The notes under the pieces were generated by a model. The model was not told where the DNA came from and searched no databases. It saw only the letters and a program-made list of their open reading frames with translations. Shown piece by piece: positions 1 through 64,000 of a DNA stretch of 64,000 bases. How positions within the stretch are numbered: the first letter of the stretch is position 1; each line of letters opens with the position of its first letter. Origin of the DNA: the human T2T-CHM13v2.0 reference genome, Homo sapiens. Location of the stretch: NCBI RefSeq assembly GCF_009914755.1, contig NC_060928.1. One strand, 5' to 3'. Both the position numbers and the translations under genes were made by a program.

Positions 1-1036
<1,036 letters not shown>

Positions 1037-1467
1037 GATTTGCAGAACTGTCTATTTAACCCATAGACTCATGAGCAATAATAAATTATTATTGCTTTAA
1101 CCAGTGGAAAACAAAACAAAACAAAACATAAGCTTGCAAATTTTATATTCTGTAATATTTCCATGGGCTATATAACCGCAGGAAGGGCAAACTATATCTT
1201 TATAGAATAAATTGTAGACTGGAAGAGTAATGAAAAAAACTGAGAGGAGTGTAACAAAATAATTAAAGGCTTAGAAAACAATATCCATGGAGCAACTAAC
1301 AGAATCGTATTCATCGCCTTTGGTGAAATGGCTGTTAGTGATTACAAACCGTGATTACAAAGGAAGACATGTTCTATATTGGGGAGTGACAAGCTGTTAA
1401 CTGATGCAGAAAAATCACAAAACAAGACCTGAAAGCTTTAAAAGAAATACTTATCTAATATCCCTAA

Positions 1468-1773
<306 letters not shown>

Positions 1774-2024
1774 TAAATGGGGATTTTCAAAAAGCCAAAG
1801 TCATTTATAAGAAAGGCAGTGAATTTGAATGAAAAATACATTGAACCAGTTGGAAGTCAGAAGGTCTGAGTTCTCTGTGGACACTGCCGCTGCCTCACTT
1901 GTGATCCTTCATGCATCCTGTTGCCTCCGCAGATGAGCGTTTACTCATCTTCATAGTGAAATAGCGGACTAAGAGATCACCACTACTCCATCAGCATGAC
2001 GTGCATCGTCATGGTGAGATCCTT

Positions 2025-2560
2025 CCTACCCAGTATGGCAGGGCCTCTGCCAGTTGCTTTCTCCAGCATATTTCTTTCCATTCCTTCTTAGAAACAAATC
2101 CTGATACCTTCAGCTGGGCATTTTTCCTGGAATAAAAGACGACACTTCTGAGTTTTCTTGTGGCATAGTGTGGTCATGTAGCTATGGTCTGGTAAGTGAG
2201 ATGGAAGCAGACAAGTTGCATAGGACTCTTCGGAAGGTGACTTAAAGGGAGCTTACTCAGCTTCAGGGGTGCCTTTTTGTCTTACTTTTTCTCCGTTAGG
2301 CCCAAAAGTCAGATGTCCTGGCTTAAGCTGCTGAAGCCACCTTGGACCATGAGTGATCTTGAGAATGGAAGCCACTGTCTAGATGTTGGAACAAAGACAA
2401 TGGCCTGGGCCTCCCTGATGACACCGCAGAGTCACCGTATGTGTCCTGGAGTACTTGCTCTCTGCTTCTTTTTCATGAGAGATAAGTACATTTTTATCTT
2501 CTTTAGGCCACTGCTATATTTTTCCCGTTAAACACAGCTATATCCAATCCTAACTGGTTC
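2025..2560. mobile_element. Old MaLR LTR remnant (MLT1-like)
   Basis: MLT1-like phrases (tgtggtcatgt..., gccaccttggaccatgag, tccaatcctaactg). Highly diverged, approximate limits. Confidence 0.5.
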
Positions 2561-2594
2561 AACCTATAAAATGTGATTATTTCTTGTTTTAAGA

Positions 2595-2830
2595 TAACTA
2601 TAGCTACCAATTATTTTGCACTTAGTAGCTGCCAGACACTGTACTAAGTGTTTTATGGGTGTCACCTTATCTAATTTGCACAACAAGAATACTTACAAGG
2701 TAGGTATTATTATCTATAATTTACAAATGAGAAAATGGAGGCTTAGAAAGCTTACATAGTATCTACAGGGTCATATTGAAAAAAGCAGAGTTCTAAACCA
2801 GGTTGGGATGACCCCAAAACTTGTTCTAAT
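2595..2830 (-). mobile_element. MIR remnant
   Basis: gtaggtattattat...tttacaaatgagaaaatggaggcttagaaag matches the MIR core. Confidence 0.7.
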
Positions 2831-4186
2831 CTTAATCACTGTTATCAGTGTAATGCAGTTATTATCCTCTGTGGGTAAAAGATGCTATTCCTGATTCACT
2901 CACGGCAATACGAAATATACAAGGAGCACAGTGTTGGCTAATATTTCTAGAGACTCTTACGGAATTGTCAAGATGTAGACAACTTTATGTCCAATCTGCT
3001 CCCTGAACAAGATTGACAACAAAGACCCGGCTTGCCTTCTGTATCACAGATGACAACTATCCCCAAACCTTACCTAGGTTGTCAAACATTCACCTTTATA
3101 AGAGATTTGCAAACAGAAATAACACTGACTGCAAAACTGATGGCGGGGATTAAATAAGAGGATATATGTAAAATGCATAGAAGAAAATCAGGTACACAGT
3201 AAATGCTTGATGAATGGTACCTGACGGCACCATTATTTAAGGGATCCACAGTGAGACTGTGAAAATTTTCAGGAGTCAGAAATATTAGGTTCAACCACAA
3301 CCTCTGCAACTTGCTAGTTATGTGAACATTGTTCAGTCATTTAACTTTTTGGCTTCTAATTTTCTGAGGAATACATTATTTATATAACAGAATTGTAATT
3401 GGGGATAAAGCCTTTCCAGTCCCCATCCCAGTGCCTGACGCATTTTAGAATCCCAGCCAATGAAATTCTTCTCACTATTATTCTCACAGAATTCTAATGA
3501 ACATACTACCAACAGTGATTTTCTCCTTGGCCCATTAACCACACGGAAGGGAGTATTCGCTGTGGAGTGCCTCTGTAGCTGAGGGCCCCTGGCGCGTGGT
3601 TTCATCAGAGGCAGACAGCTGCGTGAGTCACTGTGGTGGGCAGTGTGCTGGGCCACCCTGCGGGTCCTGCCAGAGTGCTGTGGAATTCAAGTTTGTCTTC
3701 TCCAGTTTTAGTCTCTGCACGTGCGTTGGTCTCCTTTCTGCCCCTACAGTGTGGCCAAGGCCATTCCAGCCTCAGGAGGGCAAGAGGAGGCCTGTTGGAT
3801 GCATCCTGAAAACACAGGCCATCACTGTGGGTGAGATCTACCAGGACAGATGCCATTCTGCAAAGTGGGTACTTTCCATGAGAATCCATCCATGTTTTTC
3901 TCTTATTCCTTCTCTTGGCAGATTTTCACTCTTTTCACAACCTTGTTTCATAGACATCAAACAATAACACAGCACAGAAGGAAAACAAGGGTCTTCTTAT
4001 ACAAATACCATGTATTTAATTCTGGCACTCATGATTTATTTATATCAGAAAGTCATCTTAAATTTTTAGGAGCTCACAACATTCAAAACCTCACACAAAT
4101 TTCTAAACTAGTAGAGATGTCTCTGCATCTCCCACTACTTTCTTCTGCATGTCAAGTTTCACTTTAGGTTAGAATAGTCATATATA

Positions 4187-4320
4187 CCCGTTGATGGGTG
4201 CAGCAAACCACCATGGCACATGTATAGCTACGTAACAAACCTGCACATTCCGCACATGTATCCCAGAACTTAAAGTAAAATAAAAATAAAAAAATCACAA
4301 CATTGGAAAGCCAAAAAAAA
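4187..4320 (+). mobile_element. Severely 5'-truncated L1PA (L1PA7/8-like) 3' stub with TSD
   Basis: gttgatgggtgcagcaaaccaccatggcacatgtat...gaacttaaagtaaaataaaaa. TSD aatag(t/c)catatata at 4173-4186 and 4320-4333. Confidence 0.9.
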
Positions 4321-6880
4321 ATAGCCATATATAAACTTTTTCATCTTAAAATCCATTTTACTCCTAACTGTCAAGGAAAAACAGATGGTTCTAAACTCCT
4401 CCTTCTAGGCTCCTAGTGGTAAAGCAATTTGCAGGACAACCATGGAAGAAAGGTGCCCGCCTTCTCTAAGCTGACATGGCCCTGCTCCCTCCCTCAGTCT
4501 GTAGCCTCAGGAGGGGACTGCTTTGCCTGTGAGTGGGAGGGAGCTACCGTGTGAGTAGTTCCCAACAGACCATCTGAAGTCATTTTCCCAGGTGGCAGGA
4601 GAAACACAGAGCCAGACGTTACACTGCTTTTCAAAGAGGTAAGCTCTTTTTTTTTAACTGCTATTTAAAACTCCAAACAAAAATGAAGCTGTGGATGCAT
4701 GCAAGAATGAAGCCTAAGCAAAAATAACTCTTCAAAAAGGAAGCAGGTTTTTTGGAGAGGGTGTGTGTGTGAGGGCGGGGCGGGGGCGAGTCCTTCAATG
4801 TGGTTTTGAAATTAAGGTCCATGTTCTGTGATAATAAGCTATGTATCAATGAGAAAGGCTGAGATTATGACAAGAGGAAAAGGAGTAAAGGATTTGGCGG
4901 TTTAATCACGTTTCTATTCTTTTTTATATCTGCATCTTCTTTGAATGCAAGTATCAAGTTCTGTTTGGCTTTTGTGGAAAGCCATTTCCGAAGACCTGCC
5001 TTACTTGACTGTTTCTCCCTCTCTGGCTCTCCTGTTACCAACGTCCTAGAGTTGCCTCTGCTGCCCCAGCGAGGATGGCGACACAAACAGCGGTGGTGTC
5101 AGCGGACAGCGGTGGTGTCAGCGGTGACCGAGGCAGGGCCGAGACTCCAGGGCCCTTCGGGTTCAAGCTGTGCCCCCTCGCGCAGTTCAGCACCTGCCAG
5201 CACTTCCAAGTGTGTGATTGTCACGCTTGCCTGATTACTCCTTCCTTTGGGCTCCCATAGCAATTTGTACATTACTGTGGAATTGATCAAATTGCTTTAT
5301 AACTAGCTGTTTATGTGTCTTTAATCTGTGTCATTTTGGATGGCAGGAAATGCTCTTTCGGTAATTTTTTTGTCCACACTGACTGGAATACTGGTTGGCA
5401 CATAGTAGGTATTCAACAGTTTTTTATCGAGGGAATGAAAGCTCTCTAAACCACAGCAATCATTTGTAGACAAAGACTCTTAGGGTGTAATGTGATTTAA
5501 CATCTGATTTTTGGAAAATAGTTACTGAGATCATTCCGACAATAATAGAGTGCAATACCCTACCTTGAATAAAGGATATTTTACTCCTTTAGTGTGACAT
5601 ATAGGTGTTTGTTAAGCCCAGAGATTAACTTCCTTTACGACATGGCTGAGCTGGCCCAGCGGTCCATGTCAGGATGTGGTGCCCTGGTTTACTCCAGGTT
5701 CATAGCAAATCATTTTTCCTCTATGAAACCTCTTTCAGATGATCTTTGGAGCCTGTATCATATGTGCAGGGTCAAAAAACGGGCTGGATACAGTGTTCCA
5801 CTTCCAGGGAGCATCTCTAGTTTGAGCCCAGACCACCAACCCCCAGCAAGGCCCTAATCCATACAGTTAAATCCTTGGTAGTGACTTTGTCAGTTTCCAC
5901 CTCTGGATCTTTAAGGAAGCAGCACTTCCTGAATGTGGCATTGCTTTGTGGAGACAGTGACTGAGTAAGTTAGGGGTGATCCTTGCTACTGCTGGTGAGC
6001 CAGGCACCCAGAGAGAGTCTACCACTTGCTGCGTGAGCCTGGCCTGTGCTTTGTCCACCAAGCTGGTCTAAGCGGACTCACAGAAGGCAGAGGTATTGTG
6101 GAAGCTCTGATGACTGCCCCATCTCTCCTTTAGGACAGAAGCACTTACTCCACCAGCTTCTTGGAATGTTGGCAGCTGAAGGGGTGGCAAGCCTTTGCTG
6201 TAGCTACACCACAATTCAACTCCTTTGTCTACCCAATCCCACTTCCTTCAGTTCTCCATGGGTATTGATCTGGAGAGAAACTCTCAAACTTTCTTCTTGC
6301 AAATTTAACCTCAGCTCCGTTTCTTGGAGAACCTCACCTAAGACAGGTGGCAACTCTAACCCTCCTGCATACCTAAACTTACTGATAGATTTAGGGAATA
6401 AGAGAGGGAGACAGAGAATGAAGCTGATATCATCTAGACTCATGACAACTAGTTCTGCAGACTCATGTTCATCTGGGGCACTGACTCTCCCAGTTAGCAG
6501 GAGGACTCTAACACCAGCTTTTGCCTAAACCCTAGCCTCTTATAAGCTACAATCATTTAGTCACGACCATAGGGAACTTCCCGGACTGAGGTCTATAAAG
6601 CATTCATAAAAATTCAGATCTTCAGGAATCATAGCAGGATAGTAAAAAGGCAAAACTTTTACCTTTAAGGAAACTCAGATTCAAATTCTTGCTCCTGCAA
6701 TTATGAGATAATAACACCAGGTTGCTTATGTTGTCATCCCAATGTTCAGTGTCATCTGTGAATGATAACAAAAGCCACCTCAAATAACTCTTGTGAGGTT
6801 TAAGAGAAAATTATGCGAGACTTAAAATACAATCCGTGATATATAAGAACACACTGGATTTTTTAAATTGAGAGATTCTA

Positions 6881-7202
<322 letters not shown>

Positions 7203-7624
7203 TTAGCCCTTGTTTAAAGACTGTGCAACAGGCTTAATAACCCCCATTTCAAATTATTTAATTTTCAGAATTTTTTATGATAGAAAACCATTCTAGCTTA
7301 CCAAACGTCTTCTGTAATAGCTTCTGCTCCTTTCTGCTTCATGGCTATCCATGCTTTCTATGATGTTCTACTAACTCACTGAATATTTTTTTAAATTTAG
7401 AGTTATGAAGACTTATTCCAATCCTTAGTGAATTAACCAAACTCTGAAGAGAATATTTTCATCTCTGTTCAGTGGGTTCTGTCTGATCCAGGAAAAAAAA
7501 AAAAAAGTTTTCTGATGGAACTCATCAAGAGCAGCCTTTATCCCTGCCTTCCCTGGCTCCGAATGTTGTGTTGCTTTTAAAGCAGTCAAACACATGAAAA
7601 CCAGACTTTTCTTAGAGCTCTAGA

Positions 7625-8005
7625 ACTTCCTTCGTGGTACTCAAGGCTTCCTGGGAATTCCTTCGTCGTTCTCAAGGCTGTCCTGGAGCTTCCTTCATGG
7701 TACCCAGGGCTTCCTGGAGCTTCCTTCGTGGTACCCAGGGCCGTCCCGGGGCTTCCTTCATGGTTCTCAGGGCCGTCCCGGGGCTTCCTTCGTGGGGAGC
7801 TTCCTTCGTGGTACCCAGGGCCGTCCCGGGGCTTCCTTCGTGGTTCTCAGGGCCGTCCCGGGGCTTCCTTCGTGGTTCTCAGGGCCGTACTGGGGCTTCC
7901 TTCATGGGGAGCTTCCTTCGTGGTACCCAGGGCCGTCCCGAGGCTTCCTTCGTGGTACCCAGGGCCGTCCCGGGACTTCTTCGTGGTACTCAAGACTGTC
8001 CTGGG
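7625..8005. repeat. GC/CpG-rich minisatellite, 31-32 bp unit (gggcttccttcgtggtacccagggccgtcccg), about 11 units plus two 16-bp half-units
   Basis: The cttc(c)ttc core recurs 13 times. Half-units at ~7784 and ~7896 are 112 bp apart. Confidence 0.95.
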
Positions 8006-8129
8006 CACACGGTTTCTGTGCTCGGACACCCAATGCCTGAACTCAGCATCTGACACAGTTCCTGGGTTTCCAAGTGAGCAAACGCTTTCTCTTTGCTCTT
8101 GGGCATGAGGTCACAGCCTTCTCCTTTCC

Positions 8130-8909
8130 CGTCAGGACCGCATTCCCAGGTTTTCTCCATTTCTCTTTAAAGGAAAGTCGTCCGCGTTGCTTCCTGACCT
8201 GGAGTGTTTAGCCGCGGAAGACACTGGCCTCCTCTGGAGTCGCTGTGCAGAGCTGCGTCTTCTTCCCCCTGCACAGCGACAGCGCAGACTTGCTTCCCCC
8301 CATTCCCAACAGGCACCTTTTCTCTTTCAAAGGTCCCACATATACGACTTACAAGGCAGTAAAAGGGTAATATGTGTGCCAGTACCTTTCAGGTGAAGTG
8401 GCAAATAGGAGGGCGATAAGGGTTAAATACTTACCTGCGGCGGAACGCTGCAGTTTTTATTCGTTTACATAAACGAATACAATGTATATATTAGCTCCTG
8501 CATACGCGGGGAAAAGTGAGGGAAGAGGAGCGGGAGAGGTGGCGGCTGTGGGAGCGGAGCGAGCAGGTTCCCGGGAGGCTGCAGCACAGAGGCCCCACGC
8601 AGGCGGGCTCCCCGCGCTCGGCTCCCGCCTCCTCCCGGCCGTTCTCTGTTCTTGCACTTGGCCGCGCACGGACGCGCATCTCTCCTCGCTGCCGGTGGCC
8701 ATGCAGAAAGCTGGCTTAGTCTCCATCCTAGGTCCGCATCTCAGTTTTTTTGTTTGTTTTTGTCTTTTTTTTTTTTTTGTCACAAACCGAAGTGGGGAAA
8801 ACATTTGTTGGAGTTCGTTTTTTTTCACAAGGTCAGTGTGTGCCCATTACCCACTGGGAGGAGGACAATTTGAGCACACGATCACATTGAATGAGAAGAC
8901 GAAAGACGT

Positions 8910-8930
<21 letters not shown>
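8130..8930. promoter_or_regulatory. CpG island / probable promoter
   Basis: Dense undepleted CpG and high GC content outside any repeat. GC-box-like ggcggg/cccgcc motifs and a poly(T) tract at 8745-8778 on the upstream side. Confidence 0.85.
8435..8700 (-). other. Probable non-coding first exon of a minus-strand gene (5' end approximate, gene not identified)
   Basis: Consensus donor on the minus strand, CCGCCGCAG|GTAAGTATTT (plus strand acttac at 8429-8434), inside the CpG island. The ATG-initiated frames I traced stop before the donor. Confidence 0.7.
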
Positions 8931-9243
<313 letters not shown>

Positions 9244-10987
9244 GAAAGACATAATGTCGTAATGATGATGGACAATTCCAGTAATTAAAATTATTTTAGA
9301 AAAGCATTGATTTCTTTTAAATTAAAATATGCCCAGAAGCTTATATTTTATATGTATATTCAAATAACTTTTTGGTTATTCAGTCTTCTTTGTTTTAAAA
9401 CACTTGTGAGCTGACTTTTCTATTTATACAGGAGGATGTTCTATATCTCAGAACAATAATTGCGAATGCCATATAAATACTTTAAATTTACAAGAGTATC
9501 TCTCACTAGCTAACCTACAATTCCTTTAGTGCAATAGCTGGGGAAAAGAGTAGGATTCTAGGGAAAACAGTTCTTGGTTTTAACTTCATTATGTTCTGCA
9601 GCTTTATTATCATTGAAATTCTCCAAATTAAAATGCAAAAGCTCAGCTTCTTGGCTGGGCTGCTTACTTAACCTTAATAAAATATAAGGGTCTGTTTCAT
9701 TAATCAGAAATGCACCAGACACAGTGCATAAATTTTATCTTCCACTTTGTCCTTTGTATTTCAGAATGATAATAATAATAATAAAATCTTGGGTTTGGCA
9801 GGACAATCATGTTCTCTTTGTTTCTATCATGTTTCTATGTAAAATAGATTTCTCAGACAGACTAAATGCCTTAAGGGGTAAAAATTCCTATGATCCTGTT
9901 CTCTGGAAATCTTTAAAAATAGAATAAACTTTCCTTTGTCTGGGTGTGGTTTAAGCACAGGCCATGTTTGGCAGAAGGATTGTTTAACTGACCTGCTGAT
10001 GTTGCTTTAAGCTGCATGATCACTTGGATGAATTTTCCCTTAATCCTTGCCAGATTTAATTTATCACAACAATACTTGTTTTATAGATGTTGTAAAACAA
10101 AAGTCGGGTGCAATCTTCTTTTTCATTGTAAAGTAATACAACAGTTTATTTCTCAAATTGGAGAAAGTAAAATTAAATCAGGAACATGTATGATGTGTTT
10201 TCCTTCCTCAGATGTCTCCTGAAGGAAAGTGAAATGTGCTAAATAGCATGCCATTTAAGACAATATCTTTTCAGACAACTGGACCAAATCAGCAAAACAG
10301 AACCATGTGTTCCATCAGGGCCGCCTTCACGTTGTGCCGTGCATCTGAGGCTGGGCATCTGGACGGAGGGAGGAGACTGACCACGCGGAAGTGTGCTGGT
10401 GGGCGCTGGGGGGACAGCCAGTGGGACGGGGTGGAGAAGTGGTTTCACAGGTGTGCTTACCCCGTGTCAGTACAGCCCCCGTTGTGCATGCGTCATTCTA
10501 TCCTCTTCCCAGACGTGCCGTCCAGTCCCCCTGCCTGGAGTGATGTGTTATGAAAGTCTTCACTTTCCTAAGAAGCCCCAAAGAAAAGCATAAGGTTATC
10601 ATTCAGCACATCAATCACTAGCACACACGCGCCCATGCACACACAGAGAGAAGGCGTAACAATGGGTCAGGTTTTTAAAACCAGATTTCATGTATAGTTA
10701 AATTCAAAGTCATATTTTCAAGCATTGACCAATTCTTTTTTCTCTTAAGAGAGACTCCAAAGTTTCTTTTTAACAGTTAAGCTTTATTGGGGTATTGTTC
10801 ATTTACCTGAAAATACACTCGTTATAGGCATCTAAATCAATGCTTTTTAGTGACTTTATAGAATTATATAACCATCACTACCATCCCATTGTATAATGTT
10901 TCCATCACTCCAGGAAGTTCCCTGGGCCCATTTGCGGTCAATTTCCTCTCCTCTCCTCAGTTCCAGGCGAGCACTAACTGCTTTCTG

Positions 10988-11689
10988 CTCTATACTTTTT
11001 CTAAACATTTTACATAAAAATCACACCATGCAATATAAGGTCTTTGCGAATACGTTGTTTCCTTACTCTATACTTTTTCTAAACATTTTACATAAAAATC
11101 ACACCATGCAATATAAGGTCTTTGCGAATACGTTGTTTCCTTACTCTATACTTTTTCTAAACATTTTACATAAAAATCACACCATGCAATATAAGGTCTT
11201 TGCGAATACATTGTTTCCTTACTCTATACTTTTTCTAAACATTTTACATAAAAATCACACCATGCAATATAAGGTCTTTGCGAATGCGTTGTTTCCTTAC
11301 TCTATACTTTTTCTAAACATTTTACATAAAAATCACACCATGCAATATAAGGTCTTTGCGAATGCGTTGTTTCCTTACTCTATACTTTTTCTAAACATTT
11401 TACATAAAAATCACACCATGCAATATAAGGTCTTTGCGAATGCGTTGTTTCCTTACTCTATACTTTTTCTAAACATTTTACATAAAAATCACACCATGCA
11501 ATATAAGGTCTTTGCGAATACGTTGTTTCCTTGCTCTATACTTTTTCTAAACATTTTACATAAAAATCACACCATGCAATATAAGGTCTTTGCGAATACG
11601 TTGTTTCCTTACTCTATACTTTTTCTAAACATTTTACATAAAAATCACACCATGCAATATAAGGTCTTTGCGAATACGTTGTTTCCTTA
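10988..11689. repeat. Minisatellite, 78 bp x 9 near-identical copies
   Basis: Unit ctctatactttttctaaacattttacataaaaatcacaccatgcaatataaggtctttgcgaatacgttgtttcctta, with only three variant positions among copies. Confidence 0.98.
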
Positions 11690-12086
11690 GCATAATGGTT
11701 TGAGGTTCATCTGTGTTGAAGCCTGTGTCTGTGGTTGGTGCCTTTTTATTGCCTAGTAGTGTTTCAAAATATGAGTATATACTTTTTTTCCCAAAATAAT
11801 TTTCTGGTTGATAGACATTTGGCTTGTTTCTACTTTTGGCTATTATGTACATGCTGTTTGTGAATATACACATACAGGTCTTTGAGTAAACATAGGTTCT
11901 CATTTCTTTTGGGTAGGCAGGTACTCAAGAATGGAATTCCTGTGTCATATGCTAAGTTTGTGTGTAACTTCTTTTTAAGAAACAGATATTGTTTTCCAAA
12001 ACAACTGTATCACTTGACATCTCATCAGCAACATATGAGAGTTTCAGTTTCTCCACATCCTTGCTAACACTTGTTATTGTCTGAAA

Positions 12087-12398
12087 TTTTTTTTCTTTTT
12101 CTTTTTTTTTTTTTTTGAGACACAGTTTCACTCCATTGCCCAGGCCAGAGTGCAGTGGCTCGGTCTTGGCTCACTGCAGCCTCTGCCTCCCGGGTTCAAG
12201 CGATTCTACTGCCTCAGCCTCCTGAGTAGCTGGGATTACAGGCACGTGCCACCACACCTGGCTAATTTTTGTATTTTTAGTACAGATGGGGTTTCACCAT
12301 GTTGGTCAGACTGGTCTCAAACTCCTGAGCTCAAGTGATCTGCCCGCCTCAGGCTCTCAAAGTGCTGAGGTTACAGGTGTGAGCCATGGCGCCTGGCC
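12087..12398 (-). mobile_element. Alu (AluS-like)
   Basis: Full dimer with TSD attgtctgaa on both sides. Confidence 0.93.
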
Positions 12399-12473
12399 CA
12401 TTGTCTGAATTTTTATTATCATCATCCTAGAGGGAATGAAGTGGATGTAATTGGATTTACAATCACGCAATGA

Positions 12474-12802
<329 letters not shown>

Positions 12803-13789
12803 ATTGAGCATCTTTTCATGTACTAATAGTGCATTTGGGTATCATCTTTGGATAAATGTCTATTCAAATTATTTGCCTATTTTAATTTTTATTCTTTTTT
12901 ATTTTAAAATTGATACATAATAGATGTACATATTTTGGGGGATACATATAATATTTTGGTACATCTAAATAAACCATAGAAAGATCAAGCCATATAATAT
13001 ATAAAGATCAAGTCAGGGTTCTTTACCTATTTTTAATTTTTTAAAACATTATTGAGTTGTAGAAGTTCTTAATATATCCTGGATACAAATTTTTTATGAG
13101 ATACATATTTTAAAATATTTTCCATTAGTCCGTGGCTTGTCTTTTAATTTTAATGATGTCTCTTGAAAAGCAAAAGTTTTAACATTTTCATGAAGCCCAA
13201 TTTATCAATTTATCAGTTTTTCCTTTATAGATTATGATTTTAGGGCCACATCTAAGAAATCTTTCCTGACCCAATGTCACAGATATTTTCTCTTATCTTG
13301 CCACAAGAATTTGTATAGTTTCAGCTCTCATATTTAGGACAAGGATCCATTTTGAGTTGATTTCTAGTGTGAGATGGTATAAGATAAGGATGTAAAATTG
13401 TTGCTATTTTTGCCTATGAATATCCAATTGTTCTAGAACAATGTATTGAAAAAATTATCATTTGTCCACTGAATTATTTTGTCTCTGTGTCAAAAATCAA
13501 TTGAACATAACTATAAGGGTTTGATTCTGGACTTTCTATTCAGCTCCACTGATCTATGTGTCTATCTTTGGGTCAGTCATTTTTGCCTTGATTACTGTAG
13601 CTTTATAGCAAGTTTTGAGACTGAGAAGTGAAGGTTCTCCTACTTTGCTGTTCTTTTGTGAGTGAAGCCAAATCATTATATTAGTACTACTCCTCTCACT
13701 ATAAGCAATGGTTTAATTTCCACGCCTGAAAAAAAAATGACGAGAAAGGGGATCATCTGCAAAAGTGTTTGGGTCTTTTTATTGCTGCC

Positions 13790-14205
13790 TGTATAAGTTA
13801 GCTGTTGCTATGTAAAAAACCACCTCAAAACTAGTGGCTTAAAAGAACAACCATTGATTTAGATCCCAACTCCCCGGGTCAGCAATTTGGGATGTGCTTA
13901 GCCAAGCAATTCTCCCCGCCTCAGTCACGTGGCTGAGGTCCGTGCCCAGTCACCCTGGCAGCCCTGCTCCTGGGGTTGACTGGATGTCAGCCGGGCCATG
14001 GGGTCGCTGGGCCATGTGTTTCACATTGCCGTCAGACGAGCCTGAGCTTGTTTCCGTGGCAGCAGGGTGCCAAGAACAGCAAGAGGGAAGACTTTCCCGT
14101 CTCTGTGTCTCTTCTGCTAAGGTCCTTTTGGTGAAAGCAAGTGATGAGGCCAAGACCAGGGTCAACTTGGGAGGGCCTTCCAAAGGCGAATACAGGGACA
14201 CATGA
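13790..14205. mobile_element. MaLR LTR (MLT1-like)
   Basis: Begins tgtataagttagctgttgctatgtaaaaaaccacctcaaaactagtggcttaaaagaacaacc, a typical MLT1 terminus. Confidence 0.7.
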
Positions 14206-14516
14206 ACTCACTGAAGGCATTGCTGGGATCCATGGACCACTGCTTTTACCAACTTGCAGGAGCTGCTTTGAGAGAACCAGGTTTCTGGGCATGAGCCAAA
14301 CCAAAGTTTAAACCAAAGTTTAACAAACCCACTACTTCAAAGTGGTACTCAGTTTTGGTGGTTGGTACTTAGTTTGGCGCAGATTGCCCATAGACAGATC
14401 CCTGCATCTCTACTGATGGCTAGCCCTAGTCATCAAGGACATGGGAAAATAAAATGGTTTCTTACCATTTTCCTGAGGATCACAAAACTTTGAGGAAACC
14501 AGAAGACCCAAAAGTA

Positions 14517-14594
14517 TATCCTCAATAAAACCAATCTGGGACCCCCAACTCCATTCTATCCTCAATAAAACCAATCTGGGACCCCCAACTCCAT
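14517..14594. repeat. 40-bp tandem duplication
   Basis: tatcctcaataaaaccaatctgggacccccaactccat occurs twice identically with period 40. Confidence 0.95.
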
Positions 14595-14931
14595 CCCTTC
14601 CTAACTAACATGATTCACCTTTAGAATGAGACGATCTTAGGGATTTTAGGAGTTCATGGAGGCTCAATATGGCTGCTGTACCTTAGAGCTACATGGAAGG
14701 GGTGGTGCCCTCACCACGACTATGACTAGGCAGCAGGGCATTCCTGGCATTAAGAAGTACTGCTCATCTGTAAATAACTCAACCACACAAACTTGTTTTT
14801 TCCTGGAAAAAAAAAATACAAGCAGGTGCTAGGTTTTTAATGAGAGACAAAGCTTTATTTCCAAATTCACAGTCTTCATACTTCATTATTGCCTTTTCGC
14901 CATGTGATGTGGGTCACACACAATGAACAAC

Positions 14932-15121
14932 TGGCAATTGTTCACACTTTTTTATATTCTGGCAATGAGTGCCAAAAATATTCCTTTCTCTTAGTAGATC
15001 TTTTTAATCAAAAATCTATAGTAAGTAATGCTTTATTTTGAACTAAATCATTTCAATAGGCAAGGTGACAGAACTGTGGCTGAAATCTGCACCATCAAAT
15101 TGACAATCAAATGTCTATTTT
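14932..15121 (+). repeat. Inverted repeat pair 1, left arm
   Basis: Reverse complement of 17677-17861. Manual alignment shows about 11 substitutions and 2 indels. Confidence 0.95.
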
Positions 15122-15706
15122 TTTGTGGTGAGCTTTGTCTCACATCATTGTATGATGTGCTGCCACTGCTGTAATGAAAATACCTGGACTATTTAAGCAG
15201 ATGAGTGGGTGTGGAAGTAGAAGAGAGGAAGGAAGCAGAGTTGTCTGGGCACTGCCCTGTAAGTACAGTTGACCTGGTCTGGAGGGCAGCGCTTTGGTGA
15301 GCAGTCCTAGTTCCTTAGCCCAGAACTTAGGGGTTAAAAAGACTCTGGGCCAGCCAGGAACACCAACCACCATTTACATATAAATTGGGAAAAATCACTG
15401 AGCAAATAGTTTTACAAATACAATTCATTTGTAAATTGGGGTTAATCTGACATGTTTATTTCAGGATATATAGATAAGAGCTGGATTTATATGAAAACTG
15501 ACAGACTTTTTAGCTAAACTAAGCAATTAATTCAATTCCATGCAGAGAGTACAATAGGCTTCTTGTTTTTCTCTTTGATCTGACAAGTGTGTTAGTTGAG
15601 ATGATTATTTTGCAGCATTATGTTGGGATCATGGATAAGGAATTGGACCACAAGAATTGAAGTTATTGCAAGTCCAAATTACTTCAGGCATCAAGCGAGA
15701 GACTAG

Positions 15707-15947
15707 TTTCTCTTCCTTTCTTTCTTTCCTTCTTTCCTTCTTTCTTTCTTTCTTTCTCCCTTCCTTCCTTCCCTCCCTCCCTCCCTTCCTCCTTCCTTCC
15801 TTCCTCTCCTCTCCTCCTCTCTTTTTCTTTTCTTTCTTTCTTTCTTCTCTTTCTCTTTCTTCCTTTCTTTCTTCCTCCCTTCCTTCCTTCCTTCCTCTCC
15901 TCCTCTCTTTCTTTCTTTCCTTTCTTCCTTCCTTCCTTCCTTCCTCT
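15707..15947. repeat. Polypyrimidine microsatellite (CTTT/CCTT/CT mix)
   Basis: About 240 bp of only C and T, adjoining the tail of an antisense L1 fragment. Confidence 0.97.
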
Positions 15948-16073
15948 TATATAAATTTAAGGTATACAAGTGCAATTTTGTTCCATGGATATATTACACA
16001 GTGGTAAAGTCTTGGCTTTTAATGTAACCATCACCTGAATAGTAGACATTGTACCCATTAAGTGATTTCTCAT
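15948..16073 (-). mobile_element. L1 3'-end fragment (L1PB/L1MA-like)
   Basis: tacaagtgcaattttgttccatggatatatt...gtaaccatcacctgaatagtagacattgtacccattaagt. Confidence 0.75.
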
Positions 16074-16074
16074 C

Positions 16075-16383
16075 TTTTTGGGGGCGGGGGACAAGGTCTC
16101 CCTCTGTCTCCCAGGCTGGAGTACAGTGGTATTATCGTAGCTCACTGCAGCCTTGAACTCCTGAGCTCAAGCGACACTCCCACCTCAGGCTCCCGAATAG
16201 CTAGGACTATAGGTGTGTGCCACTGCACCCGGCTAATTTTTATTTTTTATTTATTTTTTTTGATAGAGGCTGGGTCTCTCTATATTGCCCCAGGCTGATC
16301 TTGAACTCCTGGGATCTGGTGATCCTCCCACATCAGCCTTCCAAAGTGTTGAGATTACAGGCGTGAGCCACTGCGCCTGGTCC
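16075..16383 (-). mobile_element. Alu (AluJ-like)
   Basis: tagctcactgcagccttgaactcctgagctcaagcga is a J-type motif. Diverged dimer. Confidence 0.9.
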
Positions 16384-17676
16384 TTGCAGCTGCCAGTATA
16401 TAAAGGAGCTTCTGAGAAATGTCCTTGGTCAGAGACAGGCGCAGCAGCTGCCTTCTGGAATGGTGTTTTAAGTGAGGCACATGCAGGCTTCGGGTTCTGT
16501 TTCATTTGTGGATGAAGCAAGAAAGCTGCTGCCTGACAAGGATGAGTGGCTTCGTTAATTAAATTAGCAGTGGAAATTTTACTGGCTTTAATTAGTGTAA
16601 AATAAGCCACAGAAATAAAGATAGTGATTAAAGCATGCTAATCTGATTAGAATCACAGTGTGCGTGGTTATAGGCAACTTGATATTAGAGAATCACAGAC
16701 TAAGGCCAGGAAGAGGCAGAGTCCTGTTTTAAAGAAGAGGATGGTTGCAGATGGCACAAAAACTTGGAGCTGCTGCGGGATTGCCAAATTGCTTGGGGAG
16801 GATTATGTGTGATAAACGCCATGAAAATCACGGGGCATCGTTGAAAGAGCCATGTTCCTAGGAGGAAGGGCTTTCCGACCATTCACAGTGAAAGGAGCTG
16901 AATCCAACTTCATTGCTTTCCTCAGCAGAGGAAGACTTTACCAGCTGAGTTTCAGCCTCTCAAAATTTCAAACATATGGAAAATCGACAGATTAGAAAGA
17001 TTCTAAGATGTTTGTACTTTCTCTTTCCTGACCCATACAATGAAAGCAGTGTTCATTTAAGACAGTGAGACACAGGATATTCAAGTGTCTGCTGTATGAG
17101 AGAAATGCTGTCTTATTAAATTCAATGCAATACAAATCACATCTTTAAATTATTGCATAAATCCTTTCCAATGCTCAGTTCCTTGGTCTAAGTTATCATA
17201 GAACTGATTTTAGCTTGAGTGTGGTTACGTGGAAACTGTCTATTTTACTCCCACCAGTTCCCAGCCTTCTCTCATTTCCCGGTTTGTAAAATTTCCATTT
17301 GCCCCAAAGTCTGAATGTTAAAACAGGTAGTCTGTCTTTGTCATTTTCTGTGTGTATATACAGTGCATTGTTTATAAGACTGTTATAATACTTAGATATT
17401 CATAAACCAATAGAAACATAACAAAATTTGCTATTAAAACAGAAACCAAAGTTTTCGGAAGACACAAATTCTGAATTAAATAAAAACAGTAGCTTATATT
17501 GACTTAGGTTTCTAGCATTTGGCATTGACTATTTTACATTTTTATTTCTTCAGTATGGGTTTATTGTAAGAATAGATTTTCCTTCAGTTTTGCAAATGAT
17601 GAGATGTAATGAGACATTCACTTTGGGGCCAGTATTATGACAGAAGGTTATGGCTGTTTCAAATCAAATTAGTCAG

Positions 17677-17861
17677 AAAATAGACATTTTATTGTCAATT
17701 TGATGGTATAGATTTCAGCCACAATTCTGTCACCTTGCCTATTGAAATGATTTAGTTCAAAATAAGGCATTACTATAGATTTTTTATTATAAAGATCTAC
17801 TAAGAGAAAAGAACTTTTTGGCACTCATTGCTAGAATATAAAAAAGTGTGAACGATTGCCA
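17677..17861 (-). repeat. Inverted repeat pair 1, right arm
   Basis: Reverse complement of 14932-15121, e.g. ttctgtcaccttgcctattgaaatgatttagttcaaaataa versus ttattttgaactaaatcatttcaataggcaaggtgacagaa. Confidence 0.95.
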
Positions 17862-20417
17862 AAATACAGCTGGATAGAATTTATTCATTCAGTTGTTTAT
17901 ATGGATCTAATACATTAATTATAAATCACAATACAGTTTATGCCCCTCACAAAATACTATGTGAAGTTCAATTTCAGTGGAAGTGCCACGTAAGTGGCAA
18001 CAGAAATAGACTTTTTTCAGCCAACGAGTAGTTGAGTAGCCCAGAAGATGCATTATTTGTTCTGTGTATTAGTTTTTTATAGGAATATATATGATCCTGT
18101 AAATAGATAGACTATTTGTCTGTCTTAGATTTTTAAGAGACATATTAATAATGCTACTTGAAGATTTAGACACTAACTAGGTAGAACATGAAGTCTCTCT
18201 GTAAGTTCAGACTCTTTCTCTTCCTCCCTCGTCCTCAACCTGAAAACCACTGAAAGCCACTAGGTGGGCTGAGCCAGGCATCTGCGAGGTGGGACCAGTG
18301 GCACAGTGCAGGTGCAGCTGCCTGAACAGACCCAGATGGCCTCTGTGCAGGCTGCGGGGCTGTTGAAGCCCTGGGGGCAAGCAGGGTTTTTGCACAGAGA
18401 GAGGCTGGCGGGATGCCTATGGATGTTCCATGGATGGGTGTTGAGTCGGAGCAGGTGAAGGGCCCTCCTTGCAGGAGGCAGGGGTCGGGGTACAGTGATG
18501 GGCGTGGAAGGCTGACTGGAAGAGGGGAAGTCCATAGGTTGGGGAGGGATGACTGTGACCTGGCCTGGAAAGGGGTACTGGAACCTAAGAGAGAGAACAA
18601 GGTTGTTTGAGTAAGGGTGTTGGTGGAGTGACCCTCCACGGGGTATGAACCTGAGAATGGGGTGAGGAGGGCATCTTGGGTGGAACAAAGATGATGGCAT
18701 GGCAGCCCTGCATGGACATTGGAGTGCAAGCAATGGGAGGAGGCACTGGCCCTGGGAGCACAGTGGAGAGGCCAGAAAGGGTGAAGAGAGCATCCCAGTG
18801 AAGACTGGGGGTGGGGACGCATTACGCACTGGGGCAGTGAAGATAAAGAGAGCCGGGTTTCTCACTGTTGGAAATAGGAAAAGGGAAAAAACTGGAGTGA
18901 GCCCTGTGGTATTAGATGGGAATTGCAGGTGTTGGTTTAAACTCATGGTTTTCAGTGTAGAACTATAGACAGGTACCTATGGAAATAACTATTGCTGAAG
19001 ATGCATGTGTGGGTACATATATATGTGGAGTGTGTGCATGCATTTACATGCAGAGATTCACCAGCTCTGTCCGATGAGAGGGTCTGAGAGCGGTGACACA
19101 GGCACTCACACTTAGTCTATTTAGCATCCACATATTGGTATCCAAAATCCAGGCATCAGTCTAAGAACCAAGACCCCTAGGAGAAATCGTTATTCTAGGG
19201 ATGGATCAGGGACCTTACAAAAGAAACACGAGGTATCTTATTGTGCTAAAAATAAGGAGGTACTCAAAGAATGATGAGGACATTTCAAAAGGATATGGAA
19301 ACCAGGTAGCCAAACTGGGGACAATTTTAGCATCAATACAAATGAGAAGAAACCTTTTCCTTACTGTAGAAGACTAGCTGACTAATGTATAAGGAAGGAG
19401 AAAATCATTTGTCAGCCATCACAATAATAATCAGGCAAGAAACATCAATGAATGCTAAAACTAGTGGCAGGAAGTTTGGTGAGGAATGGGATACTGTCTG
19501 AAAGTATCTCTACAAAGGGATAAAGAGTAACTTTACATCTAAGAAACCGACAGACATTAACTTAATCAAATGATCAAGGTGAAAATTACCAAATAGGACA
19601 AATCAAAACTATCTAACACCTGTTTGGGTACCATGAAAACACAACATCATATTTGTAATATTTCTGCCCCAAATGCATAACCTGAATGCAATCATGAGAA
19701 AACATCAGACAAGCCAGAGTGAAGGAAATTCTTTAAAGTAACTGGCCTGTAATTCTCCAAAGTGTCAATGTCATGGAAGCCAAGGAAACCAGCAATGCCA
19801 AGGAAACCAGCAATCAAGGAGTCATTGCTGGAAATGGAAGATTAAAGAGACAGAGTCACCTAGTAGAGTCCTGGATTGCACCCTTTGCTGAAATGCATAA
19901 TCTTGACCCATTGGTGAAACGCGAGTGGTGTAAGTGAATCAGAGGGTAGTAATACATTAATACTAAGTTGTCTAGTTTGATTATTGTACTGGGGCTTTAG
20001 AGGAATTTTTTTTGTAGGAGATGCATTCTAAAATATTTATGGGTAATGATGCAATGGAACAGCAAAACTGTTAGTGAAAGTTTGAAACCATTTCAAGAGA
20101 GAAAAGAAAAAACATCAGGAATCCAAAACATCTGTTTTCTAGAGCTGGCTCTGCTGTGAGCTGGTTATTTGAAGGACGACAAATCACTCCATCTCTTTAT
20201 GTCTCCATTTCTTCATCTCTTAATGTTCCATGGAGGTTAGTTAATTAATTAATACTGCATGTGTCATCGGGCATTTATAATCTAGCCTAATCCTGGGAGA
20301 CTAAGATAAAATACCAAAGCAAGGTTAACATAAGTGCCATAATACAACTCAATGTAATGCAAGATCCTAGATTTGATGATGAATCAGAGAAAATTTTGCT
20401 ATAAAGAACATGATTGG

Positions 20418-20749
<332 letters not shown>

Positions 20750-20887
20750 ATGGTTGGAAAAACTGTACTGTCTTCATGCCAAATTTACCAAATATGATCA
20801 TTGTATTGTGCTTATTTAGGGCAATATTCTTCTCTTAGAAAAATATGCTAAAATATTTGGGGTCATTACTCTCAAATGACTCAGCCT

Positions 20888-20891
20888 ATAC

Positions 20892-20948
<57 letters not shown>
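20888..20948. repeat. (TACA)n(TA)n microsatellite
   Basis: Directly visible. Confidence 0.97.
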
Positions 20949-20949
<1 letters not shown>

Positions 20950-22715
20950 CAAATGTAAAAAAAGTTAACAATTAATGGAAGTAGAATATGGGTATTCTTT
21001 TATGATTTTTACAGTTTTTCTGAAGGTTTGAAACTTTTCAAATTAAAATAGTTAGAAAACATAGTAAGTGGGATAGTAGTGTATATACAGTGCTACAAGA
21101 ATGCAAGGTAATTATATTCAAGATAATGTATCTAATTTTATATGTCTGAGGCCCCACATATAAGCTGTATTGGTGCCAAGCGCCCACAGATTCTGAAGAA
21201 CGGCACTGGCCACACACCTCCACAGGAGACATAAGAGGTGGCCCAGACCAGATTCAGTTCATTAGCCCCTTGCAACCCACGGGAGAAAGAGGGAAGATTA
21301 TTCTGAGGCACAGAGTGGTTAGGTAACTTGTCCAGAGTCACACAGCGAGTAGCAGAGCCAAGGAGTGGAAAATCACACTTTTCCCAGTGCACTTTCTCTG
21401 TTTAACTGCTCCTCTACGCGTCCTGAATAATGATGTGTTGAACTCAGTTTGAATGTTTCATGTTAGATTGTTTTGATTTTTTTCTATTTTTAAAGTTTCA
21501 TTTGGAATAAAAATGTCCAAAGAAACCCAAATATATTTGGATAATTAGTAGTGAAATAGCCAAATTGAAACTTTGCTGATCTGATTACTTCTGCTGCCAT
21601 AATTATTGTGATTTGTACTCCGTAATGATTATAAACGCTTTGTCTGGTCAATGATTTTGAAGACTCTCAGAGCAATCAGATCTATTATGCTGCAACTTGG
21701 ATGGTTAAACAAATTTTAAGTTTTAGAACACATAAAACATACATCTTAAAAGAAACAAAACCCATTCATGCATAATTAGTAGGTCTGAGATTAAAAAATG
21801 AAAAAAATGGTGTTGAGCACACTTTCTCCAAGTCCTCCTCCAAGTGGCTTTTCTCACGGGAACAACATCACAAGAAAGACAGCAGATCCACCTGAGGCAT
21901 GACGAGACAGTTCCTTTTGAGATTAGGGCAATATATGTGTTTTAGAAGATATTCAAAAATAAAATCATAAATATTATCTTTCTAAGAAAGATAAGGGACA
22001 GTCACTGAGTTAGACAAAAATATTTTGGGAAGAAAATGGTGAAAACTGAAGTACCTTTATAAAAATACTGTAAAATGTGAGTGTTTTGTTATTAGAAGAA
22101 AGAGGAAACTGCATAGGTGGAGAGAAGCTGGGCTCTCCACGTGAAGTAATGGTGCTCTTCTGGATTCTGCCATTTCGGGTAAACCAGTCTTGCGTTTTTC
22201 CTCTGATATTTACCTCTTCTCACTGTGAAGATTCAGCCTTCAAAGCAGAACCTGACAGGTTGTGCTCTGTTAATCTGGCCTTCTGGGGGGCTGTCAATAG
22301 CAGTTGAATAATAGCAACGACTCTGTGAGCTCAGGCTGCCCTCTGCTCTCATTCGTCTCAGGCAAGTGGCAGCAGAGAATGCGCATGAGCCATTCAGAAC
22401 ATTTCACAAATAACTTACACTCGGAGTCTTGAATAATGCTACTTTTTTTTTAAGTTTTATTATGTTCATCATGAAGCTTTAAAAAGTCTTTTGCATTTGA
22501 GAGGAAAAATTATCATGTGAAAAATGTCCAGTTCTGCATCTCGATTATTTAAATGGTAATCCAAAGAAGCTCCTTCTCAGAAGCAATATTATTTTACACG
22601 TGCCCTGCCAGAGGCCACTGTGCATTGTCCCAATCAAAAATCTTGAAGGGATTAGTGTAGCGAAGAGTGTGCAATTAACTATTTCTATTTGATATGTTCA
22701 TTTTGATATTTATAA

Positions 22716-23066
<351 letters not shown>

Positions 23067-24915
23067 TCACTTTCTAATCGTTACTTCTCAGTTGTGAGGC
23101 GTGTTAGGGCCTCCACAGACAGGTAAAGGAAAAACGGGTACAGATGGAATCGGGGCTAATGGGATTCTCCTTGAGGAGTGCCGTCTGTACCTGGGAAAGG
23201 CTGATGTTTTGTACAACAGTGTCCGGGAGCAGTGGAAACCCTGGATACAACCGTGGTAGTGTTGCTGTCCCAGAGGTTAACCTGTTGAGTAGGACACGGA
23301 AGCAGAAAGTCACTAGACAGGCGTAAAGATGTGGTTAGAGAATGTTATCTTCTTAATTGCGGGGAGATCTGCCATGAAGTGAGGCCCCAGCTGGCCGCGG
23401 GAGGGTGGAGGGAATATTTCCAGCCCTTGAGGCTGGAGGTTTGTAAATGCTTACTGGATTTGGGGTCAAGATAAACAGGCTACATTTCAGGGTAAAATCC
23501 CAGTCCCAGTGGCAGAAATAGGTTCTCTTGGGAATACAAGGAAAAGGCCAGTCCTCAGGACAAAAAGGGTATGACCGGGCTTTGCTTTACGCATAAGCAG
23601 ACACTGGATTGTAGATACTGGGTTCAGGACAGGAAATAAATCCCCTTGTCCTCCGCGGTAGTCCTGGGATGCACTGTCAGCTGGGACTGGATCAGGGCTT
23701 TGGTTAGACTAGATTTTCAGGTTGAGGACGCTGGGTACCAGGCACAGCAGCAGCAGGCAGGAGCTGATACACGGTAAGATTTCAAGGGTCAGTGAATTAC
23801 CTATTTCTGTCTCAGCCCCCAGAGCCTCACACAGCATTAGCACAAAGTGGATGCTCCAAATGGGTACTGAGTTGACATCAGTGCATCGGACAGCACTTTT
23901 CCCTAAGTATACCTAAGTAAATAGTGCAAATCCATGTCTAGAATGCCCATATTGCCTGTTTAGGATGGTTATAGGATCTACTCAAACTCAATACCTTATT
24001 TCTTCTCCTAGTTTTGAGAATGGTCTTTGAAAATATTTTCTTTTAGTGTTCCACTGAATGCACTCAAATAATAACATTAATTTACTTTAAAATTGAATTA
24101 AACCCCATACACATTTCTCTACACCTGTAGATTGGTTATCAAGAATAAAATTGTGGTGAAGTTTGCCACACTGAAATATTAGCATTATGGAAACAATATC
24201 CAACACATTCAGAGTTAGACCCTGCTCTTATTATTGAAATGAGATATTTTTGATGTATACAAATGATGCTACTGAAAACGATTGGAAGACATGCTCCTTG
24301 AACATTAATAGGAAGATTTGTCCCACGTAACTCATGTTCCCTCAACTCCTCTGCCTTGTGAATGCTGCCTGTGCTTACAGATAGTGATGAATTGTGTCAT
24401 TAAGGGATACTATGTTTCTTTCCACTTGCCCACATACAACAATTCACAATTCATTATAACCAAGAATATGTATCTTCCATGGCATTCCATGTTTCTTCTT
24501 GCATAAGGGTTCTGTTAACTAGGATTTCATTTGCAAAATTTGCACTTTCTAAAAATTTCTTAGTAATTGTGAAGTTTAACCCACTCTTATCGCATATTTG
24601 AAAACCAAAATTCAGAGAACTGGAGTAACTTTGCCTGAGGTCAAACAGTTGCTATTGTGTGGGTCTTGAGATTCTATTTTTCAGACTAGCTTTTTTCACC
24701 TTTTGTATCATCTACCTCGGATTTGCAAACCATGGATAAAATATTTTTTGACAACATATAACTTACTCTTTATAAGTATAATTTAAGATAAATATAATAA
24801 CTTAATAAGTATAATATAATTTATATTATATTGTAAATATTAGAAATATATTATAAATAGATAAAATAAATATTACTCTACAGGTGTAGAATAATTTATA
24901 AACCCTAAGGCAATA

Positions 24916-25140
24916 TAATTTATGAAACCTTAAGGCAATATAATTCCTTGAGGCATTATTAATGATATAAACTTGAATTCAATTCACATGACAATGATGA
25001 CCATTTTAAAATACCTTTCGAAGAGATGCCTGAACAGGGCCAATTGCCGGCTGTGTTGTCACACAAAATATGGCTTAAATAAAGCTAACCTGAGTTTTCA
25101 GAATATTTGAGTATGCTAACATAATGTCTCCAAAGGAAAA
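24916..25140 (+). repeat. Inverted repeat pair 2, left arm
   Basis: Reverse complement of 25824-26048. Manual alignment shows about 10 substitutions and 2 single-base indels over 225 bp. Confidence 0.96.
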
Positions 25141-25823
25141 CTATATATATTTGACAAAATATATATATTTTTCCTATAAAATGTATTATAGATAATATGT
25201 ATATCTGAAACAAATAGATTTGCATGATCCCTACTGTGTACTTTTCCCCCTTTTTGACCGTTTAGTTATCTAAGTCCACTGTCAATTTATATAACAGCAA
25301 CCTAACTATCTGAAATACTCTGCAACAAGATAAGTCCCAATGAAATTAAATACTGAAAGGAAATATTTTTTAAAAGTAGCCAAATAGCAGATGTCTTCTT
25401 AATTTCCACATTTGTGGCATTCTGTGGAGAAATTCTCCAGATAAATGTTTACAATGTTTAATCCTCACATGAAGGTAACTTTGACGTAGACACTTCCCAT
25501 ATTCGTCCATATAAGAAACTGAAAGATTAATGCCACCACTCCAGAAATACTGATTTAATCAACATTTTTATTAAATAAAATTGATTAAAACTGGTCTTCT
25601 TTCTCATGACCTCATCTCTTACAATGTAACTACATTAACATGTATAGGGGCATAGTGTTCTCAATGCTATCTTCAGATCTATATCGTCAATTACTTACTG
25701 ACCATTAAGCTCACTATTAATTTAATACCAACAAATAGAAGAGATATAATTATCAAGCATTATCAATTAATATGTACCTAGGGCCACAGAATCATCAATT
25801 TATAGATCTCTGTTTATCTGTCA

Positions 25824-26048
25824 TTTTCCTTTGGAGACATTATATTAACATACTCAAATATTCTGAAAACTCAGGTTAGCTTTATTTAAAACCATATTTT
25901 GTGTGACAACACAGCCGGCAATTGGCCCTGTTCAGGCATCTCTTTGAAAGTATGTTAAAATGGTCATAATTGTCATGTGAATTGAATTCAAGTTTATGTC
26001 CTTAATAATGCCTCAAGGAATTATATTGCCTTAGGGTTTTATAAATTA
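25824..26048 (-). repeat. Inverted repeat pair 2, right arm
   Basis: ccatattttgtgtgacaacacagccggcaattggccctgttcaggcatctctt is the exact reverse complement of the left-arm core. Confidence 0.96.
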
Positions 26049-27013
26049 CTCTTATAAAGATAAGAAGAAATTAGCTGAAAATAACTGAGCCTATACTATG
26101 GCATACTAAACAATATCTAGCTTATCAGATAGTTAATTTGTGCATATAAAATGAATGTAGAATTATGTATGAGGTTAATTCAACTATCTGTGTCTGTAGC
26201 CATTCATCTACATATTCTAGCTCTTGTTCACATATCCAATACATATTTATTGAGCACCTACTTGACTCCAGGCACATTGCTGGGACAGGGAATATGACAT
26301 GAATGAAACAGACAAGGCGTCTGCCCTCAAAGGTCCTGTTCAGTGAGAGGGGTGTTGCTGACTCCAGTTCCTGCTCCCTTGGGAGGCATCATTCATCAGT
26401 GGAGATATCCTTGCCCCAGAGCTTGGGTCTCCTCAAATGTTGTGCTCTTTGACAGGTCCAAGAATGAACAAAACTGGCCTGGGAATTAAAATAATTTGCC
26501 TTCCCTGGGTGTATATTTACATGTATACGTAGTGGCTAATAAATTAGGTGTTTCAACCTAGACACCCAGGCACAATTGATAACAATAATCAAAGTAAAGT
26601 TTGACACAGACCACAAAAAGAAGATTATTACAAATCTGAACTTTTAACTTCAAAACTGGTTGCATGACTTTTGGGTCTCTTTGCAGGATTCCTTCACCAA
26701 AGATCAAAATGCAAAAGGTGGAGGAAGACTGGAAAGGAAGTTGTGAGGAATGCAGAGAGGATGTGGAGAGGAATGAAGGGTGATGTTCCGCTTAGGGAGT
26801 CATAGCACCTCCACCCGAGGCCACTGAGGGGGGCTTTCAAGGATGCCTTGGCAAATTTGCAGGTAAAGGGCCACAGGGCACTGATGCCACAATCATGCCT
26901 GAGAAAGCCGCAGGGGCTTATGCGGAAGAGAGCTCTGTACCCATGCAAGTTAATAGGAGTGTGACTACTCAGCTCAGAGATAATCATACTGGTTCCACTT
27001 AAAAATGAATTGT

Positions 27014-27325
27014 GGCCAGGTGCAGTGGCCCATGCCTCTAATCCCAACACTTTGGGAGGCACAAGTGGGATGAGTGCTTGAGGCCAGGAGTTTAAGACCA
27101 GCCTGGGCAACATAGCAAGACTCCATTTCTTGAAAAAATATAAAAACAAGCCCAGGATGGTGGCGTGCACCTGTAGTCTCAGCTACTTGGGAGGCTGAGG
27201 CAGGAGGATCACTGGAGCCCAGGAGAGCAAGGCTACGGAGAGCCAGGATCATGCCTCTGAACTCCAACCTGAATGACAGAGTGAGAGTGTATCTCTAAAA
27301 ACTAACTAAATCAAACTAGTAAAAA
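27014..27325 (+). mobile_element. Alu (AluJ-like)
   Basis: gcttgaggccaggagtttaagaccagcctgggcaacatagcaagac motif, TSD aaaaatgaat. Confidence 0.9.
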
Positions 27326-28367
27326 TGAATCTTGCCTAAGGGGTTTTGCTTCCAGGGTAAGGGAACCCCTGTGATCACAGGCTGGCAGGATCATCATGAA
27401 CAGAAGCTGGAATAGGATTGGAAGCTTCAGGCTCAAGGAAAGGCACTGCCCGTGGCACAGGAGTTGCAATTGTGAGGCTTAGTAGAGGCGCCTTTAAATA
27501 ACTCACAAAGCGTCTGTGCAAGAAAGTCAGCTCGCAAACCTCTGCCAGGTCTGGAAAGCAGGGCATCTACTTGTGACCGTCACGATCATGTAAGAAGCAC
27601 AAACAGTCATCTGGCCACTTTGATATCCAACCTTCCCCAACCTCAGCTGATGGAAGCAGGAAGGACACTTCCCCCTAGCCCTCCTAAGTATAGGCTGAGG
27701 GCAGGGACTAAGATTTAACTTCAAATCAAGTTAGCGCTTTCTAACATCATCTGGAAAAGGAAATTTTACATTACTGGAGATCGTATTTGCTACTTGAAGG
27801 TTTCATGGGCCTTTCTATTATCTAAGAGTGATCCAAAAAGTAGTGGCAATTGTCTGCATTGGCACTTAAGGGCAGGGACTGGACCGCAAGTATTGAATGG
27901 GTTTCATGGGACAGTGGGAAGCAAAAATAGAAGTGCTTATATCATTCATTCATTCATATTAGCGTGCACTTATTGAAGACTCACTGTGTGCCAGGCACTG
28001 TTCTAGGTACTGGATGTTTGCCTATGGGAAAAAATATGTAGAAACATCCCCAGATTCACAGCATGTTATAGCAGGGAGTGTGTGTTCAACGTCCTGAAGA
28101 TCATGTTCACACACAGATGGATAGACGGTAGACGACGGAGTGAGTAACTCACACAATCTATTCATTTCTCTATCACCTCTCTCAAGTTTTCATGGAAGCT
28201 AGGCTGGTGGAACTACAGGAAATGTGATTCTGGTTCTCTCTGTAGATTATAGTGAGGTTGTCTATGTCCTATGCTGGTCTTCACTTAAATCGTCAGATTC
28301 TTGTATCATGATTTCTAAGTAAATTGCAGAACTTTTACAAAGTTCCACTTTAAAAATACTGCTCTTC

Positions 28368-28990
28368 CAGCACAATTTGCCATTGCAAAAATATGGAACC
28401 AACCTAAATGTCCACCAACCAACAAGTGGATAAAGAAAATGTGGCATTTATACATCACGGAATACTACTCAGCCATAAAAAGAAATGAAATAATGGCATT
28501 CGCAGTAACTTGGATGGAGCTGGAGGCCATTATTCTAAGTGAAGTAACTCAGGAATAGAAAACCAAATATAGTGTGTTCTCACTTATAAGTGGGAGCTAA
28601 GCTATGAGGATGCAAAGGCATAAGAATGATGTAATGGGCTTCAGGGACTTGGAGGGAAGGGTGGGAGTGGGCTAGAAATAAGAGACTAAACATTGTGCAA
28701 GGTGTACACTGCTTGGGTGATGGGTACACCAAAATCTCAGAAATCACCACTAAAGAACTTTTCCATGTAACCAACACCACCTCTCCTCCAAATGCTATTG
28801 AAATAAAAATTCTAAAAGCAGGAAAACATCCTAAAAATGTTTCAAAATCCTTTCTCTTTACTATGCACTAATTGGCATAGTAATTGGCACTCCCTATCCA
28901 AACACTAGGTCAAACTCTGAAAGTTATTTTGTCAATTTTCTATATATACATACTTCTTAAATAAAAATGTAATTTACAAAATAAAATAAA
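28368..28990 (+). mobile_element. 5'-truncated L1PB-like element (28368-28809) plus ~170 bp of non-L1 3' sequence inside one TSD
   Basis: L1 end ctcagaaatcaccactaaagaact..ccatgtaaccaacaccacct..tattgaaataaaaa. TSD aaaatactgct(c/t)ttc at 28353-28367 and 28988-29002. Confidence 0.85.
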
Positions 28991-31900
28991 ATACTGCTTT
29001 TCTTCAATTATGTGTATAACCAAACTGTAGTTTTCCTAATTTACTTTTGAATATGTTTTGCTACAAGTTTCTGCTTAAAATTGTTTCTGCAGGGTTTATT
29101 ACATAAACATGTGCCATTTTCTTGCTCTTTCATAGGCAAGACCATTGAGAAGATATTTGGACCCTGGTGGCAGTTTTTTATGGGTTCCTCAGCAGGGATG
29201 AATTAGCGCAATTTGTGTTACATGCAATACAAGCAGGTTCTGGGTGGGTGATTTCCTTTGATCACTTTCCTTCCCCCACCTCTCCTGCTGCCCGCAAATA
29301 CTCATACACAGCCTGCCTTGCAGGTCCTATTAGCACAGAAATGGAAGGAAGAGCTCTGACTTGTGGGAAAATGTTCATGTGGAATGCTCTACGACCACAT
29401 GAAAGCTCTGAACTCTAGTGTATAGCCGTCTGTCTGAAAAATTTGCCAGAAAATTACTTTATCTTCATTTATGTGTGGCAGAACAAATGTAAAACTAATG
29501 GAATCCAAATTTTAAAGTAGGAAAATGTGATCATTTAGTAGAAGGAAAGTGAAAGCATTTTTTATTTAAACATTAAAATATGATTGATTGACAGTTAAAA
29601 TGATACATTTATAAAATATAGAAAACTTAAAATTCTGCTGCTACGTATTTGCTTATTAAAAACTTGAAAAGGATCATGTCTGTTTTGTACTCATAACATT
29701 GTTGCTGTCACTCAGTTTCAATTCCAGAAGCTTCATTCTATTGATGTTCTTTACACTGATATTTGAAATGCGTGTTTTAGTTCTTACGTGTAAGATAAAT
29801 GTTTTAGTTTATGCAATTTCAATGTTTTAGTTTATGCAATTTAGCCATTATTAAAAAACAATTTGGTTGAACAGTGTTTATTACATATTCAACCACTTTT
29901 ACTTCAGAATATTGATAGCTAACCTCTATCAATTTAAGCCAGTTCAGCAAAAATACTATTGCTTTCTTACGACAGACCAGATACAGTACTAGTTTTTGTG
30001 TTAGCTAAAAAATAGTACTGCCTCTGAGGAGCTTGTCATCCAACATGTTGTAAGGAAAGAGAGATGTAAATTTTTAATTTACACTTTTATAATGCATAGT
30101 GTATACATTTATAACTTCAGTAAAATGTGTAAGGTCTGTGGCAAACATGGACAGATTGTTACTTATCTCTTCCTAGTTTCTAATCTATATCCAATTTCTA
30201 TTAATAACAGAGAGAGCACTTGGACATGAGACAAGAGGCTATGATAAGAGGTATGCATAAAAATGATGGTGGGGTGTTAGAAGGATTGTAAATGCTGATG
30301 GTACACATGTGGACTGTGAAGTGAAGATGTGAAGCTTCAGGAAAGATGCGTTAATAAACAACATGTATTAAAATACTGATTAAAATCATCTGATTAATCC
30401 AACAGTAAATGCTCTAGAGGCATTAAGTTGAAACTCTCAGAATTATTATCTACTTGAATCTTGTTAATTTCTCAAATACTTCTAATATATTATTTACTAC
30501 TTGTTAGTTTTTAAAATCACAAGAGTAATGTTATTTGCACATTTATATATATATACAGCTAAAGCCAAACTAACGAAATAATAAATCTTTTCTTCTTCCA
30601 ACAATCTGTCCTCTCTTCCTGACCTTACTTGATTGTTAATGATGATGCAGAAGTAATTCTCCGGAGAGACTGCAATAGTACAGTGCCTGGTTTTGAAGTG
30701 CATATTCAGACAAAATTCCCTTTGCTCACCACTCGGAGCTAGGATTCTGAGAATCACACACATCAAACACATATTTCAGGAAAAGAGACTATGTCAGCCA
30801 GCCACGATAGAAGACACGTATGTAGTGAAGGGAGTCCACACTCTCAAAGCCGAAGCACTCAGGAAAATAGAAACTTATCTGTTATGGGGCCAGGAAATTT
30901 AAGAACATAAAATATCCACAGAACTTGGCTTCATGTAAGCATCAACATTATATAAAAGACAATAATACATGTCATCAGTTTCAGGAGTAAAATTAAGAGA
31001 GTTTTGATTGGATGAGCCCACAGCGATTGAAATCAACCGACCCATAGGCTTTTGAAGGCCAGAATGATTTCCTATCCAGAGAGCATAAGTAAATCAGAAA
31101 TTTGCAGTTGTGTGTGTGAGCCAGCATTTCAATATAAATAACATTAAATTAGGCATGGCTACTCTACTACATATTGCCATATCTTCGTCTCACCTTCCGT
31201 TTTCTATTTCTTTCTTCCCTCCAGGTAAACAAGATAGAATCAGGGAATCTTAAGACACGTGTGTGTCTGCGTGGAGGTGAGGTCACAGGCAGAGAAGGCA
31301 GTGGAGTGTCCGACTGGGTGTAAGAGTCCCGGTGAGAGTCCGAGGAACCCATAGAGACGATGGGAAGGTGGAATTACACTCCTTTTACACATCACATTTC
31401 ACACTCGTTTTCGAGTTCTAATTTTTAGGAGCTCCATGGCATTTTTTGAATATGACTATAATTTGCTTCTCAGAAGCATTAAGGCAAATATTTTGAGGGA
31501 TGTTCTATGTGTAGCTTTTTTTGTGACTTTTCATTCTTGGGCAGAGGTTTCTACAATCGCCAGCTGGTTGGCTATCTATGCATCTCTCAGTCATTGTTGT
31601 CACTTTCCCAATGACAGGAAAGTATGATGCTATGTGACAGCCCATTGTTCTGATCTTCCTTCAACCTTTCTTTACAAGATATTTCCTCATATAATTTATT
31701 AATCTAAAGTTGAATACACTCTATGGAACAGTTCCTAATACTTTTAGACAAAGTGTATCATATCAATTTCATACCTCTACTTATCTGAACCTAAAATATT
31801 TTCTTTAAGCCTCTTGTCAGCAGTTCCTTATTCTAGGTAATATTTGGGTAAAAAGCTATAAGAATGAAATGTGGAAATCATTGTAGAGGTAAAGGCTTTT

Positions 31901-33619
31901 ACTGTAGGTCATAGTGGGTTGGGAGTTTGGGTATTCCAGGATAATTCTACAGGTAGAATTCTGTTAGATGGCATCAAATATGTTGCAAATAGAACACTAC
32001 CCTTAGAGATATGCCAGCTTTATATAGAAAAGTGGCTAATTTATGTAGAGATCCAGTTCTGTCTCTAATTTCGGTAAATTTAGACAGAGAATCTGTAGCG
32101 TATATACACAAATAAGCTTGCTATTGGAACACTGTTCTAATAGTGAGACCATCTGGAAATATCTTTGGAACGTATAAACATTAATTCCTTCTAGAGAAAA
32201 ATGTTCATTTTCCATGTCTATTTAATTCCTTTTTTTAAAAAAAAAAATTTTAGGCCTTCTGAATATGTGAGATGTTAGCTAAAAATGTAAATTATGTTCT
32301 AGGATATTTGGAATTTACTTGCCTTTAAAACACCATAACCACTTCAAAAGAGGTACTTCTTGTCTCGTTTGTAATTCTGTGATGTAAATTCTGAAGTTTC
32401 ACACATTGACAATGATGGTTATTACAGTATTAACATCGCCATACATCTCTTTGGTTAGTTTACCAGCTTAATTAATCATGCTTCATTTTCTTTTGGGCTC
32501 TCATATCAGCTTCTCTTATTTTTGAATGAAATGACTTCTGAAAGAGAACATCCTCTGAGGACACACTAATTCTCCCACCTTTACGGAAATTCCTTCTCAG
32601 AAGGGGCAGATTTGCTCAGCACTGAAGCCACGTCCCAGAAGCCTGGGGCTCCGTGTGGAGGGTGAATGCTGATGGGAGCCTGGGGACCTCAGCTTCTAAA
32701 GCCTGTTTCTGCCGCTCACCGCGGGGCCTGCAGGGCTGAGCTTCATCTTTCTGTGCTTCATTTCACTGTCAGTGGAAAGAGCATAATATTTTTATCCCCA
32801 GTTTCTTGTAAGTCGTTTATTTTTCAATTTCTATAACGAACTCTTTGTTCATATTGAAGCAAACCTGTATTATTAATAAATGATCCCGTCACAATGAAAC
32901 ACTCCCCTGGCTCTGCAGAGAGCCGAGGGACAGCTCTGTCCCCGGTCACCAGCGCTCCCCTTTCTTAACTGGATGAGCCTTACTTACACTGTCCCCTAAA
33001 AGTCAGTACGCAGAGGATTTGCTGACTCAGTCTGAAAGGACAAAGTCCCAGAGTTTCAATCTACCCATTTGAAACAGTCATTCTCTAGTCCTTAGTAGAA
33101 ATAACACCTGGGAGCCTTTAGGGAAGAATAAAATCTTAATTTTGCTGAGAGCCAGAAGTTTTATCCATAATACCTGTCTTATTATTCAATAAGCCATCCA
33201 GAGCCACAGGAGATTGGAAGTAAGTCACTGGCTCCCAGATGTTCTCACAGCCATAGTCTTCGCTGCCTGCGAACAACTCAAGAAATGAGTCTTTCTTCTG
33301 TTGCTGTTTGTTCATACAGAACAAGATGAGACACAAGCCTCCTGCTTAATTGGAGTATTGAATTTTTGAAAATGTCTGGTCATTTTGTTCTTTCTCTTGT
33401 TTCCATCTAGTGTTGCCACTCTAATTAGGGAATGGCAGTGCTAAAAATACAGATGTTAACACCAAATCAGTCCATCCTAATTATCACTCAAAAATCAAAC
33501 ATTTTTTAGGGAGGCAAAAACTGTCATGAGAACTACAATTTGATTTGGAGACTATTTCACTTATACAGTTTCTTCACATGATGACCAGCCTTCTTTCTTT
33601 AGTAATGGTTATTACTATG

Positions 33620-33850
33620 GCCATTGCTGTTAATTCTGTGACTTATCACTTCCCATATAGACCCAAGCACTGAGCTAAGTGTTTCACAGGCATTATCGCA
33701 TGGAGGGCACTCAACAACGCTATCAGCTGGCCATTGTTATCATCCTCATTTTATAGGTGAGGGGTTAAAGAACACTTCCAAGATCTCATCGCTGGTCATT
33801 GGTAGCAACAGGGTTTAAAACCAGATTTGTCCAACTTCAGAACTGTGATC
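33620..33850 (-). mobile_element. MIR remnant
   Basis: attgttatcatcctcattttataggtgagg...ggtttaaaaccagatttgtc resembles the MIR core. Confidence 0.6.
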
Positions 33851-34634
33851 TCTCTCATTTGCAACCCTGTCTGCTAAGTAACATGATACAGAATTGGTTA
33901 AATACTTTCCATATGAATGTCTGCAGGTTTAGGATTTAAATCATTCTCTAAAACGGATTTTTGATATAATAAAAATGACCAATGTATTCTGTAAATTGTA
34001 TTGCCTAAGTGTGGGAAGAAGGGCTGGAAGCAACGCAGTCATTGATTCTGTGGGAAAGGATGGACGTGAGAGACGCAGCCGGTCAATATAGTCTGTTATT
34101 AATTTCGAATACCCAAATATTAGTCAGATATTGTTTGTGTTTCTCAAAAGTGTCATCTAATTTTTATTATTTTTTTAAATAATTTTTTTATTTTCACTTA
34201 AGTAATGCATACATATAGTAAATACTTCAACAATAAAAAACAAAGGACGTAAAATGGGAAATGCCTACCTTCCCTGTGTTCTGCCTCCCCCTACTCTCTG
34301 GTTTTCTGTCCAAAGTCAAACACATTCAATTCCTTTAGCTCATTCCACTGGTAGTAAGCCTCCATATTGCTAAATAATATGCTCATTAGTCTATTGTCTT
34401 TTTAATTGCTGACATTATTTTTATCTTTATTTTAAAGTATAATATGAATATAATTATCTCACAGTTTTGACAATGTCAACATAGTACAATATAGTTCATA
34501 GTATTCTAGAAAGGCACACACTCTTGTATTTTTTAAATATGTAAATTTCTTCCCTCTTCTGTCTCTGCAAGGCCTATCTCTAATTTCTCTAGTGGTGGGG
34601 TTTGTTCTCACTCAGTGTGGAGATCTGGGTCTCT

Positions 34635-34931
34635 TTTTTTTTTTTTTTTTTGAGATGGAGTCTCACTCTGTCGCCCAGGCTGGAGTGCAATGGTGCGATC
34701 TCGGCTCACTACAACCTCCGCTCGTGGGTTCAAGTGATTCTCCTGCCTCAGCCTCCCGAGTAGCTGGGATTACAGGTGCCCACCACAACACCCAGCTAAT
34801 TTTTATATTTTTAGTAGGACGGGGTTTCGCCATGTTGGCCAGGCTGGTCTTGAACTCCTGATCTCAAGTGGTCCGCCCACCTCAGACTCCAAAAGTTCTG
34901 GGATTACAGGCGTGAGCCACTGAGCCCAGGC
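34635..34931 (-). mobile_element. Alu (AluS-like)
   Basis: Full dimer with TSD gaga(t/c)ctg(g/t)gtctctt. Confidence 0.93.
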
Positions 34932-35469
34932 GAGACCTGTGTCTCTTATTGTATGCTTATTGTGTTCTGTTTCGCTTTTGCGTCTCTTTCTGCATTCCAG
35001 ATTTTCTTTCAATGATTCACTCTTTCACTATAAACTTCCTTTCAAGAACAAGGCATGAGATACCGTGGAGGAGCTCGAGTTGTTACGAGCACCCTTGTTA
35101 TTTGGTGGAGTTGCGACAGCACAGTTGGGTTTAATTTAGCTTTTCCCCTGGGCACCTCCAAATGTCAGTGTCTGGAGGTCTCAACAAGAGAAAGTTGAGG
35201 ATCTCACAGTTCTGTTTCCGTATTTCACTGAATCCCCCATTTTCTACCTATTGCTCACCCCAGCTCTCCACTATGTACTGTGTCCCCAAGTCTACAGCAT
35301 CTGTTCATCCACAAAACAGCTTCCAGCATCCTGAGGTGGTGAGGGGTGTGGTTGAGAAGGTCATCGGTTTTGCTGGTGAGGGGCAGGAGTTGACCACTCT
35401 AATCACAGGCATTCAAGCGAGTCCTGTGGATAAAGTCCGGCACCTGAAGCCTGCCTCCTGCCAGACCCA

Positions 35470-35660
35470 GCACCTCCAGCTCTGGAGCATCTTGGGGTTC
35501 TAGGGGCACCTCCAGCTCCGGAGCATCTTGGGGTTCTAGGGGCACCTCCAGCTCCGGAGCATCTTGGGGTTCTAGGGGCACCTCCAGCTCCGGAGCATCT
35601 TGGGGTTCCAGGGACACCTCCAGCTCCGGAGCATCTTGGGGTTCTCGGGGCACCCAGCTC
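35470..35660. repeat. Minisatellite, 36 bp x ~5.3 (gcacctccagctccggagcatcttggggttctaggg)
   Basis: Direct tandem copies with few variants. Confidence 0.96.
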
Positions 35661-36559
35661 CTGCTTCACTGGATTTGCCGACTCAGGTCATGGGGTGTAA
35701 ATGACCCTGCTCTGCTTCAGCTGCTCTTTGTCCTCCAAATATTTGGGTTTTCTATCTGCACTTTTCTCTTTTCTCGTTGTCTTTGCTCTAGGTGTTAACA
35801 ACTTTTACATTTTATTATTTTCATTTAAAAACATTTGAAGATAGAAGAGATTTGTGTGAGAGAGTAGAGTTTGTTTTTTAACAAGAAGCAAATTTATCCA
35901 TTATTTATTTGGTTAGGAGACTTTAATACACATTTTAACTCATTACAGATCATCACTTAGGATGTGAAAAGTTTTGTGGGACTTATAGGGAATTTTTATG
36001 CTCCCTTAACGGAACAATTCAAATACATAACATCGAGCCCTATAAATCGCATGGCTTTTCAAGTAACCATAAGATATTTATATAATGTTTCCATACTCAG
36101 GAACACAGACAAAACTTCAATGTTTTCTGAAACAGAAATAGCATACACTACTCCTCTAAACATGATGAAAACAATCTATAACCAAAAGAAAAACATTACC
36201 TGAATTCTTATTATTTGTATGAATGACAATGAAAAAAATAGTAAGAAACATAGAGAAAATAAAATAATTATTGGAGTAGCTTTGGGTGAACTAACGCAAA
36301 CGTAAAAGTTGATAAAATGGATGATTTTCATGAAAAACATCAATTAGAATAATAAAATAAATATATTCAATTTTGACCAAATTCAAACACTACAAATAAA
36401 AGCTCTTTTCCACTAAAATCAAGTCCAGTTTCCCTCTTTTTAATAATAAAATATTACTAATTTAATGGTTTCTTCAATGATTTATAGACTATATGTAACA
36501 TTTAATTCCTAATATTTTTATAATAAATTGTGGTCCATGTTTCTTTAGTGGGATGGCTG

Positions 36560-36815
36560 CCGGTTGTAGAGCCCTGGTGAGCAGGCTCAGCATCATATGG
36601 GAAGTTGTTAGAAATAAATTCTTGGGCTCTACCCATGACCTACTACTGAATCAGAAACTCTGGGACAGGGGGTCAGAAATCTGATGCACTTTTGGCCAGG
36701 CATGGTGGATCACGCCTGTAATCCCAGCACATTGGATGCTGAGGAGGGCGGGTCACTTGAGGTCAGGAATTCGAGACCAGCCTGGTCAGCATGGTGAAAC
36801 CCCATCTCTACTAAA
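36560..36815. mobile_element. MER5A-like hAT fragment followed by a lone Alu left monomer (36694-36815, +)
   Basis: gggaagttgttagaaat..aattcttggg...gacctactactgaatcagaaactctggg (MER5A), then ggccaggcatggtgg...tctctactaaa with no right arm. Confidence 0.75.
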
Positions 36816-39800
36816 GAGGCGGGGCTATTTCTTAAGCTGTGTGCCACTGGGAAAATAACTGGTGCTCTCTGCTCCTCAATTTTCTTATCAGTAAAACAGG
36901 GATTAGAGTGTGTGATCAGCTGGCCTCCTAGGCTTCTGAACATTAGTGATGAAATGCAGAAACAAGCTTAGAGTACAGTGATGCCTCCAGAAATTGGTTC
37001 TACCAAGTGTTAGAAATGCCAGAGCCTGCAACATTCTCCCTCCTGTCTTCCTTTGGATGACCTCAAGGCAACAAAGACTGGCCCTGTCTTTTCCTCCCTG
37101 TTCTACCGTCTCTGGTCAGTCACTGCTCTTGGGCTGCATTTCATCAGACCTTGCCAAGAAAATGGAGACCAGGGAAGCCGTCCTACTGGGTGGAGCTTCT
37201 CTTTTGGAGGAGTGACCCGATCCTAGGATGGCTGTGTTGTGGTGCCCTATTAGGAAGAAGGGATGTGTCTGGAAGCACTAGTCCGGACAAAACAATAGTC
37301 TCTCTCTTCCAGCCAATTCTCAGCATCCTCTGCAGGGCAAGCTTGTCACCCAGCTGTGTCATGATGGCTAAAAGTATGGGGGGGCAGACAACACAGCCTC
37401 AAGCACAACCACCTGGCACTAATTTGAAAACCCCAGGGCTGTCTGGGGGAAATGCTGTGATATTTCCCATTAGGCGAAAGGCAGCTTAACATTCATAATT
37501 TGATTGAGAAAAATGGAGCTATTTTATAGGCCAGTAGGCTCCAAATTGTTATTCTACTCAGATCTTTATTGCTTGGCCTTTCTTAATTTAATAAGCAACC
37601 TGTATCTCTCGTACTGAAGACAAATAGATTCTATAAGTGAAGATCTAAAATCTGAAGTGTTAATAACAGAACTAAAAATATAGTTTTGTTTATTTTTCTC
37701 CATGTCAGATTCTGTTTTCTGTACAAACAAACCAATATGTTCTTGCTCTGAGGGACATACTTGAAATGACAGAATCATGGGGTCTCCATTCATGGCACTG
37801 CCATAGTAACAGATTGGGACCACGATGATTTAACATTACCAGGAGTTACTGTTGGAACAGGTCAACACAACGTGAAACCTCTGCTACACATCCCACACAC
37901 ACTTGGCCCCAAGACGTTGCTTCTACTTTGGAAAAATCACTTTTCCAAAATGACATTTAATTTAAAAAATCTGTCCCAGTAAACAACTTTACACTGAACA
38001 ATATCTGCATTAATAAGAGTTAAGGCCGTGAAGAACAACTCTTTGGCATTCTTTTCTTTGACAAGGTCTCTGGGAACCATGCCAGGAAAATATAATAAAA
38101 TTTACTAGCCCAAAAGTTGTGTCCTTTCTTCCCTTCTCTGTGTATCCATTGTCTATGCGATGCTTCTTTTTCATCTTTACTTTCTTACTAGAAATTTGAG
38201 AGCCTTGCTTTAGTTTATTTGAAACCAGCCTTATATTTGCAGTGTTCTGCTTCTGTTTCAATGATAGGAGACCATAATCTCTTTGTACAAGCATCATCTT
38301 CTCTTTCAAGTTGATTCCACACATTTTCATTGATCTGGATTTCCCAGGTACTGATGCAAACCCTTCATCAATACACTTCACAGCGCTCTTGTCCATACTC
38401 TGGTTTGCATGGTCTCTTCCTCTCCCTGAATCATAAGTTACGAGGAGGCAGGGCCATTTCCAAAATCAATTCCTGGCAGAAGAGAAAGTGCCTCCATGCA
38501 TCAGGAAACCATTTCAAACGTTAACAGTTGATCCAAGGGCATTAATTAAACTTCTTTCATAAATAAAGGCTCACTGCTGCCAAACGGTGGAGTGCATGAA
38601 GAGACAATTCCAAGGCTATAACTTCCCTCACAAAAAAGAAATGAAGCTCTTTGCAGACAAAGCCTATTAAGCATATTCACTTTCAGATTGTTAGACAGAA
38701 CAAATGAGAGGGAGCGGCAGAGGCAGTGGAGAAGCCCTTCATTCAAGGAACAAAGAATGCCTCCTGTACTCTTTGCCATTGTGATCTTGTCTCAGGAAAA
38801 TTCAAAGAGGCTGAAGATGGGGATAATTAAGCAAATGATTGATACCAAATCAAAGATGACTTTTGAGGTTCATTTGATATCAGTTTCCTCTAGGGAGAGT
38901 ATCTGTTTATTCCTTTTAGCGCGGCTCCCCACGTGAAAGATTAAAAATGACAGAACCTTTGTTAAACAGTTTAAAAGAATTAGAGAGTTTTCTTTCCTAG
39001 GCTTTGACTGAAGAGATTCTTTGCCAATTAATAAAAGAGGAAAAGTGGAAAAATTATAGAATGAGCTCTCACAGTCACTTTAGTTATGGAATTTTCCTAT
39101 TTGGGTTGGCTATCAGGTCTTAACAAAATATTCTCAAGGGAAAGAAAACCAACAGCCTGACTTTTGTTGTCACACGGGTACTAAGCCATATTGAGAGGAA
39201 GTGCAGGCTGTAGAAAACCATAAGGGAATGTCAGGCTAACAGAGACACAGAGCCGTTTACCCACTTCCGAGACCGTGGAGTTTCACGTATTTCTAAGATG
39301 TTAAGTGAGAACCATGTCACAGATGACGTAGAATGTGCATGATGCAGAAAAATACAGAAGCTTAAAATATATTTAATACAAATGGAAAAGATGTTTCATT
39401 TAAGCAATATATATTTTTGTCTTGAAATTATTCAATCTAATTTTAGGTGCAGATCTGAGAGCTGTTAAATTTTCCAAAGGATAATTGACAGTCAGGATAA
39501 AGTGCAGTCAATCCCCAAGCTTCAGACTTTCCGTCTTCATTTGGAACTCTTTCCAGGCATCCATTTTCAATGTCTATCCGTTTTCCACATTCTCCCTGGA
39601 CCTGTCTTCTCCCTCTCTCAGTGGCTCATACCCCTTGAAGAGACAGCTGGTTTGGAGAGCAAAACAGAAGCAGCAAACATGATGGTTAGTTTCAAGGCGG
39701 ATGGTGCCAGGGCCACCAGGCCTGAATGTGAGCCAAGGGAGGACAGGGAAGGCGCTGAACCCTGGTCAGGTCGGTGATGGCATCTCACAGAATTTGGGCT

Positions 39801-40269
39801 CAGAGGCAGAGCTAGGGGCTGAGGTGCAGAGGAGTCAGGAAGAGACAGGACACAGCATCTGGGACTCAGCAACTTGCTTTTCTTTCCACCCTGAGTATGT
39901 TTTCTAATTGAGATGAGATTGGTTTAAAGGGTCAGAACTAGGGTGGACTGAACATTTTGCTATGTTTAGTCACACACCATCCAATTCTTCTCCTCAGTAC
40001 AAGAGGACATTAGGAGTATATGTAGGGCATGATACTACAGTAGTGGGAAGCAGCGGTTTGGAGACTAATAAGGGAAATCAAAAATCAGGGAGAAGGTGAG
40101 GCTGCAGGGTGCACAGGTTGCCAGGGTTCCCAAGCCAGAGAGAGGCTGGAACTCACCAAACAAAAGGAACATGTTGTAGATACTCAGGGGTCAGATGAGG
40201 GGTCTGAGGATCCAGCGCTGGAATCCATAAAAATAAAAGTCTCAGAAAACAAATGAATCCTGACGATTG

Positions 40270-40830
40270 TGATCAAGAGAAGAAGGAAGACACGAATACA
40301 TAATATTGTGAATGAAAAGGGGCCCACACTAAACACAGAAGTAAAAAAGATGATGAAAACTATACCAAGAACTATGTTATTGAAATAAACAAATTGTAGG
40401 GAAAATATTGCTTGTAGAAATGATTTAAAGAGAAATAAAAAGCTCAAATTGTTCTATAACTATTAAAGAAATTAAATTAGTGCTTCAAATCTTCCTTCAA
40501 ATAAAACAGCAGAACCAGATGGCTATATAGATGAGTTCTCTCAAGTGTTCAAAATAAAGAGTACTCTTTTTTTGCTTTTTACAAACTCTTTTAATGGTTA
40601 GAGCAGAGAGAGTGTCTGGCCTGTTCTACAAGAGAAGCAGAAACCCCAATATAAAAATCCAAAGAAGACACATAAAAGAAACAAAAATTGCAGGTCAATT
40701 TCACTCATGCAAAAATCATTGAAGAAAATCAAATGCAATGTGTGTTAAAATAAGAGAATACACCAAGACAAAGTTGGATTTATCTTAGGTATGCAAAGAT
40801 GATTTGATATTAAAAAATAAATGTAGTTCA
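40270..40830 (+). mobile_element. Degraded L1M ORF2 fragments
   Basis: aaagaaattaaattagtg, gaaccagatggctatatagatgagttct, aagttggatttatcttaggtatgcaaagatgatttgatat. Confidence 0.6.
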
Positions 40831-42267
40831 TACTAATAAATATTTAGACAGTGAATAAAATTCACATTGAAAATAGCATAGTAGAAGCTCAGAGAAAACT
40901 TGCAATACAAAACCTATTGAAATCTGCTCATCTTGGATTTTTCCAAGACTTACTTGCATACTGAACTCATTAAAACTTATCCTAAGAATAACTTAAAAAC
41001 ATATTTGCTCTTAAGTATTTGAAAGGGGCAACAAACAATGTATGAGTCTCTCAAGATTGATTCTACATATTTAATTTCTCTTTTAGAATAGTGTGCTGCG
41101 GTATACTGGAAGTCACCCTGAGACAGGGTCCATGAGCTACGATTTGTAGCCTTCATGCTGCCACTAATAAGCTAAGTGACCTTTCTACTTATCTGTATTC
41201 TAGCTTTCTAAAATTCAAAATGAAGAAGTGTGGTCATACAATCTGTATAATTGCTTTTCCCTCCTCAGAGTTTTGAGTTTTTCTAGGTTAGAGAAATATA
41301 ATATTTTATACTTATATGCATGGTTTTGTGTTTTTGTACTATAATAAATCTGCCAAACGAGAGATCTTCTACCATTTTGATAAATTTGTGTGGCATCAGT
41401 TGTCTAACAAAATATAGTTTCAACACTTTTAAGCCTCTACCAGCCATGATCCGGAGTCCAAGAGGACCTGGAAGGCAGTCCATTCTGAGCAGGCAACACT
41501 CTGGCAAGGTCATTCTGCTGTGTCTACCTTCACATGCAGGTTTTGACACTAGGGTCATTAGGACAGTGCTTTTTCAATGCAGTACACATTTTGAAATGCA
41601 CACTAATTTCGTGATAAAACATAACACACCATCAGCCCTTTCATTCATAAGTATCACCGATTTCTGTATGTAACATACAGCCTCCTTCGAACCTGCATCC
41701 TGAGCTCTAAACTCTTCTGAGCCATGCTCTATCCCCTCAGGATCAAAATGCCTTACAGCTAGAAAAGTTCCTAACAAATAGTGGACACTGAATAAGTGAT
41801 TCTTAAAGGATTGAGGGGATGATCGTTAGAATTTTACATTCTATACTGACTTCCCACACTCACTTTTGAGGAAAGAACTCTTTTTATGATTTTTTCAACT
41901 GTGGTGTCCCTAGGGCTCAAAACAGATCTACATCCATAGTGAATGAATTAATAAAGTATTAATGCAGTCAATAAGTGAATAACAAAGGCTGTTCAATCTA
42001 ACACAAAGGACATTTAATAAACACATACCATGTGTTACCATATGATGTGTATATGCATTTTAGATAAAATCATGAATATAGGGATAATGCAAACGATAAA
42101 AATAATTGAGGACATAGGAAAATAGGAAGTGTTTATAAGGAAATAAAACAGACAGCTTCTAAAGTGGCTTCAATGATCTTACCTCTTGGTATTCATGCCA
42201 TTGTGAAATTTCCTCCCCTTGTACGTAAGCTGGACCAATGGACTTTCTTCTAAAGAATAGAATAAGT

Positions 42268-42755
42268 AAATCAATAAATGGGATTCACCACATAAACAGA
42301 ATTAAAAACAAAAGCCATATGATCATCTCAATAGATGTAGAAAAAAGAATTTGATAAAATGCAACACCCTTTCATGATAAAAAGCCTTAAACTAAGCATT
42401 AAAGAAACATAACTCAAAATAATAAGGACCATCTATGACGAACCCACAGCGAACATCATACTGAATGGACAAAAGCTGGAAGCATTCCTCTGGAGAACCA
42501 GAACAAGACTAGGATGCGCCCTCTCACCACTCCTATTCAACATGGTACCGGAAGAGCTGGCCAGAGCAATCAGGCAGGAGAAAGAAATAAAAGGCATCCA
42601 AAGAGGTAAAAACAAAGTCAAATTGTCTCTTTCTGCTGATGATATGATTCTATATTTAGAAAACCCTAAAGATTATACCCAAAGACGCCTTGACCTGATA
42701 AATGACTTCAGTAAAGTTTCAGGACACAAAATCAATGTACAAAAATAGTAGCATT
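42268..42755 (+). mobile_element. L1 ORF2 reverse-transcriptase-domain fragment
   Basis: Translates ...[35 protein letters not shown]...KINVQK (degenerate FADD motif). Confidence 0.93.
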
Positions 42756-43300
42756 CCTTTTTTTATGTCTTTTTTTTTGTCTTCAACTTTTATTTTAAGT
42801 TCCAGGGCACATATGCAGGATGTTCAGGTTTGTTACATAGCTAAATGTGTGCCACAGTGTTTTGCTAGACAGATCAATCCATCATCTAGGTATTAAGCCA
42901 AGTATCCATTAGCTGTTCTTCCTGATGCTCTCCCTTCTCACATGCACCAACAGGCCCCAGAATGTGGACACGTGTTCCCCCCATATGTCCATGTGTTCTC
43001 ATTGTTCAGCTCCCACTTGTAAGAGAGAACATGTGGCATTTGTTTTTCTGTTCCCACAATAGTTTACTGAGGATAATGGCTCCTATCTCCATCCATGTCT
43101 CTGTAAAGGACATGATCTCATTCCTTTTTATGACTGCATAGTATTCCATGGTGTATATGTACCACATTTTCTTTATGTAGTATATCATTGAAGGGCATCT
43201 GGGTTGATTCCATGTCTTTGCTGTTGTGAATAGTGCTGCAATGAACATGCATGTGCATGTATCTTTATAATAGAATGATTTATATTCCTTTGGGTATATA
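42756..43300 (-). mobile_element. Antisense 5'-truncated L1PA 3' end nested in the older L1
   Basis: T-tail at the left, and the minus strand translates YPKEYKSFYYKDTCTCMFIAALFT...MFSLTSGS*. Confidence 0.92.
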
Positions 43301-43304
43301 TATA

Positions 43305-43697
43305 TAAATTGGATAAATAAATGCAGTACATATACACCATGGAATACTACAGAGCAATAAAGAAGAACAAAATTATGGCTTTTGCAACAATATGGATGCA
43401 ACTGGAGGCCTTATCCTGTGTTAATTAATGCAGAAACAGAAAACCCAATACCACATGTTCTCTTTTCTAAGTGGGAGCTAAATGAACACTTGGTACACAC
43501 GGACTCAAGACGAGAACGATAAATACTGGGGGTTCCACGAAGCGGCAGAGAGACAGAGGGGCAAGGCTGGAAAAACTACCCCTTGGGTCCTGTGTTCACT
43601 GTTTGGGCGACAGCCTCAGCTGAAGCCCGAACCTCAGTATCAAGCACTATATCCACATGAAAAACCGACACATGTACCCCCTGAATCCGAATAAAAG
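43305..43697 (+). mobile_element. L1 3' end (older L1PA-like), sense
   Basis: tggataaa...atatacaccatggaatactac...aagtgggagctaaa...acatgtacccctgaatccgaataaaag. Confidence 0.9.
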
Positions 43698-46600
43698 GAA
43701 GACTCCTTTTTAGCGATGGGATGGGATGTTGGAATGTCACGCTGAGATCAGGCTGCACAAAGGCAGCGATTTGCACCCAGCCCACTCTGCAGTGCTTTTC
43801 ACTTGCCTGTTCGGTCTGCCATGTTGAGAGCTGCCCCAGGGAAAGGCCCATTAGGCAAGGACCTGAGGGAGACCCTTGTCCAAAAATCAGAAACTCGAGA
43901 TCCCAGCCTAATAGCTTGAGAAACACTGAATCCTGCCAATGACCCCATGAATGAGCTTGGAAATGAATCCTCCCTTTGTCAAGGCTTCAGTTGAGAACAC
44001 GGACCTGACCGAAATTTGACTGTGATCTTGTGACATACCTTGGGCAGAGGCCCCGGGCTAAGCTGCCCCCACAGAAACTGTGAGATAATAAATGGTGGTT
44101 ACTTTGAAGCCCTCATGTTTTGACTAATTTGTTATGCTGCAATAGACAACGAATACTGTCAGGAATAAAATTAGCACATCAAACTTATATTGGTATTGTG
44201 TGGTGGGTACACAATTGCTAGAAGCAAGTCCAAATCTCACCTCTAGGTCTGGCTTTCTCTAAAGAGCTAAGCAAAGAGAGACACTGCCATGCCCAAGAAA
44301 CAGTGTCCATAAGATAGATGCAACTGAACTGTTGAGGAGAATCAGGGCTTTTCTCCATTTTGGAGCTGGAAGAGATGTTTCCCATTAGTTTTCTTAAAGT
44401 GATCCCAGGTGATGGATTAGGTGATGTCTAACACCACCACAAGAATGAATAAATGCATATCCAGGGCTCACTCTCAATGGATAACATCTCTCAGTATTAG
44501 TCATTGCCAGAATAAAGCTTGAGTGTTTTTACAATAGGCTACAAAAACTTTAAACACACATCATTCTAATGGTCAAGCTTGACTTTAAGGTAAAATTTAG
44601 AATATGCAGAGAGGCATATGGATGAATGGATGAATTCTAACCCTATTCTTAATAAGAATTGGTGAGTATAAACTTCAAGGCTGTAACCAAAGGCAAAACT
44701 CAGAAGTAAAGATATTTTGTGTTGCAATTTGAAAAGAGCTCCATAAATTTTAAAATCAAAATCATTTTATTAAATTAGGTACAATATTAGATGCTCAGCT
44801 CGCACACCGATCTAGACAAGATGCCACATCAGGAAGTAATTTTAGAAAGTGGGGAAGAGGTGAGCATCCCCATTCTCCAGCCCAGGGCTCCAGCCAATGT
44901 CAACAACTAGTGATGTCCTGTCTGTCATTGAACTACAGGCAGGCCCACAGACCTCTAGTGAAGGTGTGGAGTCTGTGGTTTCAGTTGTAGTGAGTTCTCT
45001 CCTTGCAACTGCTCATCGTATCCCAAACTGGAAAATGACTATAAGATGTTCAGAAATGAATAGTATTAGGTTATTTTTTTTTTTACCTACCTGAAGCACA
45101 TGTGCCGTCAGGACAATTTTTACTTCTTCCAACCCAAATGACCTTGAAACAGGAGCGTTTATTTCACGTGCTGCTAATGACAAGGTAATAACTGTTCAAT
45201 TAAAAAGTGTTATGAAATCTCTCTTTTCCTTTTAAATCCCTTAAATTTTCTGCAAATGTGATTTTTTTCTGTCATACCTGTCTCATTGACATAGCTGATC
45301 TCCTGGAGTAGTTCAGAAACAAACTTTCTGTTTACACAGCCTATCAGGAGCACAAAACCTCGTTTTCTGCCCTGACTTTTCCCTGATATGACCAAAGGAA
45401 GCACGAAATTGTGGGGATTTGTGGAGAGCGATTTGTCAGCCTTTTCTTATTTACTTGGACTGTGAGATATAAATTGAATTTGGGGCTCTCTCTTCAAGAA
45501 TAAGTTATTTGTTATCAAATAGGATAACATTAGTGGATCGGACGTGGATAAGTTGTTTCTCTTATAACCTCGTTAGGTGTGTGAGGGTGCTCTGAGTTCT
45601 AGAATAATGGTTTGCTTTTCTGTGTACACTTGGCTTTCATTTATGACTATCTCATTTGAACACCCTTGGTCTGCTGGATAGTGAATGTCTTTCCACATAA
45701 AATGGAACAGACTGAAGACAGCAGAACTACTTATTACAGCCATTTTAACAGACATGGCAGGTTTTCACATGGTTTCCTCAGCTATTGGGATTATTACTGA
45801 TTGAACATACAGTCTATGAGAACTGATTAACAATGTCACGGCTACTAGATTGCTTGGTGAACTCACTTGACCTTAGTGGTAACTGTGGCACGATGGTGCT
45901 TGAGAAATCATCAAAACTTAAAAGAAAAATGAGAAGATAATGGTTAAAATATGAATTGGTAAATGCTAATATAAATCAGCTGCTATTCAAATTCCTTAGT
46001 TGACTTGTTCCCTATTTAGGTAGTGACTCCGTCAGATATGGAAATGTTGAGGCATCTGACATTACCTCCAATGTGGAAAAGCATCCACACATATGGAACA
46101 AAGAATTGCCCCAAATAACAAAAATGCAGCTGCAATTACAGAACAAACACGTTGCCTCCTATATCTCAGCACAGTTGTTTCTGTTTTATGGTACTTATTT
46201 ATGTAGTGACTAATCTGGGATATTCAGTAATTTGCAGTGGGGTCTTTCATCATTAGTGCGAGTTAACAAAATGGTTCTGTTGTCCTTAGTAATTAATTTG
46301 GTAGGAAATGAGGAAGATACAACACATTCTGAGGGCTGCTCAATACCTTTATCTTCCTTTACTGTCTGTTAGCTAAATATGGAATTTTAATTTCCTCCCT
46401 AATTATCAAAGAGTCTTTTGCTAAATGGGCATGTCCCTGAGGCCCAATTGCTTACTTTTACTCTCTAGATTTTCACCTCACTTTTTGGAAATGCATTCTT
46501 ATGAACTTGCAAGTCGTTCACAAACATTTCTATGGTAAAAAGTTAAACACTAACCAACATTAAACAGCTCCAGAGTGTGTTGAGCCTTCTGCCAGCCCCT

Positions 46601-47384
46601 TCACTGATGTCATTTCATTTGTTCCTCCGGGTAACCCTTCAAGGGTGGCAATGAAGGGATGTGGTTTGCAAGAAGAAAACTGGCTTGTTGAAGCTTCTTC
46701 CTCAACATCCTGTTATCTAGGTGGAGAAACTGAGATTCAAACTTAGTTTTGTTCTGAAGCCCACAGTGTGGTTGGTCTGGCTCTAGAGCCCACATTCGCT
46801 GTGAAAAGGTAACATTACTGTACTTATCCTGAGTTGGTTTAGCTTTGGCATCTCATCAGTGCTGCTGCTCAGTTACTGCTTGTCATATGATGCCTAACAG
46901 TTTTCTGAGTTTTACCTTGGCATGGAAGATTGGAGATATGCAAACTTGCATGCCTTTATTTCCTCTAGACTTTGCCGATTCTATGGAAACCAAAACGATT
47001 TTTTATATCAAAGTCGATTAGCATTTTTCAGAACAAGTAGAACACCTGAAATTTAAGTTAAAACTGTAGCTACCATTTGTGTCTGCATTCACATCATTCT
47101 AACAATCTAGATGATGCCTTGCCATAGTTAAATATCTACATTGCCAACATGATAATGATGATGACAGTAACAACAGCAGCTACTCTTTACTCATTGTGAA
47201 ATACATTCTAGGCTGGGTAGTTAACGATTATCGAAGTTTTTCAAATGAGAAAAATATGGTATAGCACAGTTAAGAAATTTACTCAGGGTCTTACAGCTAG
47301 TAAGTGGCAGTGTTAAACCAATATTTTAAAATTTGCTCATAATTGGTTAACATTTTTCTGTTTTCTTGGTATTAGTTATATGTA

Positions 47385-48085
47385 CAGAGTGAGTATCCTT
47401 TGAAATGTTTGGAATCAGAAGTGTTTTGGATTTTTTTATTTTGGAACATTTTGCATATACATAATAAGATATCTAGGGGATTGGATCCAAGTCCAAACAT
47501 GATATTGATTTAAGTCTTAAATACACCTTGAAAACACAGACTGAAAGTGATCTTACACAATATTTTAAATAAAGTGCATGAAACAAAGTTGGTGTACATT
47601 GAGCCATCAGAAAACAAAAATGCCACGACCTGAGCCACCCATGTGGATAATCTGTGGTTGTTTGGCATCACCGTCTTTCATGACTGAATTTATGTGCTAC
47701 CTATAAGCAATTTTGTGTATGCTGATTCACACATCAGTACTTCACAGTCACAAATATGACATACTGTTAATATAGTGTAAAAACAATGTGTGCAGGCTAG
47801 CTAAACAGCACAGAAGCATCACCAGATACCTGTATCAGCTGCTAACCAACAGCAACAACAAACAATGGCAGGTGTCTGTTCTTCAGCTACAATGCTGTGC
47901 TTGATTAAGCACACCGTACAGTAACTCCCTTGGGAACTGTGAATAAACGGTGTGTTGTGCACCTGTGTTTTGACTGCTACCCATCACATGAGGTCAGCTG
48001 TGAAATTCCCGCTTGTGGTGTGATGTTGGCATGAATTTTGGAGCATTCTGAATTTTAGATTTTCTGATTAGGAATGCGTAATCTG
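47385..48085. mobile_element. Tc1/mariner-Tigger DNA transposon deletion derivative (Tigger4/MER46-like)
   Basis: TA-cagagtgagtatcc..gaaatgtttggaatcagaagtgttttggattttt at the left and ttagattttctgattaggaatgcgtaatctg-TA at the right: degenerate TIRs with TA duplication. Confidence 0.8.
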
Positions 48086-48280
48086 TAGTATTCTGTTCTA
48101 ATGTTGGTCTTTGGTGTTGCAATTATTGTGTTAAGATTTTGTTTGGTCTATCAAAAGTCATAATGATGACTACTGAAATGATTTTGAAATCAGTAGTTAT
48201 TCTTTGTAAAAGGAGGATTTTGAAGATCCAATGTCTTTTATCAAACATCTCACCAGTAAATTAAGAAGATCTAAATCTTG

Positions 48281-48281
<1 letters not shown>

Positions 48282-48314
<33 letters not shown>
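48282..48314. repeat. (CA)16 microsatellite
   Basis: Directly visible. Confidence 0.97.
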
Positions 48315-48318
<4 letters not shown>

Positions 48319-50228
48319 ATGCTTTAAAATCTATCTTTCCAATGTGGTTCCCACTGCACATCTTGAGGGGATCTTCTCTGGATTTCCACATAAGCATTGT
48401 TCAGAAAATGCTTTTCAGGCAGAGCTTTGTCCTCCAGAAATTCCATAGACTAGCAGGTTGTAGGTACCATTCACGTGGATAACCAGCTCTGAGGGCAATG
48501 ATATGAATTTAGATTAAAACAAATGAAAATACCATCTGTTTTGTGGTTAGGCTATTCATCTCACTATAATGGTAGACCATCTATAGTCATCTATGCTTGG
48601 CTTTGGAAGGATAACCCTGATCAACACAAGTATTAAATAATGACAAGCCCCTAAATAGTTAAAGCTTAATCCAAATTGCCAATTACCTTTCCAAAATTTT
48701 GAAAAGAGAACTTTATAGAAAAGCTTATTAAATATGGCTAAAAAGAATGTTTTTGGTACAGAAGGTGCTTTTATCCAGTAGTTTTCAAGAACTTCAAGTA
48801 CACGTTTCAATTCATACATTTCATTCATGCATTACACAAATACAGAAAGTAAAAATTATAAAGTTAAATCTATTCTTCCAGCATTCCTAATGAATTCTTC
48901 TGTGATACCTCCTTGCTGGATTTTCACATTCCAACACAGAGACCGTTGGTTAATCCAAACTTTTGCCTTCACAAATTAGCCCACATGGCTTAAATTTAAG
49001 AACATAATTTGTTTTTTTGTTTGTTTGTTTGTTTTAGTTCTAATCTTAGCATGTTAGGGAAACTGTGGGGTTTCTCTAGAAAAGTTACAAATAAAAGATA
49101 AGCCTCTTATTTTACAAATTCCTCAAGGTGTGATACAAACTTGATCGGAGCAAACACTTCCCTATCAATGCAATGGATTCCCCATATAACTCCCATGGAC
49201 TGTGTGTGAGGCTCTTGTCAGAGAGATGATCCAGTCAGAAGTCAGAAAAAAGAAAGGCATTTGAATGGTATTTCTTTGCCAATTCATATTCACCGCCTCT
49301 AAACCCTATACTCTTATTTTCTGCTGGAAGTATGAAAAGGGAGGGAATAAATGTAGGAAGAAAGGAAACTGCGAAAATAGGGAGGAAAAGAACAGAGAAG
49401 AGGAGAGAGTGGAATGGAAACAGGAACAGGACATTTCTGAAGGGTATTATCCACTCTTGGCTAAGGTGAAGTAGCAGCTAATTAGGCTATGGGGAGACCC
49501 AGAGCACCCTCTTTTCTTTTAGCAAACCCCCACGAGCTTATGGCTTTTCCCCCAGCTGGGCAGGTTTCCTATTGAAATCTGTCTCCTGGAGGACTCTGGA
49601 GCACGTCTCTATCTGAAAAGCCTCGTAACTGTGACCTTGACAAACATCCCTTGCAGGACCTTGAGAGATGGTAGAAAATTTAGAGTTTTGTGATTTACAT
49701 GCTGCAGAATAGATACCTATTGATCTTTTTTTTCCTTCTAAGAAAATGTTCCTTTGATACATTCTGGCTGAAGAATTGGAAAATATGGGTTTTATTTTGT
49801 TTCGATTTGATTTGGTTTTTCCAAAGGAGAGATAATCGGTGAATTCCACTGGGGATGGGTGGTTGTTTAGCCAAGTGTAATGTTCCATAAATTATCTGGG
49901 CCTTGAACTATTGCCATGTATGATACATGAGTGATACACACAACCCAAAAAGGATTTATTCTTTATTTTCCCACCCAGTTTCAGAGGGAGAAAATAACCA
50001 GGAGCCAGGAAATAGTGATAATAAACTTCACTATACCTTAAAAACCAATGTTATTCTCATTTTCATTAAAGGACAATGAAGCTCATGAAAATAATCCACA
50101 TATTGATACTATTCATCATCTTCCTCATCACAAATTAAAAATGATGCTAATTAAAAAGGTATTCATATATGTAAAGCTGTTGTTTTTAGTCTTTTTAAAA
50201 AAGCTCATACCATATATATGTATATACG

Positions 50229-50510
50229 TTTTTTCAGCTTTACTGAGGCATAATTGCCATTTTATGTATTTAATGTATACAACATGATATTTTGATGTAT
50301 GTATAGATTGTGAAATAATTACACAATCAAGCCAACTAACATATTCATCACCTCACACAGTTGCCTTTTTCTGGTGTAGTGAGAACACTTGAGATCTACT
50401 TTCTTAGCAATGTAAGTGTACAATACATTATTACTAACTATAGTGACCATGCTATACAGTAGATCTCCAGAACTTACTCATGTGATAACTCAAAGTATGT
50501 ATCTTTGTCT
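50229..50510 (-). mobile_element. L1MA-like 3' end fragment
   Basis: aacatattcatcacctcacacagtt..gtgagaacacttgagatctactttcttagcaa..tattactaactatagtgaccatgct..agatctccagaactta. Confidence 0.8.
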
Positions 50511-53500
50511 TAGCCTTTTTTTTTAGTGGTTGAAAAGAAATAATCAAAAGTTAGTTTTTTTCTGCCTTTTAAAATTTACTGTTTTTAAAGCAGCACAAAT
50601 ATAATATTTGATAAATGTTACTTTTATATATGTGATTTCTGGCATATGAAAATAATCTCTTGTTAGCTGTTTTTAAATGTCTTTTTTCTTGATGCTAGTT
50701 GAGATTTAAAGGAGAATTTAAATGTAAAAAATCTAGAACAGTTATCTCAAGAAAAGTGCCTCCAGCCTCTTAAGCCATTATTTACATGAGGAATTGCCAG
50801 GAGCAGCAGCCATTGAATGCGAAGCAAGAGACTGCTCTATGTGTATGTTTTATAGTTCCCCTTTGAACCTGTCTAATTCCAGTGTGAAAATAATGTTTGG
50901 CTCTTTATTAGCTAATTTGAATCTACTTTGTGGTTTATATAAAATACATTCTCCTAGGAGTTTATAATCCAGGAAATGTTCTTGATACTTTGAAACTCTT
51001 TTGGGGAGACATGTGGTTACTTCATTGAGGACTGCACTTCTTCGAAGGAGAATGTGACCAAGTTCGCTGCTCTACAAGTGCTAGGGAGAGCGTGGAGGCG
51101 CACTCAGTGAAATGACAGGAAACATACAATACCCGTGGCATTTTACTTTAATCCCAGATTTTCCTAAAACAGTCGTTATAACCACCTTGAAAATAAATCG
51201 TTTAACATTCTTTCCCCTATTCATGAAGTAGGGTACAATATTATTTAATTTATAGCACAAGAATTTTGTGAGACCTGGAAATATTGATAATACAAATTAG
51301 GAAGAAAATAAAAACTCTGGCTTATGTCTTAGACCTTCAAAAGTTAGAATTTGTGGAAAATTAAGTAGCAAATTAATTTGTAGCTTGTTTTATTTCTCTG
51401 TTTTTATTACATGGGGATTTGTGGTTATAAAATAATTATAAACTTTTAGAACTGGAAAGATCTTAGAAATAATCTATTTTACGAATGAGGAAATTAAAAT
51501 CAATATACGTACAATGATGTGCCCACATCTGCACAGCTCTGGAAAGTTCTCTTCCTGTTGAATGTATCCTTTTTTAGCTTTCAGGGAAGATCGAAAATCA
51601 TAATTATGCACCCTGCCTCCTCTGTTCAAATCCCACTCCAACCTTACTTATGACTTGGAGTTTGGCAAAAACTTCCATGTTCCAACAGGACCTTGCCTCC
51701 CTGGCAGTAGTAGATTAACTAGGGATACTGATGGCGCAGTAATTCCAGGGATGATCAAGAGAGCCAACAATGTTGAGTGCTTCCCATAAGCCATAGTCTT
51801 TGAAGTCCTTAATATGTGTGAGTTTGTTTAACCCTCACGACGATATGCTTTGGGATAGATACCACTATCATCTCTATTTTCCAAATGAAGAGCCTGAAAT
51901 GGAAGTAAGTACTTTACTGAAGCCCACACATATGGTAGGGGCAGGGCTGTAATTCAGTGTGGCTCCAGCATCTGTGCACTACATAGCAGGCATACAGTTA
52001 GGACAATCTGAGGACAATTATTGGCCCAAAGTTGGGCACGGGACATAAGCCAGGCCAACAGGAGCTATTTCCTGGAATTTTTCAAACAGAATCTAGAGAA
52101 TGAAGTATGTTTCTGATGGGCAGGGTGAGAGATGTCCACCACAATTCTGTCAGGCCATATTTCCTGCTAGGCTGAGGAAGCTCGTCAGAGAGAAGGAAGC
52201 TAACACATGTGAGGAGTAGAGATTGGAGAAGGCGAGAGTGTCGTGGGATGGGCACCTGGCTGCATACCTGCTGTTCCCTGCAAAGCTTTTAGTCGATTAA
52301 ATGTTTCTCCCTTTTCTTTTTTATATGTAAATCAGAGGAGATTGCCTAATTAAAGTAATTATTGATAAGAGCGAATCCCTGCTTAGCTCTTACTATGAGT
52401 TAGGCATGGTTATAAGTGCTTTTTATCTCATTTATATCACTTAATCCTTAAGATAATCTAACGCAATAAGTTCTACTTTCAATTCCCATTTTATAAAGGA
52501 GAAAACAGGGGCACAGAGAAGTCACTTGCCCAAAGGTATATGGTTAATACCGTGACTACCTGCTGTAGTCAAACTGAACATGGGACTGTTTGACTCCGAA
52601 CTTGGTTCTTAGCTCCATGCCCCGTATTCCCCACATGACCTAGAACCCACTGCATGGAGATCTCCATTAACAGTGAAAACCAAAAATCTTTCCCAAGTGA
52701 TTCAAAAATACTACCAGAGACAGTTTTTATATCTCCTCTATGGGGCTGACAAGATTTAGGAGTGACAGTTTGCTGATGATATTACCACAGTAAATACTTG
52801 TAATATCAATAGTGATCACATATATTTTAAACATTAGCCATTTATTAATAATAATGATGGTGACTATTTTTTCTAAAGTGCAATGCACCTTAAAAAATTT
52901 AAGAAAATAAATGATTCTGATTTATTTTCCTCAAATTGTGTAAGAACATTTTTATGGATAAGAAAATGATAACTTAGAAACAATTAAAACTTGAAATAAT
53001 TATTAAATAAATTGGACATGGGTTTCACTGAAATAACAGTTCTGGAAGTTCAACCTAGGCTTTTCACTCTCAGTCACATGTGCTTTCTCACAAGGCACTG
53101 GAAAAGCGTCATGCAAATACAAATTAGTCTCATCCTAAAAGGCAAAGTAAACAGCAAAACATGTACCCAGTGAATGTAATGAGCAGTCACACTGAAGCTC
53201 AGGCGTAAGCTACGGGAAAACTCTTTTTATCCTTTAGCAATAAATCCTGTTTTGACTGAATTATAGTATTTGGATAATTGATCCAATTCTCCTCACATGC
53301 GCATTTATTATTAGTGTTCTATGTGGTCTAGCTAAACCCCAGTGATTCATGAAGAGCAATCATAACCACAGAAATAAGGCTCCAAGATGTACTTCCAAAG
53401 CACAGGCCAAGCATTTGAATAAGCTGCAGCCTGCCTGTACCATTAATCTTGCATGCTGCTTTGCAAGTGTGTTCTATTGGATTATATTCAAGGCCATTTC

Positions 53501-53614
53501 GCCATGTGTTCAACTAGACTGCAAATTCTTTAAAGGATGGACCTCAAAGGGGTATCATGAAGGAAAACATGCAATATTACAAAGTGCTTAGCTCTTTATA
53601 ACTCTTCTCTTGCT

Positions 53615-54095
53615 TTTATTCATTCAACAACTATCCACTGACCACCTCCTTGGTGCCAGGCCTGAGGTTCTGGAGATATAAGCAGTGAGCAAGAAGTGGA
53701 CGTGGGCCCCATCCCAACAGAGCTTACATTCTCAGGGAGGGAAGCAGCCCATAAGCACACTAGCAAGCAAGCAAGCAAGTAAGTATGCAACAGTAATTAG
53801 TGCTCGGAGGGAAAGTGTGGCATGCAGTGCCTGAGATCCATCCTTGGAGAGGAGATGTGGAGGCTGAAGCTTAAATGCTGAGACAAGCTGGCCTTATGAG
53901 GATCTGGGCAGGAATGTTCTGGGTCCCAGGAGCAGTTGGGGCAAAAGCATTGTGGTTGAAAAGCACTTGCTTCATTTAAGAAGCAGAAAGGATGTCCATG
54001 TGGCTGTGGAACCGTGAGTGAGCTTGAAGAAGAGTGGGAAAAATGGGAATGGAAAGGTAGAAGAGTTTTAGAAAGGGGCCACATGGTTTATGTCC
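53615..54095 (-). mobile_element. L2 3' end
   Basis: ttattcattcaacaa...gtgccaggc...ggagatataagcagtgagcaaga is an antisense L2 terminus. Confidence 0.7.
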
Positions 54096-54100
54096 TAAAT

Positions 54101-54285
54101 CAAAGGTAGACACACTTTCTCTCTAAAGAGCCAGAAAGCAGATGTTTTGGACTTGGTGGACTGTGTGGTCGCCATGGTGACTACTCAGTTCTGCAGCTGT
54201 GATGCAAAAGCAGCCACAGGCGACGTGGAAATGAATGGGCATGGTGTCTGCGAACACAGCCTAATTTATTGGAACAATAAACTGG
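54101..54285. mobile_element. MER58A-like hAT-Charlie element
   Basis: actttctctctaaagagccaga...actactcagttctgcagctgtgatgcaaaagcagccacaggc..aaatgaatgggcatgg. Confidence 0.75.
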
Positions 54286-54600
54286 GAATTTTATTTTTAA
54301 ATTTTAATATTAAATCTCTTTAAAAGATAACCCGGCCTTTATGGAAATATGATGATGATATGATAACCGTGAAGAGTGCACATTCCCTGTGCAGTTCAGG
54401 CAGAGCTCTCAGTGCGGGGTCAAGTTCAAAGAAACGCCAACCTCACACCACAACGTCCTTGTAAAGTTGTTGTAAATCTGTATGGAGGTACCTCAAAAAA
54501 ATGCCAACAAAGGCTCCCATTCATAATAAGCAAGCCTTCCTGAAATACTTGTTTATTACGTTTTTCACTTATTTCACATACAGACAGAGCTGTCGCCTAG

Positions 54601-55254
54601 CTCTTTTCTTCAGTTTTAACTTATTTGTTATTGATATGTGATATTGATTGATATCAATGTATTAATATATTAATATACAATATATTGTATTAAAATATCA
54701 CATGTACTCCAAAAATATGTATAATCATACACAATACAATGTATAATGATCGAATCAGGGTAATTAGGATCTCCATCACCTCAAACATTGATCTTTCCCT
54801 TGTGTTGGTAACATTCAAAATCCTTCCTTTTAGCTATTTAAAAATATACAAAAAATTACCATAATTTCCCTCCTGTACTATTGAATATTAGAACTGATTT
54901 CCTCTATCTCTTTGTATTTTTGTGCCCATTAATCATATCTCTTTATCTGCTCCACTCCACACCCTTTCCAGTCTCTGGTAGCCATCCGTCTACTCTCTAG
55001 CTCCGTGAGATTATTATTTTTTTAGCTCCTCCACGAGTAAGAGCATGTGATATTTATTTTTCTGCACTTGGCTTATTTCACTTAATATAATGACCTCTAG
55101 TTCCATCCATGCTGCTGTACATTATAAGACTTCATTCTTTTTTATGGCTGAATAGTACTCCATTGTGTATATGTATCACATTTTCTTTGTCCATTCATCT
55201 GTTGATGGCTACTGAGGTAGATTCCATTTCTTGGCTATTGTGAATAGTGTTGCA
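54601..55254 (-). mobile_element. 5'-truncated L1MA-like 3' end with TSD
   Basis: Antisense L1 3' UTR and ORF2 end. TSD tgtcgcctag at 54591-54600 and 55255-55264. Confidence 0.9.
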
Positions 55255-55269
55255 TGTCGCCTAGATCTT

Positions 55270-57510
55270 GCTTCCTCTCTCCAAACTTCCCCACACTCAC
55301 CAAATCCAGCCCAGGTGGACTTTAATTATTGTACCCATTAAGTCTTTGGAATCTATTGTTTCCCTTTATACCAGGAGTTTTCAGTGTTCACTGAGTCCAC
55401 TGCTTTTTGAATGATGCCCAGTCCTCAACATGTCCCCTTTTTCTCCTTCCCTATTTTAGTTTACATGAACCATACATACAGTTAATTGTTTTCAAACACC
55501 CAAACCTCCCTTGCCACTTTCTCAATGTCATTTTCGCCAGCAAAATACGTAACTTGGTCAAACCCAACTGTCTGTGTATTAATCGTGGCTGGAGAACAAC
55601 GCACGCCCTGGCTGGCTGCATTCTGTCTAAAACCATCCATAAGTCTCCAGTGGCAGTTTCCATGACCCTACAATCCAGGCATCTTTGCCTGTACAGTTTA
55701 ACTTGCTCACTTTTTGATACAATTTTCTGCCCTTTTTTTTTCAGATATTTCCAATGGTTTAAAATTTCAGCGAATTATCTTGTCACATATGTAATTGAGA
55801 GAATGGAAGTTCTCAGAATGAAACTTTCTCTTTGTTCACCATCAAATCTGTCTAAATACTTCTACTTCTACCCACACACTTTGTCTTCTCTTCTGTGATG
55901 GTGGATGAGGATCCCCGGCTCCCATCAAAGGCAGTTCCTGGCTGGTGCTCCGTATGTTGCCCTTCTCCACTTCTAGGGACTTTGACCCAGCAAATAATGC
56001 TCCCTTTTCTGCATCTCAGTTTCCCATCCTTTTCTGAATTATTATCTTCAGCTTGTTCTGTAGATTCCTGGCTTAAGAAAACTCTCCCTTGAGCACACTG
56101 ACCCATGTCTTCCTATAGCTACTGGCCCATTTCTCCAATTCTTTGCTTCACATTTTCTTTACAACCCACAGTGTCTGAGCTTCCATTACACCACTCCACT
56201 GAAACTGCTCTTGTCCAGGTCACCAGTGGTACCAAAGATGCCAAAGGCACCTGTGGTGTTGGCCAATCCAAGGATCACTTCTCTCTCCTGGTCATACTTT
56301 GCCTCTCAGACGCATTTGACATCAATTCAATTCCAAAGATTCTTTTCCACCACATTGCAATTCTATGCTTTCCTTTTCTGTACTTCACTGATCACTGCAT
56401 TCTTCTAAGTCAAATTGTTGTCACCTCTTTTTGTGCTGAGCACCTAAATATTTGGGTCTCAGAGTTTAGTTCTAGGTCCTGTAGTCTTCAGTATCCAAAC
56501 TCTCTCACTAGGATAGCTCATCCAATATGGAGCTCTTAATACTATGTATATGCTAATAATGTTAATATTTATACCCTCAGCCTAACCCATTCAAACTCAT
56601 GTGGCTGCCTGCCTATTTGACACTGTTGCTTAGATGTCTAATAGACAGCTCAGTTAACTTGCGCAAAAGGAAACTCTTGTCGATTTTTTAAAATCCCTAA
56701 ATTGATTACTCCTCCTGTCTTTCTATCCACCCAGTTATTAAAGACTAAAATCTAGAAACCATCCTTGATCTCTTTTACCCTCAGATTCCACATCTAACCC
56801 AACGTTGAGTCTTGCTAATTCTATCACCAAGATGTATCTGGTATTGGTCTACTTTTCATCTCTATGGCAACCTCCATACTCCATGTCATCATCATCACCA
56901 CATGGAATGCAAAAGCTTCCTAATCAGTGCCTTGTTTCCACTCTCGCTCCCATTAATCTGCTTTATCTTCTATTTTGTTTTTGCAAGCTAGCATAATGCT
57001 TTTAAATAGCCTGAAGCAGATCACATTATGTTATTTCTCTGCTCAAAATCTTTCAACGGCTTCTAGTGCCTTTTGATTCAAATGAATCAAACTGAAATCC
57101 TTCATCAGAGCATACAGGGCCTTGTTTTCTCTCCATCTTTGTCTCTACTATTGTCAGTCTTGGTCACTGCAATCTAACTAGTAGGTACTAGTTGACTTGG
57201 ATCATTTCCGTATCACCTCCCTGCCAAGGCATCCACAGACCACTCAATTTAAAGTAATTCAATCCTAGTCAAGTTTTAATATTATTATTCTGAATTATTT
57301 TAATATTATTAATAAGACTATTCTGTATTATCTTAATATTATTTTTCTGTATTATAGACTTCTAGTCTTTAGTCATAACTGAAATTATTTTATTTACACA
57401 AGTACACAAGAGTGGAGACCTCATCTGTTTAGGTCCTCTGTGGTATTCCAGCACCTAGAACTATGTCTAGAACAGGATAGAGAGTCAGTAAATGTTAGAT
57501 CAATGTATGA
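55270..57510 (+). mobile_element. Long degraded L2
   Basis: ccactccactgaaactgctcttgtccaggtcaccagtg, cctctcag..gcatttgaca, ttagatgtctaatagaca, and terminal ccagcacctagaac...cagtaaatgtt. Confidence 0.75.
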
Positions 57511-57774
57511 TCCCTTTTACTTTCCTAGATTCTCCAACTCTGCATCTCTTACCTTTACATTTAACCTGCACATTAAAGGCCCAAGGATTGGTTGAGCAGA
57601 GACAGACGTCTCCTCTGCACACAGAAGGTAAAACATGGCCATGACTGTATTAATATTTTACTCTAGTAATTAATAAAGCCATAATTTATGGAGTTTTTTC
57701 ATGTGCTTTTATCCACTCTCTAATTTACCCTGTCAACCACCTTGGAATGTGTATTACTGGAAATCTAGTTTTTG

Positions 57775-58290
57775 CTGTATGTTTTCCCCTTCGTAAGGGG
57801 ACTGCCCTTTCCTGATTCTGTGCAGCTCTCTGGCACCTCCAGGTCTGGTGGAATTGATCTTGCTTCCCTGGACCAAATGCTGGACCCACCAGCTGGACAG
57901 TCAGGGTTCGCCTTCTGCCTGGAAACCATTAATTGGTTCAGGGATGGTCACATGATCCAAATATGACTAATTGTTCCTCTTTGGAAAGCTTGTTGGAAAG
58001 AGCAGGGAAATTGCAATGTTTTTTTCTGACAGGTTCATGTTTAAATAGGACCTCACATATTACGGCCTCTGCCTGGAAATGAAGCTCATCCCGGGAAAAG
58101 AGGCGTGAGTGATGGAGAGCGGGCGTGAGCGTTGGAGAGCGGGCGTGAGTGATGGAGAGCACCCTCGTCTGAGCTCACGGACACCGCCTGAGTGAACCGG
58201 TGCTATCTTTGGCACTTTTCACGAAGCTGTGGTAATAAGCCTTTTTGTACCTAAACTAATTTGAATTGCATTCCACAAACCCTTGACTAA
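57775..58290. mobile_element. MLT1-like LTR remnant containing a 20 bp x 3 tandem repeat (58102-58160)
   Basis: attggttcagggatggtcacatgatccaa and ctaatttgaattg...ccttgactaat. Repeat unit ggcgtgagtgatggagagcg. Confidence 0.55.
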
Positions 58291-59399
58291 TTCGATTACT
58301 ATTCTTATTTTATAATTGGGGAAAATGAAAAGTGTCTTAAAGTTAAGACACTTGCCAGGGAGGAAATATTTGAGCAAGCCTTTCTTTGGTAAATAGCATA
58401 GGTCTAATATGGACTAGCGTTTTAATTATTTTGATGATATTTAAATTTTTTCCACTTTAAAAACATTTTATTAGATTTTTTTTTCTCTTAGTGTATATAC
58501 AAAATTCACGCAGGAAAAAACCATATTACTTTAAGATAATGCTTTGGATTATGTATTTTTTTTCTCAAAGCTCATTATTTAGTCAATGGAATGAAGTTCA
58601 TTAAATTAAGAATTGACAGAAATTGGAAATTATGTAAAATTATACGGGTGTCAAGAGAAGGATTAATGAAATTTAGTAGTTGATACTCACAATTAAAGTA
58701 AATGTGCAAAATTGGTTACTTTACCACGAGAGAGCACTAGCTTTCAGGAAAGTAAAACAAAAAATGTATCTCCTCTATATTGGCTGCATTCTAAATTACA
58801 AAGATTGAACATGAAAGACAAACGGACTTATGGGTTAATAAAAAAGAAAAATACGCCCATTCTCACTTTACACTATTGGTAAATATTCGAGTGTACAAAT
58901 AAGCAAAAGGAACATTAGTTAATTCAGAAATGAGAGCGAACTAACTGAAATGTTCTGTGATTGATGGGAGAGGCTGATAGAATTCACAGGTTATTGGAAT
59001 ACTAATTGCACCACATTGGCGGCCTCGTCAAATACCATTTTGCTTTTTATAGATGGTTATACTGTTCACTCACTTAATCAAATCAGAAAACTTGGTCATC
59101 TTAGATTCCCCACTCCTTTTGTTCACCTTCCCTGTCTTTACCATTTCAAATTGGCTCTCTTGTCTTAGAGCTTATGTCTCTAAAACAACCATGGCTGAAC
59201 GCTGCCCTGGCACAGTGTGTCTTCCTTGTCCAATCTCAGGGTCTCATCTTCGTGCATCAGGCTCTGTCTATTATAGTCCAGCCTACATAGAGCTGCAAAG
59301 GGTTATTTAAAAGAACACACTGAATTGCACCACGTTTATGCTTAATACTCTTGAAATATCTGTTACCTGAAGAATAAAGTTCAAAAATAGGGTCCTTAG

Positions 59400-61800
<2,401 letters not shown>

Positions 61801-62137
61801 AGCAAAGAGCTTGGAATCAGGGTCCCTGAGGAGAGTAGCAGAGAACACCGATCTGGAAGTAGGGTCAATCACAGAGGAACTTTGAGGGACTGACAGGTCA
61901 GCTCTTCAGCACAGAGCCAGGAGTACTCACACTCTGCCCCAGTCTATCTTAAAGCCTCTTCCCACCACTCTCTTCTCCACGGATTCTCAGTCCTTTCCAC
62001 ACCTACACGTTCTGCTTTAACTACCAGAGAGCCAAGTCTCCAAGGAACACCACACACTTTCATCCTTGTGTTATGCCATGGTATCCATCTTCTTCCCTTT
62101 TAACTCCCCTCCCCAAATCTACTCTCTTGCCCTAATT

Positions 62138-62487
62138 CTTAGTCCCTTTGGGCTGCATAACAAGATATCTGAGACTGGGTAATTAATGAAGAAAATAGAT
62201 TTATTGTCTATAGCTCTGGTGGCTGGGAAACCCAAGATCAAAGCACCAGCAGATACAGTGTCTGATGTGGGCCTGTTCCTCAGAAATGGCATCATCTTGC
62301 AGTGTCCTTCCAGGGTGGAAGAGGTAAGGATGCCCCCCCTCCCACCAGAAGGGAACTAATCTCATTTGTGAGGTTGGGACCTTCACGACTTAATCTCTTC
62401 CAAATGGCTCACCTCTTAATACCATTGTATCAAGTATTAGGTTACAACATACAGACTTTGGGGGCCACCAGCATTTGGACCATACCA
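62138..62487. mobile_element. MaLR solo LTR (MST/MLT1A-like)
   Basis: tcttagtcc.tttgggctgc.taacaa..atctgagactgggtaatt...ggctgggaa.cccaagatcaa.gcaccagcagat...catttggaccatacca. Confidence 0.8.
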
Positions 62488-64000
62488 TCTAACTTTGGCC
62501 TAACATACATCCCTCCAGCCAAAGTTAACATGGGGAAATATTTTCATTATACTTCAGATCTTATAAAAATGTTTTCTCCTCCTAGTCATCTAGATGCACA
62601 CATAAAAACAATACTTCCTTTCCCACGTTCCCATGGATTTGTTTGAAACCTAGCTAGAATGGGACCTCTGTGAGGCCAGGAGTTGTGCTCTATTTATCTC
62701 TCATCTTTGGTGTCTGGCACAATGCCAGGCGTATGCCTGACATTGTATTGAAGGACAGGACGCATATCTACAGACTTCATGTTAAAGATGGAAGCCGTGA
62801 TGTCTCCCCTTAAAATTATTCCTCTAATAACTTACATACCTTCTGTAGCTTAGAAACTTAAAAAACATGCTTAGTAATATGCAGAACCCCTTGTAACTCT
62901 ACTTGATGGATTCTCTCCTCTTTTGCATCTTCCTATTACCTCATAACATGAAGCTGAATAACAGCCGTCTATGTGTAATTAATAAAATATGCAAATATTT
63001 TGTATCATTATCTTCAGCTTACAAATCAGAATGAAAAATTGTTGTATTTAATGTGTTTGGTTGTGCAGCTTTCTTCAAATGCCTCTCCTCTCCATGACCC
63101 TTACTGTGAAAATTAATTGGGTATCTCCTCTGACTGCTCCATTCATTCATCAAACATTTATTGCCAGGCACACAGATAACAGTAAGAATAGATCTTCCTT
63201 CCAAGGAATGCACAGTCTAATGGACAGCAGTAGGAAATAATGACAAAATTGTTTTCTTTTAGTAGAATTTTTATCTACAGAGCAAAGAATCACAACTCTA
63301 GATCATTGCCCTGGAATTTCTCTGTTGGAGATCATCCCCAGATGGTTAGGACTCTGTCTGAAGGTTTCCTGATTCTGCCTTTGGTTGTTGTGTGCAAGGC
63401 ATGTGAGATGGTCTTAGGTGAACTATCCTGGATGGGAGCTGATGCCTTCCTCTGCTTCAGCAGAGTATTCTAGGTGCAGGGTGAGAGAATAGGCCTGCAT
63501 TTTCCAGCACTCAACAATCCTGCAAGGGACGAGGTGAGGTTCCTGCTCCTGTATCTACTACTTTCCTTGTTTTTCTCTGAGTGAATGGAATACTAACCTA
63601 ATTGGCTCAGAAGAAGAAGACTGCAGTAGAAGACTGGCTACATTTACTTACTAAATAAGTAAGTCTCATTGGCTTCCTACTTCATGGGACAGGCTCGGAA
63701 AGAAAGCCAGCAGGTATCTGTCCTTGCCCTCTTCTTTTCTTTACATGTGAATGCTGGCTGCTTTCATTTTGTTGTCATCTTGTGGTAAGATTCGTTCTTG
63801 GGAGAAGGATTAGATTATTAGATCTAATCTAAGCAACCTGTTCCAGTTTGATTTACAAATAGTTAGAATTTGGGGTCTAGCCCAATTAATAATGAACTGG
63901 CATTTGGATTTACCTTTCATCTGTATCCCTTAGGCATTCCATTAGAGAAGGGTGGCTGTGCCAAGACAAGATTTGGGTGTCTGTTAGAATTCTGCACAAA

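What the first reader, a model, noticed from the sequence alone, without database searches (positions are those of the whole stretch)
14932..17861. Second unique-sequence inverted repeat (~185-190 bp, ~94%) enclosing a 2.55-kb spacer
Seen: 14932-15121 and 17677-17861 are reverse complements (about 11 substitutions, a 1-bp and a 4-bp indel). The spacer holds an old AluJ, an L1 fragment, a 240-bp pyrimidine tract and a homeodomain-motif cluster. The arms look more alike than the age of the enclosed AluJ would suggest. Inference: either a younger inversion with duplicated junctions, or older arms homogenised by gene conversion. Candidate invertible segment.
Basis: partly seen in the sequence, partly recalled or inferred. 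Interest (0 to 1): 0.75.

Follow-up and report, generated by a model that had tools for sequence, protein, structure and literature searches.

The report
Old local inverted duplication at 4q35
A 190-base stretch of single-copy human DNA lies 2.6 kb from a backwards, 94%-matching copy of itself; it is likely the fossil of an ordinary copy-and-paste replication or repair slip in a primate ancestor, and likely not a segment that flips.

Summary
The repeat is real. Arms 14932-15121 and 17677-17861 differ by 11 substitutions in 185 aligned bases plus 1-bp and 4-bp indels. No third copy was found in CHM13.

The paradox with the old Alu disappears if the duplication came after the Alu. The anatomy (190 bp, inverted, 2.55 kb away, no poly(A) or target-site duplication) fits the commonest human 'inversion' class, the local inverted duplication (Sudmant 2015; Schloissnig 2025).

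GC continuity and short fold-back scars at both ends of the left arm weakly point to the right arm as donor and the left arm as pasted copy, with no flip of the spacer. I found no conversion patch, no decayed halo and no strand-biased G-U pairing. The locus did not turn up in three human inversion catalogues, a human-macaque list or a human-chimpanzee list. Similar pairs with shorter spacers occurred in 2 of 20 random 10-kb stretches.

Divergence of about 0.06 suggests a fixed event roughly 15-45 Myr old. No primate genomes were available, so an inversion older than the human-macaque split is not excluded. Ordinary; low interest.

The parts
14932..15121 (+). Left arm (190 bp); inferred pasted copy
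   Evidence: GC 0.305 between flanks of 0.41 and 0.50 (250-bp flanks); scars at both ends.
17677..17861 (-). Right arm (185 bp); inferred donor
   Evidence: GC 0.286 inside a continuous AT-rich block, flanks 0.31 and 0.32; no hairpin or long local template at either end.
14924..14944 (.). 7-bp stem, 7-nt loop hairpin spanning the outer junction of the left arm (possible fold-back scar)
   Evidence: 2.8-3.0% of background positions are spanned by a stem of 7 or more; post hoc.
15131..15160 (.). Inner junction of the left arm: 15-nt stretch (14/15) that is an inverted match to about 14840-14854, and an overlapping short hairpin
   Evidence: background 7.5% of 120 random sites for a template of 15 or more, 13% for a stem of 7 or more within 40 bp; post hoc.
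15122..17676 (.). Spacer, 2555 bp; no transposase-like frame
   Evidence: all 10 stop-to-stop frames of 70 aa or more overlap the pyrimidine tract or the Alu or are 77-128 aa; judged by eye, not scanned against Pfam.
15712..15945 (.). Pyrimidine (CTTC/CTTT) tract
15947..16074 (-). Old dispersed-repeat fragment (L1 3' end and its strand by recalled resemblance)
16088..16385 (-). Old Alu
16540..16690 (.). TAAT/ATTA-rich cluster, including a TAAT-3-ATTA palindrome; no link to the arms shown
   Evidence: sequence.
24916..26048 (.). Neighbouring inverted repeat (arms 24916-25140 and 25824-26048, 10 substitutions in 224, spacer 683 bp); used as comparison

Best explanation
The two arms are an inverted, 94%-identical pair with no other copy found in the genome, likely made by one old local inverted duplication in which the right arm was likely copied backwards into a site 2.55 kb upstream while the spacer likely kept its orientation. 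Shown: arm geometry, divergence, no target-site duplication or poly(A) tail, sharp arm ends. Inferred: a stalled fork or broken end at about 14931 switched template to the opposite strand near 17861, copied about 190 bases and rejoined at about 15122 (FoSTeS/MMBIR-type or synthesis-dependent end joining), leaving short fold-back scars. The allele then became fixed and both copies drifted neutrally. Divergence is 0.062 (interval about 0.03-0.11), near the human-macaque distance (recalled, about 0.06-0.065), so roughly 15-45 Myr. With a longest perfect run of 41 bp, the pair is predicted to be a poor substrate for recombination today. No function is predicted.
For: Size and distance fit the class: 54% of 229 characterised human inversion sites were inverted duplications, nearly all under 1 kb and inserted within 5 kb of the other copy (PMC4617611, passages); 277 such events had a median of 284 bp, mostly with 1-15 bp microhomology (PMC12350158, passages). 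No target-site duplication of 4 bp or more around the whole element or the left arm. The GC-continuity test of four junction histories gave 'right donor, pasted left' relative likelihood 0.36, 0.57 and 0.55 at three flank sizes, against 0.13-0.22 for each other model. Scars lie at the outer and inner ends of the left arm and at neither end of the right arm; only this model predicts that pattern. No human-macaque inversion is listed between hg38 chr4:186.08 and 187.83 Mb among 135 chr4 rows that include several of 2.2-2.5 kb (PMC11092980 Table S7). Analogues occurred in 2 of 20 random 10-kb stretches.
Against: No pre-insertion allele or orthologue was seen, so neither the empty site nor the spacer's ancestral orientation is shown. 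The GC test is weak (about 2-4 fold; only 0.36 at 150-bp flanks). The scar tests were chosen after I saw the junctions, and the outer hairpin includes 14939, where the arms differ, so it may be younger than the event. The neighbouring repeat also has a 7-bp hairpin at the outer end of its right arm, so such hairpins do not mark only pasted copies. Both random analogues have spacers under 400 bp; 0 of 20 had a spacer over 2 kb. Microhomology could not be read without the ancestral allele.
Confidence: 0.7

Rival explanations
1. One old inversion of the spacer (staggered break or double template switch) that duplicated 190 bp at its breakpoints and became fixed before the human-macaque split.
For: It gives the same present-day anatomy. 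The divergence interval (0.03-0.11) allows a date before that split, to which a human-macaque list is blind. The two inversion models together keep relative likelihood 0.29-0.42 in the GC test.
Against: It predicts new junctions at outer-left plus inner-right, or inner-left plus outer-right; the scars are at outer-left plus inner-left. No such inversion is in the human-macaque or human-chimpanzee lists (hg17 position from recalled offsets).
Confidence: 0.15
2. Much older arms kept alike by gene conversion, possibly with recurrent flipping of the spacer, as in InvFEST NAHR inversions.
For: Identity is above the 90% seen at NAHR inversions. Validated inversions with breakpoint repeats start at 140 bp (PMC13629690). 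In yeast, widely spaced divergent repeats still pair in long single-stranded DNA (PMC10164571, abstract).
Against: Differences are spread evenly: longest identical run 41 bp, P=0.45. No decayed halo outside (p about 0.21) or inside (p about 0.25) the arms. The 24 NAHR inversions of PMC6748972 have repeats of 654 bp to 24.2 kb. Absent from 10 chr4 rows of PMC10150506 Table S1 and from the 612 candidates of PMC13629690 (no coordinate starting 1870).
Confidence: 0.07
3. Terminal inverted repeats of an unrecognised 2.9-kb DNA transposon, or two copies of an old low-copy repeat.
For: The overall shape resembles an element with terminal repeats, and the genome search is not exhaustive.
Against: No target-site duplication; no third copy of arm or flanks where the same search saw an old transposon family; no transposase-like frame.
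Confidence: 0.03
4. A selected pairing element (RNA duplex or DNA loop anchor) that brackets a homeodomain-site enhancer.
For: A TAAT/ATTA cluster lies in the spacer (2 of 608 GC-matched windows, post hoc).
Against: G-U-compatible changes split 4 to 4 between the strands. No Rfam match of E<=1 on the arms. No annotated transcript or enhancer row overlaps the element in the gene table supplied with the finding.
Confidence: 0.03

Closest known systems
Human local inverted duplications ('inv-dup', Sudmant 2015 PMC4617611; SVAN inverted duplications, Schloissnig 2025 PMC12350158)
   Same: Copy under 1 kb, inverted, within 5 kb of its source, no retrotransposition marks; 190 bp against a median of 284 bp.
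   Different: Those are present-day polymorphisms. This pair is 6% diverged and so likely fixed and old; the empty allele and the microhomology were not seen.
NAHR-mediated recurrent inversions (InvFEST; Giner-Delgado 2019 PMC6748972; Moreira-Pinhal 2026 PMC13629690)
   Same: A kilobase-scale segment between inverted repeats of over 90% identity.
   Different: The arms are shorter than the 654 bp-24.2 kb repeats of the 24 NAHR cases, and no second orientation is listed.
Synthesis-dependent microhomology-mediated end joining / polymerase-theta junctions (PMC2943611, PMC5728401; search listing only)
   Same: Short inverted or hairpin-forming pieces next to a junction.
   Different: Those templated pieces are short (recalled). 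Here they would be side scars of a 190-bp copy, and the evidence is post hoc.

Membership tests
Local inverted duplication (inv-dup) | Duplicated stretch under 1 kb in inverted orientation | tested here: met
   190/185 bp, reverse complement.
Local inverted duplication (inv-dup) | Copy within about 5 kb of the other copy | tested here: met
   Spacer 2555 bp.
Local inverted duplication (inv-dup) | No retrotransposition marks (poly(A), target-site duplication) | tested here: met
   No flanking direct repeat of 4 bp or more around the left arm or the whole element; only AAAA at a shifted right-arm boundary. No A-tail in the sequence.
Local inverted duplication (inv-dup) | One arm is an insertion with both junctions new; spacer not inverted | tested here: inconclusive
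   GC continuity 2-4 fold in favour; scars on both ends of the left arm; absent from the human-macaque list; no ancestral allele seen.
Local inverted duplication (inv-dup) | 1-15 bp microhomology at the junctions | not testable with these tools
   Needs the pre-insertion allele; no related genome is held.
NAHR-mediated recurrent inversion | Inverted repeats over 90% identical at both breakpoints | tested here: met
   91.6% with gaps, 94.1% without.
NAHR-mediated recurrent inversion | Repeat length in the range of validated cases | tested here: inconclusive
   Below 654 bp, the smallest of 24 NAHR cases; above 140 bp, the smallest of 58 validated repeat-flanked inversions.
NAHR-mediated recurrent inversion | Both orientations present in humans or primates | tested here: inconclusive
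   Not listed in five tables searched, but no haplotypes or genomes were aligned, and one supplement was cut when stored.
NAHR-mediated recurrent inversion | Gene conversion between the arms | tested here: inconclusive
   No patch (P=0.45) and no halo; two sequences cannot exclude whole-arm conversion.
DNA transposon with terminal inverted repeats | Target-site duplication | tested here: not met
   (4 bp or more); no TA dinucleotide on both sides.
DNA transposon with terminal inverted repeats | Further copies in the genome | tested here: not met
   2 matches only; control family detected.
Segmental duplication | At least 1 kb at 90% identity or more (1-kb limit recalled) | tested here: not met
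   190 bp.

The most novel reading that the evidence does not exclude
This repeat and its neighbour 7 kb away (24916-26048) are the fossil of one multi-switch replication accident in an anthropoid ancestor. Both appear to have the left arm pasted from a right-hand donor, and their divergences do not differ (11/185 against 10/224, P=0.51). More widely, such pairs at about 1 per 100-200 kb would form an unmasked, datable record of local inverted duplication in the human genome. A bolder variant, that the 190-bp arms still flip the spacer in some lineage, is not excluded (probability about 0.04).
Probability: 0.12. Interest if true: 0.4.

Novelty: new member of a known kind. Interest (0 to 1): 0.13.

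Why it matters
It matters little as a single locus. It is intergenic, overlaps no annotated gene or enhancer, and fits a common mutation class. Its use is as a caution and a marker: short unique-sequence inverted repeats in the human genome need not mark an inversion, and such pairs can produce false inversion calls in alignments. If a genome-wide census confirmed about 1 per 100-200 kb, their divergence would date the rate of local inverted duplication over primate history.

Tried and rejected
1. A degenerate older hairpin formed by the two flanks of the left arm looked plausible by eye but was not significant (score 26, p about 0.26; fold z -1.53).
2. Homology among the four flanks in either orientation: 0 of 12 comparisons reached p<0.05.
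3. Old repeats spanning the junctions, which could have fixed the ancestral order: the flank searches returned only the two arms.
4. Rfam: 19 matches at E<=1 in 14000-27000, all below gathering score, none on the arms.
5. A bacterial promoter/terminator scan was irrelevant and is not used.
6. Regional hotspot: 2 pairs in the window against 0-2 in the background is not significant (one-sided P 0.09-0.25). The planned 4q35 sample and a larger genome-wide sample could not be fetched, so the background is 20 stretches only.
7. The ape inversion catalogue (PMC12058530, passages) covers events over 10 kb and cannot speak to a 2.5-kb spacer; its supplement was not searched.
8. Papers naming LOC102723906 or LINC02374 (7 listed of 8): two were read in passages (PMC8327921, PMC9926135) and concern a VNTR and a GWAS SNP, not this repeat.
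9. Earlier scan findings were not available.

Full report
1. Observation. The arms at 14932-15121 and 17677-17861 are reverse complements around a 2555-bp spacer. They differ by 11 substitutions (8 transitions, 3 transversions) in 185 aligned columns, one 1-bp indel and one 4-bp indel. Identity drops to background at both ends. A self-comparison of the window shows only one other long non-repeat inverted pair, 24916-25140 / 25824-26048, with 10 substitutions in 224 and a 683-bp spacer. Genome searches with the arm and with both flanking contexts returned only the two arms. The tool is not exhaustive, but it listed 39 other-locus hits at 70-87% for an old transposon-like element used as a control.

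2. The age paradox. An Alu older than the arms is only odd if the arms had to exist first. A duplication after the Alu inserted removes the problem. Corrected divergence is 0.062, with a Poisson interval on the raw value of 0.030-0.106. The human-macaque neutral distance is about 0.06-0.065 (recalled) and the split about 25 Myr (PMC7605249, search listing). The event therefore falls at roughly 15-45 Myr, if there was no conversion.

3. Conversion or selection on pairing. The longest identical run is 41 bp; random placement of 13 differences reaches this with P=0.45. There is no weaker homology beyond the arms, outside (p about 0.21) or inside (p about 0.25). Transitions that would keep a G-U pair split 4 to 4 between strands. 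Rfam gave nothing on the arms. None of this excludes conversion of a whole arm long ago.

4. Which history? Four histories give the same picture today: right arm copied left, left arm copied right, or two kinds of inversion with a duplicated end. They differ in which junctions are new. GC content in 250-bp flanks is 0.41 | 0.305 | 0.50 around the left arm and 0.31 | 0.286 | 0.32 around the right arm. Calibrated on the window and 20 background stretches, 'right donor, pasted left' gets relative likelihood 0.36, 0.57 and 0.55 at flanks of 150, 250 and 400 bp; each other model gets 0.13-0.22. A 7-bp hairpin spans the outer-left junction (background about 3%). A second hairpin and a 15-nt inverted local match lie just inside the inner-left junction (background 13% and 7.5%). 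Neither right junction has such features. Only the pasted-left model predicts scars at both left junctions. Against this: the tests were post hoc, the GC signal is weak, and the neighbouring repeat has a 7-bp hairpin at a right-arm junction as well. No target-site duplication or transposase-like frame was found.

5. Is it known to invert? I placed the locus at about hg38 chr4:187.07 Mb from the HsInv0266 offset of about 3.348 Mb (error of some kb possible). PMC10150506 (supplement only): none of 10 chr4 rows of Table S1 overlaps. PMC13629690 (abstract, sections 4 and 13, supplement search): no coordinate starting 1870 among 612 repeat-flanked candidates merged from 1528 calls in 195 people. 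PMC12350158 (passages, supplement search): no chr4 row at the expected CHM13 or hg38 prefixes, but the table file was cut when stored, so this is weak. PMC11092980 (passages, section 34, Table S7 rows): of 1972 human-macaque inversions, 135 are on chr4 and none lies between 186.08 and 187.83 Mb; events of 2.2-2.5 kb are listed (I saw chr4 rows 1 and 108-135). PMC1270012 (passages, Table S1 search): of 1576 human-chimpanzee calls, the only chr4 entry with prefix 1881-1884 is a 54-bp one (hg17 position from recalled offsets). These lists are incomplete by nature and blind to events older than the human-macaque split. The PMC12058530 catalogue is limited to events over 10 kb. Supplements of bioRxiv preprints, such as the 729-inversion set (search listing), could not be seen, though that study's candidates feed the 612 set. 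Nine literature searches showed no title or abstract on this repeat; none could search by coordinate.

6. How common? In 20 random 10-kb stretches, 2 held a comparable pair. L011 has a 187-bp, 88% inverted copy that starts inside a MER5A-like element (name recalled) and runs into unique DNA, spacer about 191 bp. L018 has a 181-bp partial Alu 90% identical to its inverted neighbour, against at most 84.9% for the other 62 hits, with AT-rich filler at both ends; this one is less certain. The rate is 0.5-1.4 per 100 kb with wide intervals. Two pairs in this window are not a significant excess (P 0.09-0.25). Neither analogue has a spacer over 400 bp.

7. Comparison with known kinds. It works like, and on every feature testable here fits, the local inverted duplication: 54% of 229 characterised inversion sites, nearly all under 1 kb and within 5 kb of the other copy, not typically tied to retrotransposition (PMC4617611, passages); 277 events of median 284 bp, mostly with 1-15 bp microhomology (PMC12350158). 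It would be a fixed, aged example. It is a poor fit to NAHR inversions, whose 24 cases had repeats of 654 bp to 24.2 kb (PMC6748972, passages), though validated repeat-flanked inversions start at 140 bp.

8. Verdict. A real feature with an ordinary origin. Best explanation: an old local inverted duplication without inversion, 0.70. Rivals: ancient inversion 0.15, conversion or toggling 0.07, transposon 0.03, selected pairing 0.03. The decisive test, alignment to outgroup primates, could not be run because no related genome was held. Interest 0.13.

Noticed in passing
window 24780-26058: Second single-locus inverted repeat (arms 24916-25140, 25824-26048; 95.5% without gaps). Its left arm has a 25-bp tandem duplication at the outer edge (24891-24945), an 11-bp-stem palindrome at the inner edge (25142-25167) and AT-rich filler, which suggests that the left arm is the pasted copy here too.
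   Followed up: partly
window 16540-16690: Dense TAAT/ATTA cluster (9 in 151 bp; 2 of 608 GC-matched windows) with a TAAT-3-ATTA palindrome of the paired-class homeodomain dimer type (recalled). Possible unannotated enhancer; conservation untested.
   Followed up: partly
window 14517-14594: Perfect 40-bp-period tandem duplication, 340 bp upstream of the left arm; young, possibly polymorphic.
   Followed up: no
window 10988-11689: 78-bp x 9 tandem array at 99% identity; further arrays at 7626-7992 and 35470-35661.
   Followed up: no
L011:9400-10000 (chr18:55,142,504-55,143,067): 187-bp, 88% local inverted duplication that truncates a MER5A-like element, so donor and copy can be told apart from the human sequence alone.
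   Followed up: partly
L018:6689-7385: Partial Alu 90% identical to an inverted full Alu 335 bp away, flanked by AT-rich filler; likely a local inverted copy.
   Followed up: partly
L014:8112-8231: 120-bp imperfect palindrome (85%) with no match in the other stretches sampled.
   Followed up: no

What the first reader, a model, noticed from the sequence alone, without database searches (positions are those of the whole stretch)
24916..26048. 225-bp ~95%-identical inverted repeat of apparently unique DNA around a 683-bp spacer
Seen: 24916-25140 is the reverse complement of 25824-26048 with about 10 substitutions and 2 one-base indels, including a perfect core of ~50 bp. I do not recognise the arms as Alu, L1, LTR or MITE, and I see no flanking TSD. 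Inference: an inverted duplication made by template switching, possibly marking an inversion of the spacer. It could support recurrent inversion or arm-to-arm gene conversion, and would form a long dsRNA stem (ADAR/Dicer substrate) if transcribed.
Basis: partly seen in the sequence, partly recalled or inferred. Interest (0 to 1): 0.8.

Follow-up and report, generated by a model that had tools for sequence, protein, structure and literature searches.

The report
Old small inverted duplication, unique DNA
A 225-base stretch of single-copy human DNA is present twice in opposite orientation about 0.7 kb apart in a gene desert on chromosome 4, most likely the neutral scar of one ancient copying error rather than a mobile element or a working gene.

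Summary
Bases 24916-25140 are the reverse complement of 25824-26048: 214 of 226 columns match, with 10 substitutions, 2 one-base gaps and a 53-bp perfect run. The inverted alignment scores 388 against at most 31 in 30 shuffles.

Arm and spacer occur nowhere else in the 3.1-Gb T2T genome. The same tool does find 70-83% identical matches for the neighbouring AT-rich tract. I found no target-site duplication, no Pfam match and no Rfam match in or next to the arms. It is therefore a local inverted duplication, not a transposon and not an Alu or L1 pair.

Arm divergence is JC 0.046 ± 0.015, about 20 My at 1.0-1.2e-9 per site per year. The differences are scattered as chance predicts, so nothing points to gene conversion. 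A T2T-coordinate inversion callset of 41 genomes lists nothing here. No transcript is annotated.

Whether the spacer was flipped, and whether template switching made the copy, needs outgroup genomes that these tools lack.

A second unrelated inverted duplication of similar age lies 7 kb upstream (14932-15121 / 17677-17861).

Verdict: a real but ordinary member of the known class of human long inverted repeats. Interest is low.

The parts
24736..24886 (.). 87% A+T low-complexity tract directly abutting the outer edge of the left arm. It is a possible replication-stalling or breakage site (inference).
   Evidence: One search gives A+T of 0.87. One search gives 178 genome-wide matches at 70-83% identity, confined to query positions 837-983 (window about 24736-24882). 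(D2) shows an internal 33-bp-spaced direct repeat.
24888..24945 (+). Outer end of the left arm. It holds a 25-bp tandem duplication (copies at 24900-24920 and 24925-24945) that the right arm has only once.
   Evidence: D3 shows 2 copies, 95% identical, spacing 25; I4 shows 24900-24920 is 100% complementary to 26019-26039. The sequence was read.
24916..25140 (+). Left arm, the contiguous core alignment.
   Evidence: 214 of 226 columns identical to the reverse complement of 25824-26048.
25141..25823 (.). 683-bp spacer of single-copy DNA at about 30% G+C. Its left edge starts with a short (TA)n run. Weak inverted similarity may continue to about 25189/25791.
   Evidence: 1 of 1 candidate in the genome, which is itself (query 25150-25814). 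G+C 0.30; weak inner extension with 3 gaps, not significant on its own; the longest stop-to-stop ORF lying within 24888-26053 is 62 aa, and 0 of 8 ORFs hit Pfam.
25824..26053 (-). Right arm, the reverse complement of the left arm. The core is 25824-26048, with about 5 further bases of outer extension.

Best explanation
This is a one-off local inverted duplication of about 230 bp of ordinary single-copy intergenic DNA. It was made roughly 20 million years ago (wide error) in an ancestor of apes. Most likely a replication or repair error made it: a nascent 3' end stalled or broke at the adjoining 87% A+T tract, folded back on its own strand about 0.7 kb behind, copied about 230 nt, and then returned to the original template. 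That is a fold-back or template-switch event, giving arm-spacer-arm' without flipping the spacer. Since then the two arms have drifted apart independently. The left arm gained a 25-bp slippage duplication and a (TA)n run. The structure does nothing today. Shown: it is real, unique, local, old and unhomogenised. Inferred: the fold-back mechanism, the role of the A+T tract and the neutrality.
For: The arms are each other's only relatives in the 3.1-Gb genome (2 of 2 candidates; spacer 1 of 1). The tool does detect 70-83% identical matches of 60-140 bp and 82-96% identical matches of 44-86 bp, so copies in that range would probably have been seen. A sensitive local BLAST against 264 kb (the window plus 20 random 10-kb stretches) finds only the two arms, whereas Alu and L1 arms get 160, 9 and 7 hits. 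The boundaries are abrupt and lack a target-site duplication. Divergence is JC 0.046 ± 0.015 with 7 transitions to 3 transversions, giving 19-23 My at 1.0-1.2e-9 per site per year. The differences are placed as chance predicts (P = 0.44 for the longest run). The A+T tract touches the left arm. Short-range template switching in great-ape genomes (PMC7954356) and fold-back inverted duplications with a spacer (PMC3907307) are described processes; for both papers I saw only the title and start of the abstract in the listing.
Against: No outgroup sequence was available. So neither the ancestral copy number nor the spacer orientation is known, and fold-back cannot be told apart from a staggered-break micro-inversion. 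Copying 225 bp at a distance of 683 bp is larger than the short-range events the title of PMC7954356 refers to. The link to the A+T tract is circumstantial. Neutrality is inferred from the absence of annotation and of family matches, not from expression or conservation data. The age depends on the rate: 0.5e-9 per site per year gives 46 My. Any past conversion would make the age an underestimate.
Confidence: 0.5

Rival explanations
1. The arms are a breakpoint duplication of a micro-inversion. The ancestral spacer of about 0.7 kb lay the other way round. One of the two breaks was staggered by about 230 bp, and fill-in plus end joining inverted the spacer, leaving the staggered segment duplicated in inverted orientation on both sides (arm, flipped spacer, arm').
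For: The structure is exactly what a one-sided staggered break predicts. Ranz et al. 2007 (PMC1885836, passages read) found inverted duplications of ancestrally unique sequence at 17 of 29 Drosophila inversions. Their median length was 321 bp (range 46 bp to about 1.9 kb), and in 12 cases only one breakpoint region was duplicated. The arm length here falls in that range. The arms are unique DNA with abrupt ends.
Against: That evidence comes from large fly inversions, not from sub-kilobase human ones. Unwinding 230 bp for a staggered break is itself a difficulty the authors note. Nothing in the human sequence alone shows that the spacer was ever inverted. No second interleaved repeat pair was found.
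Confidence: 0.3
2. This is an active inverted repeat. The arms still recombine, so the spacer toggles between orientations in the human population or among apes, and the arms are kept alike by gene conversion.
For: Inverted repeats do mediate recurrent human inversions (Aguado et al. 2014, PMC3961182, abstract and passages). The arms are still 94.7% identical.
Against: The repeats in that study are 1.6-24 kb long, at least 7 times longer than these arms. The longest uninterrupted identity here is 53 bp. From memory, not from a call, that is below the roughly 130-230 bp of perfect identity reported as needed for efficient mammalian homologous recombination. The 12 differences are spread as chance predicts, with no conversion tract. 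The T2T-coordinate callset of 373 inverted regions in 41 genomes has no entry beginning 19041, 19042 or 19043.
Confidence: 0.05
3. This is a decayed DNA transposon with long terminal inverted repeats (a foldback, MuDR-like or MITE-like element), or two opposed copies of one old repeat family.
For: The arm-spacer-arm layout of about 1.17 kb resembles a non-autonomous element with long terminal inverted repeats.
Against: There are only 2 copies of the arm and 1 of the spacer in the genome, with sensitivity controls. There is no target-site duplication. 0 of 8 ORFs match Pfam at E <= 0.1. Arms 95% alike would be far younger than any known human DNA transposon activity (recalled: none for about 37 My). 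Two independent insertions of one family would not be closer to each other than to every other copy.
Confidence: 0.03
4. This is a hairpin-RNA gene. The locus is transcribed through both arms, and the duplex of about 225 bp serves as an ADAR or Dicer substrate.
For: Either strand folds with 218-225 arm positions paired. The arm-arm duplex energy is -348 kcal/mol.
Against: No transcript is annotated over the locus; the nearest lncRNA ends at 5590 (hub annotation). No Rfam match lies inside 24888-26053 at E <= 1. The arms diverge at a neutral-looking level and with a neutral-looking 7:3 transition-to-transversion ratio. No expression data could be consulted.
Confidence: 0.03

Closest known systems
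Human long inverted repeats (LIRs) as catalogued by Lirex and by Wang & Leung
   Same: Arms are over 30 bp, identity is over 85% and the spacer is under 2 kb, the criteria quoted in PMC4319165 and PMC5414712. The published chr4 contig table lists similar cases, such as 183 bp / 3.8% mismatch / 1090-bp spacer and 122 bp / 4.7% / 811 bp.
   Different: It sits at the long end of the class. In parts 1-2 of 4 of that table (positions up to 4.24 Mb), only 4 entries have arms of at least 140 bp with at most 10% mismatch. Arm length divided by spacer is 0.33, far from the value above 16 and the spacer under 20 bp quoted there as strongly destabilising. From memory, the 2009 genome-wide paper (not held) says about half of such repeats are unique sequence.
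Inversion-associated inverted duplications from staggered breaks (Ranz et al. 2007, PMC1885836)
   Same: It is an inverted duplicate of ancestrally unique, non-repetitive DNA a few hundred bp long. It flanks a segment, and only one breakpoint region is duplicated.
   Different: Those flank large, documented fly inversions. Here the flanked segment is 683 bp and its inversion is unproven.
Fold-back / template-switch inverted duplications (PMC3907307; PMC7954356)
   Same: It is an inverted copy separated from its template by a short single-copy spacer, with no repeat needed to mediate it.
   Different: The human fold-back cases in PMC3907307 are large duplications, and the template switches in PMC7954356 are short-range. 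This one lies between the two scales. For both papers I saw only the listing with the start of the abstract.
Inverted-repeat-mediated recurrent polymorphic inversions (Aguado et al. 2014, PMC3961182; npInv, PMC6044046)
   Same: The geometry is the same: two inverted homologous arms around a unique segment.
   Different: The known mediating repeats are 1.6-24 kb long. npInv reports a near-linear relation between repeat length and inversion size. No inversion is recorded at this locus.
DNA transposons or MITEs with long terminal inverted repeats; inverted Alu pairs
   Same: The layout is arm, spacer, arm.
   Different: It is single-copy, has no target-site duplication and has no Alu/SRP-like match. 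The inverted pairs found in the 200-kb random sample were all multi-copy Alu or L1.

Membership tests
Long inverted repeat (LIR) of the human genome | Arm over 30 bp, arm identity over 85%, internal spacer under 2 kb (criteria quoted in PMC4319165 and PMC5414712) | tested here: met
   225-bp arms, 94.7% identity, 683-bp spacer; criteria read.
DNA transposon / MITE with terminal inverted repeats | Multiple copies in the genome | tested here: not met
   The arm gives 2 of 2 candidates and the spacer 1 of 1.
DNA transposon / MITE with terminal inverted repeats | Target-site duplication directly outside the two termini | tested here: not met
   Flanks were read. No direct repeat lies at about 24887/26054, nor at 24915/26049.
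DNA transposon / MITE with terminal inverted repeats | Transposase remnant, or a match to a curated transposon consensus | tested here: inconclusive
   0 of 8 ORFs of 46-87 aa hit Pfam at E <= 0.1. No Dfam or RepeatMasker library is available here.
Inverted Alu or L1 pair | Arms belong to a high-copy retroelement family | tested here: not met
   Rfam SRP/Alu-like matches lie only at 22780-23065 and 27148-27297, outside the arms. The arm has 2 hits in the 264-kb local database, against 160 for an Alu arm.
Segmental duplication | At least 1 kb and at least 90% identity (definition as quoted in PMC13629690, for 1-50 kb SDs; the 1-kb floor is recalled) | tested here: not met
   Identity qualifies at 94.7%, but the length is only 225-253 bp.
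Inversion-breakpoint inverted duplication (staggered breaks) | Inverted duplicate of ancestrally unique sequence, 46 bp to about 1.9 kb long, flanking the inverted segment | tested here: met
   Unique, inverted and 225-253 bp long.
Inversion-breakpoint inverted duplication (staggered breaks) | An outgroup shows one copy only and the intervening segment in the opposite orientation | not testable with these tools
   No primate or other human assembly is held. Only the window's own genome can be searched.
IR-mediated polymorphic or recurrent inversion | Both orientations of the spacer observed among individuals or species | tested here: inconclusive
   Supplement Table S1 of PMC10150506 (373 inverted regions, 41 genomes, T2T coordinates) has no number beginning 19041, 19042 or 19043. 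I did not establish how sensitive that callset is to a 0.7-kb inversion inside 225-bp repeats.
Cruciform-prone palindrome (PATRR-like) | Near-perfect arms with little or no spacer | tested here: not met
   The spacer is 683 bp and the arms are 5.3% different. The quoted labile range is a spacer under 20 bp.
microRNA or other curated structured RNA | Match to an Rfam covariance model | tested here: not met
   Scanning 22000-29000 at E <= 1 gave 7 matches, all in the two Alu-like stretches and none in 24888-26053.

The most novel reading that the evidence does not exclude
The locus is an unannotated hairpin-RNA gene. Read-through transcription of arm-spacer-arm yields a duplex of about 225 bp that ADAR edits or Dicer cuts into endogenous small RNAs. 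Together with the similar-age inverted duplication 7 kb upstream, it would mark a small cluster of primate-born double-stranded-RNA sources in the 4q35 gene desert.
Probability: 0.03. Interest if true: 0.5.

Novelty: new member of a known kind. Interest (0 to 1): 0.12.

Why it matters
It matters little by itself. It is one more instance of the small, unique-sequence inverted duplications that replication or repair errors leave in primate genomes.

It has modest value as a clean, datable test case. With ape T2T assemblies, one alignment would show whether such structures arise with or without inversion of the spacer, and whether 225-bp arms 0.7 kb apart undergo any conversion over about 20 My.

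The second, similar-age inverted duplication 7 kb away raises a small question: do such events cluster, either through one multi-switch accident or through a locally error-prone region? That could be tested genome-wide.

Tried and rejected
1. Transposon or Alu/L1-pair origin was rejected on genome copy number, the absence of a target-site duplication, Rfam and Pfam.

2. A remnant of a larger palindrome was rejected. No further inverted similarity appears in 24000-27000 beyond weak 21-27-nt pairs, and the arm ends are abrupt.

3. The two repeats of the window being related, or being the two interleaved breakpoint duplications of one inversion, was rejected. The IR1 and IR2 arms score 13 against a shuffle mean of 15. 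The pairs are nested side by side, not interleaved.

4. The perfect 53-bp core as a conversion tract was rejected (P = 0.44).

5. My own base-rate estimate stayed underpowered. Only 20 random 10-kb stretches could be fetched. Their 3 inverted pairs (at least 80 bp, at least 85% identity, spacer at most 5 kb) were all multi-copy, so 0 unique-DNA repeats in 200 kb. I used the published Lirex table instead (parts 1-2 of 4 read). That table does not say which entries are transposon-derived, is limited to a 2-kb window, and may split arms at indels.

7. Wang & Leung 2009 is not held, so what I say of it is recalled.

8. Searches for a described inversion at the locus found none. I made no search of GRCh38-coordinate catalogues because I could not lift the coordinates over.

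Full report
**Observation**

The repeat finder gives three abutting inverted pieces that together span 24916-25149 and 25815-26048. A gapped alignment joins them into 24916-25140 against the reverse complement of 25824-26048. That alignment has 226 columns: 214 matches, 7 transitions, 3 transversions and 2 one-base gaps, so 94.7% identity. The longest perfect run is 53 bp and the spacer is 683 bp. The last nine bases that the repeat finder adds on the inner side (25141-25149) match only at every other base and are not part of the arm. Chance is excluded. The whole-genome search scores arm against arm at E = 2.9e-93. The inverted local alignment scores 388, against a mean of 26 and a maximum of 31 in 30 shuffles.

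**Anatomy**

- On the outside the arms run slightly further than reported. The right arm continues to about 26053.
- The left arm continues to about 24888 once a 25-bp tandem duplication is allowed for. Its copies lie at 24900-24920 and 24925-24945, and the right arm carries the unit only once. The outer copy is 100% complementary to 26019-26039 (I4).
- This is a slippage event that happened in one arm after the duplication.
- On the inside the left arm is followed by a short (TA)n run. Beyond it there is weak, gapped similarity to the right arm's inner flank, to about 25189/25791. I do not count this as shown.
- Directly outside the left arm lies a 150-bp tract of 87% A+T (24736-24886).
- The arms are 32% G+C, the spacer 30% and the window 40%.

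**Not a mobile element**

- The arm finds exactly two places in the 3.1-Gb T2T genome, itself and its partner (2 of 2 candidates, even at E <= 10). The spacer finds only itself, 1 of 1.
- The tool's text warns that very common words are skipped and that only the best candidates are scored, so I looked for positive controls. The stretch at window 26985-27070 returns 82-96% identical matches of 44-86 bp, with 2670 candidates of which 40 were scored. The A+T tract returns 178 matches at 70-83% identity.
- Copies of the arm down to roughly 75-80% identity would therefore probably have been seen. Relics at 65-70% identity might not.
- A sensitive local BLAST (word 9) against 264 kb, made of the window plus 20 random 10-kb stretches, again finds only the two arms. 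An Alu arm gets 160 hits and two L1 3'-end arms get 9 and 7.
- The right flank 26054-26960 has one weak match elsewhere.
- There is no direct repeat at the outer ends.
- Within 24888-26053 no stop-to-stop ORF exceeds 62 aa. 0 of 8 ORFs of 46-87 aa in and beside the element match Pfam at E <= 0.1.
- Rfam at E <= 1 gives 7 matches in 22000-29000. All lie in two Alu-like stretches (22635-23065 and 27148-27297), and none lies in the element.
- Even if the underlying DNA were an undetectably old repeat, the arms are far closer to each other than to anything else. So the event is a local duplication.

**Age and arm evolution**

The Jukes-Cantor distance between the arms is 0.046 ± 0.015. That corresponds to 19-23 My at 1.0-1.2e-9 per site per year, with a 95% range of about 7-37 My, or 46 My at 0.5e-9. 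The rates are recalled values. The 12 differences are placed as chance predicts: 44% of random placements give a perfect run of at least 53 bp. The transition-to-transversion ratio of 7:3 is unremarkable. Nothing indicates recent homogenisation.

**Functional readings**

*Recurrent inversion.* The inverted repeats shown to drive recurrent human inversions are 1.6-24 kb long (PMC3961182, abstract and passages). npInv reports a near-linear relation between repeat length and inversion size (PMC6044046, passages). Here the longest uninterrupted identity is 53 bp. The T2T-coordinate callset of Porubsky et al. 2023 (PMC10150506) covers 373 inverted regions in 41 genomes, and its main text confirms that Table S1 uses T2T-CHM13 v1.1/v2.0 coordinates. 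Its three supplementary files contain no number beginning 19041, 19042 or 19043. Sheets of its supplementary file 2, including Table S1, do list chr4 rows. I did not establish how sensitive that callset is to a 0.7-kb inversion.

*DNA instability.* The arm-to-spacer ratio is 0.33 and the spacer is 683 bp. The range quoted in the Lirex paper from Lobachev et al. as labile is a spacer under 20 bp and a ratio above 16.

*Double-stranded RNA.* Either strand of 24887-26062 folds with 218-225 arm positions paired, and the arm-arm duplex energy is -348 kcal/mol. That is true of any such repeat. The hub annotation shows no transcript nearer than 5590. I could consult no expression or editing data.

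**How unusual it is**

The same self-BLAST scan (at least 80 bp, at least 85% identity, spacer at most 5 kb) finds exactly two inverted pairs in the 64-kb window. It finds three in 200 kb of random genome, all of them Alu or L1.

The published Lirex list for a chr4 contig (PMC5414712, Table S1) gave a rough base rate. I read parts 1-2 of 4, covering positions up to 4.24 Mb. It has 4 entries with arms of at least 140 bp and at most 10% mismatch:

| Arm length (bp) | Mismatch | Spacer (bp) |
|---|---|---|
| 183 | 3.8% | 1090 |
| 143 | 7.6% | 95 |
| 308 | 0% | 207 |
| 168 | 0.5% | 1573 |

That is roughly one per megabase. The table does not say which entries are transposon-derived. The object is therefore uncommon, of the order of thousands per genome at most, but it belongs to a described class.

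**A second case in the window**

Bases 14932-15121 are the reverse complement of 17677-17861. The alignment is 190 columns with 8 transitions, 3 transversions and 5 gap columns, giving JC 0.062 ± 0.019. The arm again has only two copies in the genome. There is no target-site duplication, and the arm is unrelated to the first repeat (score 13 against a shuffle mean of 15). Its 2555-bp spacer holds a (CTTC)n array at 15712-15945 and one Alu-like element at 16086-16381.

The two distances overlap within error. At about one such repeat per megabase, a second within 64 kb is mildly unexpected, of the order of 5%. This is a post hoc figure, and the published table does not cover spacers above 2 kb. 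The two pairs lie side by side, not interleaved. They are therefore not the two breakpoint duplications of one inversion.

**Mechanism**

Two known routes give arm-spacer-arm' from unique DNA.

- *Fold-back or template switching.* A stalled or broken nascent strand anneals to itself or to the complementary template a short way back, copies a stretch, and returns. The spacer keeps its orientation.
- *A staggered break at one end of a micro-inversion.* The spacer flips. Ranz et al. 2007 (PMC1885836) describe this for 17 of 29 fly inversions, with duplicates of median length 321 bp, often on one side only.

The human sequence alone cannot separate the two. I favour the first (0.5 against 0.3) for two reasons. 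It needs no unwinding of 230 bp. And an 87% A+T low-complexity tract, a plausible stalling site, abuts the left arm exactly. Both reasons are inference.

**Verdict**

The mechanism cannot be tested here. The functional readings have no support. This is a new instance of a known kind, and interest is low.

Noticed in passing
window 14932-15121 and 17677-17861: This is a second inverted duplication of unique DNA: 190-bp arms at about 92% identity (JC 0.062 ± 0.019) around a 2555-bp spacer. The arm has only 2 copies in the genome and there is no target-site duplication. The arm is unrelated to the first repeat but of similar age. The spacer holds a (CTTC)n array at 15712-15945 and an Alu-like element at 16086-16381.
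   Followed up: partly
window 10988-11689: A tandem array of 9.0 copies of a 78-bp A+T-rich unit, 99% matches and no indels. This is a very homogeneous minisatellite and probably length-polymorphic. It is not in the hub's list of masked stretches.
   Followed up: no
window 7626-7992: A G+C-rich tandem array with nested periods of 32, 48, 63, 80 and 112 bp at 81-98% matches. It lies just before the RefSeq enhancer annotated at 8101-8601.
   Followed up: no
window 35470-35661: A 36-bp unit repeated 5.4 times at 94% matches, G+C-rich.
   Followed up: no
window 24736-24886: An 87% A+T low-complexity tract. Its relatives elsewhere in the genome occur in local clusters and on both strands, for example several overlapping matches at C19:7.02-7.04 Mb and C10:114.976 Mb. 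It looks like a dispersed A+T-rich minisatellite-like sequence.
   Followed up: partly
window 43005-43482: A compact inverted structure inside repeat-masked DNA: arms 43005-43083/43404-43482 (78%) and 43090-43169/43319-43398 (75%), with only 149-320 nt between them. It is probably two opposed copies of one repeat family or a palindromic element.
   Followed up: no
window 14517-14594: A perfect 2.0-copy tandem duplication of a 40-bp unit, about 340 bp upstream of the left arm of the second inverted repeat.
   Followed up: no
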